A DNA stretch of 64,000 bases from contig NC_086097.1 in assembly GCF_963921235.1 (NCBI RefSeq), positions 2,480,001-2,544,000 on the forward strand, given 5' to 3'. Positions 1-64,000 of the stretch are shown here, piece after piece. Both the position numbers and the translations under genes were made by a program. The notes under the pieces were generated by a model. The model did not search any database. It was not told where the DNA came from and was given only the letters and a program-made list of their open reading frames with translations. Numbering within the stretch: the stretch's first letter is position 1; each line of letters starts with the position of its first letter. This DNA comes from Mobula hypostoma. Taxonomy: Eukaryota.

Positions 1-1585
1 CGTTTGGAAAGCATCAAGTTGGATAAGTCACCAGGACTGGATGAGATGTACCCCAGGCTTCTGTGGGAGGCAAGGGAGGAGATTACTGAGCCTCTGGCGA
101 TGATCTTTGCATCATCAATGTGGACGGGAGAGGTTCCGGAGGATTGGAGGGTTGCAGATGTTGTTCCTTTATTCAAGAAAGGGAGTTGAGATAGCTCCGG
201 AAGTTATTAGACTAGTGAGTCTTACTTCCGTGGTTGGTAAGTTGATGGAGAAGATCCTGAGAGGCAGGATTTATGAACATTTTGAGAGGCATAATATGAT
301 TAGGAATAGACAGCATGGCTTTGTCAAGGGCAGATCGTGCCTTATGAGCCTGAGTGAATTTTGAGGATGTGACTAAACATATTGATGAAGGAAGAGCAGT
401 AGATGTAGTGTATATGGATTTCAGCAAGGCATTTGATAAGGTAGTCCATGCAAGGCTCATTGAGAAAGTAAGGAGGCATGGGATCCAAGGAGACATTGCT
501 TTGTGGATCCAGAACTGGCTTGCCCACAGAAGGCAAAGAGTGATTGTAGATGGGTCATATTCTGCATGGAGGTCGGTGACCAGTGGTGTGCCTCAAGGAT
601 CTGTTCTGGGACCGTTACTCTTCATGATTTTTTAAATGACCTGGATGAGGAAGTGGAGGGATGGGTTAGTAAGTTTGCTGATGACACAAAGGTTGGGGGT
701 GTTGTGGATAGTGTGGAGGGCTGTCAGAGGTTATAGCAGGACATTGATAGGATGCAAAACTGGGCTGAGAAGTGGCGGATGGAGTTCAACCCAGATAAGT
801 GTGAGGTGGTTCATTTTGGTAGGTCAAATATGATGGCAGAATATAATATTAATGGTAAGACTCTTGGCAGTGTGGAGGATCAGAGGGATCTTGGGGTCCG
901 AGTCCATAGGACGTTCAAAGCAGCTGCTCAGGTTGACTCTGTGGTTAAGAAGGCGTATGGTGTATTGGCCTTCATCAATCGTGGAATTGAATTTAACAGC
1001 TGAGAGGTACTGTTATATCAGACCCTAGTCAGGCTCCACTTGGAGTACTGTGCACAGTTCTGGTCACCTCACTACAGGAAAGATGTGGAAACCATAGAAA
1101 GGGTGCAGAAGAGATTTACAAGAATGTTGCCTGGATTGGGGAGCATGCCTTATGAAGGCAGGTTAAGTGAACTCAGCCTCTTCTCCTTGGAGTGACCGAG
1201 GATGAGAGGTGACCTGATAGAGGTGTGTAAGATGATGAGAGGCACTGATCGTGTGGATAGTCAGAGGCTTTTTCCCAGGGCTGAAATAGCTGCCACAAGA
1301 GGGCACAGGTGTAAGGTGCTGGGGAGTAGGTACAGAGGAGATGTCAGGGGTAAGTTTTTTTTTTAAAAACGCAGAGTGCTGAGTGCGTGGAATGGGCTGC
1401 TGGCCACGGTGGTGGAGGCGGATATGATAGGGTCTTTTAAGAGACTTTTGGATAGGTACATGGAGCTTAGAAAAATAGAGGGCTATGGGTAAAGCCTAGT
1501 AATTTCTAAGGTAGGGACATGTTCGGCACAACTTTGTGGGCCGAAGGGCCTGTATTGTGCTTTAGGTTTTCTATATTCTATGTTT
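1..1585 (+). mobile_element. CR1 LINE, 3' part of ORF2 (reverse transcriptase) plus 3' tail; pseudogenised
   Basis: Fragmented RT frames ([56 protein letters not shown]) with stops and frameshifts; ends in a ttctatattctatgtttc tail. Confidence 0.93.
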
Positions 1586-2515
1586 CAAACTCTCCCCAGT
1601 AGCCTTAGCAAACCTCCCCGCCAGGATATTGGTCCCCCTGGGATTCAAGTGCAACCCGTCCTTTTTGTACAGGTCACTCCTGCCCCAAAAGAGGTCCCAG
1701 TGATCCAGAAATGTGAATCCCTGTCCCCTGCTCCAATCCCTCAGCCACGCTTTTATCGTCCACCTCATTCTATTCCTATACTCACTGTCACATGGCACAG
1801 GCAGTAATCCCGAGATCACTACCTTTGCAGTCCTGCTTCTCAATTTCCTTCCTAACTTCCTATAGTCTGTTTTCAGGACCTCTTCCCTTTTCTTACCCAT
1901 GTCATTGGTACCAATATGTACCACGACCTCTGGCTGTTCTCCCTCCACTGCAGGATATCTTGGACGCGATCTGAAACACCCCGGACCCTGGCACCTGCGA
2001 GGCAAACTACCATCCGTGTTTCTTTCCTCCATCCACAGAATCGCCTTTCTGACCCCCTAACTATAGAGTCCCCTATCACTACTGCCTTCCTTTTCCTTTC
2101 CCTCCACTTCTGAGCCACAGGGCCAGACTCTGTGCCAGAGGCACAGCCACTGTCGCTTCCCCCAGGTAGGCTGTCCCCTCCAACAGTACTCAAACAGGAG
2201 TACTTATTGTTAAGGGGGAGAGCCACAGGGGTACTCTCTAGTACCTGACTCTTCCCCTTCCCTCTCCTGACTGTGACCCACTTGTCTGCCTCCCCTGGCC
2301 CCGGTGTGACCACCTGTCTATAACTCCTTTCTATCACCACCTCGTTCTCCCTGACCAGATGAAGGTCATCGAGCTGCATCTCCAGTTCCCTAACGCGCTC
2401 CCTTAGGAGCTGCAGCTTGTCACACTGGGTGCAGATATGGCCGTGTGGGAGGCTGGGAGCCTCCAGGACCTCCCACATCTGACACCGAGCACAGAACACC
2501 AGCCTCACACACATT
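1586..2515 (-). mobile_element. CR1 LINE ORF1 (Cys-rich N-terminus, coiled coil, SGNH esterase-like domain), frameshifted
   Basis: ORFs 1873-2532 and 1571-2032: CARCQMW...HICTQC, VVIGDSIVRG, VVVHIGTND, DGLHLN. Confidence 0.88.
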
Positions 2516-2975
2516 CTACTTCCTTTCCTCAATTAACACATTTTGGTAAATGATTATCAACCTGTCTACTGTAACCTCCGCCCATTCCCTCAGCACCCTG
2601 GGATGCATCCCATCAGGACCAGGGGACTTATCTACCTTCAGGCCCTCTAGTTTGCTCATCACTATCTCTTTAGGGACAGTGATTTTATCAAGGTCCTCAC
2701 CTCCCATTTCGTCCATAACATCCTTCTTTGGCATATTAGACGTGTCCTCCACCGCGAAGACCGACACAAAATAGGCGTTCAGTGCCTCAGCCATTTCCTT
2801 ATCACCCAATATCAATCTCCCTTCTCGTCTTCCAAGGGACCTATGTTGACTTTAGCCACCTCTTCCGCTTTATATATTTATAAAAACTTTTGCTATCTGT
2901 TTTTATATTTTGTGCTAATTCACTTTCATACTCTATCTTCCCTTTCCTTATTTCTTGTTTAGTTGTTCTTGGTTT
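2516..2975 (-). mobile_element. CR1 ORF2 fragment
   Basis: ORF 2516-2815: EMAEALNAYFVSVF...KVDKSPGPDGMHPRVLRE. Confidence 0.85.
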
Positions 2976-3249
2976 GCTCCTGAATATAAAAAAGGGTCTC
3001 CCATTTGTCATTCACCATATGTATTCAAAATGAAGCACTTTGGATTAAGCTACTGATTGAATTTCTGCCACCATTTGTACTTCAACCTGTTAGCCTCCAG
3101 TGAGGAAGAAAAAACAGAGGGAGTAGGCATCACTGCAGTGGTTTCAAAATTGCAGTTGGTCTCTGCAAGTTCATGTGGGAGGGAGACAAGCTCCTGTAAA
3201 GGAATGCTGCATTGGACAGCACTTGTAATGAATTAAACACCAAGGATTC

Positions 3250-4400
3250 TACACAGAAAATGCTGAAGGAACTCAGCAGGTCAGGCAGCATCTGAAGAAA
3301 TTAATGTACAGTCGACGATTCAGGCCGTTTCAATGGGGTGGAGCTTAGGAGACAATGGCACCTAACAGCAACTCCTTCGCTTGCACCTTTGGAAACAGCT
3401 CTATTTCTACCTTTTGTATCTCTATTTTTCCCTTTCAGGGTTCTTTCGAAGACCCTGGCCTGGAGTTACACACTGACTTCGGTTCTTTGCAGGAATGAGA
3501 CCCACTCTCGGGGTCTCACGACTGGCCATTATTCGATATACCAAGGATGTGGCCTAAGAGATTAGCTTGCCTTCGGAGTTTCAGGATTTCATGGCCCTGG
3601 AGGTGGGCGGACTCGAGGTTGGTGCCTCTGCAAGAAATCTGTGTTTCGTGGGAGACAAAATATTGTAAATCAGCGAGTCGTTTGTTATGTCTTCCCTTTC
3701 ACTGTGAAATGGAGACATCTCTTTTTCCCTTATTAGGGAGAGGAGGAGACCCTGTGGTATGTGGAATTAGCGGATGAGCAAGCAGTCTTTGGGGTACTGC
3801 AAGTTTGTGTCTTTAGTGATGCTTTGCTGTACACTTGAGTGCATGGTGGGAGGGGCCAATGCTTTTTTTTGCTGGTGGGAGGCAGGATTGTTGTTTTGCT
3901 ACTGCTTTCATGTGGGAGAGGGGAGCTTTGGGGTTCTAACATTTAACATTCTTTGGGGCACTCCTGTGTTTACATGGATGGTTGCAAAGAAAAAGAATTT
4001 CAGGATGTATACTGTATACATTTCTCTCACATTAAGTGTACCTATTGAAACCCTTCACCAGACTGGAAAGGAAGAAGGAAGAAGCCAGAATAAGGTGGTG
4101 GGCAGAAGGGGAAGGAGTACAAGCTGGAAGGTGATAGGTGAAGCCAGGTGGGTGGGAAGTGAAAAGGCAAAGGGCAGAAGACAGAATCTGACAGAAGGAG
4201 AGTAAACCATGGGAGAAAGGGAAGGAGGAGGTGATAGGCAGATGAGGAGAAGAGAATTGGTAACAGGAAAGCCAAAGAGGGGAAAGTCCTAATACAGTGT
4301 TGATGTAATGTCTCTGTCTAAATGCCGACTGTTTCTTCCTTTCCGTGGATGCTGTTCCACCTGCTGAGTGGCTCCAGCATTCTGCGTGCATTACTTGTAA
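3250..4400. mobile_element. Penelope-like element 3'-end fold-back, interrupted by a non-autonomous retroelement (~3335-4050)
   Basis: gaactcagcaggtcaggcagcatct at ~3270 with its inverse at ~4345-4385, purine-rich PLE tail at 4050-4290; inserted sequence ends in a LINE-like aagaatttcagg...tgtatacatt tail. Confidence 0.6.
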
Positions 4401-5059
4401 ATGAGTTTCAGCTCCCTCAATAATTACTGAAACCCTTTACATGTTAACAACCACTAAAGCTGTGCCAATTACTCATCGGGAGGACAGCTATGAGGGGGCA
4501 TTTCTGTTGGTCTGGATAAAGGAGTAAAAGAAATTCAACGCTTTATGACCATCACGGTGAAAATGAACAAGGTGTCAAGAATCATGTTAATACACACAGC
4601 CTTGGCTCACAGCTGTCACTCATAGCCAGCTCCCACAATATTGCAACCTGTTACGAATTAGTACTTTCAAAAGAAGAGTTAGAGAAATGTGTCCGACACA
4701 TTTTGTCTTGCAGTTACGTGTGTCCCGAAGCCATTCTAAATAGCCAATCTGTATCTTAATCAAGTGCTCTTGGAAACTGAAAAGAATGCACACAAAACAA
4801 AATGATGCAAGCGTCAATTTGTTTCAGAATAAGTGATACTTAATTGTAACCAATTTTGTTTATTTAAACTGGTCTAAACTCCGAGTATCCAAAAAAAATA
4901 CAGTTGATTCTGGTTCATTGGGCCATTGGTTAGTCAGGCCAAGTCCAAAAGAGTAAAAACTAATCAAGGAAATAGCCAAGATTCCCTTTGTTTATTTGGG
5001 ACATTATATCACTTAATTGGTATAGGAAACTGTCGCCGAACAGTTTCTAACGAGCTGGG

Positions 5060-6455
5060 AAGAGTAAAGGAGGAGGGGTATGCTTCATGGTCAACAATGC
5101 TTGGTGTGACCCCCAGAATGTGCATGCGCTCAAATCCTTTTGTTCCCCAGACCTGGAGCTCCTGGTGCTGCTGTGCAGACCCCACTGGCTGCGTAGGGAG
5201 TTCTCGGCTGTTACCACCACAGCAGTGTACATTCCACTGCAGGCTGATACTGACCTGGCTCTCAAGGAACTGTACAAGACCATCAACACGCTGGAGTCTG
5301 CACACCTAGAGACTGCCTTCATCGTCGCCGGTGGCTTTAATCGAGCATTGCTGACGAAAGTCTCTCTGAAGTTTTGTCACACATCCAGGTGGGCACTAGT
5401 GGAGATAACATACTTGACCACTGCTACACTCCCTTCCACAACGCTTACAAATCTCTCCTTCGCCCAGCTTCTGGAAAATTGAATCACTCTTCGATCCTGC
5501 TTTTGCCAACGTACAGGCAGAAGCTGAAACAATTGGTGGCCATAGTTAAAACCGTCCACTGTTGGTCTGACCAATCGGCCTCCATGCTGCAGGACTGCTT
5601 CAATGATGTCGACTGGAATGTCTTCCATGATGAGGATGTCTCCAAGTTCACTGATGGAGTCACATGCTTCATCCGGAAGTGCTTCAATGCTGTTGTCCCC
5701 CAGAAGTCGGTCAGGATCTTCCCAAACTAGAACCCTGGATCAACAGTACCGTGCGAGCTGCACTTACCATGCAACATAGAGCTTACATCGCTGGCGATCA
5801 ACTAGAGCTCAAGAAAAGCAGCTATGATCTGCACAAAGCTATTAAGGCTGTGACACAACAATATAGGGACAAGATTGAGTCAAGATTCACAACGAATAGC
5901 ACACGTGACTTGTGGCGAGGGCTGCATACCATCGCAGACTTCAAAGCCAAATGCAGTGGTCCCTCCCAACATCGCAGCCTCTCTCCCAGATGAGCTCAAT
6001 CGCTTTTATGCTCAGCTCCATGTTGCTAACTGAGTCTCCGAGGAAAGCCACAGCTACAACCTGCAGGACTCTGCAGAGAGTGGTGAGGACAGCCCAGTGC
6101 CTCTGCAGTTGTGAACTTCCCATGATTCAGGACATTTACAAAGACAGGCGTGAGAAAAGGGCCCGTAGGATCATTGGGGACCCGAGTCACCCCAAACACA
6201 ATCTACTCCGGCTGCTACCATCCAGGAAACGGTACCACAGCATAAAAGCCAGGACCAACAGGCTCCAGGACAGCTTCTTCCACCAGGCCATCAGAGTGAT
6301 TAACCTCACGCTGATTTGCCTGTATTTCTAGATACATTAACTGTTCTATTTATTATAAATTATTATAAATTACTATAATTGCACATTTAGACAGAGACTT
6401 AACAAAGATTTTTACTCCTCATTATTATGAAGGATGTAAGAAATAAAGACAATTC
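5060..6455 (+). mobile_element. Rex1/Babar LINE, APE endonuclease region joined to the 3' end (internally deleted)
   Basis: ORFs 5087-5482 and 5374-5730: FCSPDLELL...AVYIPLQA...FIVAGGFN, ILDHCYT, HSSILLLP; C-terminal ARTNRLQDSFFHQAIR; tail aataaagacaattcaatt. Confidence 0.85.
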
Positions 6456-6719
6456 AATTGCATGCACATGTGTAGCTATTAGACACTACACTGTGCTTAG
6501 AGTTTTTAAAATAGTAGCAATACACACAGAATGCTGGAAGAACTCAGCAGGCCAGGCAGTATCTATGGAAAAATGTACAGTTGACGTTTCAGGCCGATAC
6601 CCTTTTTTCCATAGATGTTGCCTGGCCTGCTGAGTTCCTCCATCATTTTATGTGTGTTGCTCGGATTTCCAGCATCTGCAGATTTTCTCCTGTTTGAGTT
6701 TTTAAACAGTGTCAGTTGC

Positions 6720-7070
6720 AGATAGAGTGGATGTGGAGAGGATGATTCCCCTATGGTGGAATAGTCTCGGACCAGAGGGCACTGCCTCAGAATTGAAAAA
6801 TGTCAATTTAGAACAGAGATGAGGAGGAATTTCTTTAACCAGAGGGTGGTGAATCTGTGGAATTCATTGCCACAGATGTTTGTGGAGGCCAAGTTACTGG
6901 GTATATTTAAAGTGGACGTTGACAGGTGCTTGATTAATCAGGACATCAAAGGTTACAGGGAGAAAGCAGGAGAATGGGGTTGACAGGGATCATAAATCAG
7001 CCATGATGGAATGGCCGAGCAGACTCGATGGCCCAAAAGGCCTAATTCTGCTCCGCTGTGTTATGGTCAT
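6720..7070 (+). mobile_element. CR1 3' fragment
   Basis: gagtggatgtggagaggatg...ctaattctgctcc...ttatggtc, matching the other CR1 3' ends in the window. Confidence 0.8.
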
Positions 7071-7834
7071 CCATTTGGGCCAATGGACACCAATTTTTTT
7101 TAAAAGTGATTTTTGTTTTTTTTTGACATAAAAATTTCAGACCCTTGCCAAGATGCTTCGAAAAGATTTGACAGTAGCCAAAAAAATTACACTCATGACC
7201 AAATTTAAAGGCATCCACCTAACATCACTCATTGTCAAAAGAACACAGCGTCGTACACTGGATGAATTCCTCCGTCAGCAACTATTAAGAATAATACAGT
7301 TTTATAGTATTTTCGTAGTATTGGTAGTGTTTTAATTTGCTCTGTATTTTACTTAAATACATAAATTGTTACTCAGTTAAATGATAAGTTTGAGATTTTA
7401 TATATCACACACACACATACATACACACACCTTTTTAAACTATTTCCATGAAACTAATTGGGCCAAAAGATACTGGTCCTGATGTGTCCCACTGAACACT
7501 GCACATTAATCACTCACAGTCAGGTTTTACAGAACATTGTGCCCTCTGTGTTTACTCTATTCTCTATCATCACAGATTATCTATTAGTGGCAAACATCAG
7601 CACAGGGGCTGATTAGATAGTTTACAGACAACATAAGAATTGGAGAAGCTGTGGACACTGCCAAAGGATACAGCACGATAGACACAAATGTAATCCAGAC
7701 AAGTTACATTGCAAGGAGAGACTACAGATTAATCCCCTGGAGCGTAGGAGATTTTAGGGGTGACTGGATGCAGCTACATAAGATTGTGCAGGCATAGACA
7801 GGATAAATACACAGTTTTCTTTCTTAAAGACATA

Positions 7835-8190
7835 AACCATAAGAAGTAGGAGAATTAGGCCATTTGGCCCATCAAGTCTGCTCTATTTCAGCATGGCTGA
7901 TCCGCTTTCCCCCTCAGCCCCAATCTCCTGCCTTCACCCTGTATCCCTTCATGCCCTGAACAATCAAGAATGGACCAACCTCTGCCATAAAGACTTGACC
8001 TCCACAGCCACCTGTGGCAACTAGTTTCACAGATTCACCACCCTCTGGCTAAAGAAATTCCTCCTCTCCTCAGTTCTAAAAGGACATCCTTCTATTCTGT
8101 CCCTGCGCCCTCGGGTCCTAGACCATCCTCTCCACGTCCACTTTATCCAGGCCTTTCAACATTTGATAGGTTTCAGTGAGATCCCCCTCC
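7835..8190 (-). mobile_element. CR1 3' fragment
   Basis: Reverse complement of the same CR1 3' end (ccataagaagtaggag...ggcctttcaacatttgataggtttc). Confidence 0.75.
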
Positions 8191-9627
8191 ATTTCCCAGA
8201 GATGTGGTAAAAACAAAAGAGGGCAAAAGTTTGACAAACACGAGAGGCTGGACACCTTCATTATTTTTCTCTGGAGTGTCAAGAGTCTGCAGGAGACCCA
8301 GGAGGCACAGAGAGGTTAAATAGGTCTTTTCCCCCAGGGTCAAATAATAGAGGGCAAAGCTTTAAGATGATTGGAGGAAAGAGAAAATTTCTTTTAATCT
8401 TTCTCCCCCTCCATAGAATGCACTGCCAGAAGGGATGGGAAAATGTTCTGCAGGCACATGAACAGACAGGGAATAGAGGGAGATGCATCATGTGCAGGCA
8501 AATGGGTTTTGCACAGCCATCATGTGCTGATAGATCTGTCCCTGTGTTGTACTGGTCTATGGAAGGAGGTGTCTTTATACAATGGCCTGCTGACTAGAGA
8601 GCAACAAAAGGTTAAATTGAAAATTCTACACAACTAAGACTCCATTCCACATAGCACCTTAGGGTCAACCAATGTAAAAATGATAGCTCATTTTTAAGAA
8701 CAATGAGATAAAGAGTACGATGCTGCACAGACAACATCATTCAGATACTACAGACATCTGCCAGGAGATCCTGGGCCATGTTTTGTTAGTAAAAGACCAA
8801 AGAAATATTGCAATCTTCTACAGTTGTCCTGTGGAAAGCATTCTAACTGGTTGGATCACTGTCTGGCCTGGAGGGGCCACTGCACAGGATTGGAAAAAGC
8901 TGCCGGAAGTGGCAAACTCAGCCAGCTCCATCATGGGCACCAGCCTCCCCAGCATCCAGGGCATCTCCAAAAGGTGATGCCTCAAAAAGGAAGCATCCAT
9001 CATTAAGGACCTTCATGTCATTGTTACCATCAGGAAGGAGGTACAGGAGCCTGAAGGCACACAAGTTTCCCCCTCCATCAGATTTCTGAACAGACATGGA
9101 ACACTACCTCACTATTTCACTCTCTTTCTGAACTCTGTTATTTTTAGACACATTTTATTGTGATTTATAGTTTTTTTTATTATGTACTACTTCTGCAAAA
9201 TGACATTTCACAATAGATGGCACGCTATTAAACCAGATTCTGATTTCTTCCCTCTCCAGGGTAGCACTGTGACATAACTCGTAAAGCTCATAACTCGTAA
9301 CCAGGCTTTCTGACCTCCCACATTCTCTACGCAGTCTGCACTTCACCCTTCACCACGTTAGTCTTCTCCGGATATTCTGGTTCTTCACCCCCCACCCCCA
9401 TCATGCCAAAGGCACACTGACTGACTGGCTAACTAGCCACCGTAAATTGCTTCAACTGAGGTGGGTTCGGAACAGAAGAAACCTTGGGGACAAATGGTTA
9501 CAGCGAAAATTAGTGAGGAACTGGAATTGCAGTGAGCTGACCAAATGGCCTCCTCCTTTGCTGTAAGTATACAACACTGCTCCAGGGATTTGCATTTGAT
9601 TCTGAACCAATTCATCATAATTAATTA

Positions 9628-10443
9628 CAATGGATTCTGGTTAATTGGGCCATTGGTTCATCAGGGCAGCTGCTTATTTGGGACAACTCTTAAAGAACAA
9701 AACCTAATTGAGAAAATAGCCAGGATTCCCTTTATTTATTTAGGACACTGTGCTGCTCAATTGGGATAGGAGACCATTGCTAAACGGTTTTTAAACTAGC
9801 ATCAGTCATGTGCATTTGTGGTGGCCATTCGACACCACACCATCCTTACAGCAATCATTTTTTAAGTACACGCAACTGACGATACTTGTGTTCAAAAAGC
9901 AGTTGGTGAGAAATAAGCAATAAGACAATTCAGAACTGCTTTGCTTCACTGCGGTTTCAAGTATTCAAGCTTGGAGATGCCAGAAACGGCTGGGAGTGAA
10001 AAATAAAATGGTTTCATTACTTCAACAAGTTAGGTAATATGAAGAATTTGAAGGCAACGACAATCATCTTAAATGTTACAATGAAAATGAAGATTTGGAG
10101 GATGCAATCATCAATAGCATTGTATGAAAGCAGTCCATCATCTGCACTAGGTGTCTGCACTGATTTTGTTCATTTACAGCCAATCAAAACACAGCAGTGT
10201 ACACTGAAATAATTCCTCCATTGATAACTATTTGCAACTAATACACAATTTTCTAGTGCTGTTGTAGTTTTGGTAGTGTTCCAACTTATTCTGTATGTAT
10301 TTTTTTTTTACTCAGTTAAATGGTAGTTTGTCTTTTTTATACCTTTTTATCTATGTCCATGAAAATTTGACTAATTGGGGCAGCTGCTTAATTGGGCCAA
10401 AATATAGTGGTCCCAATGTACCCCAATTAACCATAAAGCACTG
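9628..10443. mobile_element. Tigger/pogo-like non-autonomous DNA transposon
   Basis: TA-flanked; left end caatggattctggttaattggg, right end cccaattaaccataaagcactg; subterminal gcagctgcttaa/tttggg motifs at both ends. Confidence 0.72.
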
Positions 10444-11269
10444 TATTTAGAGAAGAGTAAATATTGAAATACTCAGCTCTGTGTATTTGCAGGCCTCACC
10501 CAGGTTGAGCATTGGTTTTAAGTTACTATTGTCACATGTACCGAGGTACAATAGCAGTGGCAGGTCAGTGCAAAGAGCAGGGGCCCCCAACATTTTTTAT
10601 GCCATGAAGCAATACCTTTAAGCAAGGGGTTCATGAACCCCAGGTTGGGGACCATTTTAAGCTCAAGGTAAAGCTATCCAAACTATGTTGAAGTGCATTC
10701 TTTATTTTTAAACAAAATAAATCTTATTCTTGTATTATGAATATTTACGAGAATAAACTGTCCAATGCTTTTCATTCCTTATATTCATGTTGAAGTGCTT
10801 TCAAGATTCAAGATTCTTTAATGTCATTTCCCCTATACAAGTGTAAAGGAGAATAAAATAATTGTTACTCTGGATCTGAAAAAGTACAAAAAAACCAAGA
10901 TAAAGAACACAATAAACATAAATAGATAGATTGATTATATGTCCATAAAGTGATGCTAGGGACAGGAGTGTCTGTAACAAGGTGACTCTGACAGGAAATG
11001 ATGAAGTGGTGATTGCTGGGGGTGTGGAGGGGTGGGTTCGTGGCTGGAGGTGTTGATCAGCCTCTATACACATCACTTCAACAGTCAATCAAAATGAAAA
11101 GCAAGGTGGGTCTCAATCTGCGTCTGAGGAGTCACCTGACAGCGAAGAGGATCATCAGTGTTGAGATTCAGACCCATCTTTAGTTCGACCTTCAGACAAA
11201 TGAATAAAAGTGTTGCAGACTGAAACCTCACAGGGAGGAGACAGAGATCTCTGCAAGTGAGGGAAATCA

Positions 11270-11510
11270 CTGCTCGTGCCATCAGTTTGGACAGAATGGG
11301 AGGCATTGCTCCTCCAGCCTGAGTCTGGCCTCACTGTGACAGTAGGGGACATCATGGACAGACTTGCTGAATTGAAATGGGTGCCCACTGGGAGATGCTG
11401 TCTTTTGCGGCAAAAAGAACAAAGATTTTTGACAATACAGTGCCTCAATCTGTGTCGGGTCTCACCGATGTAGAGGAGGCCACATTGGGAGCACCGGATA
11501 CAATAACACA
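11270..11510 (-). mobile_element. Penelope-like GIY-YIG endonuclease fragment
   Basis: ORF 11155-11511: YCIRCSQCGLLYIGETRHRL...GTHFNS. Confidence 0.8.
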
Positions 11511-11589
11511 AAGCACTGGAAATGCAAACCTACTTTCTCCACAAAATCCTCCAATGAACCAATGAACCAAAACCAATATTTGATTTTGA

Positions 11590-11865
11590 GATACAGCGTG
11601 GAACAGGCTCTTCCAGCCCAATGAGCTGCACTACCCAGCGACCCACTCATTTAACCCTAACCCAATCACAGGGTAATTTACAATGACCAATTAACCTGCC
11701 AACTGGAATGTTCTTGGACTGTGAGAGGCAACCAGAACACCTGGAGGAAACTCACATGTTCACAGAGAGGGCAAATAAGCTTTCAAACAGCAACGGAATT
11801 AAATTCTGAACTCCAACGCCCTGAGCTGCAATAGCTCACACTAACCACTATACTACCGTGGCACC
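11590..11865 (-). mobile_element. tRNA-derived V-SINE-like element
   Basis: Reverse complement of the core gggtttcctcc(a)ggtg.tctggtt.cctc.cac plus ggttaattggtcattgtaaatt, shared with 14297-14575. Confidence 0.7.
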
Positions 11866-11971
11866 CTCAAGTTGCCACAATAAAAACATCTTTGCCTCAA
11901 TTCACAAAATCACATATACAACTTCCATTGAGATCACACCTTGAACACTGTAAAACATCCAAAAGCGATTT

Positions 11972-12330
11972 AGAAACGGAAACATAGAAAAACTACAGCA
12001 CAATACAGGCCCTTCAGCCTACAATGCTTTGCCAAACATGTACTTACTTTAGAAATTACCTAGGGTTACCCATAACCCTATGTTTCTAAGCTCCACATAC
12101 CTATCCAGGATTCTCTTACAAGACCCTATTGTATCCAACTCCACCACCGTCGCCGGCAGCCCATTCCACGCACTCACCACTCTCTACATAAAAAACTTAC
12201 CCCTGACATCTCCTCTGTACCTGCTTCCAAGCACCTTAAAACTGTGTCCTCTCTTGTTAGCCATTTCAGCCCTGGGAAAGAGCCTCTGACTATCCACACG
12301 ATCAATGCCTCTCATCGTCTTATATATCTT
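11972..12330 (-). mobile_element. CR1 3' fragment
   Basis: MRGIDRVDSQRLFPRAEM...RGHSFKV and gaaacatagaaaa tail. Confidence 0.85.
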
Positions 12331-12589
12331 ATTTGCCCTATATGCAGTGGTGTTTAGCAGGGACGCAATTGTATTGAGGTTTGCCAAGTGGGATTGGAGG
12401 CTAAGCATTTATTTCTTCTAGACACAAAGTCAAGAACCAGTGGGCAAATTCCAGGATAGGGGATCAGTCATTCAGAACAAGAGGAGAAAGTTCTACTGCG
12501 GATAATTGGAACGCCCAACTCAGTACTCAAAGCAGATAATTCTTTGACACTGGAGGAGAAAGAAAATAAAATCAATGGATCTACCACCC

Positions 12590-13055
12590 ACGCTCCTAAT
12601 CTGTCACCCATTTCAGCAGCTCTACTTCATTAGGGTTTTGAGCAGATTTGCTATGTCACCAAAGGCAAATTTCTACAGTGGCAAGCATTCTGCTTGGTTG
12701 CATCACAGCCTGATGTGGAGAACGCAATCCACAGGATTGCAGGAGTCTGCAGAGGGCTGTAGACTCAGCCAGCTCGATCACAGGCACAACCCTCTTCACC
12801 AGAGGACATCTTCAAAAGGCAACATCGGTCATTAAAAACCTTCGACAACTGGGACATGCCCTCTTCTTATTGTTACTATCAGGAAGGAGGTACAGAAGCC
12901 TGAAGACACACTCTCAACATTTCTGGAACAGCTTCTTCCCCTCTGCCATCAGATTTCTAAATTGTCCATGAACACTACCTCGTTATTCGCCTTTCATTGC
13001 ACTATTTTGTAATAATTTTGTCTTTGTACTGTATTGTTGCAACAAATTTCACCAC
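12590..13055 (+). mobile_element. Rex1/Babar 3' fragment
   Basis: ctatcaggaaggaggtacagaagcctgaagac...aacagcttcttcccctctgccatcaga, typical Rex1 C-terminus; similar fragments at 8810-9240 and 32130-32655. Confidence 0.7.
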
Positions 13056-14296
13056 TTCAGTTCAGTTTTCGTTTATTGTCATTTAGAAATGCATGCATTA
13101 AAAAATGATACAACGTTCCTCCAGAATGATATCACAAGAAAAAACACAGGACAAACCAAAACTAAATCTGACAAAACCACATAATTATAACAGACTCTCC
13201 CCGCTGTGAACCTCTAAGCGCCGCCAACTCGCACCATTGGAAACACTCAATACAATACCATTGGAAGCACCCGACCACAGCAGTCTCTGAGTCCGCCTGA
13301 AAAATTCGAGCCTCCGACACAGCCTCTCTGAGCACCATCCTCTGCCGAGCGCTTCGACCCCGCCCTGGCCGCCGAGCAACAAGCAAAGCCGAGGACTCGG
13401 GGCCTTCTCCTCAGGAGATTCTGGACCACACAGTAGCAGCAGCAGCGAAGCAGGCATTTCAGAAGTTTCACCAGATGTTCCTCCGTGCTCTCACGTCCGT
13501 CTCCATCAAATCAGGATTGTGCACGGCACTCTACTGGGCAAATAACAGACATCACCACCGGAGTGGCTGCTGCGAGCTGCGTTGTGCCGCCATCCCAGAA
13601 CTCACAAAACTAATAATGAAACTAATAACCTTACTCGAGTTGGGCATCATGACGGAGATCAAGAAGCAGGAGTGTGTCAGAGTATTGGACCTGGAAGAAC
13701 CAATGGTTCTTTATCCTGATTACACTTTCAAATGACTCCCATTCTAATCTGACAAAGACTTCACTCTTCCTTGAAATCCACATCAATTTGCCCCTCAGGA
13801 GAAAATGCATTCATTCATTCATTGCCTGGTCCATGGATATTCTGACCTCAGGCATTACACGTCACCAAAACTTGTAACTCCATGACAGATCCATGCTAAC
13901 AGCAGGCTAGTTTACTATAATAAATCCTGGAAAGTGTTGAAGATGTCGTAAATGTTCATTATATAACATTTGAACAAACTGATAAATTAACTAGGGTGTT
14001 TAAAGGTTCTTTATTCAGAATGGTAAAATGTATTGCCCTGGACTTCTTTCAAAAGGCTTGAGATTTTCCACAGGATTTTAAGATCATTCTTCACATTTTA
14101 GGCTGAAAATAAATACTAGCAGATTACTTCCTTTAACAGTGGAGCTTAAGGTACAATCATAATTCATTTACATATCACAAAGCACATTGAGATATTGAAA
14201 ATGGGGTAAGAGGAGCTACATAAGCAGTAGTCTCTTTAATTCTTTAATAACAACCCTTGTCACTAACTTACATTTGTCCCATCTAAGAAACACACT

Positions 14297-14580
14297 GGGG
14301 GCACTGCAGTAGCACAGCGGATAGTGTGACACTATTACAACTCTGGGCATCAGGGTTCAGAGTTTAATCCCGGCTCCAGCTGGAAGGAGTTTGAAAATTC
14401 TCCCCGAGACCACGTGGGCTTCCTCCAGGGTGCTCCAGTTTCCACCCACACTCCAAAAACTAACCAGTTAGTAGGTTAATCGGTCTTTGTAAATTGTCCC
14501 ATGGTTAGGCTGGGGTTAAACAGAGGAGTTGCTGGGTGGTGCAGTTTGAAGGGCTGGAAGGCATCTTGAAATAAATAAAT
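14297..14580 (+). mobile_element. tRNA-derived V-SINE-like element
   Basis: 5' tRNA-like region (gtagcacagcggatag...gagtttaatccc), then cacgtgggcttcctccagggtgctccagtttccacccacactcc core. Confidence 0.75.
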
Positions 14581-16279
14581 TCCTGTGATCGTGATTTCAA
14601 ACCTCCAGAATGACACCCTCTTCAGGCCAGGTTCTGTGAACCGCAAATTTCTTTTTCCTCGCAATTCTCCAAGTCAAAAGCACATTTGTTACAATGCACC
14701 AAAAGGTAACCTCCTGTAAAAGCTGGATTCTTTCTCATGTTCTCAATATTTATTGTTTATTTATTATTAATATTATTTGTCTCTCTTTTGTATTTGCACA
14801 GTCTTTTGCACACTGATCGTTTGGCTGCCCTGTTAGTGCAGTCTCTTATTGATTACATTATGGTTATTGATAATACCCATGAGAAAACATATCTCAGGGT
14901 TCTATATGGTGACATATATGTACTTTGATAATAAATTTACTTTGATCTTTGAGAATGTTCTCTCTCCACTGAAGCTACCTGACCTGCTGACTATTTCCAG
15001 CAATATCTGTCTTATTGCATCAGAACAGACTCAGCAGTATGAATGGCCTAATTCTGCCCCTACGTCTTCTGGTCTTATTGGTCAGGGTGTCAAAGGTTAC
15101 GGGCGGAAGGCAAGAGAATGGAGTTGAGGGGGATAATAAGTCAGCCATGATGGAATGGTGGAGCAAACTGGATGGGCTGAATGGCCTAATTCTGCTCCAA
15201 TGTCTTATGGTCTTTATTAAAACTCCCAACTAACTCGGCCTTTGAGAAAAACATTGAAAAAGGTAAAAATTATGGCTCCAATTGCAATAAATACCACTGT
15301 GTACTGTGCTGAAAATGAAATAAAATCAGATGTGCAATTATCTTACACTTTCATGATCAGCCGACAAAAGCTGAAAGTCTGAAATAAAAACAGGAACTGC
15401 AGACAAACCCCAGCAGGTCTGGCAGTACCTGAGGCAGCAGAAACAAGGGTGATAGTTTGCATTTTACAACAAAGCGTCTTTGATCCAAATCATTACGTCA
15501 GTTTCTCTTTCCACAGATGCTGCCTGACCTGATGATTACTTCTGGTACTATCTGCTTTATTTCTCCATCTCCTGCTTTATTGTTCAATTTAAATACACAG
15601 ATTTTTATTTGAGGCCATTGAGAGGGCTGACACTGCATCTGTCAATAGTTCACCCCAAATCGATGCCACCCCCATGAATGTAGTCACAAGTCTGGGGAAT
15701 ATTTGTGAAGTTCATCTATTCTACTCCAGATTGTTTAATGTCATTTCCAGTACACAAGTTAAAAAAGAATGAAACACTCATTACTCCAGATCTGATACAG
15801 TACCAAAACACAACAATGAAATCATACACAATAGATAATAAGACTTCCATACATTGATTGATTGTGTCCATAAAGTGCCATTAGGCATAGGAGAGTCTGA
15901 ATGCAAACTGACTGACAGGAAATGATGGAGGGGCGAGTTAATTGGTGGAGGAAAATTACTGATCAGCCTTACTGCTTGGGGTAAGTATACAGTTCATAGA
16001 AAACATACCCCTCCAATACAATTCAAAACACAAGACCAGTTTCAAAAGACTGCCAACATCAACTTCAGACCAAGTCATGTACCAAAGATTTGCATCAAAG
16101 ATTGTAAACTAGTCCAATCTAGCTCTTATTGTTATTGATTGGCAAACTTGATAAATGGGGCTTGAAGTGCATTATAGTAGAAGTATGCAGATGAGGGCCC
16201 AAGCACAGAATTAAATAAGGAGCTATTTATAAGAAACACAGCTACTCAGCAGGCTGACTTTATATGGCAGAACACAAAC

Positions 16280-16790
16280 CTAAGAGATTGTGCAGATGCT
16301 GGAAATCCAGAGCAGCAGCCACAACACACACACACACAATGTTGGAGGAACTCAGTAGGTTAAGCAGCATCTATGGGAAAGAGTAAACAGTCAACGTTTC
16401 AGGCCCAGACAATTCATCGGAACTGTTGGGGGGGGGGGAAGATGCCAGAAAAAAGGTAGGGAGGTGGGGGGGAGGGGAAAGAGGACAAGCTGGAAGGTGA
16501 TAGGTGAAGCCAGGTGAGTGGGGGATGGGGAGTGAAGTACCAGGCTGGGAGGTGATAGGTGAAGCCAGGTGAGTGGGGGAAGGGGAGTGAAGTACCAGGC
16601 TGGGAGGTGATAGGTGGAAAGGAAAGATAAAGGGCTAGCGAAATAGGATAGGAGAGGGGACCATGGGGAAAAGGGAAGGAGAGGGGGACACGGGGAGGTG
16701 ATGGGCAGGTGAGCAGAAAAGGTAAGGGGCCCAGAGTGGGAAACTGAAATGGGGAGGGGGAAAATAATTTTTCAGCATCTGCAACAACTC
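16280..16790 (-). mobile_element. Penelope-like element 3' end with degenerate hammerhead motif
   Basis: gcagatgctggaaatcc...gaactcagtagg...cagtcaacgtttcaggccc and purine-rich tail, as in 22660-23090 reverse complemented. Confidence 0.75.
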
Positions 16791-16899
16791 TTCCGTCTGT
16801 GGCAGCACATTAACTTCTGATTTAGGTTCTAAAGCAGCAATGCTTCATGTTTTAACCAACATGGAGATCCCTGCGCCTCTTTAGCACAATCATTGAGGC

Positions 16900-18310
16900 T
16901 CACTATAAAAGGAAGGCGCAGCACTAGGTACTAACTCGGCCATCGGCTCTCTCTCACCCACCCACCCCGAACTCGTTCAGAGCCACTTTCTCCACTCCCC
17001 CTTAAAAAGCAACTTCCATCAGAAAAGAACCGTCCTCTTCCACCGCGATTTTCAAAACACCGTGGTGGCGGGAAGAGGAAAGAGAGAAGGGGGAAGGCAA
17101 TATTCTACAATTGCTCAAACGCATGTCTTTTGATCCAAATCTTCGTGTTTTTTTCAAGTATGTGAGCAGAGGGATTAGCGTGTAACAAACGCAGCCTGTA
17201 GCCCGCGCCGCGAACGTAGCCGCCGTCCGGAGGATTAAGGATTAGTGCCGACTCTCTCTGCCCCCTTCCCTCTTTAAGGCTGGGCTGGCTTGCACATGGG
17301 AGTACTCAAAGCCTGCCTTAATCAAGCAGGCGTTATTTCCTGCTCGCCATCCCCCAGCCCTGCCCCGACCGATTCATTTCAAACGCTGACAAAATAAAAG
17401 AACTAAAGGGAGGGGGGGGGTGTCCTGTGTTTACCTGCAGAGATCCGCGAAGGCCTGGAAATTCAGCTTTTTGATCTTCTTCTCGCTCAGCCAGTACCCG
17501 ACTCGCTTCCCTCTCAGCCAGGTCTGCATCTTCAAGGCGGACAAGTGCGGAAGTAAAATCGAAACTGTGTGTAGGTTAGCAGACCTGCAAATGAATGGGT
17601 TAACGGGAGGGAAGGGGTGGAATGGGGGGGAGGAGGAAGAGATTGGGGGGGAGGAAGAGAGAAGTTGAATTAAGCCAAATGGTTAAATGTAACCGTGCAG
17701 CCAGAAAACATTAACCCTTTCTTTCATTTTAAAAGCAACATTACATTTACATCCTCTGCTTGCAGTGTTGAACAAGAGCGCCTATGCATTTACATTTTTC
17801 TTCCAATCCACGATAGCAAATCCAGGAAATACATTTTTTTTAAAAAAGCAGGCAAAATATAAAAACCTAAATCGATGCTGAGTGCGGGCTCATCACAAAC
17901 CCAGGAGTACGCGCTGCTATCGCTGCTGGAGCTTTTGAGCCAGGCGTCTCTCGGCTCCGCACCGAGTCCCCGTCCGGTTCGGCCCACACACCGCGGGCTG
18001 CCTTCAGCGCAGTGCCGGCCGCCAGCCAGCCGAGCCCTTAGCCGCGCACACACCAGGCAGGGAAGCAGGGCCAGAGAGAGACCAGCGGTCGCCTGCCGCC
18101 AGATTCTAGCCTCCACCCCCCACCATTGAGATCAGCGGCTCGGCTCGGCTCGGCAGCGGGGAAAGGGAAATAAAAAGCGGCGGCGGCGGCGACAGGGGGC
18201 GCTCCGAGCCGCCGCTCGGCCGTCCCCCCGCCCCCGCCCCTTAAAGGGGTCCGGTCTGGCCGTAGCCCGCCGCCCCAAACATCCAGTTAACCCGGCGCAT
18301 TCCAGTCTCG
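16900..18310 (-). promoter_or_regulatory. ITPK1: CpG island / ITPK1 promoter and probable non-coding exon 1
   Basis: High CpG density, tandem GC boxes ccccgcccccgcccc at ~18225-18240, (GCC)n and (GAGCC)n runs typical of a 5' UTR; candidate donor AATG|GTGGGG at 18124/18123. Confidence 0.75.
17435..17529 (-). CDS. ITPK1: Inositol-tetrakisphosphate 1-kinase, first coding exon (95 nt); remaining exons not identified in the window
   Basis: Translates MQTWLRGKRVGYWLSEKKIKKLNFQAFADLC(R), matching the vertebrate ITPK1 N-terminus; donor CAG|GTAAAC at 17435/17434; upstream acceptor TTTGCAG|G at 17585/17584 with a pyrimidine tract; adjacent to LYSET as in other vertebrates. Confidence 0.95.
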
Positions 18311-18703
18311 ACACTACTCTGCAATACCATCTCAAATCTATAAGTTACTGCATTTCTGCTCCTGGTTATGTAGTCAAGAATTCAAGTAATTATTATTATA
18401 TCTCTGCATTTGATGTACAGATATATAAAATGTATGCATTTGTTTATTATTGAAAACGAACAACTAGCTATATTCTTAGAAACTACTGCCATTTGGGTAA
18501 CATATTATTTTTTCTATAATACTAATTTAAATGGTATAGGGTCTCCATTCTAACGACGTTGCTCACCAAAAAAGTACTGTATTTACAGTACATGACACTT
18601 GTTCTCGATTCGTCCAATAACGAACTTTAGCTAATGTAACCTCCTACATTAAAAATCAGATGAGTGGGTGTTAACATACTCAAAAAAAAGTATATTGGAA
18701 TAA

Positions 18704-18985
18704 TCACAAGAGATTCTGCGGATGCTGGAAATCCCTAGTAACGCACACAAAATGCTGGAGCAACCCAGCAGGTCGAGCAGCATTTATGGACGGGAAAATA
18801 AGCAGTTGACTCTCGGGCTGGCCGAAACCCTTCACCGGGCTTGCCCTCCTCCCCGCATTTTCGTTCGGGCACCTACCCCCTTCCTTTCCAGTCCTGATGA
18901 AGGGACTCGGCCCCAACCGTCAACTCCATTTCCAGAGATACTAACTGACCTGCTGAGTTCCTCCGACATTTTGTGAGTGTTACTA
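18704..18985. mobile_element. Penelope-like element fold-back (two 3' ends in inverted orientation)
   Basis: cacaaaatgctggagcaacccagcaggtc...gacctgctgagttcctccgacattttgtg; degenerate hammerhead agtcCTGATGAagggactcggccc at ~18890-18925. Confidence 0.75.
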
Positions 18986-20705
18986 CTTTTTATATTGGAA
19001 TAAGGATCTGTGAAAGCACGGGACATGGGTTAAGCTTCTCACACGTACTACCTGATATCAGATAAAATCAGTCTGTTGGGGAAACCGAGTAACTCCACAA
19101 AACCCTTGAAGAAAATGTCCAAGTTGCAGAAGAGGAATAAGGAACTAACGCCCAGCTGGGGATAAGAACTCGGTTCTGAGACACTCACGACTCTGATTGG
19201 GGCCGGAGAGCGGGCAAGAACAACCGTTTTCAACCCGAGGGAGAACTAATAATGATAATAACTTATTTATAGAGTACTTTCATACAGATGATGTAGTTCA
19301 AAATGATTTACAATGGGATAAAGTGCAAACATGAAAATAAAATATTAAAAATAAACATGAAAATAAAATATTTAAGAATGTTGGTTAAAAGCAAGATTAA
19401 AGGAATAGGTTTTGAGCTGACATTTAAAAGTGTTAATCGAGGCTGCATCCCCTGTAGTTTTAAGTATTAAACTGAATGGGTGGCTGATTGCAATGTCTGG
19501 GAATTGTGCAGGATGATGACGACAACTCGTCAAAGGAAGGATTTCTGCTCTTCGCAAGTGGACACGAGAGAAGACAACTGGAAGGGCGGGCAACGGAGGA
19601 GTTCAGGCTTAAGGTGATATTGTCACGCATAGAAACCATTCTACTTCTATGGTCTTATGGTCTTATGACCAGTAGTCCAGAACACTAGTTCAAGCCCAGT
19701 ATGCACCAGATCCTACCTATTGTCATTTTCCACAGAGGATGTTAAAAAGTTGCTTTGATAATAATGAAAGCTGAATCAGTTTAAGAGGTCTACAAACGGC
19801 CATTTATAGAAAAGATCAAGAGGATATAAAAACTGATGTAGAGTATTATCGAATCTGAGCTCAGTAACTAGGTTTGGCCACTTCTATGCCTAGCGTCATC
19901 AACGTTTGTGTATGAGATATCGTATGTATTAACATTTATTGTGTTTTTATTACTGTGTTATCTTGTTTTATTTTGCACTGCATTGAATCCAGAGTAACAA
20001 TTATTTCATTTTTCTTTACAATTGTGTACTGGAAATAACATAAAGCAATCTTGGGTATACAAGATTTAAGCCAAATCTTTTACATTCCTGCTTCACTTGC
20101 AGCTAAGGCAGAGGTTCCCAAACTATCGATGCCATGGACCAATACCATTAAGCAATGGGGCCTGAACTAAAGAGAGGACTTATCATCTACTTCCGCCAAT
20201 ATTGCCACCTTGTTTGTTGCCTGTAGGAACTTGCAATGTGCAAATTAATTGCAGAATTTCCAACACAATATTGAGTGCACAGTTAGACTGACTGTAAGAA
20301 AAAAATCGGGACTGAAATTATTGTGTAAACACAAAACCGTCTTCTCATTACAGCAGTGTATGAAATTCAAACTTTGCACCTCCAGGTAAAATAATCGCAT
20401 TTCTAAATCTAACTCCTGAAGATCTAAATCAGGTTTAATATCATTGGCATTTGTCATGAAATCTGTTGATATGTGGCAGCAATACATTGCAAAACAATAA
20501 AATATAAATTACTATACATATGTGTGTGGGTGTGTGTGTGTGAGAGAGAGGGAGATAAGATATAAAATATATTAAATAAGTACTAACAAAGGAAAGCCAA
20601 AAATAGTGAGGTATTGTACACGGGTTCATTGTCCATTCAGAAATCTGATGGTGGAGGGGAAGAAGCTGTTCCTAAAACTCTGCGTCTTCATTGAGCAATG
20701 GATAG

Positions 20706-20831
20706 TTATTGAAGTTACAATGTGTAGCTTATTGAAGTTGCAATGTATAGCTTATTGAAATTACAATGTATAGTTTATTGAAAATACAATGTATAGCCTT
20801 TTGAAATTACAATGTATAGTCTATTGAAGTG
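20706..20831. repeat. 23-bp minisatellite, about 5.5 copies
   Basis: Unit approximately TTATTGAA(G/A)TTACAATGTATAGC. Confidence 0.92.
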
Positions 20832-21779
20832 CTGCATTAGATTTCAGTTTTCTGTTGATATATATAGGAAATCTAGACTCGACATTTTTAAGCACTTAAA
20901 TAACGGTGTTAAATAACGAATGACGAATGTTAATAAATAACTTGTCTAAAATGGATTGGCGGACTGGAGGAAATATAAAAAAATGTCGATTTACTTTATA
21001 ACATTTATGTAACCAAAGCCACCAAAATGTAATATGTTATCAACAATCTCTCTACAAAGCACTGAACTATTTACTGGGCATCCCGAGATAGCAATAACGC
21101 CCTGCGAAACAGACAACGCCTTCGCTCTGTATGTGAAGGGAAATTCGGGCTGCTCTGGCTGAATACAAAGGCAAACCAATTACTTTTGGTGTTTTGCCCT
21201 CGGTCTCACTTCTCAGTTCATCAGTGAGTGAAGCCGATCTTCAGGAGAATTTGGAAAAATCTATCAATACAATTATTCCAGCGTTACAACGCTTCAGCCG
21301 CGGAATTCTCCGGCACGTCCTGCCCTCGTAATCTGCTCCAAGTAAACAGACTGTTCAATCGAAACGTTATCTAATTCGAAAGGCTCCGAACAGTTACAAC
21401 AGAGACAAACATCGGGAGGTTTACAAACTTACTGGAAGCCAGAACTTTCTTTTTTCCACCACAAAAGTTGCATTTGTCGGCCAGCGCGTCCCTCACTGGG
21501 ATTGTTTTTTTTAAGTAGAGAATTTATTGGACAGCGACTTTTGCGTAACTGTTGACGTTTGTGGATTAGAGCCCCACGTTGATCAAAGTGGAGGTTATTC
21601 CTGGGGATAAATCTTTAAAGTAATTATAAAAATGGTCACTCCTGGTCAGCAAAGGAAACGTAGACAATACTGAGTGCAGAGCACCGATCTAAATAAAATA
21701 TTAGGCCAAGACAAAGCACGTCCTTCACGTAAAGTTGAAATGACAATCATTTCCTCCAGGTCCAACATATTTTTCTGAC

Positions 21780-23090
21780 TCTCACAGCTATCTGGACTAT
21801 TCTTCTTCTCACCCTGTCTCTTGCAAAAACGCCATCCCCTTCTCGCAATTCCTCCGTCTCCGCCGCATCTGCTCTCAGGATGAGGCTTTTCATTCCAGGA
21901 CGAAGGAGATGTCCTTTTTTAAAGAAAGGGGCTTCCCTTCTTCCACCATCAACTCTGCTCTCAAACGCATCTCCCCCATTTCACGCACATCTGCTCTCAC
22001 TCCATCCTCCCACCACCCCACTAGGAATATGGTTCCCCTGGTCCACACCTACCACCCCACCAGCCTCCGGGTCCAACATATTATTCTCCGTAACTTCCAC
22101 CACCTCCAACGGGATCCCACCACTAAGCACATCTTTCCCTCCCCCCCCCTCTCTGCTTTCCACAGGGATCGCTCCCTACGCAACTCCCTTGTCCATTCGT
22201 CCCCCCCCCCCCCATCCCTCCCCACTGATCTCCCTCCCGGCACTTATCCTTGTAAGCGGAACAAGTGCTACACATACCCTTACACTTCCTCCCTTACCAC
22301 CATTCAAGGCCCCAGACAGTCCTTCCAGGTGAGACGACACTTCATCTGTGAGTCGGCTGGGGTGATATACTGCGTCTGGTGCTCCTGATGTGGCCTTCTA
22401 TATATTGGCGAGACCCGACGCAGACTGGGAGACCGTTTTGCTGAACATCTACGCTCTGTCCGCCAGAGAAAGCAGGATCCCCCAGAGGCCACACATTTTA
22501 ATTCCACATCCCATTACCATTCTGACATGTCTATCCACGGCCTCCTCTACTTTAAAGATGAAGCCACACTCAGGTTGGAGGAACAACACCTTATATTCCG
22601 TCTGGGTAGCCTCCAACCTGATGGCATGAACATTGACTTCTCTAACTTCTGCTAATGCCCCACCTCCCCCTCGTACCCCATCCGTTATTTATTTATATAC
22701 ACACATTCTTTCTCTCTCTCTCTCCTTTTTCTCCCTCTGTCCCTCTCACTATACCCCTTGCTCATCCTCTAGGTTTTCCCCCCCTCCCCCTTTTCTTTCT
22801 CCCTAGGCCTCCCGTCCCATGATCCTCTCATATCCCTTTTGCCAATCAACTGTCCAGCTCTTGGCTCCATCCCTCCCCCTCCTGTCTTCTCCTATCATTT
22901 TTGATCTCCCCCTCCCCCTCCCACTTTTAAATCTCTTACTAGCTCTTCTTTCAGTTAGTCCTGACGAAAGGTCTCAGCCCGAAACGTCGACTGTACCTCT
23001 TCCTAGAGATGCTGCCTGGCCTGCTGCGTTCACCAGCAACTTTGATGTGTGTTGCTTGAAATTCCAGCATCTGCAGAATTCCTCATGTTT
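21780..23090 (+). mobile_element. Penelope-like retroelement, 5'-truncated (RT thumb, GIY-YIG endonuclease, 3' terminal repeat)
   Basis: LDYSSSHPVSCKNAIPFSQFLRLRRICS...GVIYCVWCS*CGLLYIGETRRRLGDRFAEHL...LQPDGMNIDF; pyrimidine-rich tail; hammerhead motif at 22957-22992. Confidence 0.92.
22957..22992 (+). ncRNA. Minimal type I hammerhead ribozyme motif (Penelope-associated)
   Basis: AGTC-CTGACGA-aaggtctcagccc-GAAAC-GTC-GACT: conserved core, stem I AGTC/GACT, imperfect stem II, palindromic ACGT in place of stem III. Confidence 0.75.
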
Positions 23091-24527
23091 GCATAACAAT
23101 AATTTCCTGGGGTTTGTAACACCGAGCGATGCAACGTCCTGGCAGCCAACTCTACTGAGAAGGTGCCTAGACTGTATACATAACCAACACATTTCTGCTG
23201 AACTCTGGACCACAATTATTTTAATACTTGTATAAAGCATTTGTCTTTTAACTGGAATTTACCATGAAAGCCTTGCCAGTTTGGAGAAAATGTGGTTTCT
23301 GGTGATGGTCCGGAATTGTTGTCACTAACAGAAAACGGCCTGGCTCTCCAAGTAAAACAATTGGGACAGCGTTTCATGAACAGCTTCTTCCCATCTGCTA
23401 TCAGATTTCTGAATGGACAGTGAACCCATAAACAAGACCTCCATCTTTTTTTTGTTTATTGATTTAATTTAACTTTTAATATCTTTTCTTATTGTAATTT
23501 ATAGTATTTTAAAATTGTATATTGCACTGTACTGCTGCCGCAAAACAACAAATTTCAAGACATATACCAGTGATATTAAAACTGATTTTGATTCTGGTAT
23601 GAATCATGCCGAGAACTGACATCATATGCTGCATAGGTGTGGAAAAACACAATGGTAATCCAAAGAATATCTAGACATTGCAGCCTTATTCCAAATGCCA
23701 TGCTTGATGCTGCCCGCAGTTTAAACAGATTTTTGGAAGCACAATTTTCACAAGGAGTTGATAATCTATTGTAATATTGCGGAGTCTTTATTTCTCTTCG
23801 ATGAACATGCATTGAAATATTAAATGAGTTTTGTCATTATACAGTGTTTTTACTGTGAATTAGTACCAGATTTCATTTGTTACACATTTCCCAAAGGCAT
23901 TGAACTATCATATTACTCATAATTCAGGTTCCTCGTTCACCTACTGTGTCTGCTGAGGCGAGACTTCACGTACAGTGTATAACCAGTATCCATCCATCAC
24001 ACATGAACCGAAAGAAACTGCATGGTCATTGACTGCCCAGCTCTTTCACCTGTTGTTAAGGTAATGGTGTCTGCTGAGGTGAGACTTCATACACAGTACC
24101 AGAAACACGACCATCAAGAAGCTGTAAGGTGTTTGAAAGGGACAACCAACCATGGGAAATATGGTCTCATTTGACGTCCACATTCACACACTTACCAATT
24201 GGCATTCACCATCCTCTTGAAGGGTTTCAGTCCGATATGTCAGCTCTTTATTCCACTCCATAGAAGCTGCCTGACCTGCTGAGTTCCTCAAGCATTTTGT
24301 GTGTGTTACTCTGGATTTCCTGCATTTGCAGAATCTCTTGTATCCGATATAGAGCCCAGATGCGTATTTCATCCCTTCAGTCCACTACCCAGAAGGCGGC
24401 AATGGCAAACCACTTCTGTAGAAAAATTTGCCAAGAACAACTATGGTCAGGAGATCAGGATTGCCTACGTCATACGACACAGCACGTAATGATGATGATG
24501 AATTAACCTACCAACTTACATATCTTT

Positions 24528-27500
24528 AGAAACATAGAAAACCTACAGCACAATACAGGCCCTACGGCCCACAATGCTGTGCCGAAATGTACTTACTTTA
24601 GAAATTACCAGGGTTACCCATAGACCACTCTTTCAAAGCTCCAGGTACCTATCCAGGAGCCTCTCAAAAGATCCTATCATATCCGCCTCCACCACAGTCG
24701 CTGACAGCCCATTCCACACACTCACCACTCTCTGCATAAAAAACTTACCCCTGACATCCCCTCTGTACCTACTTCCAAGCACCTTAAAACTATGCCCTCT
24801 CATGCTAGCCATTTCAGCCCTGGGAAAGAGCCTCTGACTATCCACACAATCAATGCCTCTCATCATCTTATACACCTCTATCAGGTCACCTCTCATCCTC
24901 CATTACTCCAAGGAGAAAAGGCCGAGTTCACTCAGCCTGTTCTCATAAGGCATGTTCCCCAATCCAGGCAACATCCTTGTAAATCTCCCCTGCACCTTTT
25001 CTATGGTTTCCACATCCTTCCTGTAGTGAGGCGACCAGAACTGAGCACAGTACTCCATGTGGGGTCTGACCAGGGTTCTATACAGCTGTAATATTACCTC
25101 TTGGCTCTTGAACTCAATCCCACGGCTGATGAAGGCCAATGTACTGTATGCACTGTATTACCATTAATGCTATGTTCTGCCATTGTATTTGACCTACCAA
25201 AATGAACCACCTCACACTTATCTAGGTTGAACTCTATCTGCCACTTTTCAGTCCAGTTTTGCATCCTACCAATGTCCCGCTGTAACCTCTGACAGCCCTC
25301 CACACTATCCACAACACCCCCAACCTTTGTGTAATCAGCAAATTTACTAACCCATCCCTCCACTTCCTTATCCAGGTCATTTATAAAAATCACGAAGGGA
25401 AGTGTCATGGTCCGGTCTGTGAAGTCCGCGTTCCGGTTCACGGTCCAGTCCGTGGACTTCGGACTCTGGGTCTTCCAACTGTCCCTTGTTTCAGTTGGGC
25501 TTTATCATAGGCACCTGATGCTCGTCTTGGGGCTGGGAATATAAGTGGCCCTGGGTTTGAATGTGGGTGCTGGTTTGTCTTGTCAGTATCCCGCCCTTGC
25601 CTCTGTGGGGTAAGCCAGGCAGTCTTTGCCATTCCCTGAGGCTGGACTGTTCCCTTCCCTTCCCCTTCCTTCTGAAGCCCTGCCTGCAACCTTCTCAAGT
25701 TCTACCACCAGAGCAAGACCGGAGCCTTGCTGTGTCAAGATAGGGACCTGTCTATCATTGAGTTGGAACTGTCTCTGTGCCCACGCCTTTGCTAGGTAGG
25801 TCCGGCCCTTTGCCACTACCTAGTGTTGGGAACCGTCTCGTAGTGTTCAGCATTCTATGTAGAGCCCTGGCCCCAAGTCCTGTTCCCAAGGAGGGGTTCC
25901 GGATCTGGGTTCCATGTCCCTGTGTTCCTGTCTCTCAAGTCCAAGGCTCCATGTTCCCGTGTTCTAGACCAAGGCTCTGTGTTCCTGTCCTCCCCAAGAC
26001 CAAGGCTCTGTGTTCTGCGTTCCTGTCATCCCAAGTCCAAGGTTCTGAGGTTCCTGTCGTCCCAAGTCCAAGGCTTGGCTGTTCCTGAGTACCAAGTCAA
26101 GGCTTCATGTTCTTGTCCTGTGCTGGAGTTCCCTCGTCCTGCCCAGGAGTCTCTCGTTCTGTCCTGTCTCCCAAGACCACGTCATGTCTTTGCCTAGTTC
26201 CGGAGTCCAAGCCCGAGTCAAGACCCAGGTTCTGGGTCCTTGTCCAGTCTCTGGCTCGGAGTCCGAACACAAGCCTCATCATGTCCTCGCCTTGAAGAAC
26301 ACAAACCTCGTCATGTCCTCGCCTCGAAGAACCCAAGCCATGTCCAGTCCTGTAGCCACATCATGCCCTCGCCTAGTTCCGGGGTCCAAGCCCGCGTCAA
26401 GACCCAGGTTCTGGGTCCTTGTCCAGTCTCCAGCTCCAAGTCCAAGCCCAGGCTCCTGGTTCCCAGTTCCCTGCCCTGGTCCTGCTTGCCTAACCAATGT
26501 CCTAGCCCAAGTCTGTGTTCTTGTCCCAGCTCCTAGTCTGCATCCAGGAAAGTCCTGTTCCTAGTACTTCATTGTCTGTGTCTTGCATTTGGGTCCGCTC
26601 CCAGCGCCCACCTTATGACTGGAAGAGTTTCTAGAACAGATCCCTGAGGCACACCACTGGTCACCAACCTTCATGCGGAATATGTGTCGCCTACAACCAC
26701 TCTTTGCCTTCTGTAGGCAAGCCAATTCTGGATCCACAAAGGAACAACCCCTTGGATCCCATGCCTCCTTACTTTCTCAATAAGCCTTGCATGGACTGCC
26801 TTATCAAATGCCTCGCTGAAATCCATATACACTACATCTACTGCTCTTCCTTCATCAATGTGTTCAGTCACATCCTCAAAAAAATTCAGTCAGGCTCGTA
26901 AGGCACAACCTGCCTTTGACAATGTCATGCTGACTATTCTGAATCATATTATGCCTCTCCAAATGTTCATAAATCCTGCCTCTCAGGATCATTTCCATCA
27001 ACTTACCAACCACTGAAGTAAGACTCACCGGTCTATAATTTCCTGGGCTGTCTCTACTCCCTTTCTTGAATAAGGGAAAAACTTCTGCAACCCTCCAATC
27101 CTCTGGAACTTCTCCCATCCCCATTGATGATGCAAAGATCATAGCCAGAGGCTCAGCAATCTCCTCTCTTGCCTTCCACAGTAGTCGACTGTATATCTTG
27201 TCTGGTCCCAGTGACTTATCCAACTTGATGCTTTCCAAAATCTACAGCACATCCTCTTTCTTAATGTCTATATTCTCAAGCTTTTCAGTCCACTGTAAGC
27301 CATCCCCACAATTGCCAAGGTCCTTTTCCATAGTGAATACTGGAAAGTATTCATTAAGTACATCCGCTTTCTCCTCCGGTTCCATATACATTTTTCCACT
27401 GTCACACTTGATTGGTCCTATTCTCTCACATCTTATCCTCTTGTTCTTCACATACTTGTAGAATGCCTTGGGGTTTTCCTTAATCCTGCTCGCCAAGGCC

Positions 27501-28660
27501 TTTTCATGGCCCCTTCTGGCTCTCCTAATTTCATTCTTGTTTCTTCCTGCTAGCCCTATACTCTTCTAGATTTCTATCATTACCTAGTTTTTTGAACCTT
27601 CTGTAAGCTTTTCTTTTCTTGTCTAGATTTTCAACAGCCTTTGTACACCACGGTTCCTGTACCCTATCATCCTTTCCATCTCATTGGAATGTACCTATGC
27701 AGAACACCACGCAAATATCCCCTGAACATTTGCCACATTTCTGTTGTACATTCCCCTGAGAACATCTATTCCCAATTTAGGCTTCCAAGTTGCTGCCTGA
27801 TAGCTTCATATTTCCCCTTACTCCAATTAAACATTTTAATAACTTGTCCGTTCCTATCCCTCTCCAATGCTATGGTAAAGGAGATAGAATTGTGATCACT
27901 ATCTCCAAAATGCTCTTCCACTGAGAGACCTGACACCTGACCAGGTTCATCTCCCAATACCAGATCAAGTACAGCCTCTCCTCTTGTCGGCTTATCTATA
28001 CATTGTGTGAGGAAATCCTTCCTGAACACACCTAATATACTCCACCTCAACTAAACCCCTTGCTTTGGGGAGATGCCAATCAATATCGGGGAAATTAAAT
28101 CACCCACCATGACAACCCTGTTATTATTACACCTTTCCAGAGTCTGTCTCCCTATCTGCTCTTCAATGTCCCTGTTACTATTGGGTGGTCTATAAAAACA
28201 CCCAGTAAAGTTATCGACCCCTTGCTTTTCCTAACTTTCACCCACAGAGACTCAGTAGACAATCCCTCCATGACTTCCACCTTTTCTGCAGCCATGACAC
28301 TATCTCTGATCAGCAGTGCCATGCCCCCACCTCTTTTGCCTCCCTCCGTGTGCTTTCTAAAACATCTAAAGCCTGGCACTCTAAGTAACCATTCCTGCCC
28401 CCGAGCCATCCAAGTCTCTGTAATGGCCACAACATCATAGCTCCAAGTATTGATCCATGCTCTAAGTTCATCCGCTTTGTTCATGATGTTGCTTACATTA
28501 AAATAGACTCATCTCAAACTACCAGTCCGAGTATATCCCTTCTCTAACACCTGCCTATCCTCCCTCTCACACTGTTTACAAGCTTTCTCGATTTGTGAGC
28601 CAACCGCCCCTTCCTCAGTCTCTTCTGTTCGGTTCCCACCCCCCAGCAGTTCCTGTTTAA
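24528..28660 (-). mobile_element. CR1 LINE, nearly complete decayed ORF2 (APE plus RT), interrupted by a solo LTR
   Basis: ORFs 28152-28484 (YDVVAITETW), 27766-28050 (LDLVLG...SDHN), 26876-27238, 26671-26871, 25094-25441 (KFADYTK), 24633-25139. Confidence 0.93.
25403..26620 (+). mobile_element. Solo LTR (probably Ty3/Gypsy-type) with internal tandem repeats
   Basis: Begins TGTCAT and ends ATGAC(T); 5-bp TSD GGAAG at 25398-25402 and 26621-26625; TATA-like aatataag at ~25538; splits the CR1 RT between VPQGSV and PFVIFIND. Confidence 0.85.
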
Positions 28661-28769
28661 ATCTTTAGACTGGGAAGAATCTTGTGCACCCAGAAGAAAG
28701 CAACACAGTCATGGAGAGAATGTTCAAACTCCTTACCGATGGCACTGGAATTGAACTCTGAACTTTGGA

Positions 28770-29003
28770 CGGTCGGAAGCCCATCTGCGAAAGTTCAGCA
28801 TGGAGCTATCAACCCCATCACATAAAAACCCAGAAGTACCAACAGAAACTCTGGAAACCTCATCCTTGGGAGAGGAAGAATCTGAAGTTGGGCTATACCT
28901 GGGGGCAACGTGAAAGAATGACCCAGGAGAGAGGACTCTGGTGAAGCAGCTGTTGGTGGCAGCCTACACCCCAGTAGGTGTGATGGGTGAAGATGAAGAA
29001 GAA
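28770..29003 (+). mobile_element. RTE-like LINE/SINE 3' fragment
   Basis: cccaggagagaggactctgg...gctgttggtggc resembles an RTE C-terminus (AQDR..WR..V..L); tail gaagatgaagaagaa. Confidence 0.45.
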
Positions 29004-29239
29004 TAAATCTTGGATCTTAATCATAACACTTCTGATCTGCAGGAATATTTGCCATTAGCATTTTAAGATACACTATGATGTCTTCCATATTTGGAAAAAA
29101 TAGATTAATTTATTTCTAAATACATTTGCCCCAATTTTTCATTCCCTCTTTCTAAAGACATATGTGCCTTACTGAGCTACAATACCACTGCACAACGACT
29201 CTGCTGGAAAAATACGCATGACTATTGTGGCCATTATTG

Positions 29240-31995
29240 AATCATGGCTGAAGGATGGTTGTAGTTGGGAGCTGAATGTCCAAGGTTACATGTTGTATCG
29301 GAGGGACAGGAAGGTCGGCAAAGGGGGTGGTAAAGAATGGCATCAAATCAGTAGAAAGATGTGACATAGAATCGCAAGATGTTGAATCCTTGTGGGTTGA
29401 ATTAAGAAACTGCAAGGGTAAAAGCACCCTGATGGCAGTTGTATACAGGCCTCCCAACAGTAGCTGGGATGTGTACTACAGATTCCAACGGGAAATAGAG
29501 AAGGTGTATCAAAAGGGCAATGTTATGATAGTCATGGCAGATTTCGACATGTGGGTCGATTGGGAAAATCAGGTTGGTAATGGATCTCAAGAGTGAGTTT
29601 GTTGAATGCCTACCAGTTGGCTTTTTAGAGCAGTTTGTTGTTGAGCTCACTAGGGGATCAGCTATACTGGACTGGGTGTTATATAATGAACCAGAGGTGA
29701 TTAGGGAGCTTAAGGTAAAAGAATCCTTAGGAACCAGTGATCACAATATGATTTGATAGGGAGAAAGTAAAGTCTGACATTTTTTCAGTAGAGTAAGGGA
29801 GTAAGTAAGTAGAGTAGAGGCAGTATTTCAGTGGAGTAAGGGAAATTACAGTGGTATGATAGAGGAGTTGGCCAAAGTAAATTGGAAGGAGCTGCTGGCA
29901 GGGATGTCAGCAAAGCAGCAATGGAGTGAGTTTCTGGGAAAAATGAGGAAGGTGCAGGACAGATGTATTCCAAAAATGAAGAAATACTCAAATGGCAAAA
30001 TAATACAACTGTGGCTGACAAGGGAAGTCAAAGCTAATGTAAAAACAAAAGAGAGAGCATACAACAAAGCAAAAATTAGTGCGAAGACAGAGGATTGGGA
30101 AGGTTTTAAAAACCTGTAGAGAGCAAGTAAAAGAAGGGAAAAGATGAAATATGAAAGCAAGCTAGCAAACAATATCAAAGTGGACAGTAAAAGCTGTTTC
30201 AATTATGTAAAAAAGTAAGAGAGATGAGAGTGAATACAGGACCACTAGACAATGAGGCCGCAGAAATAACAACAGTGGCAAAGATGATGGCAGATGAACT
30301 AAATGAGTATTTTATATCAGTCTTCACAGTGGAGGACACTAGCAGTGCATCAGATGTTGAAGGGTTTCAGGAAAGAGAAGTGAGTGCAGTTACTATTACA
30401 GAGGAGAAGGGGCTCAAAAAGCTGAAAGACCTAAGGGTACATAAATCACCCGGACCAGATGAACTGCACCATAGGGTTCTGAAAGAGATTGTGGAGGCAT
30501 TAGTAATGATCTTTCAAAAATCAGTGGACTCTGACATGGTGCTAGAGGACTGGAAAATTGCAAATGTCACTCCACTCTTTAAGAAAGGAGGAAGGCAGCA
30601 GAAAGAAAATTATAGACCAGTTAACCTGACCTCAGTGGTTGGGAAGATGATAGAATCAATCGTTAAGGATGAGGTGATGGAGTACTTGGTGACACAGGAC
30701 CAGATAGGACAAAGCCAGCATGGTTTCCTTCAGGGAAGATTCTGCCTGACGGACCTGTTGGAATTCTTCGTAGAGATTATATGTAGGATAGATAAAGGAG
30801 ATGTAGTGGATGTTATATATTTAGACTTTCAGAACGATTTTGACAATGTACCACACATGAGGCTGCTTACCAAGTTAAAAGCCCATGGTATTACAGGAAA
30901 GTTACTAACACGGTTAGAGCACTGTCTGATTGGTAGGAGGCAGCAAGTGGGAATAAAAGGATCCTTTTCTGGTTGGCTGCCAGTGATTAGTGATGTTCCA
31001 CAGGAATTGTTGTTGGGACCATTTCTTTTTATGCTGTATATCATTGATTTAGATGATGGAATAGATGGCATTATTGCCAAGTTTGCAGATGATACAAAGA
31101 TTTGTGGAGGGGCAGGTAGAGTTGAGGAAACAGGTAGGCTGCAGATGGACTTAGGCAGATTAAGAAAAAGGTTAAGAAAGTGGTAAATGAAATACAATGT
31201 TGGAAAATGCGTGCTCATGCACTTTGGTAGTAGAAATAAATGTGCAGATTATTTTCTAAATGGAGAAAATCCAAAAATATGAAATGCAAAGGCACTTGGG
31301 AGTCCTTGTGCAGAACAATCTAAAGGATAACTTGCAGGTTGAGTCGGTGGTGAGGAAGGCAAGTGCTATGTTAGCATTCATCCCAAGAAGTCTAGAATAC
31401 AAAACCAGCAATGTGATGCTGAGGCACTGGTGAGGCCTCACCTTGACTATTGTGAACAGTTTTGGGCTCCTCATCTGACAAAAGATGTGCTAGCATTGGA
31501 GAGGGTCCAGAGATGGTTCATAAGGATGATTCTGAGAATGAAAGGGTTATCATACAAGGAACATTTGATGGTTCTGGGTCTGTACTTGCTGGAATTTAGA
31601 AGGATGAGGGGGAATCTCATTGAAACTTTTTGAATGTTGAAAGGCCTAGAGAGAGTGAGTATGGAAAGGATGTTTCCCATGGTGGGGGAGTCTAGGACAA
31701 GAGGGCACAGCCTCAGGATGGAGGGTCATCCATTTAAAACAGAGATGTGGAAAAATTTATCAAGCCAGAGAGTGGTGAATTTGTGGAATTTATTACCACA
31801 GGCAGAGGTGGAGGCCAGGTCGTTGGGTGTACTTAATGCTGAGCTTGATAGGTTCTTGATTGGACATGGCATCATTCCTGGGAGAAGGCTGGGAATAGTC
31901 TTGAGGAAGGGAAAAGGGATCAGCCATGATGGAATGGTGGAGCAGACTCAATGGGCCAACTGGCCAAATCTTGCTGCTATGTATTATAGTCTTAT
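29240..31995 (+). mobile_element. CR1 LINE ORF2 (APE plus RT), decayed
   Basis: ORF 30224-31186 (320 aa of RT: KSPGPDELH, YLDFQNDFD, AKFADDTK), upstream VYRPPNS and SDHN motifs, CR1 3' tail. Confidence 0.93.
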
Positions 31996-33674
31996 GATCT
32001 ATTCTTCCACATAAACACTGACATGAATCTTATTTGACTGGTTAGTTATAGGGAGCTTTACAACCAAAATTATTCCCATGCTTAATCAATGGATTCATAA
32101 AAGATGAAGCAAAATTCTAGTCCTGATTGATTTCAAAGTTCAAATGTCCAAAATAAAATTTTATCAACATACATAGATGTCATTTTCTTGAAGGCATTCA
32201 TAATAAATACAAACAAACAATAGAATCAATGGAAAACCTCACTCGACAGAAATGGACAAACATCCAGTGTGTAAAAGATAACAAACTGTAAATATAAAAA
32301 AGGGAAAAATAACAATCAATAAATAAATAAACAAACAAACAAACAAGCAAGCAAGCACGAGTTATAGAGTCCTTAAAAGTGAGTCCATAGGTTGTGGATT
32401 CATTTCAGTTTTGGGGTGAGTGAAGTTACCCCCTCTGTTCAAGACCCTGATGGATGAGGAGTAATAACTGTTCCTGACCTGGTGATGTGGATCCTGAGGC
32501 AATGATGCCTCCTTCCTGATGGCAGAAGCCAGAAGGGAGCATGACCTGGATGGTGGAGGTTCCTGATGATGGATGCTGTTTTCCTGTGATGTCGCTCCAT
32601 GTAAACGTGCTCAACGGTTGGGAGGGCCTTATCTGTCATGGACTGGGTCTGCCCCATCAGTGAGCCACTTTGTGATCGGAGTAGCCAGCCAGTGTTTTGG
32701 TGGAGCCAGCTGGCGTGTCGGAGGAGCAGGACTGGATTTTGGAGGAGCTGCCCGCTACCCTAAGGGATCGGAGTGGATGCACGAAGGTGGTGAGCAGTGT
32801 AACCGTGGGTGATTGACTTGGACATCTCTCTTGCAATGTAAGATGCTGCAAGCCTGTTTCCCTTGTTTGGTGGTATGACAGGTGGCAGGGAAGCTGTGCA
32901 GCCTTGGTTATAGCGAACCGTGGGTTTGCCTGCTGGTGCAGTCCAGCAGGAGAGAAGCCGAAGGCAGCACAGAGTGGTGTCTGTGCTCGGCTGGGGGCGA
33001 GCCGCTCCCATCGCTGCTGCCCTCCAGTGTTCGATCGGTGAATTGCCAGGAACTACCATCAATGTGCGGGACACGTCTGTGAGGTTTCTTTTTGCTTGCT
33101 ATTTTGAAAGTGCTGCATATATTTTGCACCTTGGCTCCAGAGAATGCTGTTTTGTTCAGCTGTACCCATGTATGGTTGAATGATAATTATATTTGGCATG
33201 ATTTTGATTTTTTTGATTTGATTTACTACTTTCTGTATCTAACAAAATAGCTTAACGCTCGGTATAAACACCCAGCTTGACATTTTCCTGTAATATATAG
33301 TCTAATTTAGCACTGCACAGATTTCTCTGTAGACAATGGTACTCCAGCTTTTCTCAAATTTGGCTCCTTGTATATTTTGAAAAATAAAACAGAACATTTA
33401 GTGCATGGAATGAAAGATCAAGCTGGATGGATTTCCATCCTCGTATTGGGATACCACTGTTTGTTGGATGCATTAAAGACTTGGAGGATATTGTAGTGAA
33501 ATAAGATCACATACAAGAACAATGTCACAGTGGATTGTACACTGGCATTATCCTGTCACCTCTTACACCTGAATTCAAAGTAGAAACTCATTTCAAATGA
33601 GAGCAATGAGGCAAGTTAAAAGGTTTTAGTCATGGATTTATCAGATAGAAAAGAAAGTTGATGACTTTTCATTG

Positions 33675-34185
33675 TCGTAGAAAAGTACAGCATAGGAACA
33701 GGCCCTTTGACCCATGCTGAAACAATTTAAACTCTCTACTCCCATCGACCTGCACCAGGACCATAGCCCTCCATACCCCTACTATCAATGTACCTAAGCA
33801 AACTTCCCTTAAAAGTTGAAACTGAGCTCACACACACCACTTGTGCTGGCAGCTCACTCCACGCTCTGAGAGAAGTTGTTTCCCGTCATGTTCCTCATAA
33901 ATTTCTCACCTTTCATCTTCAACCCATGACCTCAAGTTATAGTGCCACCCAAACACAGTGGAAAAAGGCTGCTTGCATTTACCCTATCTATACCCCTCAT
34001 AATTTTGTATACCTCCAACAAATCTCCTCTCAATCTTCTATGTTCCAAGGAATAAAGTCCTAACTCAGTCCATCTTTCCTTATAACTCAGGTCCTTCAGT
34101 CCCAGCACCATCCTGTAATTTTCCCTGTACTCTTTCAACCTTATTTACATCTTTTCTGTAGGTAGCTGACCAAAACTGCACACAA
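33675..34185 (-). mobile_element. CR1 3' fragment (continues at ~37780-37830 after nested insertions)
   Basis: ORF 33932-34138: LYSLEHRRLRGDLLEVYKIMRG. Confidence 0.82.
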
Positions 34186-34344
34186 ATCAAATCAAATCAA
34201 ATTCAATTATCATTCAAATCATACGTGGACACAGCTGAGAGATACACCATTCCTCTGGGGCCACAGTGCAAAACATTCAAATTAGCAAGCAAACATTCAA
34301 AAATAGCAATTAACATAATTCAGAGTTACAAAATACACATGGAC

Positions 34345-35672
34345 TAAGATGTTAACTGTCCTGTGCTATCACCAGTGGGATCATCAGTTGATCTGCCACC
34401 TGTCTTCAGGAGTTTCGGCCCGCTTATGATCAAGACTCCCTCGAGGTGGTGGGCCAGCAGTGCTAAAGCACCTCCTCCCACTGGTGAGCTTAAAAACTTG
34501 GCATCTGCCTCTATCAGAGTTGTTGGTCACTTCCACCCAACAGATAGTCTACTCTTCAGGTGTCTATGCAACTACTGAAGGGTTTGCAAGATATGTATAC
34601 ACTGTCTGACTATCTGCCCCTCTGGACATACTTGGTCCACACCCATGCTGATCCTGTCTCTGCTGCCTCAGCTACAGCCCTGCTGGTTGACTTGATCTCT
34701 CTTCTAGTGAAGCTAAGGTCACACAGCCACTTCTGGAGAGTGAACGCGATAAACTCACGGCACCCTACTTCGAATGGATAGCATGAGACCTTCCACCCTC
34801 TGTCTCTGCACTCTGATCTTAACTCTGCATATTTGGTTAACTTGCGCTCATGGGCTTCATCGATGTTGTCTTCCCAGGGGATTGTGAGTTCACCAATAAC
34901 CGCTTCTCTACTGGTGTCAGACCATACGATTATATCTGGTTGCTGTGTAGGCTTTGTTTTCTTCAACTCAACCAAACCAAACCCGTACTTTCCAACATCG
35001 TAAATCATATCGCCCATCACTTCCAACTTTCTCTTTGATGTTCCCCTGAGCGTGTTCTCCAACATCATACTGATATCCTCATCAAATACACGCCAAGCCT
35101 TCTCATCTGCCATTGCTGGCCACTTGACCTTCCTCTTCTTCTCTACCTCCTCGCCACTGCCATCATGCCAAGAATCTACCTGGGTACTGTGGTCTGAAAC
35201 CTGACCTGGGTTATCTCTCGTCTGACCTGGAGTATGATCACTCTCTCCAGAGTAAATCGCTGTGGCTTGTGAATCAGTGGTTGAAAAGACCACATCATCT
35301 GTGCTTGGTGAAGTAATCTCATCTTCATCCACTGGGATGGAATAGCACTTCGACTTTGCTTGATGGACTCGCAAACCTTTAATGCTGGAAAACGCTCTCC
35401 CACACCAACACACTGGACACTGAGAACCTCTTATCCTAGCTCTTGGTCATAGTCGTTCCCTGTAATTAACTGTATCCGTCCGATTGGGTCCATCATTCTC
35501 CCTCCCTCTCGGAGGACCCCGAGGGTATGTTTCTCGGTGTAAACTAGAAGCTTCAAGAGGTGGGTGCTCTTCTGAGCTGGTGCCCGGACTGCCAATCCCG
35601 ACACCCCCGGTGCCAGTCTTTCCTGGCTGTCCGCTGTCTCTCCACGCTGTCACCCGACTATTCCTGGTTGCC
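34345..35672 (-). mobile_element. HERO-clade (R2-like, REL endonuclease) non-LTR retrotransposon, RT internally deleted
   Basis: ORF 34610-35413: CWCGRAFSSIKGLRVHQAKSKC zinc finger and KVKWP...W..FDED region joined directly to PDIIVWS...ELTIPWE...AHERKLTKY...PFEVGCR (PD-(D/E)xK REL nuclease); upstream in-frame segment 35447-35674 separated by one TGA. Confidence 0.85.
34369..34487 (-). ncRNA. Non-circularly permuted (pseudoknotted) hammerhead ribozyme candidate in the HERO 3' UTR
   Basis: Core CUGAUGA (34387-34381), GAAA (34416-34413), GUC (34436-34434); helices UUGAUC/GAUCAA, GGCCC/GGGCC, GGAGU/ACUCC, CCACCU/AGGUGG and 12-bp UCACCAGUGGGA/UCCCACUGGUGA all perfectly complementary. Confidence 0.8.
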
Positions 35673-35674
35673 AA

Positions 35675-36870
35675 AATACTTTATACTTTATTGTCGCCAA
35701 ACAATTGATACCAGAATGTACAATCATCACAGCGATATTTGATTCTGCGCTTCCCGCTCCCTGGATTACAAATCAATAGTAAATATTAAAAATTTAAATT
35801 ATAAATCATAAATAGAAAATAGAAAAAACAGAAAGTAAGGTAGTGCAAAAAAACTGACAGGCAGGTCCGTATATTTGGAGGCTACGGCCCAGATCCGGGT
35901 CAGGATCCGTTCAGCAGTCTTATCACAGTTGGAAAGAAGCTGTTCCCAAATCTGGCCGCACGAGTCTTCAAGCTCCTGAGCCTTCTCCCGGAGGGAAGAA
36001 TGATGAAAAATGTGTTGGCTGGGTGGGTCGTGTCCTTGATTATCCTGGTAGCACTGCTCCAACAGCGTGCGGTGTAAAGTGAGTCCAAGGACGGAAGATT
36101 GGTTTGTGTGATGTGCTGCGCCATGTTCACGATCTTCTGCAGCTTCTTTCGGTCTTGGACAGGACAACTTCCATACCAGGTTGTGATGCACCCTAGAAGA
36201 ATGCTTTCTACAGTGTGTCTATAAAAATTAGTTAGGGTTTTAGGGGACAGGCCAAATTTCTTTAGTTTTCTCAGGAAGTAAAGGCGCTGGTGGGCCTTCT
36301 TGGCAGTGGACTTTGCTTAGTCGGACCAAGTCAGGTCATTTGTGATATTGACCCCGAGGAACTTAAAGCTTTTGACCTGTTCCACTTGCACACCACCAAT
36401 GTAAATTGGGTCGTGCAGTCCGCTACTTCTTCTGAAGTCAACAACCAATTCCTTCGTCTTGCTGACGTTGAGGGATAGGTTATTGCCTTCGCACCATGCC
36501 ACCAGATTCTTAATTTCCTCTCTGTACTCAAACTCATCATTACCCAAGATATGGCCTACAATTGTTGTGTCATCAGCAAACTTATATATTTGAGTTCGAT
36601 GGAAACTTGGCTACAAAATCATGGGTGTGTAGTGAGTACAGCAGGGGGCTGAGTACACAGCCTTGTGGGACACCGGTGCTCAGAGTGATTGTAGAGGAGA
36701 GCTTGTCCCCTATTTTTGCAGCCTGGGTCCTGTCTGTGAGGAAGTTGAAGATCCAGCTGCAGATCTGAGTGCTAAGGCCCAGGTTCTGGAGCTTAGGAAT
36801 CAGTTTATTTGGAATGATGGTATTAAAGGCAGAGCTGTAGTCAATGAAAAGGAGCCTTACGTATGCGTAA
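35675..36870 (-). mobile_element. Rex1/Babar LINE, 5'-truncated RT to 3' tail
   Basis: [18 protein letters not shown]...[44 protein letters not shown]...NSFFPTVIRLLN; tail AATAAAGTATAAAGTA. Confidence 0.92.
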
Positions 36871-38119
36871 GCAAACGTAATAGCAAGCAAAGAAGCACAT
36901 TTACTTGAAAAGAAAACCTGCATGCAGCCCAAGTACACTGAGTGACAATGTCCAGCAGACAAAGTTGGTCTCCCGGCAGTATACAACGCACGCAATCCAG
37001 CCTGTCTTTCCACCGCTCAAATGTGGGAAGGCAGCACTGACAGGAGAGGCCAGGCCCCCGATCAGTTCAGACGCCAAGTCTCTCACCTGCTGCAGCAACA
37101 GGCAAGCCTGATGCTTGAGGCCTAGTTCTCACTACAACTAACACTAGAAACCTCCCATGTCTCCTACCCCTCCAGCAGACAAGGGAATCAGGCCTGTGAG
37201 AACTTGCATTTTATCACTGTCCAACAGAGTCTTGTGATCTCAAGTGAAATGTCTGAGACAATCTCCCACAGTTATATTGCACCAACTCCAATGCTTCCAA
37301 GTAGTGGGCGGCAACATGGTCTGCAGTCAGCTCAGCTCCTCCGAACCCAAACCAGCTCCTCCGATATCCCGACAGGCTCCTCCGATATTCTGGTGGGTTC
37401 CTCCATATCCTGACTGGCTCTTCTGGTATCCTGACCAGCTCCTTCTCCACCATGCCAGCCTCAGCCAGCCCATTCCACACCTCGGCTGGCTCTCTCTCCA
37501 ACATCACGGCCGGCCCTTCAACACCTCGGCCAGCTCTCCCTCTATCGTCATAGCAAGCCCCTTTGACACCTCGACCGCTCTGCTGCCAACACCAGTCCAA
37601 CTACTCCGATCAACGAGCAGCTCACTGATGGAGTGGCCCTGTAGTGCTCAATGTCCTTGGAGTAGAATTGTCTTTGGATCATAAAAAAGCAAATTTTACA
37701 GAGGGAAAATCATCTTTGGTTGGCCCCCGAAAGGCTGCTGTTTTTACACACGCCACCATCTTACTGGAAGTTGGGATCTAATATTCCACCTCACCAACGT
37801 TTTATACAGCGTCATTCTGTATTTGATTCTATATGTATTGATAAGCAGTTCGACACTCTACAGTTGAAAAGACTGGAACTTAGCAAAGAAAAATTTTAAA
37901 AAGAGGTGCTTCAAGAAAGGAAATTTTTAAAAACTGGTCATAAACTGAAGAGGTTCTGAGGATCCTGGAAAGTCATAAAAAAACAACAGCACAGAAACAG
38001 GCCCTTTGGCCCATCTCGTCCGTGCCTAGCCCCATTTACTCTGAGGAAATCTCAGGCAACTCGCACAGAGTGCTGGAGGAACTCTGCAGGTCAAGCAGCG
38101 TCAATGGAAATGAACGGGT

Positions 38120-38660
38120 CGAGACCCGAGGCCGGCGGACAGAAGTTTACGATGCTGTGCTGTAGTCTCTGTGGGTGGGAGGCCCTCTGGTCCCAGGCAC
38201 GGCGCCGTCACCCTGGCAACCACCCGGATGTGGGCGTCCAGAACCCGGAAGCGGATTTGCTTGTGACTCGTCAGCCGGTGGAGACGGAGCGGGCCGCTCG
38301 GCCATCGAGTGAAGTTAGAGTCGCCGCTGCCGTACCTTCTCCAGTGAGGTGAGGCCGAGGCCGGGGCCGGGGCTTGGGTTTGAGCTTGGCACCGGCACCA
38401 GGGGGCGAGGCTCAGAGCTGGAACTCGGGGCCAGAGCGAAGCTCGGCCGGGGTTGGTGCTCCGCGGCTCGGCTTGACGACGGGGAGGCGGAGGTCGGGGC
38501 TGCCCGCGGTTGGGAACCGGTCTCGGGGAGCGAGGTTCGGGGCCCAAGGCCGGGGCTGGAGTCAGTGAAGCCTGCTACTGGGGCTCGGAGCTGGGCGGCC
38601 GGGGGCTCGGGTAGAGGTGACCCGAGGGTTTCGCTGGCAGCTTCGCCTGGGAGCTGAGAG
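38120..38660 (+). promoter_or_regulatory. LYSET: CpG island / LYSET promoter and probable exon 1 (donor at 38348/38349)
   Basis: CpG-rich; RFX X-box GTCACCCTGGCAAC (38207-38220), ETS-type CCGGATGT and CCGGAAGC sites; donor GAG|GTGAGG followed by G-rich intron sequence; nearest CpG island upstream of the LYSET coding exon. Confidence 0.75.
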
Positions 38661-38999
38661 CGGATTCAAGATTGTTTAATTTCATTTCCAGTGCACAGCT
38701 GTAAAAGAGGATGAAATAATTGTTACTCCAGATCTGATGCATCACAAAAGAAAACACAATAACCTTTTTAAAAACAATGAATGTAAAAGATGGCTTATAT
38801 AGAATAATCGATGAAATGACAGGAGATAGAGTGCCTGTACGTAAATTAACTGACAGGAAATGATAAAGTAGTGGTCGGGTAAGGTGAGTTAGTGGGTGGA
38901 TGTGCTGATCAGCCTTAACTGATTTCTGCAAAATGTTGGGGGTTGTGGCTTTTCAGATTTATTTAGTCATAGTCATACTTTATTCATCCTGGGGGAAAT

Positions 39000-40487
39000 T
39001 GTAGGCCATTTGGCCCATTGACCCTGCATCCCCATTCAATCATAGGCTGATCCAATTCTTCCAGTCAACCCCACTCCACGGCCTTCACCCAATACCCTCT
39101 GATGCCCTGGCTAATCAAGAACCTATCTATCTCTTGCCTTAAATGCACCCAATGACTTGGGCTCCACAGCCACTAGTGGCAACAAGTTCCACAGATTTAC
39201 CACTGACTAAAGTAATTTCTCCGCATCTCTGTTCTAAAAGGACGTCCTACAATCCTGAAGTCGTGCCCTCTTGTCCTAGAAACCCCTACCATGGGAAATA
39301 ACTTTGCCATATCTAATCTGTTCAGGCATTTTAACATTGGGACTGTTTCTATGAGATCCCCTCTCATTCTGAACTCCAGGGAATACAGCCCAAGAGCTGC
39401 CAGATGTTCCTCATACGGTATCCCTTTCATTCCTGGAATCATTCTCGTGAATCTTCTCTGAACCCTCTCCAATGTCAGTATATCCTTTCTAAAATAAGGA
39501 GCCCAAAACTGCACACAATACTCCGTGTGTGGTCTCACGAGTGGCTTATAGAGCCTCAACATCACATCCCTGCTCTTATATTCTATTCCTCTAGAAATGA
39601 ATACCAACGTTGCATTTGCCTTCTTCACAACCGACTCAACCTGAGGGTTAACCTTTACGGTATCCTGCACAAGCACTCCCAAGTCCCTTTGCATCGCTGC
39701 ATTTTGAATTCTCTCCCCATCTAAATAAAAGTCTGCCCGTTTATTTCTTCCACCAAAGTGTATGACCGTACACTTTCCAACATTTTATTTCATTTGCCAC
39801 TTCTTTGCCCATTCCCCTAAACCAGTGGTCCCCAACCTCTGGGCCACGAAACATGCAGGGGTACAGCGGTAGCCGGAGCGCACCCAGCACATCTTTAAGA
39901 GAAAAGCCGAAATAAACAAGCTAATTAATTAGATGCCGCCCAGAAGCCAGTCTTCATTAGAGGAACTGAGGTGGAGAAGGTCAATAACTTTAAATTCTTC
40001 GGCATTAAGGATTGACGTTTCTCTCTCTGAAAAGTGTCAGAGGATCTGTCCTGGGACCAGCATGGCAGCACCTATACTTTATTAGAAGTTTGTGTAGATT
40101 CAACATGTCACCTTGATCCTGACAGCCCTGTCTTTTCAGCCTGTCTGGGCTGGCATTTAAATTGACCAAACAATGGAACAGCTAAAGGCTCCAGCGCCCT
40201 GGAAAGAGGAGTGAACATCCCGTCGAGCAAGTGAAATCGGCAATCGCCTCTTATCTGGGCCGACATTTACCTGTCAGGTGGCACCTAATTAATTAACTTG
40301 TTTATTTCGGCTTTTTTCTTAAACATGTGCTGGGTGCGCTCCAGCTACTGCTGCACCACTGCATGCTTCACGGCCCGGAGGTTGGGGACCACTGCCCTAA
40401 ACTGTCTAAGAGTCTCTCTGCAGGTTCTATTTCCTCAACACTGCCCGCTCCTCCACCTATCTTTGTATCATCGGCAAATTTAGCCAG
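39000..40487 (-). mobile_element. CR1 3' portion, interrupted by a hAT MITE
   Basis: ORF 39197-39694: LVRPHTEYCVQFWAP...LERVQRRFTRMIPGM; resumes at 40403 (KFADDTK region). Confidence 0.9.
39823..40394. mobile_element. hAT-superfamily MITE with long (~120-bp) imperfect inverted termini
   Basis: TIR CAGTGGTCCCCAACCTC / GAGGTTGGGGACCACTG; 8-bp TSD CCCTAAAC at 39815-39822 and 40395-40402. Confidence 0.9.
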
Positions 40488-40519
40488 ATAGTAGTGAATG
40501 TGTGGATAAAGAGAACCCA

Positions 40520-41320
40520 GTTAAGTAAATAACACAGAAACGTTATACTTATTTATTTATTGACAAAAATTACATATATTTGTGGAAAAAGTATACGAAC
40601 CTTTGCTTTCAGCCACTGCTGTGACCCCCTTGTACAGCAATAACTTCAACCAAACGTTTCCGGTAACTGTTGGTCAGTCCTGCACATCAGCTTGCAGGAA
40701 TTTCAGCCATTCCTCCTTACAAAACCGCTTCAGCTTTAGGATGTCGGGGGGCTTCCTTGCATGAACTGCTCGCTTCAGGTCCTTCCACAACATTCCTAAT
40801 GGATTAAGATCAGCAGTTGGCCATTCCAAAACACAAATTTTCTTCTTTTTAAACCATTCTGTTGTTGATTTAGTCTTGCCTTTTGGATCATGACTTTTTG
40901 CATTATCCTATGTCTTGATACAATTTTGAATTCATTGTTCCCTTAATGACTCCAAGTTGTGGCAGCAAATCAGCCCCAAGCCATGATGCTGCTTCCACCC
41001 CATTCACAGTTGGGATGAGGTTTTGGTGTTTGTGTGCAGTGCCCTTTTTCCTCCAAACAGAGCAATGTGCATTTCTGCCAAAAACTTTTATCTCATCTGT
41101 CACAGAGCATTGTACCAGAAGTGTTGTAGAACATTCAGGTGGTCTTTTGCAAGCTTATCATTTTCCTCAATCAATAAATGAACGGGTACAATTTTTTTGG
41201 TGCTCTTTAATTGGGTTCTCTTTATCTAGTTTTAGGACGTGAAGATCTGATCACATTTTAGGTCATTTATGCAGGAATAGAGAAAATTCTACAGGGTTCA
41301 CAAACTTTCCGTCACCACTA
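40520..41320 (-). mobile_element. Tc1-like transposon remnant
   Basis: ORF 40903-41103: TDEIKVFGRNAHCSVWRKKGTAH...NLIPTV, GTMNSKLYQDI; end sequence agggttcacaaactttccgtcaccact. Confidence 0.78.
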
Positions 41321-42594
41321 CACGTATGTACTAGGATCCCAAAACCCCTCTGCTCATCAACTTATTTAGCAATACAGCGTAAAGACCCTTCCAACTCTGT
41401 GAGCCATGCTGCCCCAGCAACCCCTGAAAGCCCCCATTCTAAACTTGTGGGACAATTTACTAGGGCCAGTTAACCAACCTGGTACGTCTTTGGACTGTGA
41501 GAGGAAACTGGAGCACCCTGGGAAACCCACACATTCCATGGGGAGGATATATAGACACTCCTTACAGAAGGGATTGAACTCTGAATTCAGTTTACACAAG
41601 CTGTAATAGAGTTGCACGAACTGCTATATTACTGTTACATTACATTATTTACATTGGATCTTCTAAAGTGCAACATTTCACATTTGACTGGGTTAAATGC
41701 CACTTGCTATTTCTCTGCCCAAATCTGTAATCTACACCCAGCTGTATCCTATGGTAGTCTTCTACGCTCTCCACAATACCTTCTACTGCAAACATACAAA
41801 ACCATCTCATCTGTGTTTTCACCATATATATATGCATCACAAACAACAGATGTCCCAGTACAGATACAGTACTAGTTAAACACAACTAGTCACAGAGCTC
41901 CAGCCAGAATAGCTTCTACCCTTCTACGGGCAGGGGTAGGGGCAGCAGTGCAGAGTGGCTAAAGGAATAACCATTGTTATGCTCTTTGAGCTCTATTTCA
42001 GAACTGGAGGGCAGGAACTATGTTAATACTTCACACCAGCACCTGCGTTGAGTATAGCTAATGTGGGGTTTGCTACCTATAAACTTACCTAACTGGTTTC
42101 TGTCATTGATTGGCATGTGTACTTATGTACGAGAATCCACGGCAGAACCACCAGACCCAGAAAATTATGTTCCTCTAGCAATAATCAACACCTCCACCCA
42201 CTATCCCACACCACCACACCCACAACCACCATTACGTTATCATTTGTCAAGTCACTTCATGTACAGATGCTCCTGTGCCTAGTGTCACTTCATGGAGATA
42301 CAATTAGTCTATGGATATAAGCTATCTTATGTATTTATATTTATTGTGTTTTTTTATTATTGTTCTTTATCTTACTGAGTTTGTTTGTGGTGTAATGAAA
42401 CCAGAATAACAATTTTTTTGTTCTCCTTTACACTTCTGTACTGCACAATCTTTAACCTTAATAAGTTTCTTGATTTTGATCTTTCTTAATCACGTTGTGT
42501 TTTGCTTTCAGAAAGAATTTTTCCAGCTTCAGGATGACAGGACAAACCCCTTGCTTTCCCAATGTATTAAAATAGTTAATTTTTTTTTAATGTA

Positions 42595-44181
42595 CAGTGC
42601 CCTGTAAAAGTATTCGGCCCCAATCCTTTGTTCACATAAATGAGTGTTACAACCATGGCTTTTGATCAATTCAACTGAGAATTTTTATTTGTGAATCACA
42701 TGCTCTGTTTTACACAGTTGAGCCCAAAAAGTAGAAATCTTTAAAGCATGAAAAGCTGAAAATTCAAACACTGAAATGTCAGCAGTTCAAAAGTATTCAT
42801 CCCCGGTTGCTCAGCATGTAATTGAACCACCTCTTGCAGCTGTCTTTCTAGATAAGCCTGTATTAGCTCTGCACGATGTGATGGAGCAAGATTATGAATA
42901 AGTTGCTCACGCTGAGTCAGGTTAGTTGGGGAGTGTTGGTGGACAGCCAGAGATATTTGATTGGGTTAAGGTTAGGACTCATTAGTGGGCTGCTCAAGGA
43001 CATCAATTTTCTTCATTAGAAGCCACTAGGATATACTTACTCCCCAGTTTAAGCTTTCAGGCAGAGGCTAGCAGGTTTTTATCCAGGATCTCTCTGTATT
43101 TAGCAGCATTCACCTTCCCATCAATCCTGATTTCCAGTCCCTGCTGCTGAAAATCATCCCCTTAGCATACTTTACAGTGGGGTGGTGTTGCCTAGCTGAC
43201 GTGCAGCATTAGTTCTACACCACATGTATGGCTTAGTGTTGAGGCCAGAATGTTCCACTTTAGTCTTATCCACACACAAGACCTGTTCCACATCTTAAGT
43301 GATACTTAACAATGTCTTGATGGGCAAGAATATGTTTTTTTTTAGCCAGGTATACTTCCTTGCACTCTTCCATAAATACCCTTTTTGTGCAAATTTTTGT
43401 AGAGATGGTGGTACTGTGAACTTCATCTCCAGTATCAGCACAGACTTCTGCAGCTCACTCAGAGTGACTGTTGGTGTCATAGCAGCCTCTGGTGTCACAG
43501 CAGCCTCTCTTACAAGTGCCATTCTTCTCCTGCGACTAAGTTTGGGGGGGTGGTGTTGGGGAGGCTGACCTAGGCAGTGTGGCTGTGGCTTCATATTTTT
43601 CCATTTTTTCAGAATGGACTGCACTGAGCTCCAAGGTATGTTCAGTGCCTTTGAGATGATCTTGTACCCTTCCCCAGATTTATGTTTCCCTGACTTGTCT
43701 TGAATGCTCTTTTGGCTTCATTTTGGTTTGGCCTGTTGAAAATCTACCATTCATTGAAAGCAGGTGATTCTCTAATTTTCTACATTGATAAATTGAGTGA
43801 GTTGGTAAGGTGATATACAGTATGGTACTAGAGGAAAGTTAGCTTAGTAATTACAAAGTGGATGAATACTTTTTCAACCTCATGAATTTGGTTTTTAATT
43901 TTTAGTAAATTGTTTACAGGTTTTGGAATTTTTCTTTTGATTTCACATGATGCACAATGTTTTGTAAATTAGCTCAAAATAATCCTGTCCTGACGAAGGG
44001 TCTCGGCCTGAAACATCGACTGCGCCTCTTCCTATAGATGCTGCTTGGCCTGCTGCGTTCACCAGCAACTTTGATGTATGTTGCTCAAAATAATCCTACT
44101 TGAATATATTTTAAGTTTAGAAGATGAGTCGGTAAAGTGTGGAAATAGTTGTGGGTGGCCGAGTACTTTTTCAGGGCACTG
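42595..44181 (-). mobile_element. Tc1-like DNA transposon, both ends intact, decayed transposase
   Basis: TA TSD (42593-94 and 44182-83); TIRs CAGTGCCCTGTAAAAGTATTCGGCC and reverse complement CAGTGCCCTGAAAAAGTACTCGGCC; ORF 43295-43624 VQSILKKWK...PKLSRRRRMALVREA...PTVTLSELQKS. Confidence 0.9.
43987..44082 (+). mobile_element. 96-bp Penelope-derived insertion that is essentially the hammerhead motif plus 3' terminus
   Basis: 15-bp TSD GCTCAAAATAATCCT (43972-43986 and 44083-44097); starts GTC-CTGACGA-agggtctcggcct-GAAAC-ATC-GAC. Confidence 0.85.
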
Positions 44182-44234
44182 TATATTTGATGCATGTCTC
44201 ACTTTTATATTGCAGAGAAAGTAGATTATGGAGA

Positions 44235-44630
44235 ATGATGAACTTTCGTCAGAGAATGGGATGGCTTGGTGTAGGATTCTATCTGCTCGCAAGTGCTGCA
44301 GCTTTTTATTATGTGTTTGAAATAAATGAGACTTATAACCAACTGGCTTTGGAACATATTCATCGCAAGTCAGAGAAGCTGGAGAGTGAAACATCTTGGA
44401 CCCAGACAGTGACTGCACGCTTATTTTCACTCCCGTTCTGGTTGTGGGCCATTCTCTTTCTAATTCCGTACCTACAAATCTTTTTATTCCTGTATTCGTG
44501 TACAAGAGCTAATCCCAAGACAGTGGGCTACTGTATATTTCCAATATATTTAGCAGTCATATGCAACCGCCATCAAGCTTTCGTCAAAGCCTCTAACCAA
44601 ATCAACAGATTGAAAATAATCGATACGTGA
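44235..44630 (+). CDS. LYSET: Lysosomal enzyme trafficking factor (TMEM251/LYSET/GCAF), 131 aa, two transmembrane segments
   Basis: MMNFRQRMGWLGVGFYLLASAAAFYYVFEINETYNQLALEH...PYLQIFLFLYSCTRANPKTVGYCIFPIYLAVICNRHQAFVKASNQINRLKIIDT is recognisably TMEM251; acceptor ttttatattgcag|AG at 44215/44216. Confidence 0.97.
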   Translation: MMNFRQRMGWLGVGFYLLASAAAFYYVFEINETYNQLALEHIHRKSEKLESETSWTQTVTARLFSLPFWLWAILFLIPYLQIFLFLYSCTRANPKTVGYCIFPIYLAVICNRHQAFVKASNQINRLKIIDT

Positions 44631-46870
44631 ATAGAATAGACTATTTGGGATCAACCCCAAATCAAGATTCAAGACATGGATGTTTAATTTTATGTAATCT
44701 ATAATGAAATGTTCAGCTGTATCTGAATTTTTTAATAGAAATTTATTTGTAACTGTACAATCCTTTGGAGAATGGGGTAAATGCAATGGTCAGAATTGTG
44801 TTTAAAATCAGTCACTCCATTAATCCCACTCTATCTTCAGTGGGAGTTCTCAGCTCTTTTGGGCCACTTTGGTGACAAAGGGTTTTGTACCTCATCCTGA
44901 CATACTTTAAATAGATCTTAAATTATAACACCTCCACTTTAATTTCTAACTACTGTAGATGTTTCTGGAAAAACATCTATTTGAATATATGTAATACACC
45001 CTGGATTATTATTTGTTAATCATTTTTGGATTGTGTTCAAGATGTATGTTTTTTTTCAGTCTATAATATTTGACCAAGCTTAAATTGTCACAGGCAGTGA
45101 TATTTAATGAATTTTCAATATAGCCTTGCAAATGGTAGACCTTATATCCTGGTTTTCGATTTAATTTTGAAAGGAATCCCATAACGTGCTTTCACAATTG
45201 TCACCTTACCACTGGGCAGCAAAGCAAGTCTAGGTTTATGTTTAGAACGCATACACTCTTAAGTTAATAAATGGTTGAACATAAAACTAAAGGCATTTTG
45301 GATAAATCAAATCAAGGCAATTGTGTTCAAGGTGTACCGTTTGTGGAATATTTTTAGAAAGTATTTGGAAGGAATTCGGATTTTCTGTAAAGTTTCTTAA
45401 AGATTTTAAATGAGCATAACATTGGACCAAGGTGAAATTACCACATGGTTAAGGTGTTGAGATGCGTCAGCACGCTTCTGGGTTAAATCTGAAGATCCAG
45501 TAATTCAGGGAGAGTTCATTCTTGTGGTTATGTTTTTAAAAAATGAAAATTAGCTTTTCTAGGTTGTGCATTCACATTGGACGGTAGGTTAAAGAAGTAG
45601 TAATCGCCTTGATGTTTTGAAATGATGGACACATTTGGACTTTCAAGTATTTTCAGAAGCCCAATACAAACAGTAAACATTGACCTGGCAGCAGGGTTGG
45701 AGCGTTGAAAATGAAGCCTACCACTAAGAGCATACTAAAAGACTATATGCCTCCATAATACTTTTTTACAAATATTAATGCAAATAATTTATTTTTTTAA
45801 AGAAGGCACTTTAATCTGCAAACTATAATGAGAGTTCTTGCATGAGTGTGACAATATAATGTCAACATCTTTTAAGATAAAGTTAATCCTTAGAGCTTCA
45901 TCTAGTTCAGATGTACCTTGATTATTGAATAGGGTGAAGATCGTGTGAAATGGATGATTAGTGTTGCGTTGACTTTCAGAACATGCTGCATTTGCGTGAG
46001 TAATCAAGAAGGGTGTTTATTAGTTCCTCCTGGTTCTTCGGGAGAGAAGCTCAGAATATTTTGTAGACTTTGTTACTTGAGGCCAAATACTGTGGTAATC
46101 AGTCTGCAGTGAAAACAATTGATTGTATTGGAAGCATCTTAATGTTTCTGTGATGTCACCAAATATTGTATCAATACAATTCTTTTGATAGAAAATTAAT
46201 GTGAGGGAATTCTAATATTGAACTTTCTACAAATGAAGAATGTGTGAGATTTAGGGTTTTTTTTTAGATGATTGTTGTGTTCCTCTCTCCAACCCCTCCT
46301 AGTGTCTAAATTCATTCATTCTTCCATTCATTGAATACTGGATTATGCAGGGGATATTTTACCTCTGTGACCAGTGAGTATGTGTGATGTTAGTGGTATG
46401 CTATTAAATGATTTTGTAATACGGTGCCAATAAGATAACTGCAAAAGTTGGTCATTTTAAAAGAAAGAAATAAAGCTATTTTAGCTTTAAAGAGCTGTGG
46501 CAGAGTTGAAAATCTGTCCATTGTGCATTATGCATCTGCCTTTTACCTGGATAGAAGCTTGTATAAGAAATGGGGCTGGATTTGCAACTGCATTAACATT
46601 TCTAAGATACCTGCTAATAAAGCCTTGAGCGGTACTGTCTAATTTCTTTTTGACATTAAGATGGTTTAAAATATCCAGTGTTAAACCTGAACGAATCTTA
46701 ATCTGCTATTGATTTCATACCTTATGTGAAAGAAAACTGAGGTTGGTGTTTCTCCTGCATTAATGAAAAATCTAATTATGCTGTATTGCTCTACAATGAT
46801 TTAATTGGAAAACTTGTGATTTGCTGCTTACTTTTAAAATTCAATTAAAATTCTGTAATTTTTGTATGGA
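44631..46870 (+). other. LYSET: Probable long LYSET 3' UTR with several polyadenylation signals
   Basis: AT-rich and nearly transposon-free for >2 kb in an otherwise repeat-saturated window; AATAAA at 46469 and 46616, ATTAAA at 46844 followed by T/GT-rich sequence. Confidence 0.55.
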
Positions 46871-47217
46871 TTCTGACTATATTAATATGCATTTGCTGTA
46901 TTTCTTTGAACGAGGCTGAATTCTCAAATTAGTGATGAACGCAGTACCTAAACATCAGCACAGACTTTGAAGATGTTCCAACTTTCTTCTGGAAATTGAG
47001 TTTTGTGTGTAAGATTTCTGAATGTGGTGGAATTAGAAATACTGTACTTTCAATTTTCTTGTTAATTGCATAGCAAGGGTTATAAACATTTGGATATTTT
47101 AAGAAATATCTTCTGGTAAAATGGTGGCACGTTCAAACTTCTATGGGGCCAACTAAAGGTTATTCTCTTTTTAAAAATATTGTTTACAATCACAAGACAC
47201 TGGTACAGCGCCAGCAC

Positions 47218-47360
47218 CATTTGGATCTCCCCCTCTCCCTCCCACTTTCAAATCCCTTACTAGCTCTTCCTTCAGTTAGTCCTGACGAAGGGTCTCGGCC
47301 GGAAACGTCGACTGTACCTCTTCCTAGAGATGCTGCCTGGCCTGCTGCGTTCACCAGCAG
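47218..47360 (+). mobile_element. Short Penelope 3'-end insertion with hammerhead motif (47278-47313)
   Basis: Near-identical to 22897-23038; AGTC-CTGACGA-agggtctcggccg-GAAAC-GTC-GACT. Confidence 0.85.
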
Positions 47361-48387
47361 GCCCCAAAGGAGGTGTGCTATCTAACAGTAGGTGATCGTC
47401 TCAGTTACTTTTCTTTAATTGCAAGGCCCTGTTGGACAGTAGTGGTGTGGAATGCTGCAAATCTGATTCACTGGTTTATTGGTGAATGGCAGAGGAGCTG
47501 TTTGGCCTGGGTTATAGTGAGGACTAGGCCTCAGGTGGCTGTGCTGCCTGCTTGCTGGTGCACTCCAGCAGAGGTGGTGTGGCATAGCGAACATCCTGGA
47601 TTTGATGCTGTCCTCGGGTATGCACTGGGCAGAAGACAAGCCATACTGTTCAACTGCAGATTTCTCCAACGTTCCTGGACTCGCACTTGGACCATATTGT
47701 TTTGTCTGTGTGACTGTTGGGGCGGTGTTGTGCACCTTGGCCCCGGAGTAACTCTGTTTCGTTTGGCTGTATCCGTGTGTGGTTTAATGACAATTAAACT
47801 TGGACTATAATGCACACAGTAAAAATGCTAAGCATTTTTAAGTGTATCAGTTTACAAGTTTAGTTAAGTTTTTGATTTAAGATAAGCAGATTCAAATGTG
47901 TCATTGCCTATCTGAGATGGACTCCTTTGCTTGTTTTTCATCCATGTCCCTCTAAACCTTTCCACTCCTACTACCATGTCATTTCATTTTCTTAGAGATA
48001 CCGTGTGGAACAGGCCTTCCATCATAATAGGTGGTATTACCCAGCAACCCATAAGACACAGGAGCATTTGGCTAATGGCAATATTATATGTCACCTATTT
48101 AACCCTCGTTTAATTACAGGACAATTTATAATAACCAATTAACCTACTAACAGATATGTTTTTGGATTGTGGGAGGAAACCAATTGCACTCTGATGGCCC
48201 GAGCTGTAGCAGCATTGCACTGACAGCTGCACTCCCATGGCGCCCAATTTGTAATCGTTCCTGTCTCTACCACTTCTTCTGGCATCTTGTTCCACATACC
48301 CACCACCAGGTCAAAATGATCCCCTTAAATGTTTCCTCTCTTAACTTTAATCTATGCCCTCTGGCTTTAGAGTTCCTGACACCTCAA

Positions 48388-50895
48388 GAAAACATAGAAA
48401 ACCTACAACACAATACAGGCCCTTCGGCCTCCAAAGCTGTGCCGAACACATACTTTAGAAATTACCTGGGAACACTCATAACACACTGGAGGAACTCAGC
48501 AGGTCAGGCAGCATCCGTGGAAAAGATCGGTCGACGTTTCGGGCTGAAACTCTTCGTCAGGACTGTAGAGGGAAGGGGCAGAGGCCCTATAAAGAAGGTG
48601 GGGGAGGGTGGGAAGGAGAAGGCTGGTAGGTTCCAGGTGAAAAACCAGTAAGGGGAGAGATAAAGGGGTGGGGGAGGGGAGGCAGGGAGGTGATAGGCAG
48701 GAAAGGTGAAGAAGGAATAGGGGAAAACACAATGGGTAGTAGAAGGAGGCGGAACCATGAGGGAGGTGATAGGCAGCTGGGGGAGGGGCAGAGTGACATA
48801 GGGATAGAGGAGGGAGGGGGAGGGAATTACCGGAAGTTGGAGAATTCTATGTTCATACCAAGGGGCTGGAGACTACCTAGACGGTATATGAGGTGTTGCT
48901 CCTCCAACCTGAGTTTAGCCTCATCGTGACAGTACAAGAGGCCATGTATGGACATATCTGAATGGGAGTGGGAAGCAGAGTTGAAGTGGGTGGCTACTGG
49001 GAGATCCTGTCTGTCTTGGCGGACGGAGCGGAGGTGCTGGACGAAGCGGTCCCCCAATCTGCATCGGGTTTCACTGCTGTAGAGGAGGCCGCACTGGGAG
49101 CACCGGATGCAATAGATGACCCCAACAGACTCACAAGTGAAGTGTTGCCTCACTTGGAAGGACTGTTTGGGGCTCTGAATGGTGGCAAGAGAGGAGGTAT
49201 AGGGACAGGTGTAGCACTTGCGCTTACAGGGATAAGTGCCAGATGGGAGATCCGTGGGGAGGGACGTGTGGACCAGGGAGTTGCGGAGGGAGCAATCCCT
49301 GCGGAAAGCGGAGAGGGGTGGAGAGGGAAAGATGTGCTTAGTGGTGGGGTCCTGTTGAAGGTGGCGGAAGTTGCGGAGGATAATGTGCTGGATCCGGAAG
49401 CTGGTGGGGTGGTAGGTGAATTACCTAGGGTTACCCATAGCCCTCTATTTTTCTAAACTACATGTACCTATCCAGGATTCTTTTAAAAGACCCTGTCATA
49501 TCTGCCTCCAACAACGTTGTGGCAGCCCTTTCCATGCACTCACCACTCTGCATTTAAAAAAAAACATAACCCCTGGCATCTCCTCTGTACCTACTTCCAA
49601 GCATCTTAAAACTGTGCCCTTTCGTGTTAACCATTTCAACACTGGGAAAAAGCCTGTAGCTATCCACATCATCAATGCCTCTCATCATCTTATACACCTC
49701 TATCAGGTCACCTTTCATCCTCCATCACTTTAAGGAGAAAAGGCTGAGTTCACTCAAACTATTCTCATAAGGCATGCTCCCCAATCCAGGCAACATCCTT
49801 GTAAATCTCCTCTGCATCCTTTCTATAGTTTCCACATCCTTCCTGTAGTGAGATGACCAGAACTGAGCACAGTACTCCAAGTGGAGTTACCTCTCGACTC
49901 TTGAACTCAGTCCCACGATTGATGAAGGCCAATACACTGTATGCCTTCTTAACCACGGAGTCAACTTGCACAGCAGCTTTGAGTATCCTATGGACTCAGA
50001 CCCCAAGATCCCTCTGATCCTCCACACTGCCAAGAGTCTTACCATTAATACTATATTCTGCCATCATATTTAACCTACCAAAATGAGCTGCCTCACACTT
50101 ATCTGGGTCGAACTCCATCTGCCACTTCTCAGCCCATTTTTGCATCTAATCAATGTCCCGCTGTAACCTCTTACAGACCTCACACTATCCACAACACCCC
50201 CAACCTTTGTGTCATCAGCAAATTTACTAACCCATCCCTCCACTTCCTCATCCAGGTCATTTATAAAAATCACAAAGAGTAAGGGTCCCAGAACAGATCC
50301 CTAAGACACACCACTGGTCACCGACCGCCATGCAGAGTATGACCTGTCTACAACCACTCTTTGCCTTCTGTGGGCAAGCCAATTCTGGATCCACAAAGCA
50401 ATGTCCCCTTGGATCCCATGCCTCCTTACTTTCTCAATAAGCCTTGCATGGGGTACCTTATCAAATGCCTTGCTGAAATCCATATACACTACATCTACTG
50501 CTCTACCTTCATCAATATGTTTAGTCACATCCTCAAAAAAATCAGTCAGGCTCCTAAGGCATGCCCTGCCTTTGACAAAGCCATTCTGATTATTCTGAAT
50601 CATATTATGACTCTCCAAATGTTCATAAATCCTGCCTCTCAGGATCTTCTCCATCAACTTACCAACCACTGTATTAAGACTCACTGGTTTATAATTTCCA
50701 GGGCTATCTCTACTCCCTTTCTTGAATAAAGGAACAACATCTGCAACCCTCCAATCCTTCGGAACCTCTCCCGTCCCCATTGATGCAAAGGTCATTGCAA
50801 GAGGCTCAGCAATCTCCTCCCACAGTAGTCCAGGGTACATCTCGTCCGGTCCCGGTGACTTATCCAACTTAATGTTTTGCAAAAGCTCCAGCACA
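48388..50895 (-). mobile_element. CR1 ORF2 3' half (same subfamily as 1-1585), interrupted by a Penelope element
   Basis: ORFs 50301-50915, 50070-50273, 49765-49971; tail gaaaacatagaaaacctac at ~48388. Confidence 0.92.
48471..49418 (-). mobile_element. Penelope-like retroelement (GIY-YIG plus 3' end with hammerhead motif 48529-48565) inserted in a CR1 tail
   Basis: ORF 48827-49153: GVIYCIRCSQCGLLYSSETRCRLGDRFVQHL...LQPLGMNIEF; flanks AATTACCT(A)GGG on both sides. Confidence 0.9.
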
Positions 50896-52224
50896 TAGGG
50901 AAAAAGACTGATCATTCACCTTCTCTATGCCCTTTAATATTATATGTGTCTGTAAGTTTACCTCTCAGCTTCCCTCTCCAGGGTGAAAATCCCTAGCCTA
51001 TCCAGTCTCTCATTATAATTCAAATTCCAGCATGTTTGTGCATCCCTTCTCTATTTTAATGACATCCTTTGTATAGCTAGATGAGCAGAATGGATACATA
51101 GCACCCCAACTTTTGTACTCAATACCCTGACCGATGAAGGTAAATTTTCCAAATGTCTTCACCTCTTTGTCTACCTGTGATGCCATTTTCAGAGAGCACT
51201 GTCCTTGTACCTCCTACTTTTCCCCATTATGCAACAGTCTCCAGGGTATGCCAATTTACTGAGTAATTCCTGCCCTTGTTTAGCTTCCCACAGTGAGAAA
51301 CATTGCTCCTGGACACTGGAGATTCTGCAGATACTGGGCATTTAGAGGTTGGATATTCCTCTTGTCCAAGTGAAGTCAATCTGCTGTACTGCCCACTTTC
51401 CTCGTTGATCTAGAATCTAGAACATGTTCTAAATCCTGTTGTAATCTTGGATACCCACCTTCATTTTCCACTTCTACCGCCAATTTTGGTGTCATGTTTC
51501 TATGTCATCATGTTAACTATATTTTCATCCAAATATTTATATACATTGAAAATAGACATCAGTGTATCCCATAATTGGGCCCTAAGGCTCCAATTCAAAG
51601 ACCTATGATTTGAAATTTTAGTGTCTTAAGTATTTAGGCCTTTTAAATGATTTTTAGAAGATAGAACAGTACAGTACAGGAACAAGTCCGTCAGCCCACA
51701 ATGTTACACTGAACCAATTAAATTAGTAATCAAATGGCTAACTAAAGTCATCCCTTCTGCCTACACAATGTCCATATCCCTCCATTTTCTTCACATTCAT
51801 GTGCCTTCAGTGGAGGCAGATACCCTAGGCAGCATATTCCAAGCATCCTCCACTTTCTCTGTTAAAAAAAATTGCCCCTCACATCTCCTTTGAAATGATC
51901 CCCTTTCAGCTTAAATACACGCCCTCCAATATTAGATATTTCAACCCTGGGAAAAAGATACTATCTCGTCTATGCCTTTCATAATCTTATAAACCTCTAT
52001 CAGATCTTCCCTCGGCTCCACTGCTCCAGAAAAAACAACCCAATTTTGTCCAAATTTTTGTTTGGATGTTGGATTGATGGCTTTGTGGCTAAGTTTGCAG
52101 ACGATATAAGGATAGGTGAAAGGGTAGGTAGTGTTGAGGAAGTAGAGATACTACAGAAGGACTTAGTCAAATTAGGAGATTGAGCAATGAAGTGTCACGA
52201 AGGGTATGGTTATGCACTTTTGTA

Positions 52225-54950
52225 GACAACATCCACTGCTCTACCTCCATCAATGTGTTTTTTTACATCCTTAAAAGAATTCAATCAGATACATAAGGCA
52301 AAACCTGCCCTTGACAAAGCCATGCTGATTATCCCTAATCAGATTATGTCTCTCCAAATGCTCATAAGTCTTGCCTCTGAAGATCTTCTCCAACAACTTG
52401 CCCACCACTGAAGTCAGACATACTGGTCTATAATTTCCTGGGTTATCTCTATTCCCTTTCTTGAACAAGTGAACAATATTTGCAACCCTCCAATCCACCC
52501 GAACCTCTCCCATCCCTATTGATGACACAAAGATCATCGCAAAAGGCTCAGAAATCTCATCCCTCATGTCCCACAGTAGCTTGGGTTATATCGCATCTGG
52601 ACCCAGTGACTTATCTAACTTAATGCTTTCCAAAAGATCCAGCACATCTTCTTTCTTAATGTCTATATGCTCAAGCTTTTCAGTCCACTGTAAGTCATCT
52701 CCACAATTGCCAAGGTCCCTTTCCCTGGTGAATACTGAAGCAAAGTATTCATTAAATACCTCCTCAACCCCCTCCAACTCCATGCATGTTTCCACTGTCA
52801 CACCTGATTGGTCCTATTGTCACACGTCTTATCCTCTTGCTCTTCACATACTTGTAGAATGCCTTGGGGTTTTCCTTAATCCTGCTCCCCAAGGCCTTCT
52901 CATGGCCCCTTCTGGCTCTCCTAATTCCATTCTTAAGCTCCTTCCTGGCAACCTTGTGATTTTCTAGAGCTCTAACAGTACCTCATTTCTTGAACCTTTC
53001 ATAAGCTTTTCTTTTCTTCTTAACTAGATTTTCTACATCTTTTGTACACCATGGTTCTTTAACTCTACCATCCTTTCTCTGCCTCAATGGAACCTACTGA
53101 TGCAGAACTCCATGCAAATGTTCCTTGAACATTTGCCACATTTCTGCTGTGCATTTCCCTGAGAACATCTGCTCCGGTTTATGCTCCCAATTTTCTGCCT
53201 AATAGCATCATTTCCCCCATCCCAATTAAATGTTTTCCCAAATTGTCTGCTCCTATCCCTCTCCAGTGCTATGGTAAAGGAGACAGAGTTGTGGTCACAC
53301 CTCCAGAATGCTGTCCCACCGCGAGATCTGACACCTGACCAGGTTCATTTCCCAATACCAGATCAAGTACAGCCTCTCCTCTAGTTGGCTCATCTACATA
53401 TTGCATCAGGAAACCTTCCTGAACACACCTAACAAACTCCACCCCATCTAAACCCCCTGCACTAAGGAGATGCCAATCAATATTAGGAAAGTTAATATCT
53501 CCCATCACAACAACCCTATTATTATTGAACCATTTCAGAATCTGCCTCCCTATCTGCTCCTTGATATCCCTGTTACTACTGGGGGGTCTATAAAAAACAC
53601 CCAGTAGAGTTATTGCCCCTTTCCTGTTTCTGACTTCCACCCACACTGACTCAGTTGACAATCCCTCCATGACTTCCTCCTTTTCTGCAGCCGTGACACT
53701 GTCCCTGATTAGCAATGCCATGCCCACACCTCTTTTGCCTCCCTCTCTGTTCTCTTTGAAACATCTAAAGCCCGGCACACTCAGCAGCCATTCCTGCTCC
53801 TGAGACATCCGAGTCTCTGTAATGGCCACAATGTCATAGTTCCACCTATTGATCCTCGTTCTAAGTTAATCTGCAATGTTTATGATACTCCTTGCATTAA
53901 AATAGACACATCTCAAACCATCTGGCTGAGTGCTTCTTTGTTCTAACACCTGCCTATCCGTCCTCACAAACTCCCTACAAGCTGTCTCTACTTGTGCTCC
54001 AACCTCCCCATCCTCTGCCTCTTCACTTCGGTTCCCCACCCCCTACAAACCTAGTTTAAACCCTCCCCAATAGCATTAGCAAACCTCCCCGCCAGGATAT
54101 TGGCCCCCTCAGATTCAAGTGCAACCTGTCCTTTATATACAGGTCACACCTGCCCCAGAAGATCATCCCAATGATCCAAAAATCTGAATCCCTGCCCCCT
54201 GCTCCAATCCCTCAGCCACGCATTTATCCTCCACCTCATTCTATTCCTATACTCAATGTCACTTGGCACAGTCAGTAATCCCAAGATTACTACCTTCATG
54301 GTCCTGCTTCTCAACTTCCTTCCTAACTCCCTGTAGTCTGTTTTCAGGACCTCCTCGTTTTTCCTACCTATGTCGCTGGTACCAATATGTACCACGACCT
54401 CTGGCTGCTCACCCTCCCATCTCCGGATAATGTGGACGCGATCAGAAACATCACGAACCGTGGCACCTGGGAGGCAAACTACCATCCGTGTTTCTTTCCT
54501 GCGTCCACAGAATCACCTGTCTGACACCCGAACTATAGAGTCCCCTATCACTGCCTCCATCCTCTCCCTTTCCCTACCTTTCTGAGCCACAGGGCCAAAC
54601 TCTGTGCCAGAGGCACGTCCACTGTTGCTTCCCCCAGGTAGGTCATCCCCCCCAACAGTACTCAAACAGGAGTAATTATTGTTAAGGGGGACAACCACAG
54701 GGGTTCTCTCCACTACCTGACGCCCTCCCTTCTGTCTCCCGACGGTTACCCACTTCTCTGTCTCCAGTAGCCTAGGGGTGACTACCTGCCTGTAGCTCCT
54801 GTCTATCACCTCCTCACTTTCCCTAATAAGCTGAAGGTCATCGAGCTGCAGCTCCAGATCCCTAACTCGGTCTCTAAGGAGCTGCAGCTCAACGCACCTG
54901 GCACAGATGTGGCCATCGGGAAGGCTGGAAGTCTTCTGGACATCTACCCA
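52225..54950 (-). mobile_element. CR1 LINE 5' portion: ORF1 (esterase-like) plus APE and start of RT
   Basis: ORFs 54513-54809, 54144-54485 (VVVHIGTSD), 53269-53829 (AITET, FYRPP, MGDINFP), 52271-52801. Confidence 0.92.
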
Positions 54951-55254
54951 CTATTCTAATGCGCTGAGCCCCACGAAACGCTCCTTTTCAAAACTCTTCT
55001 CCCCAACCTCTCTTGGAATTGATTGGTCCGTCGCTAATGCCATACAGTGCGGAACAGGCCCTATTGGCACAATTCGCACCACCCAGAGACCCAACTATTT
55101 AACCCCATCCTAATCACAGGACAACTTACAATGACCAATTAACCTCATAACTGGTACGTCTTTGGAATGTGGGAGGAAACCAGAGCACCCAGAGGAAATC
55201 CACATGATCATGGGAAGGATGCACAAATCCTTATAGAGGATGCCGGAATTGATT

Positions 55255-57075
55255 CTAAAAGATTTTTTAAGTATATAAAGAGTAAAAGAGGGTTGAGGGT
55301 AGAGAGAAGGACCAATAGAAAATGACGCTGGAGATATTGTAATGAGAGACGCAGAGATGACAGAGGAACTGAATGCGTATTTTACATCAGTCTTCACTGT
55401 GGAAGACAGTTGCAGTATCCTGAACATTCAAGAGTGTCAGGGAAGTGAAGTTTGTGCAGTGAAAATTACGACTGAGAAGGTGCTCAGGAAGCTTAATGGT
55501 CTGAGGGTGGATAAATCTCCTGGACCTGATGGAATGCACCCTCGGGTTCTGAAGGAAGTAGCTGGAGAGATTGCGGAGGCATTAACAATGATCCTTCAAG
55601 AATCGATAGATTCTGGCATTGTACTGGATGACTGGAAAGTTGCAAGTGTTACTCCACTATTTAAGAAGGGTGGGAGGCAGCAGAAAGGAAACTATAGACC
55701 TGTTAACCTGACATCAGTGGTTGAGAAGTTGTTGGAATTGATTGTTAGGGATGAGATTATGGAGTGCCTGAAGGCACATGACAGGATAGGCCAAAACCAG
55801 CATGGTTTCCTGAAAGGAAAATCCTGCCTGACAAACCTACTGTAATTCTTTGAGGAAATTACGAGCAGGGTAGACAAAGGAGATGCAGTAGATGTGGTGT
55901 ACTTGGATTTTCAGAAGGCCTTTGACAAGGTGCCGCACATGAGGTTGCTTAGCAAGATAAGAGCCCATGGAATTACAAGGAAGTTACTAGTGTGGGTGGA
56001 GCATTGGCTGATCGGCAGGAAACAGAGAGTGGGAATCAAGGGATCCTATTCTGACTGGCTGCCGGTTACCAGTGGAGTTCCACAGGGATAGGTGTTGGGA
56101 GCACTGCTTTTTACGATGTATGTCAATGATTTGGACTATGGGATTAATGAATTTGTAGCTAATTTTGCCGATGATACAAAGGTAGGTGGAGGAGCGGGTA
56201 GTGTTGAGGAAACAAAGAGCCTGCAGAAAGACTTAGGTAGTTTAGGGGAATGGGCAAAGAAGTGGCAAATGAAATACAATGTTAGAAAGTCATGCACTTT
56301 GGTGGAAGAAATAAATGGTTGGACTATTATTTAGATGGGGAGAGAATTCAAAATGCAGAGATGCAAAGGGACTTGGGAGTCCTTGTGCAAGATACCCTAA
56401 AGTTGAGTCGGTAGTGAAGAAGGCAAATGCAATGTTGGCATTCATTTCTAGAGGTATAGAATGTAAGAGCAGGGATGTGATGTTGAGGCTCTATAAGGCA
56501 CTCGTGAGACCACACTTGGAGTATTGTATACAGTTTTGGGATCCTTATTTTAGAAAGGATATACTGATATTGGAGAGGGTTCAGAGAAGAGTCATGAGAA
56601 TGATTCCAGGAATGAAAGGGTTACCGTATGAGGAACGTCTGGCAGCTCTTGGGCTGTATTCCCTGGAGTTCAGGAGAATGAGGGGGGATCTCATAGAAAC
56701 ATTCTGAATGTTAAAAGGCCTGAACAGATTAGATATGGCAAAGTTGTTTCCCATGGTAGGGGATTCTAGGACAAGAGGGCATGATTTTAGGATTGAAGGG
56801 CATCCATTTAGAACTGAAATGTGGAGAAATTACTTTCATCAGAGTGTGGTAAATCTGTGGAACTTGTTGTCATGGGTGACTGTGGAGGCCAAGTCACTGG
56901 GTGTATTTAAGGCAGATGTAGATAGATTCTTGATTAGCCAGGGCATCAAAGGGTATGGGGTGAAAGCAGGGGAGTGGGGATGACTGGAGAAATTGGATCA
57001 GCCCGTGATTGAATGGCAGAGCAGACTCGATGGGCCGAATGGCCTACTTCTGCTGCTATACCTTATGGTCTTATT
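55255..57075 (+). mobile_element. CR1 ORF2 RT plus 3' tail
   Basis: ORFs 55342-55845, 55894-56091, 56092-56334 (ANFADDTK), 56315-56983. Confidence 0.93.
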
Positions 57076-58164
57076 GCCTTATGAACTCTGACCTCCAATG
57101 CCCGAGCTGTAATAGCACTGTGCTAACTGCCATGCTACCAAGCTGCCCTTTATCAACTGGTAGCTCTTCCACAGCAGATCTCTAACATTATCAACAATGT
57201 AAGAAATATAGAGAATTTCAAAAACAATCAGCAGGTCAGCATCTGTGGAAAGTGAAAGAAAGGTAATATTTCAGATCAAAGGCTCTTCAGGACGGGTGAA
57301 GAGAGAGACCATGCTAGTGTAATTTGGAGAGCCAGTGGGAGAGGATTAGATAGGTCGGTGGGATGGGGATATGACGTGGGGAGTTCATCCAGTTGCTGCC
57401 TTGATGGGAACAGATAAAATGTGCAAAGTGACAAGTTGAGGGAAGTCTGAGGGTGAGGACAGGAAGATACAGACACTGATTCGAGATACAGCGTAGAACA
57501 GGCCCTTCCACCAAGAAGCACCGCTTAGTAACATCCCATTTAACCCGAGCCTAATCAAGCACTATTTACAATGACCAATTAACCTACTAAACAGAACATT
57601 TTTGGTCTGTGGGAAGAAACCAGAGTGCCTGGACGAAACCTACATGGTCAAAGGGAGAATGTACAGGGTCCTTACGGGTAGCTCCAGACTTGGATTCCAA
57701 ACTCTGAAATGCCCTGAGCTGTAATGGCCCAGTACTAACCTCTATGTCACCAACTCCAGGGCTGCTGGACAATCCTGGCAGCTCAGGCTATGTGGATGGA
57801 ACTGGAAAAGGGTTATTATTGCATAAAGTACAAGGTCACGACGAGGTAGATTGTGAGGTCAAGAGTCCACCTTATCGTACCAGGGAACCATTAAAGAGTC
57901 CTGTAACAGCGGAGTGGCGTACAAGTTGTACGCTTTAAGGCTTTTGAAACTGACTCGAAGAGCCAGAAGGGCCTTTTCCATGCTTTATCTCAACGAGTAA
58001 AAAATAAATATGCTTTCTATTGCATATCAGCAAAAATTAGTAAGGGTCAACAGGTCATGCCAATTTTCTTTACCCTCCTGAAGTCTGCTTTCATTACAGT
58101 GATGTCAATGTGGTTGAACTGGGACAGGCTATCAATGATGTTCACGTCTGGGAAATAACTGTGC

Positions 58165-58967
58165 ACACTGTTTTCTAAATGGGGAGAAAATTCAAAAATC
58201 TGAGATGCAAAGGGACTTGGGAGTCCTTGGACAGGACACCCCAAAGGTTAACTTGCAGGTCGAGTCGGTGGAAGGCAAATGCCATGTTAGCATTCATTTC
58301 AAGAAGACTAGAATACAAGAGCAGGGATGTGATGCTGAGGCTTTATAAGACGCTGGTGAGGTCTCACCTTGAGTATTGTGAACAGTTTTGGGCTCCTCAT
58401 CTTAGAAAAGGTGTGCTGGCATTGGAGAGGGTCCAGAGGAGGTTCACAAGGATGATTCCAGGAATGAAAGAGTTATCATATGAGGAATGTTTGATGGCTC
58501 TTGGTCTGTACTCACTGGAATTCAGTAGGCTGAGGGAGGATCTCATTGAAACCTTTTGAATATTGAAAGGCCTAGACAGAGTAGATGTGGAAAGGATGTT
58601 TCCCATGGTGGGAGAGTCTAGACAAGAGGGCACAGCCTCAGGATAGAGGAGTGTCCATTTAAAACAGAGATGCGGAGAAAATTCTTTAGCCAGAGGGTGG
58701 TGAATTTGGTGAATTTGTGGAATTTGTTGCCACATGCAGCTGTGGAGGCCAGGTCATTGGGTGTATTTAAGGCAGAGATTGATAAGTTCTTGATCGGACA
58801 TGGCATCAAAGGTTACGGGGAGAAGATCGGGAACTAGGGTTGAGGAAGAGAAGAATAAAAGGAACGGCCATGATTGAATGGCGGAGCAGACTCAATGGGC
58901 CCAGTTCCTGGCCTTCTCCCCGTAACCTTTGATGCCATGTCCAATCAAGAATTTATTAATCTCTGCC
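58165..58967 (+). mobile_element. CR1 3' fragment with a terminal inverted duplication
   Basis: ORF 58179-58559; 58900-58967 is the reverse complement of ~58771-58839. Confidence 0.87.
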
Positions 58968-59187
58968 CCCCTTCCTGAGGTCAATGACCAGCTCTTTTGT
59001 TTTGCTAATATCCAGGAAAAGGCTGTTGTGACATTGTGTCACTAAACTCTTAATCTCCTTCTTGTACTCTGACTCATTGTTACTTGAGTTACAATGCACC
59101 ACAGTGGTATCATCTGCAGACTTGTTGATGGAGTTAAAGGACAATCTGACCACACATTCATGAGTGTAGAGAAGGGGCTAAGGACAT

Positions 59188-62020
59188 TGAACATAGAACA
59201 GTACAGCACAGCACAGCGACAAGTCTTATATCCCACAATGTTCAGCTGAACCAATTATATTAGTAATCAAATGGCCACCTAAACTAATCCTTTCTGGCTA
59301 CACAATGTCCATTTCTTCCATTCCCCTCACTTTCATGTCCCTATTTAAATGTCTTTTAAAAGTCCCTAATGTATCTGCCACTACCACCACCCCAGGCAGC
59401 ACGTTCCAGGCTCCCTCCACTCTCTGTATAAACTTGCCCCTCACATCTTCTTTGAAATTACCCCCTCTCACCTTAAATGCATGTCCTCTGATATTAAACA
59501 TTTCAACCCTGGGAAAAAGATACTCCCTGTCTACTCTATCTATGCCTCTCATAATCTTATAAACCTCTATTTGATCTCCCCTCAACCGCCACTGTTCCAG
59601 AGAAAACAACCCAAGTTTGTCCAATCACAAACAAGAGAAAATCTGCAGGTGCTGGAAATCCGAGCAACACACACAAAGTGCTGAGGGAACTCGGTGGGCC
59701 AGGCAGCATCTATGGAAAAAAGTATAGTCGGCGTTTTGGGCCAAAACCCATCAGCAGAACTGAAGAAAAAAGCTGAGGAGTAGATTTAAAAGGAGGGGGA
59801 CGGGAGAGAGAACCACCAGGTGACAGGTGAAACCTGGAGGTGGGATGGATGAAGTAAGGAGCTGGGAAGCTGAGGTGAGAGAGGGAAAAGGGGATGGGAA
59901 ATGAAGAAGGAAGGGGACGGGGTTTGGGGGGGCAATACCAGCAGTTGGAGAAATTGATGTTCATGCCATCAGGTTTTCCTTGCAAGTGGAACAAGTGCTA
60001 CACATGCCCCTACACCAACTCTCTCACTGCCATTCAGGGCCCCAAACAGTCCTTCCAGGTGAGGCGACACTTCACCTGTGAGTCTGTTGGTGTCATAAAC
60101 CGTGTCCGGTGCTCCCGGTGTGGCCTCCTGTATATCAATGAGATCCGACTTGGATTGGGAGATGCTTTGCCGAGCATCAATGCTCCATCGGCCAGAACAA
60201 GTAGGATCTCCCAGTGGCCACCCATTTTAATTCCACTTCCCATTCCCATTCTGATATGTCCATCCGTGGCCTCCTCCACTGTCGGAACAAGGCCACACTC
60301 AGGTTGGAGGAACACACCTTTTATTCTGTTTGGGTAGCCTCCAACCTGATGGCCATGAACATCAATTTCTCAAACTTCCAGTAATGCCCCCTAACCCCCC
60401 TCCCTTCCCCATTTCCCATCCCCCTTTCCCTCTCCCACCTCAGCTCACCAATCAACTTTCCATCTCTTTACTTCATCCCTCCCCCTCCAGGTTTCACCTG
60501 TCACCTGGTATTTCTCTCTCCCCTGCCCCACCTTCTAAATCGACGACTCAGCTTTCTTTCTCTGCTCCTGCTGAAGGGTTTCGCCTGAAACATCGACTGT
60601 AATTTTTTCCATAGATGCTGCCTGGCCTGCTGAGCTCCTCAAGCATTTTTCATGTGTTGTCTCTCGTTATAGCACATGCCGTCTAATCCAGGCAACATCT
60701 TGCTAAACCTGTTCTGCACCCTCTCCAAAACATCGACATCCTTCCTATAATGGGTCAACCAGAACCAAATACAATACTCCAGATACGGCCTAACTGGAGT
60801 TTTATAAAGCTACATCATATCTTCCTGACTTTTGAACTCAGTGCCTTGACTAATAAAAGCGAGCATGCCATATGTCTTCTCAACCTCCTTATCTACCTAT
60901 GTCATCACTTTCATGGAGCTGTGAACTTGGACCTCAAAATCCCTCTGCTCATCAACACTTATGGGTCTTGTCCTTAAGAGTGTACTGTCTCTTTACATTT
61001 GACCGGGTTAAATTCCATCTGCTATTTCTCTGCTCGTATCAGCAACTGATCTATATCCCACTGTATTCTTTGCCAGTCACCTACACTATCCACAACACCA
61101 ATCTTCGTATCATCTGCAAACTTACTAACCCATCCAGGTCATTTATATACATTACAAACAGCAGAGGTTCCAGTACAGATCCCTGTAGAACACCACTAAT
61201 CAGACCTCCAGCTAGAATAAGTCCCTTCGACCACTACCCTTTGTCTTCTATGGGCAACCCAGTTCTGAATCCAAGTGGGAAATTCGCCATGGATCCCATG
61301 CATTTTCTGGATGAGCCTCCAGTGAGGGATCTTGTCAAATGTCTTACTAAATCCCTGTAGACAACATCCACAGCTCTACCTTCATCAATCACCTTTGTCA
61401 CCTCATCAAAAACTCAATTAAGTCAGTAAGACATGACTTGCCCTGCAGAAAACCAAGCTGTCTCTTGCTAATTAGGCCATCATTTTCCAAATGCTCATAA
61501 ATCCTATCTCTAAGAATTCTGTCTAGTAACTTCCCTACCACTGACCTGAAATTCACTGGTCTATAGTTTCCAGGATTGTCTCCTCTTCCCTTCTGGAATA
61601 ATGGAATGTTATTAGATACTCACCAGTCCTGCAGGACCTTGCCTGTGGCTAGAGAGGACACACAGATACTAGTCAAGGTTCCAGCAATCTTGTCTGTTAC
61701 CTCTCTCAATAATCTGGGATATATCCCATCAGACCCTGAGGATATCCACCTTAACACTCTTTAATAGATCGCACACTACCTCTTCATTTATCTCGCAATA
61801 CCCAAGCATATTAACATGCTCAGCACTTAGCTCTCTATCCACCGTGTCCTTCTCGGTAAATACTGAAGCAAAGTATTCAGTAAGGACCTCACCCACATCC
61901 TTCTCACCAAGAAAATGATTTCCCCCCTTTATCCATGAGTGGTCACCTTCTCCCTAGTTATCCTCTTGCTCCTGATGTTGGCATAGAATGCCTTGGGATT
62001 CTACTTGCCAAGGACTTTTC
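59188..62020 (-). mobile_element. Older CR1 ORF2, interrupted by a Penelope element at ~59627-60660
   Basis: ORF 59298-59624 (LFSLEQWRLRGDQIEVYKIMRG); decayed RT sequence continues 60660-62020. Confidence 0.82.
59627..60660 (+). mobile_element. Penelope-like element with an inverted upstream 3' end (pseudo-LTR arrangement)
   Basis: 59627-59975 is a minus-strand 3' end; 59975-60660 is plus-strand GIY-YIG (VINRVRCSRCGLLYINE) plus 3' end; degenerate hammerheads at ~59726-59762 (-) and ~60565-60599 (+). Confidence 0.85.
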
Positions 62021-62024
62021 ATTA

Positions 62025-62384
62025 TATACAAGAGATAGAGGCATACAAGATAATAAGAGGAATAGATAGAGTGGACAGCTAGTGTCTCTTCCCCAGGGCA
62101 CCACTGATCGATACAAGAGGACATGGCTTTAAGGTAAGGGGTGGGAAGTTCAAGGGGGATATTAGAGGAAGGTTTTTTACTCAGAGAGTGGTTGGTGCGT
62201 GGAATGCACTGCCTGAGTCAGTGGTGGAGGCAGGTACACTAGTGAAGTTTGAGAGACTACTAGACAGGTATATGGAGGAATTTAAGGTGGGGGCTTATAT
62301 GGGAGGCAGGGTTTGAGGGTCGGCACAACATTGTGGGCTGAAGGGCCTGTAATGTGCTGTACTATTCTATGTCCTATGTTCTAT
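62025..62384 (+). mobile_element. CR1 3' fragment
   Basis: gatagaggcatacaagataataagaggaatagatagagtggac...tattctatgtcctatgttctat tail. Confidence 0.85.
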
Positions 62385-62976
62385 GGCCCCTCCTAGCTTC
62401 ATTATAATCCTCAAGTGTTCTGTTTGACTCTAGCTTACTAAGCTTTACATACTTTTCCTTTTTCTTCTTCACTAAACATCACCTCTCTCAACACCCAAAG
62501 TCCTTTTACTTTGCTATCTTAAAACTGAAGGGGTTGCGGTTGCTGTTCCCTAACTGTTCACCCATTGAGAGGTCAACCTCGTGGAAAATGAAGAAAGAAC
62601 AACTGAAAGAAGAGAAAATCTGCAGATACTGGAAACAACTGATCCAATATCTGATGGATGACATAGCAAGAATGGCCAGTTCTGAATAGTTACTGGTGGC
62701 TTCCCAGTTCTTGTCGAGAGAATATTTGACAACTGATCAAAAAAAAAGATCCTGTGTCGAGGAAAATCTTTATAATAGGTTTTATTTCTGATAAGCCCAA
62801 GCTGAGGGGCAGACATTTCAGACGGTGCTGGAATACAGGACGAGGCCATGATTATAGGCAGACAGTTTATATGCCTTCTGGTTTATGGGTGCTGAGGTAG
62901 CATGACTCTATCATAACTTGCGCATTCTGGAGTTCAGAGCTCAGTTCCGGTGCCATCTTTTTGTACGTTCTACCCA

Positions 62977-63180
62977 TGACCAAGTGACCAAGTGGCCAAG
63001 TGACCAAGTGGCCAAGTGGCCAAGTGACCAAGTGACCAAGTGACCAAGTGAACAAGTGACCAAGTGGCCAAGTGGCCAAGTGGCCAAGTGACCAGGTGAC
63101 CAAGTGGCCAGGTGACCAAGTGACCAAGTGGCCAAGTGACCAAGTGACCAAGTGGCCAAGTGACCAAGTGACCAAGTGGC
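62977..63180. repeat. 8-bp minisatellite (TG[A/G]CCAAG)n, about 25 copies, inside a V-SINE
   Basis: Alternating TGACCAAG and TGGCCAAG units between gtacgttctaccca and tttcctctgggtgcttcagttt. Confidence 0.95.
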
Positions 63181-63783
63181 TTTCCTCTGGGTGCTTCAGT
63201 TTGCTCCCACATTCCACTGGTTAGTAACTAGGTGAATTGGTTATTGATATCGTCCCATGAACAGGCTGGGGTGAAATCAGGAGTTACTGGGCGGTGAGGT
63301 TCGTTGGACTGGGAGGGCCTAGCGTGCATCGTTTCTCTATAACATAAATAAATTTATCTGTGCCAGGCAAAATACCATTTTCCTACAATCTGTTTATTCC
63401 TTTCTGAGAAATCTTCGTAACGTGATCTTTTTCTAGCTGTTCCATTGTGTAATGTTGATACTGAATTTTGTATGTTTCTCTCACGGGTGTTTTTAATTCC
63501 TCCTAGCCTCCCTGTTTCCTTTTTCCGTTGGTTGCTCAGGGTAATTATAATAGTGTAAATGTTTTGGCCAGTTTACACCAGCTAGAGGAAAACTACCACC
63601 TCAGTCAATGCAGAATGATCAATCCTTATGAAGCTCACGCTCAGGAGGATGTTAATTTTACTGTGTCAATCCTCCTTACTTGGGCTCAAGTTCAGTCAAA
63701 GAAATTCTTGGGATGCTGGCATTCCAGAACTATTAATGTTTGCATAAGACCTTAAGATATAAGTGCCTTTTCATTGTGGCTGA

Positions 63784-64000
63784 TCCATAGAACCATAGAA
63801 CAGTACAGCACAGAAAACAGGCCATTTGGCCCTTCTAGTCTGTGCCGAAACTTTATTCCGCTAGTCCCATTGACCTGCATCCAGTCCATAACCCTCCAGA
63901 CCTCTCCCGTCCATGTACCTATCCAATTTATTCTTAAAACCTAAGAGTGAGCCTGCATTTACCACATCAGATGGCAGCTCGTTCCACACTCCCACCACTC
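63784..64000 (-). mobile_element. CR1 3' tail
   Basis: ccatagaaccatagaacagtacagcacagaaaacaggcc...ttccacactcccaccactc. Confidence 0.8.

What the first reader, a model, noticed from the sequence alone, without database searches (positions are those of the whole stretch)
34369..34487. Strand-permuted, pseudoknotted hammerhead ribozyme in the 3' UTR of a HERO retrotransposon
Seen (minus strand, 5'->3'): UCACCAGUGGGA (34487-76), small hairpin GUGC-UUUA-GCAC, GGCCC (34455-51), CCACCU (34449-44), GGAGUC|UUGAUC (34439-28), AUAAGC, GGGCC-GAAA-CUCC (34421-09), UGAAGAC, AGGUGG (34401-34396), GAUCAA-CUGAUGA (34393-81), UCCCACUGGUGA (34380-69). Every invariant hammerhead nucleotide is present: CUGAUGA, GAAA, GUC, G10.1-C11.1 and A15.1-U16.1. 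Stems I (6 bp), II (5 bp) and III (5 bp), an extra 6-bp helix and a 12-bp closing helix all pair perfectly. The strand order matches none of types I/II/III: the chain opens between A9 and G10.1, and stem I is linked directly to the 3' strand of stem II, so the fold must be pseudoknotted. Known: R2-like elements usually carry 5' HDV-like ribozymes, and non-circularly permuted hammerheads have been reported in nature, so novelty must be checked against those. Inference: a self-cleaving or ligating RNA that processes the 3' end of HERO transcripts, with predicted cleavage between 34434 and 34433. The element keeps sequence downstream of the cut site, so the copied template was uncleaved or re-ligated.
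Basis: partly seen in the sequence, partly recalled or inferred. Interest (0 to 1): 0.93.

Follow-up and report, generated by a model that had tools for sequence, protein, structure and literature searches.

The report
Split-core hammerhead in LINE 3' tails
The 119-base stretch is one copy of a conserved, knotted RNA domain with every hallmark of a hammerhead ribozyme but a strand order not found in the papers searched, and the same domain sits near the 3' end of related retrotransposons in many organisms.

Summary
It is not a one-off. I fetched 80 metagenome loci that encode relatives of the element's endonuclease domain. A covariance model found the same domain just downstream of the ORF, on the coding strand, in 62 of them at E<=0.015. 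Ten of the 15 loci without a hit have at most 143 nt after the ORF.

All helices covary: 93.4% of cells paired against 60.1% in shuffles, 0 of 500 shuffles as high. That includes stems I and II, which were not in the model. The hammerhead core is kept. N7 is free and position 17 is never G. One subgroup shows C3-G8, then U3.G8, then U3-A8.

The topology is Eckert et al.'s type SGC, circularly permuted so that the chain opens between A9 and G10.1. That break is bridged by a long closing helix plus a hairpin, usually a perfect four-way junction. A k-turn-like loop joins stem III to the extra helix.

No Rfam family matches, and four literature searches found no description. Self-cleavage at 34434|34433 is likely but untested, and its biological role is open. 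The 'HERO' label and the '3'-end processing' role are not shown.

The parts
34330..35446 (-). Internally deleted, high-copy copy of an RLE-type (HERO-like) non-LTR retrotransposon. The 3' end is at 34330; the 5' limit was not determined.
   Evidence: tblastn places P0002 aa 2-81 at 35146-34886 and aa 881-1005 at 34987-34613. Contig pieces and loose ends start at 34330, and word depth is about 1e5.
34610..35446 (-). ORF remnant (278 aa): C2H2 zinc finger, N-terminal segment, then the C-terminal PD..E..K restriction-like endonuclease. The RT is deleted.
34476..34487 (-). Closing helix, 5' strand (UCACCAGUGGGA)
   Evidence: 12/12 pairs. Family-wide, the inner 8 pairs are 92.9% paired and all 8 show changes on both sides.
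34456..34475 (-). Junction hairpin that fills the space between the closing helix and G10.1. It is GUGC-UUUA-GCAC in this copy and 8 bp in the family, which reads U at 34473.
   Evidence: hairpin pairs 88.7-96.6% paired
34451..34455 (-). Stem II, strand starting with G10.1 (GGCCC)
   Evidence: stem II 89.5-93.4% paired, not in the models
34444..34449 (-). Helix E, 5' strand (CCACCU). It ties the distal ends of stems I and II.
   Evidence: 95.9% paired
34441..34443 (-). CGA: the non-bulged strand of a k-turn-like internal loop (N-G-A)
   Evidence: NGA in 39 of 62 rows
34435..34440 (-). Stem III strand GGGAGU, ending in U16.1
   Evidence: 97.8% paired
34434..34434 (-). C17. The predicted scissile bond lies between 34434 and 34433.
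   Evidence: Position by analogy with the hammerhead core. Position 17 is A/C/U and never G in 62 rows. Cleavage was not tested.
34428..34433 (-). Stem I strand UUGAUC
   Evidence: (95.9% paired)
34422..34427 (-). Linker AUAAGC that joins stem I directly to stem II (0-8 nt in relatives)
34417..34421 (-). Stem II strand GGGCC, ending in C11.1
34413..34416 (-). G12 A13 A14 A15.1 (GAAA)
34408..34412 (-). Stem III strand CUCCU (after A15.1)
34402..34407 (-). GAAGAC: the bulged strand of the k-turn-like loop (NNN-GA-N)
   Evidence: NNNGAN in 46 of 62 rows, and both strands of the pattern in 38 of 62
34396..34401 (-). Helix E, 3' strand (AGGUGG)
34388..34393 (-). Stem I strand GAUCAA
34381..34387 (-). 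C3-A9 (CUGAUGA)
34369..34380 (-). Closing helix, 3' strand, starting directly after A9
   Evidence: (offset 0, median 10 bp in relatives)
34330..34368 (-). Terminal hairpin and short tail (GCA...UGUAU...), ending the element
   Evidence: TGTAT lies 15-80 nt after A9 in 28 of 56 relatives against 1 control segment.

Best explanation
The stretch is one copy of a conserved RNA domain of about 110-125 nt, built around a complete hammerhead catalytic core in a new strand order. The order is: closing helix 5' strand, junction hairpin, stem II strand (G10.1), helix E strand, N-G-A, stem III strand, U16.1-H17 (the cut site), stem I strand, short linker, stem II strand (C11.1), GAAA, stem III strand, NNN-GA-N, helix E strand, stem I strand, CUGANGA, closing helix 3' strand.

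This equals the published type-SGC hammerhead with its natural ends joined (by what looks like a k-turn) and new ends opened between A9 and G10.1. At that break the core, the closing helix, a hairpin and stem II meet, usually without unpaired bases, as a four-way junction. Helix E and the short linker tie the far ends of stems I and II together.

Shown: the fold is under selection, and the conserved-nucleotide pattern is that of a hammerhead.

Inferred: the RNA cuts itself after C17 (34434|34433).

Inferred: because about 28 base pairs (closing helix, II, III, E) hold the two products together, the nick is latent and probably reversible by re-ligation. That would explain why DNA copies keep both sides of the site.

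Speculative role: it cuts read-through or tandem-array transcripts of the element into unit lengths, possibly gated by a protein, rather than trimming the 3' end.
For: Anatomy.

Distribution: the domain sits downstream of the RLE ORF on the coding strand. A strict descriptor finds it in 40 of 80 relatives' loci. Model R1 finds it in 62 of 80 loci at E<=0.015. Full-domain model R2 finds 61 loci plus the window at E<=0.01. The only minus-strand row is a weak E=0.35 one. Shuffled loci gave 0 descriptor hits in 19 of 20 rounds.

Covariation on a structure-blind MAFFT core alignment: 87.7% paired against 64.2% in shuffles, 0/500.

Covariation on the R1 alignment, whose model did not contain stems I and II: stem I 95.9% and stem II 93.4/91.8% paired. 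The whole structure is 92.3% against 63.8%, 0/500, and slid controls reach at most 47%.

Covariation over the full domain: 93.4% against 60.1%, covariation score 0.770 against 0.202, closing helix 92.9%.

Core: in the 21 rows found only by the model, U4, G5, A6, A9, A13, A14, U16.1 and G10.1 are 21/21. N7 varies and position 17 is U/A/C, never G.

Tertiary pair: L035, L036 and L046 have C3-G8. L009 and L010 have U3.G8. L054 and L066 have U3-A8, with all five helices intact. The C3-G8 pair and its rescue by a double mutant are described in passages of PMC11167929.

Junction: the closing helix starts at offset 0 after A9, with a median of 10 perfect bp against 4 at control offsets. The intervening segment folds as one hairpin (34 of 58 perfect).

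Conservation in the host family: four runs show fixed differences in the upstream 3' UTR (34510-34607) but almost none in 34369-34487 (110 further rows of that table were not shown).

Tandem context: a next copy starts 550-940 nt downstream in 10 of 29 loci with at least 900 nt of room.
Against: No cleavage assay was possible, and no RNA ends could be read: all four runs were contigs, and table 6 lists none.

A break between A9 and G10.1 has no described precedent. Eckert et al. state that no known hammerhead has more than one or two inserted bases there, so the domain could be slow or inactive.

A 177-nt contig of a run guessed to be RNA spans the site intact (record 14).

Depth in DNA runs shows no excess of copies starting at 34433. 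The step is at about 34414, where a second family joins.

That second family carries only the last ~83 nt, so a whole domain is apparently not needed for copying.

In a Penelope-like element the hammerhead was not needed for insertion in vitro.

The seeds of both models were chosen by a descriptor that demanded the core and stems I-III. Alignment A8 is fitted to the model for the closing helix, hairpin, E and III.

Some copies carry core changes: C11.1 in 6 of 21, G12>A in 4 of 21. They look like CpG decay, but that is my reading.
Confidence: 0.62

Rival explanations
1. The domain has the hammerhead shape but works as a protein-recognition scaffold. The element's RT/endonuclease, or a host k-turn-binding protein, binds this knotted 3' module to start target-primed reverse transcription. 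Self-cleavage is absent, suppressed or incidental.
For: The domain sits 35-50 nt from the element's 3' end, where RLE elements are recognised by their protein (R2 3' UTR pseudoknot: abstract of PMC12222951 in the listing; the rest recalled). Genomic copies always keep both sides of the cut site. A contig of a putative RNA run spans the site. The Penelope-like element's hammerhead is dispensable for insertion in vitro.
Against: A mere scaffold would not need position 17 to avoid G (0 of 62), N7 to be the one free core position, or the C3-G8 pair to change through U.G to U-A. That pattern matches catalytic hammerheads. A second high-copy family keeps only the last ~83 nt (34412 to 34330) and still amplified, so the whole fold is not required for copying.
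Confidence: 0.28
2. It is an ordinary member of the already published type-SGC (or CSG) permuted hammerheads, and therefore nothing new.
For: The S-then-G order is the same. The short linker between stems I and II is the same. A helix tying the other sides of stems I and II is the same.
Against: Block C (stem I strand - CUGANGA - stem II strand) is contiguous in all six types defined there. Here it is interrupted by a 7-15-bp helix plus a hairpin in nearly all members. The published examples came from metatranscriptomes and circular-RNA-like agents, not from LINE 3' UTRs. No Rfam 15 family hits the window at E<=10 or 20 loci at E<=1.
Confidence: 0.04
3. It is a chance assembly of hammerhead words inside a GC-rich hairpin of a repeat.
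For: The scan is very large. My descriptor's false-positive rate (about 1 site per 10 Mb of shuffled sequence) would give chance hits somewhere in it.
Against: The same architecture occurs at the same place and on the same strand in 62 of 80 independently fetched relatives, with compensatory changes in all eight helix segments.
Confidence: 0.01

Closest known systems
Type-SGC (HRIMA-1) and type-CSG non-circularly permuted hammerhead ribozymes (Eckert, Friedrich, Weinberg & Weinberg 2023, PMC10085705; sections 13-15 and 18 read)
   Same: The same hammerhead core. The same S-then-G order with stem I linked directly to stem II by a few bases. The same extra helix tying the other sides of stems I and II. 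Two pseudoknots in the core.
   Different: The chain ends lie inside block C, between A9 and G10.1, and are closed by a long helix plus a hairpin (a four-way junction). The SGC ends are joined by a k-turn-like loop. The host is the 3' UTR of an animal LINE rather than virus-like circular RNAs.
Canonical hammerhead ribozymes, types I/II/III (Rfam hammerhead families)
   Same: All conserved core nucleotides, H17 not G, N7 free, three stems with correct polarity, and the C3-G8 tertiary pair.
   Different: The strand order cannot be drawn without pseudoknots. There are four helices at the stem II side of the core. No Rfam model detects it.
Hammerheads of Penelope-like elements and retrozymes (PMC4209133 and PMC7229834, listings only; PMC11167929, passages)
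   Same: A hammerhead carried by a retroelement that often lies in head-to-tail arrays, with an uncertain role in mobility.
   Different: Those are minimal or type I motifs in pLTRs of GIY-YIG elements. This one is a large, knotted, single-copy domain near the 3' end of an RLE LINE.
HDV-like ribozymes at the 5' end of R2 and other LINEs (recalled; mentioned in PMC13580325, passages)
   Same: A double-pseudoknotted self-cleaving RNA built into an RLE-type LINE transcript.
   Different: A different ribozyme class, located at the 5' end, where it frees the element RNA from a co-transcript. No HDV-like hit was seen here.
Kink-turn (k-turn) motif (consensus recalled, not from a call)
   Same: A three-base bulge followed by G-A on one strand and N-G-A on the other, between two helices (stem III as the C stem, helix E as the NC stem).
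   Different: It is assigned from sequence pattern only: 38 of 62 rows have both strands of the pattern. The subgroup L004/L007/L008 lacks it.

Membership tests
Hammerhead ribozyme | Conserved core: C3 U4 G5 A6 N7 G8 A9, G12 A13 A14, A15.1-U16.1, H17 not G | tested here: met
   Window. Relatives. In the 21 rows not chosen by the descriptor, 8 positions are invariant, N7 is free and position 17 is never G. The deviations at C11.1, G12 and C3 look like decayed copies (my reading).
Hammerhead ribozyme | Three helices flank the core with the right polarity and covary | tested here: met
   Stem I 95.9%, stem II 93.4/91.8% and stem III 94.4% paired, with many double changes. One search agrees.
Hammerhead ribozyme | C3-G8 tertiary Watson-Crick pair of the active fold | tested here: met
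   One subgroup shows C3-G8 (L035, L036, L046), U3.G8 (L009, L010) and U3-A8 (L054, L066). These loci are related, so this is about one evolutionary path, not many.
Hammerhead ribozyme | CUGANGA is contiguous with stem II (at most one or two inserted bases, as stated in PMC10085705) | tested here: not met
   A closing helix (median 10 bp) plus a hairpin lies between A9 and G10.1.
Hammerhead ribozyme | Match to a curated hammerhead covariance model | tested here: not met
   No hammerhead hit at E<=10 in 30000-40000 of the window or at E<=1 in 20 loci. This is expected for a pseudoknotted order.
Hammerhead ribozyme | Site-specific self-cleavage 3' of position 17, giving 2',3'-cyclic phosphate and 5'-OH ends | not testable with these tools
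   Only contigs could be laid. No raw RNA reads were available.
Type-SGC permuted hammerhead (Eckert et al. 2023) | Blocks S, G and C, each uninterrupted, in the order S-G-C | tested here: not met
   S and G are intact and in order. Block C is split, with its stem II strand 5' of S.
Type-SGC permuted hammerhead (Eckert et al. 2023) | A short linker joins stem I to stem II, and a helix joins their other sides | tested here: met
   The linker is 0-8 nt. Helix E is 95.9% paired.
HERO clade of RLE non-LTR retrotransposons | RT groups with Repbase HERO references in a phylogeny | not tested
   No named references were at hand, and this copy lacks RT. The leads are relatives in Branchiostoma belcheri, Hemitrygon akajei and Amphiura filiformis.
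HERO clade of RLE non-LTR retrotransposons | A single ORF with a C-terminal restriction-like endonuclease | tested here: met
   The PD..E..K motif appears in the ORF and in 10 aligned relatives. Full-length relatives are about 1000-1100 aa with RVT_1.
Kink-turn | A 3-nt bulge plus tandem G.A/A.G between a C stem and an NC stem | tested here: inconclusive
   The sequence pattern is present on both strands in 38 of 62 rows. Geometry and protein binding cannot be tested here.

The most novel reading that the evidence does not exclude
This is an active hammerhead of a seventh strand order, with block C split by a four-way junction and the fold braced by a k-turn. It is native to a whole clade of animal LINEs, and it works as a latent, re-sealable nick. 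In head-to-tail arrays it would cut read-through RNA into unit lengths whose two ends rebuild the ribozyme and can ligate into circles. That would give an autonomous LINE a retrozyme-like circular RNA stage, possibly switched by the element's own protein or a host k-turn-binding protein.
Probability: 0.2. Interest if true: 0.95.

Novelty: new variant of a known kind. Interest (0 to 1): 0.86.

Why it matters
Hammerheads have been sorted into three classic and three recently found strand orders, all on the assumption that three sequence blocks are never interrupted. This domain breaks that assumption, and it does so in a large family with ample natural sequence variation. If it cleaves, it shows that the A9/G10.1 step of the core tolerates a helical junction. 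It also adds a k-turn and a four-way junction to the known ways of bracing a hammerhead.

It would mean that descriptor and covariance-model searches have been blind to a class of ribozymes that may be present in very many copies in animal genomes. Here the word depth is about 1e5 in several species.

It would also give RLE-type LINEs a 3' ribozyme to set beside the 5' HDV-like ribozymes of R2. That makes the question of what ribozymes do for retrotransposons directly testable, with a short RNA and clear mutants.

Tried and rejected
- Whole-genome search of the window's own assembly: none is held.
- Second copy in the window: none (self-BLAST; R1 and R2 hit only this site).
- Rfam: nothing relevant.
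- Earlier notes of this scan by sequence: nothing. By words: only unrelated hammerhead notes and one cautionary note on a moss Penelope-like element.
- In vivo cleavage from public runs: all runs on offer were contigs. The four I laid cannot show RNA ends.
- The tenfold drop of the putative RNA run X13 lies at about 34414, not at the cut site. It coincides with loose ends at 34412 that mark a second family sharing only the tail. I therefore rejected it as a cleavage signal.
- Reading the closing helix as stem II: rejected, because its partner strand is not followed by GAAA.
- A stem II strand directly after CUGANGA (true type SGC): the descriptor's 'SGC' calls were 3-4-bp matches at offset +1 in 7 loci, all of which also have the upstream strand. 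I take them as chance.
- The RT fragment at 36582-37016 and the ALKBH8_N-like piece at 35900-36316 are not part of this element. P0002 does not match them at E<=1e-3.
- MAFFT could not put the closing helix in register over all members. This was solved with an 18-sequence seed and model R2.
- Not seen: the supplements of PMC10085705, which hold the SGC alignments. They might hold a block-C-interrupted example.
Full report
**1. The observation**

- The closing helix has 12 Watson-Crick pairs.
- The small hairpin is GUGC-UUUA-GCAC.
- Stem II is GGCCC/GGGCC, with G10.1-C11.1.
- The extra helix, which I call E, is CCACCU/AGGUGG.
- Stem III is GGAGU/ACUCC, with A15.1-U16.1, plus a possible sixth G.U pair.
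- C17 is at 34434.
- Stem I is UUGAUC/GAUCAA.
- CUGAUGA and GAAA are in the right places.

Strand polarity is right for a hammerhead at every junction except one. A9 runs into the closing helix instead of into G10.1.

Nested folding alone is only mildly better than shuffles (z = -2.69), as expected for a pseudoknotted fold. Rfam 15 gives no hammerhead or other ribozyme hit at E<=10 in 30000-40000.

**2. Chance**

A descriptor of my own finds exactly one site in the 64-kb window on both strands, and it is this one. In 20 shuffles of 239 kb, both strands, it found nothing in 19 rounds and two overlapping hits in one. That is rare, but not rare enough for a scan of many windows. The case therefore rests on relatives.

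**3. The host element**

The ORF 34610-35446 (minus strand) encodes a C2H2 finger, a short N-terminal segment and a C-terminal PD..E..K restriction-like endonuclease.

Full-length relatives are about 1000-1100 aa with RVT_1. The window ORF matches only their first ~80 and last ~125 residues. This copy is therefore an internal-deletion derivative without RT.

Named relatives come from Branchiostoma belcheri, Hemitrygon akajei (83% over 59 aa) and Amphiura filiformis. That fits 'HERO-like', but HERO is defined by RT phylogeny with Repbase references (passages read), which I could not run.

The RT fragments further upstream in the window belong to other LINEs.

**4. The family in sequencing runs**

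Twenty rows from 12 studies, with coded organisms A-G, hold parts of 34200-35000. I laid contigs of four runs on 34100-34700 at 80% likeness or more.
- Word depth is about 1e5, so the family is very abundant.
- Contig pieces and loose ends begin at 34330. The element therefore ends 39 nt beyond the closing helix, and the proposed cut site lies about 104 nt from the true 3' end.
- Inside 34369-34487 the listed variants are few:
  - 34473, where all four runs read the other base, so the window copy carries a private change;
  - 34426, in the linker, in one run;
  - 34368/69, at the foot of the closing helix;
  - two indels in one run.
- The upstream 3' UTR (34510-34607) has many fixed differences in run X9. 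A caveat applies: 110 further rows of that table were not shown.
- Depth jumps at about 34414 in organism A (353k against 108k in X1; 3809 against 272 in the putative RNA run X13). Loose ends at 34412 share a consensus. A second family therefore carries only the last ~83 nt.
- There is no step at 34434/33, and a 177-nt contig of X13 spans the site. Contigs cannot show RNA ends, so none of this tests cleavage.

**5. Relatives**

From an alignment of ten endonuclease domains, the search for related loci returned 80 metagenome loci: 598 pattern matches, 275 confirmed, the best 80 kept.

The strict descriptor hit 40 of the 80 loci. All hits were on the coding strand, mostly 3-160 nt after the stop codon.

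A covariance model of the core that contained only helices E and III (R1) matched 65 loci at E<=1 and 62 at E<=0.015, plus the window at 66.3 bits. The only minus-strand row was weak (E=0.35).

Of the 15 loci without a match, 10 have at most 143 nt after the ORF. Five (L014, L016, L043, L061, L068) have 275-2991 nt and still lack the domain.

A full-domain model (R2: closing helix, hairpin, E, III) matched the window (34373-34483, 73.6 bits) and 61 loci at E<=0.01.

**6. Covariation**

| Alignment | Cells paired | Shuffled | Shuffles as high | Best slid control |
|---|---|---|---|---|
| Structure-blind MAFFT core, full pseudoknotted structure | 87.7% | 64.2% | 0/500 | 51.7% |
| R1 alignment, 65 distinct rows | 92.3% | 63.8% | 0/500 | 47% |
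| R2 alignment, 60 distinct rows | 93.4% | 60.1% | 0/500 | 42% |

On the R1 alignment, stems I and II were not in the model. They pair in 95.9% and 93.4/91.8% of cells, with 10-32 double changes per pair.

On the R2 alignment the covariation score is 0.770 against 0.202. Per helix, the paired fractions are:
- closing helix 92.9% (all eight pairs with double changes)
- hairpin 88.7-96.6%
- E 95.9%
- III 97.8%
- I 92.1%
- II 93.0/89.5%

Two caveats apply. The seeds were picked by a descriptor that demands the core and stems I-III. The R2 alignment is fitted to four of the helices. The tests free of that fitting are stems I and II and the closing helix, although the rows still include descriptor-picked seeds.

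**7. The core**

In the 21 rows found only by R1, U4, G5, A6, A9, A13, A14, U16.1 and G10.1 are invariant. N7 is U, C or A. Position 17 is U, A or C and never G. This holds in all 62 rows.

The deviations are C11.1 in 6 of 21 (four to U), G12 to A in 4 of 21, and C3 to U in 4 of 21. The first two sit in a CpG and look like decay of dead copies, which is my reading.

The C3 changes are informative. Within one subgroup L035, L036 and L046 have C3-G8, L009 and L010 have U3 with G8, and L054 and L066 have U3 with A8. All five helices are intact in these last two.

That is a compensatory path in the tertiary pair that forms only in the active hammerhead fold. The pair and its rescue by a double mutant are described in PMC11167929 (passages). 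These loci are related, so this counts as about one event.

**8. What is new in the architecture**

Eckert et al. (PMC10085705; sections 13, 14, 15 and 18 read) divide the hammerhead into three blocks:
- block C: stem I strand - CUGANGA - stem II strand
- block G: stem II strand - GAAA - stem III strand
- block S: stem III strand - H17 - stem I strand

They assume the blocks are never interrupted, and they describe the natural orders SGC and CSG, and perhaps GCS.

The present domain reads: stem II strand, S, G, stem I strand - CUGANGA. It is the SGC ring opened inside block C.

It shares three features with SGC: the short linker from stem I to stem II (0-8 nt here), the helix that ties their other sides (E), and the S-then-G order.

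Three features are not in that paper.
- **The break is bridged by a helix.** The closing helix starts directly after A9, with a median of 10 perfect bp against 4 at control offsets. At least 7 bp are seen in 42 of 60 rows at offset 0 or 1, against 43 of 472 controls.
- **A four-way junction.** The 16-29 nt between the closing helix's 5' strand and G10.1 fold as a single hairpin that uses nearly all bases. The core, closing helix, hairpin and stem II therefore meet as a four-way junction without spare bases in 34 of 58 assessable rows. In the window the family base at 34473 gives the same result.
- **A k-turn-like loop.** The loop between stem III and helix E reads N-G-A on one strand and NNN-G-A-N on the other in 38 of 62 rows; the window has CGA and GAAGAC. 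This matches the k-turn consensus as I recall it. A sharp kink there would let helix E fold back from the far end of stem III to the far ends of stems I and II. Eckert et al. flagged that geometric problem for SGC.

The subgroup L004/L007/L008 lacks this loop.

**9. Surroundings of the domain**

After the closing helix comes a small hairpin of the form GCAG...CUGUAU. TGTAT lies 15-80 nt after A9 in 28 of 56 rows, against one control segment.

Family mates diverge 10-15 nt later, so the elements end there without poly(A).

In 10 of 29 loci with at least 900 nt of downstream sequence, the N-terminal domain of another copy starts 550-940 nt further on, on the same strand. L070 shows two full copies head to tail.

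**10. Mechanism**

Shown: a conserved knotted fold with a hammerhead-type core pattern.

Inferred: self-cleavage after C17.

The two products would stay joined by about 28 pairs (closing helix 12, II 5, III 5-6, E 6), because stem I lies wholly in the 3' product. The nick should therefore be latent and prone to re-ligation. That fits the fact that DNA copies keep both sides of the site, and that no pile-up of copies starts at 34433.

My preferred, speculative role is cutting read-through or tandem-array RNA into unit lengths whose ends rebuild the domain. This may be protein-gated, as in the Penelope-like element whose hammerhead cleaved only with protein present.

The main rival is a protein-recognition scaffold that merely has the hammerhead shape. 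The tail-only second family argues against that rival, because the whole fold is not needed for copying. The same observation also shows that the ribozyme is dispensable for amplification in trans.

**11. Novelty**

Four full-text searches found no description of a hammerhead in RLE or HERO LINE 3' UTRs, or of a block-C-interrupted hammerhead:
- hammerhead ribozyme / non-LTR retrotransposon / restriction-like endonuclease
- hammerhead / retrotransposon / permuted / kink-turn
- hammerhead / HERO / NeSL / non-LTR
- hammerhead / four-way junction / retrotransposon / self-cleaving

A 2026 R2 review mentions only the 5' ribozyme (passages).

The library lacks most subscription journals, and I did not see the supplements of PMC10085705.

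I rate this a new variant of a known kind, of high interest to ribozyme and transposon specialists. It can be tested with a 120-nt transcript.

Noticed in passing
window 34330-34412 (minus strand): A second, more abundant family in coded organism A shares only the last ~83 nt of the element, from just after GAAA to the 3' end. Depth rises threefold in the DNA run and more than tenfold in the putative RNA run at about 34414. Loose ends at 34412 share a consensus, and variants at 34368/34369 reach 27-57% of depth. It looks like a SINE-like or chimeric partner that uses the LINE's tail.
   Followed up: partly
L070 3300-4100; also L009, L018, L023, L051, L054, L062, L069, L076, L077: Head-to-tail arrays. 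The 3' end of one copy is followed at once by the 5' UTR of the next, which begins with repeated small hairpins of the form CCUGG-GAAA-CCAG-UGAC. This holds in 10 of 29 loci with enough downstream sequence.
   Followed up: partly
junction hairpin of many loci (for example L017, L025, L044, L048, L056, L065, L074): The loop of the hairpin between the closing helix and stem II often reads (U)UGAUCA(C), a palindrome that could make a kissing-loop dimer or a tertiary contact. The window copy has UUUA instead.
   Followed up: no
window 34330-34368 and the 15-80 nt after A9 in the loci: There is a conserved terminal hairpin GCAG...CUGUAU, and the element ends 10-15 nt later without poly(A). It is a candidate start site for reverse transcription.
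   Followed up: partly
window 34117-34185: A short piece of a different, extremely abundant repeat: word depth up to 6e5 in two DNA runs, with loose ends on both sides at 34117 and 34185.
   Followed up: no
L004, L007, L008: A divergent subgroup keeps the core, stems and helix E but lacks the NNN-GA bulge. It carries a 5-7-nt bulge on the other strand instead, which is a different way of joining stem III to helix E.
   Followed up: no
L035, L036, L009, L010, L054, L066, L060, L076: In these loci the best closing helix starts 10-21 nt after A9, or is weak at offset 0. The junction is therefore not always perfect.
   Followed up: no
protein P0011: One 1574-aa relative carries a Ulp1-type protease domain (PF02902) ahead of the RT. 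I recall this from NeSL-type elements. The RLE clade boundaries around this family are unclear.
   Followed up: no
window 39823-39940 and 40277-40394; 39001-39822 against 56240-57047, 58152-58901, 31178-31965: An 118-bp inverted repeat pair (89% identity) and a ~0.8-kb repeat present in several copies in the window (74-87% identity). Both are unrelated to the finding.
   Followed up: no
window 35900-36316 and 36582-37016 (minus strand): Frameshifted RT (RVT_1) and ALKBH8_N-like pieces of another LINE lie directly upstream of the element. They are not related to it at E<=1e-3.
   Followed up: partly

Follow-up and report, generated by a model that had tools for sequence, protein, structure and literature searches.

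The stretch at 35674-34322 (minus strand) of the window, by which we mean the whole 64,000-nucleotide piece of Mobula hypostoma DNA that was analysed, is very probably one dead copy of an abundant R2-group LINE that lost its reverse transcriptase (RT) through one sporadic in-frame deletion. [quoted passage not shown] One 2475-bp deletion between two CCA triplets would have taken out the RT and the knuckle together. The window copy has no RT, no start codon before residue 112 and no sister copies; it neither moves nor founds a family. Sporadic internally deleted LINE insertions of this kind are a known and common sort of relic.

The first-pass annotation, made from the sequence of the window, had left two readings side by side: a chance in-frame deletion, or a non-autonomous family that borrows RT in trans. 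The first of these is supported by a unique junction and by neutral decay of the frame, and the second gives way to the unique junction. Had there been an RLE-LINE derivative that kept its nuclease and borrowed RT, non-autonomous retroelements would have gained a new type; that reading failed. An in-frame fusion of domains within a repeat can come from a single neutral deletion, and a count of the junction in the genome settles the matter quickly.

A zinc finger runs in frame into the nuclease

The window copy is made up of the following parts.

34322..35674, minus strand: internally deleted RLE-type LINE copy, 1353 bp; both ends are the ends of matches to other copies
34937..35674, minus strand: 5' segment of 738 bp, equal to codons 1-246 in the ORF of the family, with the zinc finger and the N-terminal region
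35447..35449, minus strand: TGA stop, CGA by origin, from CpG decay; site compared in 17 aligned copies
35345..35419, minus strand: zinc finger C-x2-C-x-C-x12-H-x6-C, CPVCWCGRAFSSIKGLRVHQAKSKC; from the sequence and a sub-threshold Pfam zf-C2H2 match
34937..34939, minus strand: deletion junction, one CCA (Pro) in place of the two CCA triplets that lie ~2.47 kb apart in full-length copies
34610..34939, minus strand: restriction-like endonuclease domain, 109 codons, and its stop at 34612-34610; motifs located
34322..34609, minus strand: 3' UTR, 288 nt, ending in ...TGTATTTTGTAACTCT and with no poly(A); from the 3' ends of 18 other copies

The copy is bordered by unrelated sequence on both sides, and a target-site duplication of at least 5 bp was looked for around it and not seen. 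The open frame described in the first-pass annotation is real, but it has 278 codons from stop to stop (35446-34613, minus strand) and not 267. It begins right after the TGA at 35449-35447 and closes at the stop 34612-34610; upstream of the TGA the same frame is open to 35680. The finger, an acidic Ser/Thr-rich stretch, WPAMADEK...KPTQQ and the nuclease motifs follow one another along the frame in this order. KPTQQ at 34954-34940 is followed without a gap by PDIIVWS at 34939-34919, after which come ELTIPWE (34891-34871), KLTKY (34843-34829) and EVG (34771-34763), all on the minus strand. The RLE motif set PD...(D/E)...K is present in the copy as PDIIVWS, ELTIPWE and KLTKY. The in-frame passage from a CxC...H...C finger into the nuclease at KPTQQ|PDIIVWS, as first described, was borne out at 34937-34939, and the PD, E-L-T-x-P-W-E, K..KY and EVG motifs said to remain were all located in the frame.

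The finger of the window ORF matches Pfam zf-C2H2 at E 0.008 and 17 bits, under the 25.2 cut-off, and it is kept in the protein homologues P0002 and P0010. Pfam returned no RT in the window ORF, and the CCHC knuckle is missing from the copy; the absence of both had been read correctly from the sequence, and both sit in the segment that the copy lacks relative to full-length copies. It had also been noted that no ATG stands ahead of PAMADEK, and the first methionine of the 278-residue frame is indeed residue 112, downstream of the finger.

Directly next to the 5' end of the copy lies another LINE, which meets it with its 3' end (minus strand, from 35675 to about 37016); the tail of this LINE ends ...aataaagtataaagtat, and RT-like frames occur in it at 36317-36610 and at 36582-37016. 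The window was also checked for a second member of the family, and none was found; only distant RT matches occur there, at 50259-50771 and 55477-56304.

Full-length relatives retain the RT and the knuckle

The host genome was searched as 3.48 Gb in 200 contigs. The search gave at least 2035 first-look candidates for the sequence, and 40 of these were scored. The match to the 5' part ends at the breakpoint (query 763-765, once 749) in every one of the 39 scored places besides the window, and each of the 29 loci fetched (29/29) runs on past 34937 into a common conserved text, agcaggcgccagaagg.... The 5' segment of the window copy is 94.6-96.5% identical to those of these 29 other loci. The full-length partner that the first-pass annotation advised looking for was found in this way, as a family of elements of ~3.82 kb. 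Among 20 loci of 5.2 kb each, 16 have a 5' segment of 738 bp and a 3' segment of 618 bp with 2416-2473 bp between them; the other four are one with an extra insertion, the internally deleted L042, and two without the 3' segment in range. The segment missing from the window, ~2.47 kb, carries the RT and the CCHC knuckle.

No full-length copy has an unbroken ORF. The best of them, L045, reads through 701 aa, one stop and 477 aa, and is open from the element's first base. Its part that is missing from the window matches RVT_1 at E 3.8e-16 and zf-RVT at E 4e-4, the latter under cut-off, and its CCHC knuckle is CAACGEKGTLQHTLSAC. The nearest solved relatives of the L045 RT are R2 and L1 ORF2 proteins (E 5e-19 to 2e-9). 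The window copy is a derivative, and not a complete member, of the RLE-type (R2-group) non-LTR retrotransposons, because RT is absent from it but present in relatives within the segment that it has lost. As a separate observation, the open frame of the family ORF begins with base 1 of the element, and its first ~190 codons have no ATG in either L045 (L045:627-4452, minus strand) or the window copy (35446-35680).

Eighteen other copies have a 3' end that falls within a few bases of that of the window copy, with unrelated flanks beyond, and the last 149 nt are 99-100% identical to the 39 other scored places. A fixed 3' end together with variable 5' truncation was seen in the family, in that upstream partial copies start at many points. 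Contig depth, which is a rough guide, is ~50-100x higher over the 3' end than over the 5' end.

The deletion junction occurs at one locus

Aligned in 16 full-length copies, the left breakpoint reads ...CAGCAACCA|AGCAGG and the right one ...TTGCGTCCA|GATATA. They have only CCA in common, and the window retains one CCA at 34939-34937. The loss amounts to 2475 bp, or 825 codons, in frame (1179 codons on L045 against 354), and the resulting fusion joins the N-terminal 246 codons to the 109-codon nuclease. That the breakpoint landed just before the nuclease is an accident. Splicing was considered as the cause of the deletion and rejected, because no placement of the breakpoints within the 3-bp ambiguity gives GT..AG ends.

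A junction 36-mer, scanned through the 3.48-Gb genome at up to 3 mismatches, gave 1 match, the window itself; the reversed control gave 0. With a 120-bp junction query, the window alone spans the junction among 40 scored places, and in the remaining 39 the match is confined to the nuclease side. That the junction is unique rests mainly on the 36-mer scan, which is blind to copies with more than 3 mismatches in 36; the other DNA searches scored 40 candidates each. The junction is known from this assembly alone. The first-pass annotation had called for a count of copies with the identical breakpoint and had named a junction unique to this locus as the result that would speak against a non-autonomous family borrowing RT in trans. 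The 36-mer scan (≤3 mismatches) found no second such copy, and with the junction at one locus only that family was abandoned. The unique junction, together with decay like that of dead full-length relatives, upholds the chance in-frame deletion.

The same searches bear on a nascent or rare element resembling the Short Internally Deleted Elements (SIDEs), whose deleted RNA would have been inserted by RT in trans and whose further copies would have been missed. We consider this very unlikely. Besides the single match of the 36-mer in 3.48 Gb and the window being the only spanning place among the 40 scored, no source copy with the same junction was seen in these searches, and Rfam detected no ribozyme in the window or in two full-length loci. 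In favour of such an element, the copy begins and ends with the canonical terminal bases of the full-length element and is without the 5' linker typical of ordinary copies (described below), and R2 SIDEs are reported to show internally deleted RLE-LINEs propagating (PMC3414825).

The junction could also have been made by the assembly, two parts of a repeated element having been misjoined at the 3-bp overlap. In favour of this, the family has more than 2000 candidate copies at ~95% identity. Contigs from four runs (X1 and X2, perhaps DNA; X11 and X17, guessed to be RNA) have loose ends at 34937 and 34939 that are the full-length continuation, and among the pieces listed from these four runs none bridges the junction. 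The halves of the window copy, however, are equally diverged, in order, on one strand and in frame, and they end in canonical element ends; two loci on other contigs have analogous but different internal deletions; and a collapse error would more likely give a standard full-length or truncated copy. An artefact is for these reasons very unlikely.

The frame decays as in dead full-length copies

The window copy and 16 full-length copies were aligned, and each was compared with the majority state of these 17 over the 356 retained codons. The window copy carries 8 synonymous changes, 15 non-synonymous changes, 1 stop and no indel; the 16 full-length copies, summed, carry 115 synonymous changes, 226 non-synonymous changes and 17 stops. 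The synonymous fraction is 0.33 in the window copy versus 0.32 in the full-length copies, and 0.22 is the value expected under uniform random change. The window copy diverges from the majority state by 2.44%, and the full-length copies range from 1.96 to 3.51%. The window copy decays neutrally, like its dead full-length relatives. The open frame is unremarkable here, because 5 of the 16 full-length copies are equally open, with no stop or indel across the same 356 codons. At the site of the TGA (35449-35447), 12 of the 17 aligned copies (the window copy being one of the 17) have CGA, 3 have TGA and 2 have CAA. The early guess that this stop is a CpG-decayed CGA is right, since 12 of the 17 copies still read CGA.

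A domesticated or expressed host gene for a compact zinc-finger/RLE nuclease might be supposed from the 278 open codons with intact nuclease motifs, and from a nuclease strongly conserved across deuterostomes (57-74% identity). Such a gene is extremely improbable given the counts above: the 8 synonymous versus 16 non-synonymous or stop changes are the pattern of dead copies, and 5 of the 16 dead full-length copies are as open over the same codons. In addition, a stop closely precedes the frame, the first ATG comes only at residue 112, past the finger, and the layout is absent among the 23 homologues described next.

The 278-aa frame was searched against 5.8 billion proteins (lengths 152-487 aa), which gave 23 matches with query coverage of at most 61%. 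The RT-less finger-nuclease layout was found in none of the 23, of which the three best-covering were examined. P0002 and P0010 are N-terminal pieces that run on into ...RRQKEISRLRREL, and P0004 is a C-terminal nuclease piece that follows ...ITTLRPDI, as in the full-length layout. The nuclease domain is 57-74% identical to nuclease pieces, as predicted proteins, from Amphiura filiformis (brittle star) and Branchiostoma belcheri (lancelet). Such identity (34610-34939 compared with P0003-P0005 and P0011) is high for a LINE domain across deuterostomes; as a property of these sequences, it could reflect strong constraint or horizontal transfer.

Head-to-tail 5' extensions in the family

A constant 38-bp linker precedes 25 of the 27 non-deleted copies that have the whole 5' segment (L003-L030 and L043-L061; for example L043:87-1478). 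The last 19 nt of the linker resemble the first 22 nt of the element. Upstream of the linker lies a 5'-truncated piece of the same element, ~13 to >1460 nt long, which ends at the normal 3' end; true 3' ends of insertions are without the 38 bp. Most full-length copies are in this sense partial head-to-tail dimers, consisting of a truncated piece, the 38 bp and a full element.

Ten loci allowed a comparison, and in 5 of them the upstream piece is closest to the 3' end of its own partner; among the 5 loci with at least 600 nt, this is so in 4. Long upstream pieces are 97.1-97.5% identical to their own partner's 3' end versus a mean of ~95.5%. The upstream piece and its partner were therefore probably copied from one source at insertion. 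The arrangement suggests end-to-end template jumps or dimer RNAs, and the same joint was seen on a contig from a run guessed to be RNA. For R2-group elements in vivo, the head-to-tail 5' extension is relevant to template jumping or to dimer transcripts, and in this respect it may outweigh the main finding.

Other deleted copies and the route of the deletion

Two more internally deleted copies, with other breakpoints, are among the loci in hand. In L042 (the same locus as L002), nt 818 is joined to 3495 in frame, with 287 codons open and the last ~15 nuclease codons kept; this junction is unique among the 40 scored places. In L023, nt 830 is joined to 3622, inside the 3' UTR. With two extra deletions at other breakpoints, such deletions therefore recur sporadically, in a locus sample that is biased, as ranking by matched query length favours copies with both ends. 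Both deleted copies that have coding sequence on each side of the junction (the window copy and L042) are in frame, for which the chance is ~1 in 9, a point that tells against our main reading.

In the window copy and in L042 the sequence begins precisely with base 1 of the element, without the 38-bp linker, and L023 has the linker. The linker is accordingly found in 1 of 3 deleted copies, versus 25 of 27 non-deleted ones. Had the deleted copies been deleted later from ordinary copies, a binomial estimate for at most 1 of 3 having the linker is ~0.014, with small numbers. Deleted copies may come by a special route and not by random later deletion.

The deletion in the window copy would have arisen by microhomology. 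A 3-bp microhomology fits an RT template switch and end-joining after insertion alike, and the route would be one of these two, the switch taking place during cDNA synthesis. We lean slightly towards the template switch, because two of the three deleted copies are without the linker that is present in 25 of 27 non-deleted copies. By either route the product is dead on arrival.

It is very doubtful that the deleted form was both inserted as such, by RT template switch or as RNA in trans, and translated, its predicted zinc-finger/RLE frame being read from a non-AUG or internal start. A translated deleted form would be a compact DNA-binding nuclease and a first step towards a protein-coding non-autonomous RLE-LINE, at a copy number of one.

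Relation to known elements

LINE clades are defined by the RT domain, and the criterion for the HERO clade is reportedly an RT-domain phylogeny that groups an element with the named HERO elements. The full-length family, judged by its sequence, belongs to the R2 group as an abundant LINE that has one ORF and a restriction-like endonuclease, and the HERO label given to it in the first-pass annotation is plausible. The HERO clade is reported to include HERODr and HEROBf (PMC5678591), and its reported range covers sea urchin, lancelet and fish (PMC9004415). The single ORF, RT and C-terminal RLE of the clade are also the layout of the full-length family, and the brittle star and lancelet homologues of the family fit the range reported for HERO (PMC9004415); the window copy itself is without RT.

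The R2 proteins 8gh6, 9nl2/9nl3 and 9dou match the L045 RT at E 5e-19 to 1e-10. The RLE of L045, RPDIIVWS...ELTVPWE...KLTKY, aligns with KPDII...DVQV...KRNKY of R2Bm, with a weak match of the RLE to 8gh6 and 9nl3 (E 0.04-0.07); the match over linker and RLE to R2 proteins is likewise weak (E 0.04-0.1). R2 is specific to the 28S gene, whereas every copy of the window family is flanked by different, unrelated sequence.

For L1, sporadic insertions with internal deletions or rearrangements have been reported in cultured-cell assays. The internally deleted ones among them are one-off, short-microhomology deletions, dead on arrival, and we see no difference of substance between them and the window copy.

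The R2 SIDEs of Drosophila described by Eickbush & Eickbush (2012) show that internally deleted RLE-LINEs can propagate (PMC3414825). As in the window copy, an internal deletion in these elements joins 5' and 3' ends and removes the RT (PMC3414825). R2 SIDEs are multi-copy, spread by TPRT, have variable 5' junctions and keep a 5' ribozyme and little else (PMC3414825), whereas the window copy is a single locus, has no ribozyme detected by Rfam and keeps 355 codons. Those 355 coding codons are kept only through the accident of the breakpoints. A second internal-deletion derivative of a LINE is Persaeus, a SIDE of Lepidoptera with the CR1 partner Zenon (PMC6740152). Persaeus is described as widespread, bursting with its partner and having arisen several times (PMC6740152); the window copy differs in having no sister copies. 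The SIDE concept comes closest to the window copy, but the copy lacks the defining feature of SIDEs, several copies at different sites with one junction.

The 3' UTR and a possibly shared tail

The 3' UTR is retained whole in the window copy. A 3' ribozyme had been proposed for it at first pass; Rfam at E<=1 gave no ribozyme match in positions 33000-37500 of the window or in the full-length loci L045 and L043, and the fold of the 3' UTR has a z-score of -1.29 versus shuffles. The first 200 nt score -0.62, and neither region folds better than its shuffles. The proposal gains no support from these results; a divergent ribozyme may still exist.

Contig depth over the last ~90 nt of the element (34322-34412) is several-fold above that over the rest, with a peak at 34368-34413. 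Many contigs diverge at 34412 into one common unrelated sequence, and at L038:135-223 the last ~89 nt of the element stand behind unrelated sequence. The 3' tail may be shared with another repeat, perhaps a SINE mobilised by the LINE family; if so, this tail-sharing SINE would be the real non-autonomous partner of the family.
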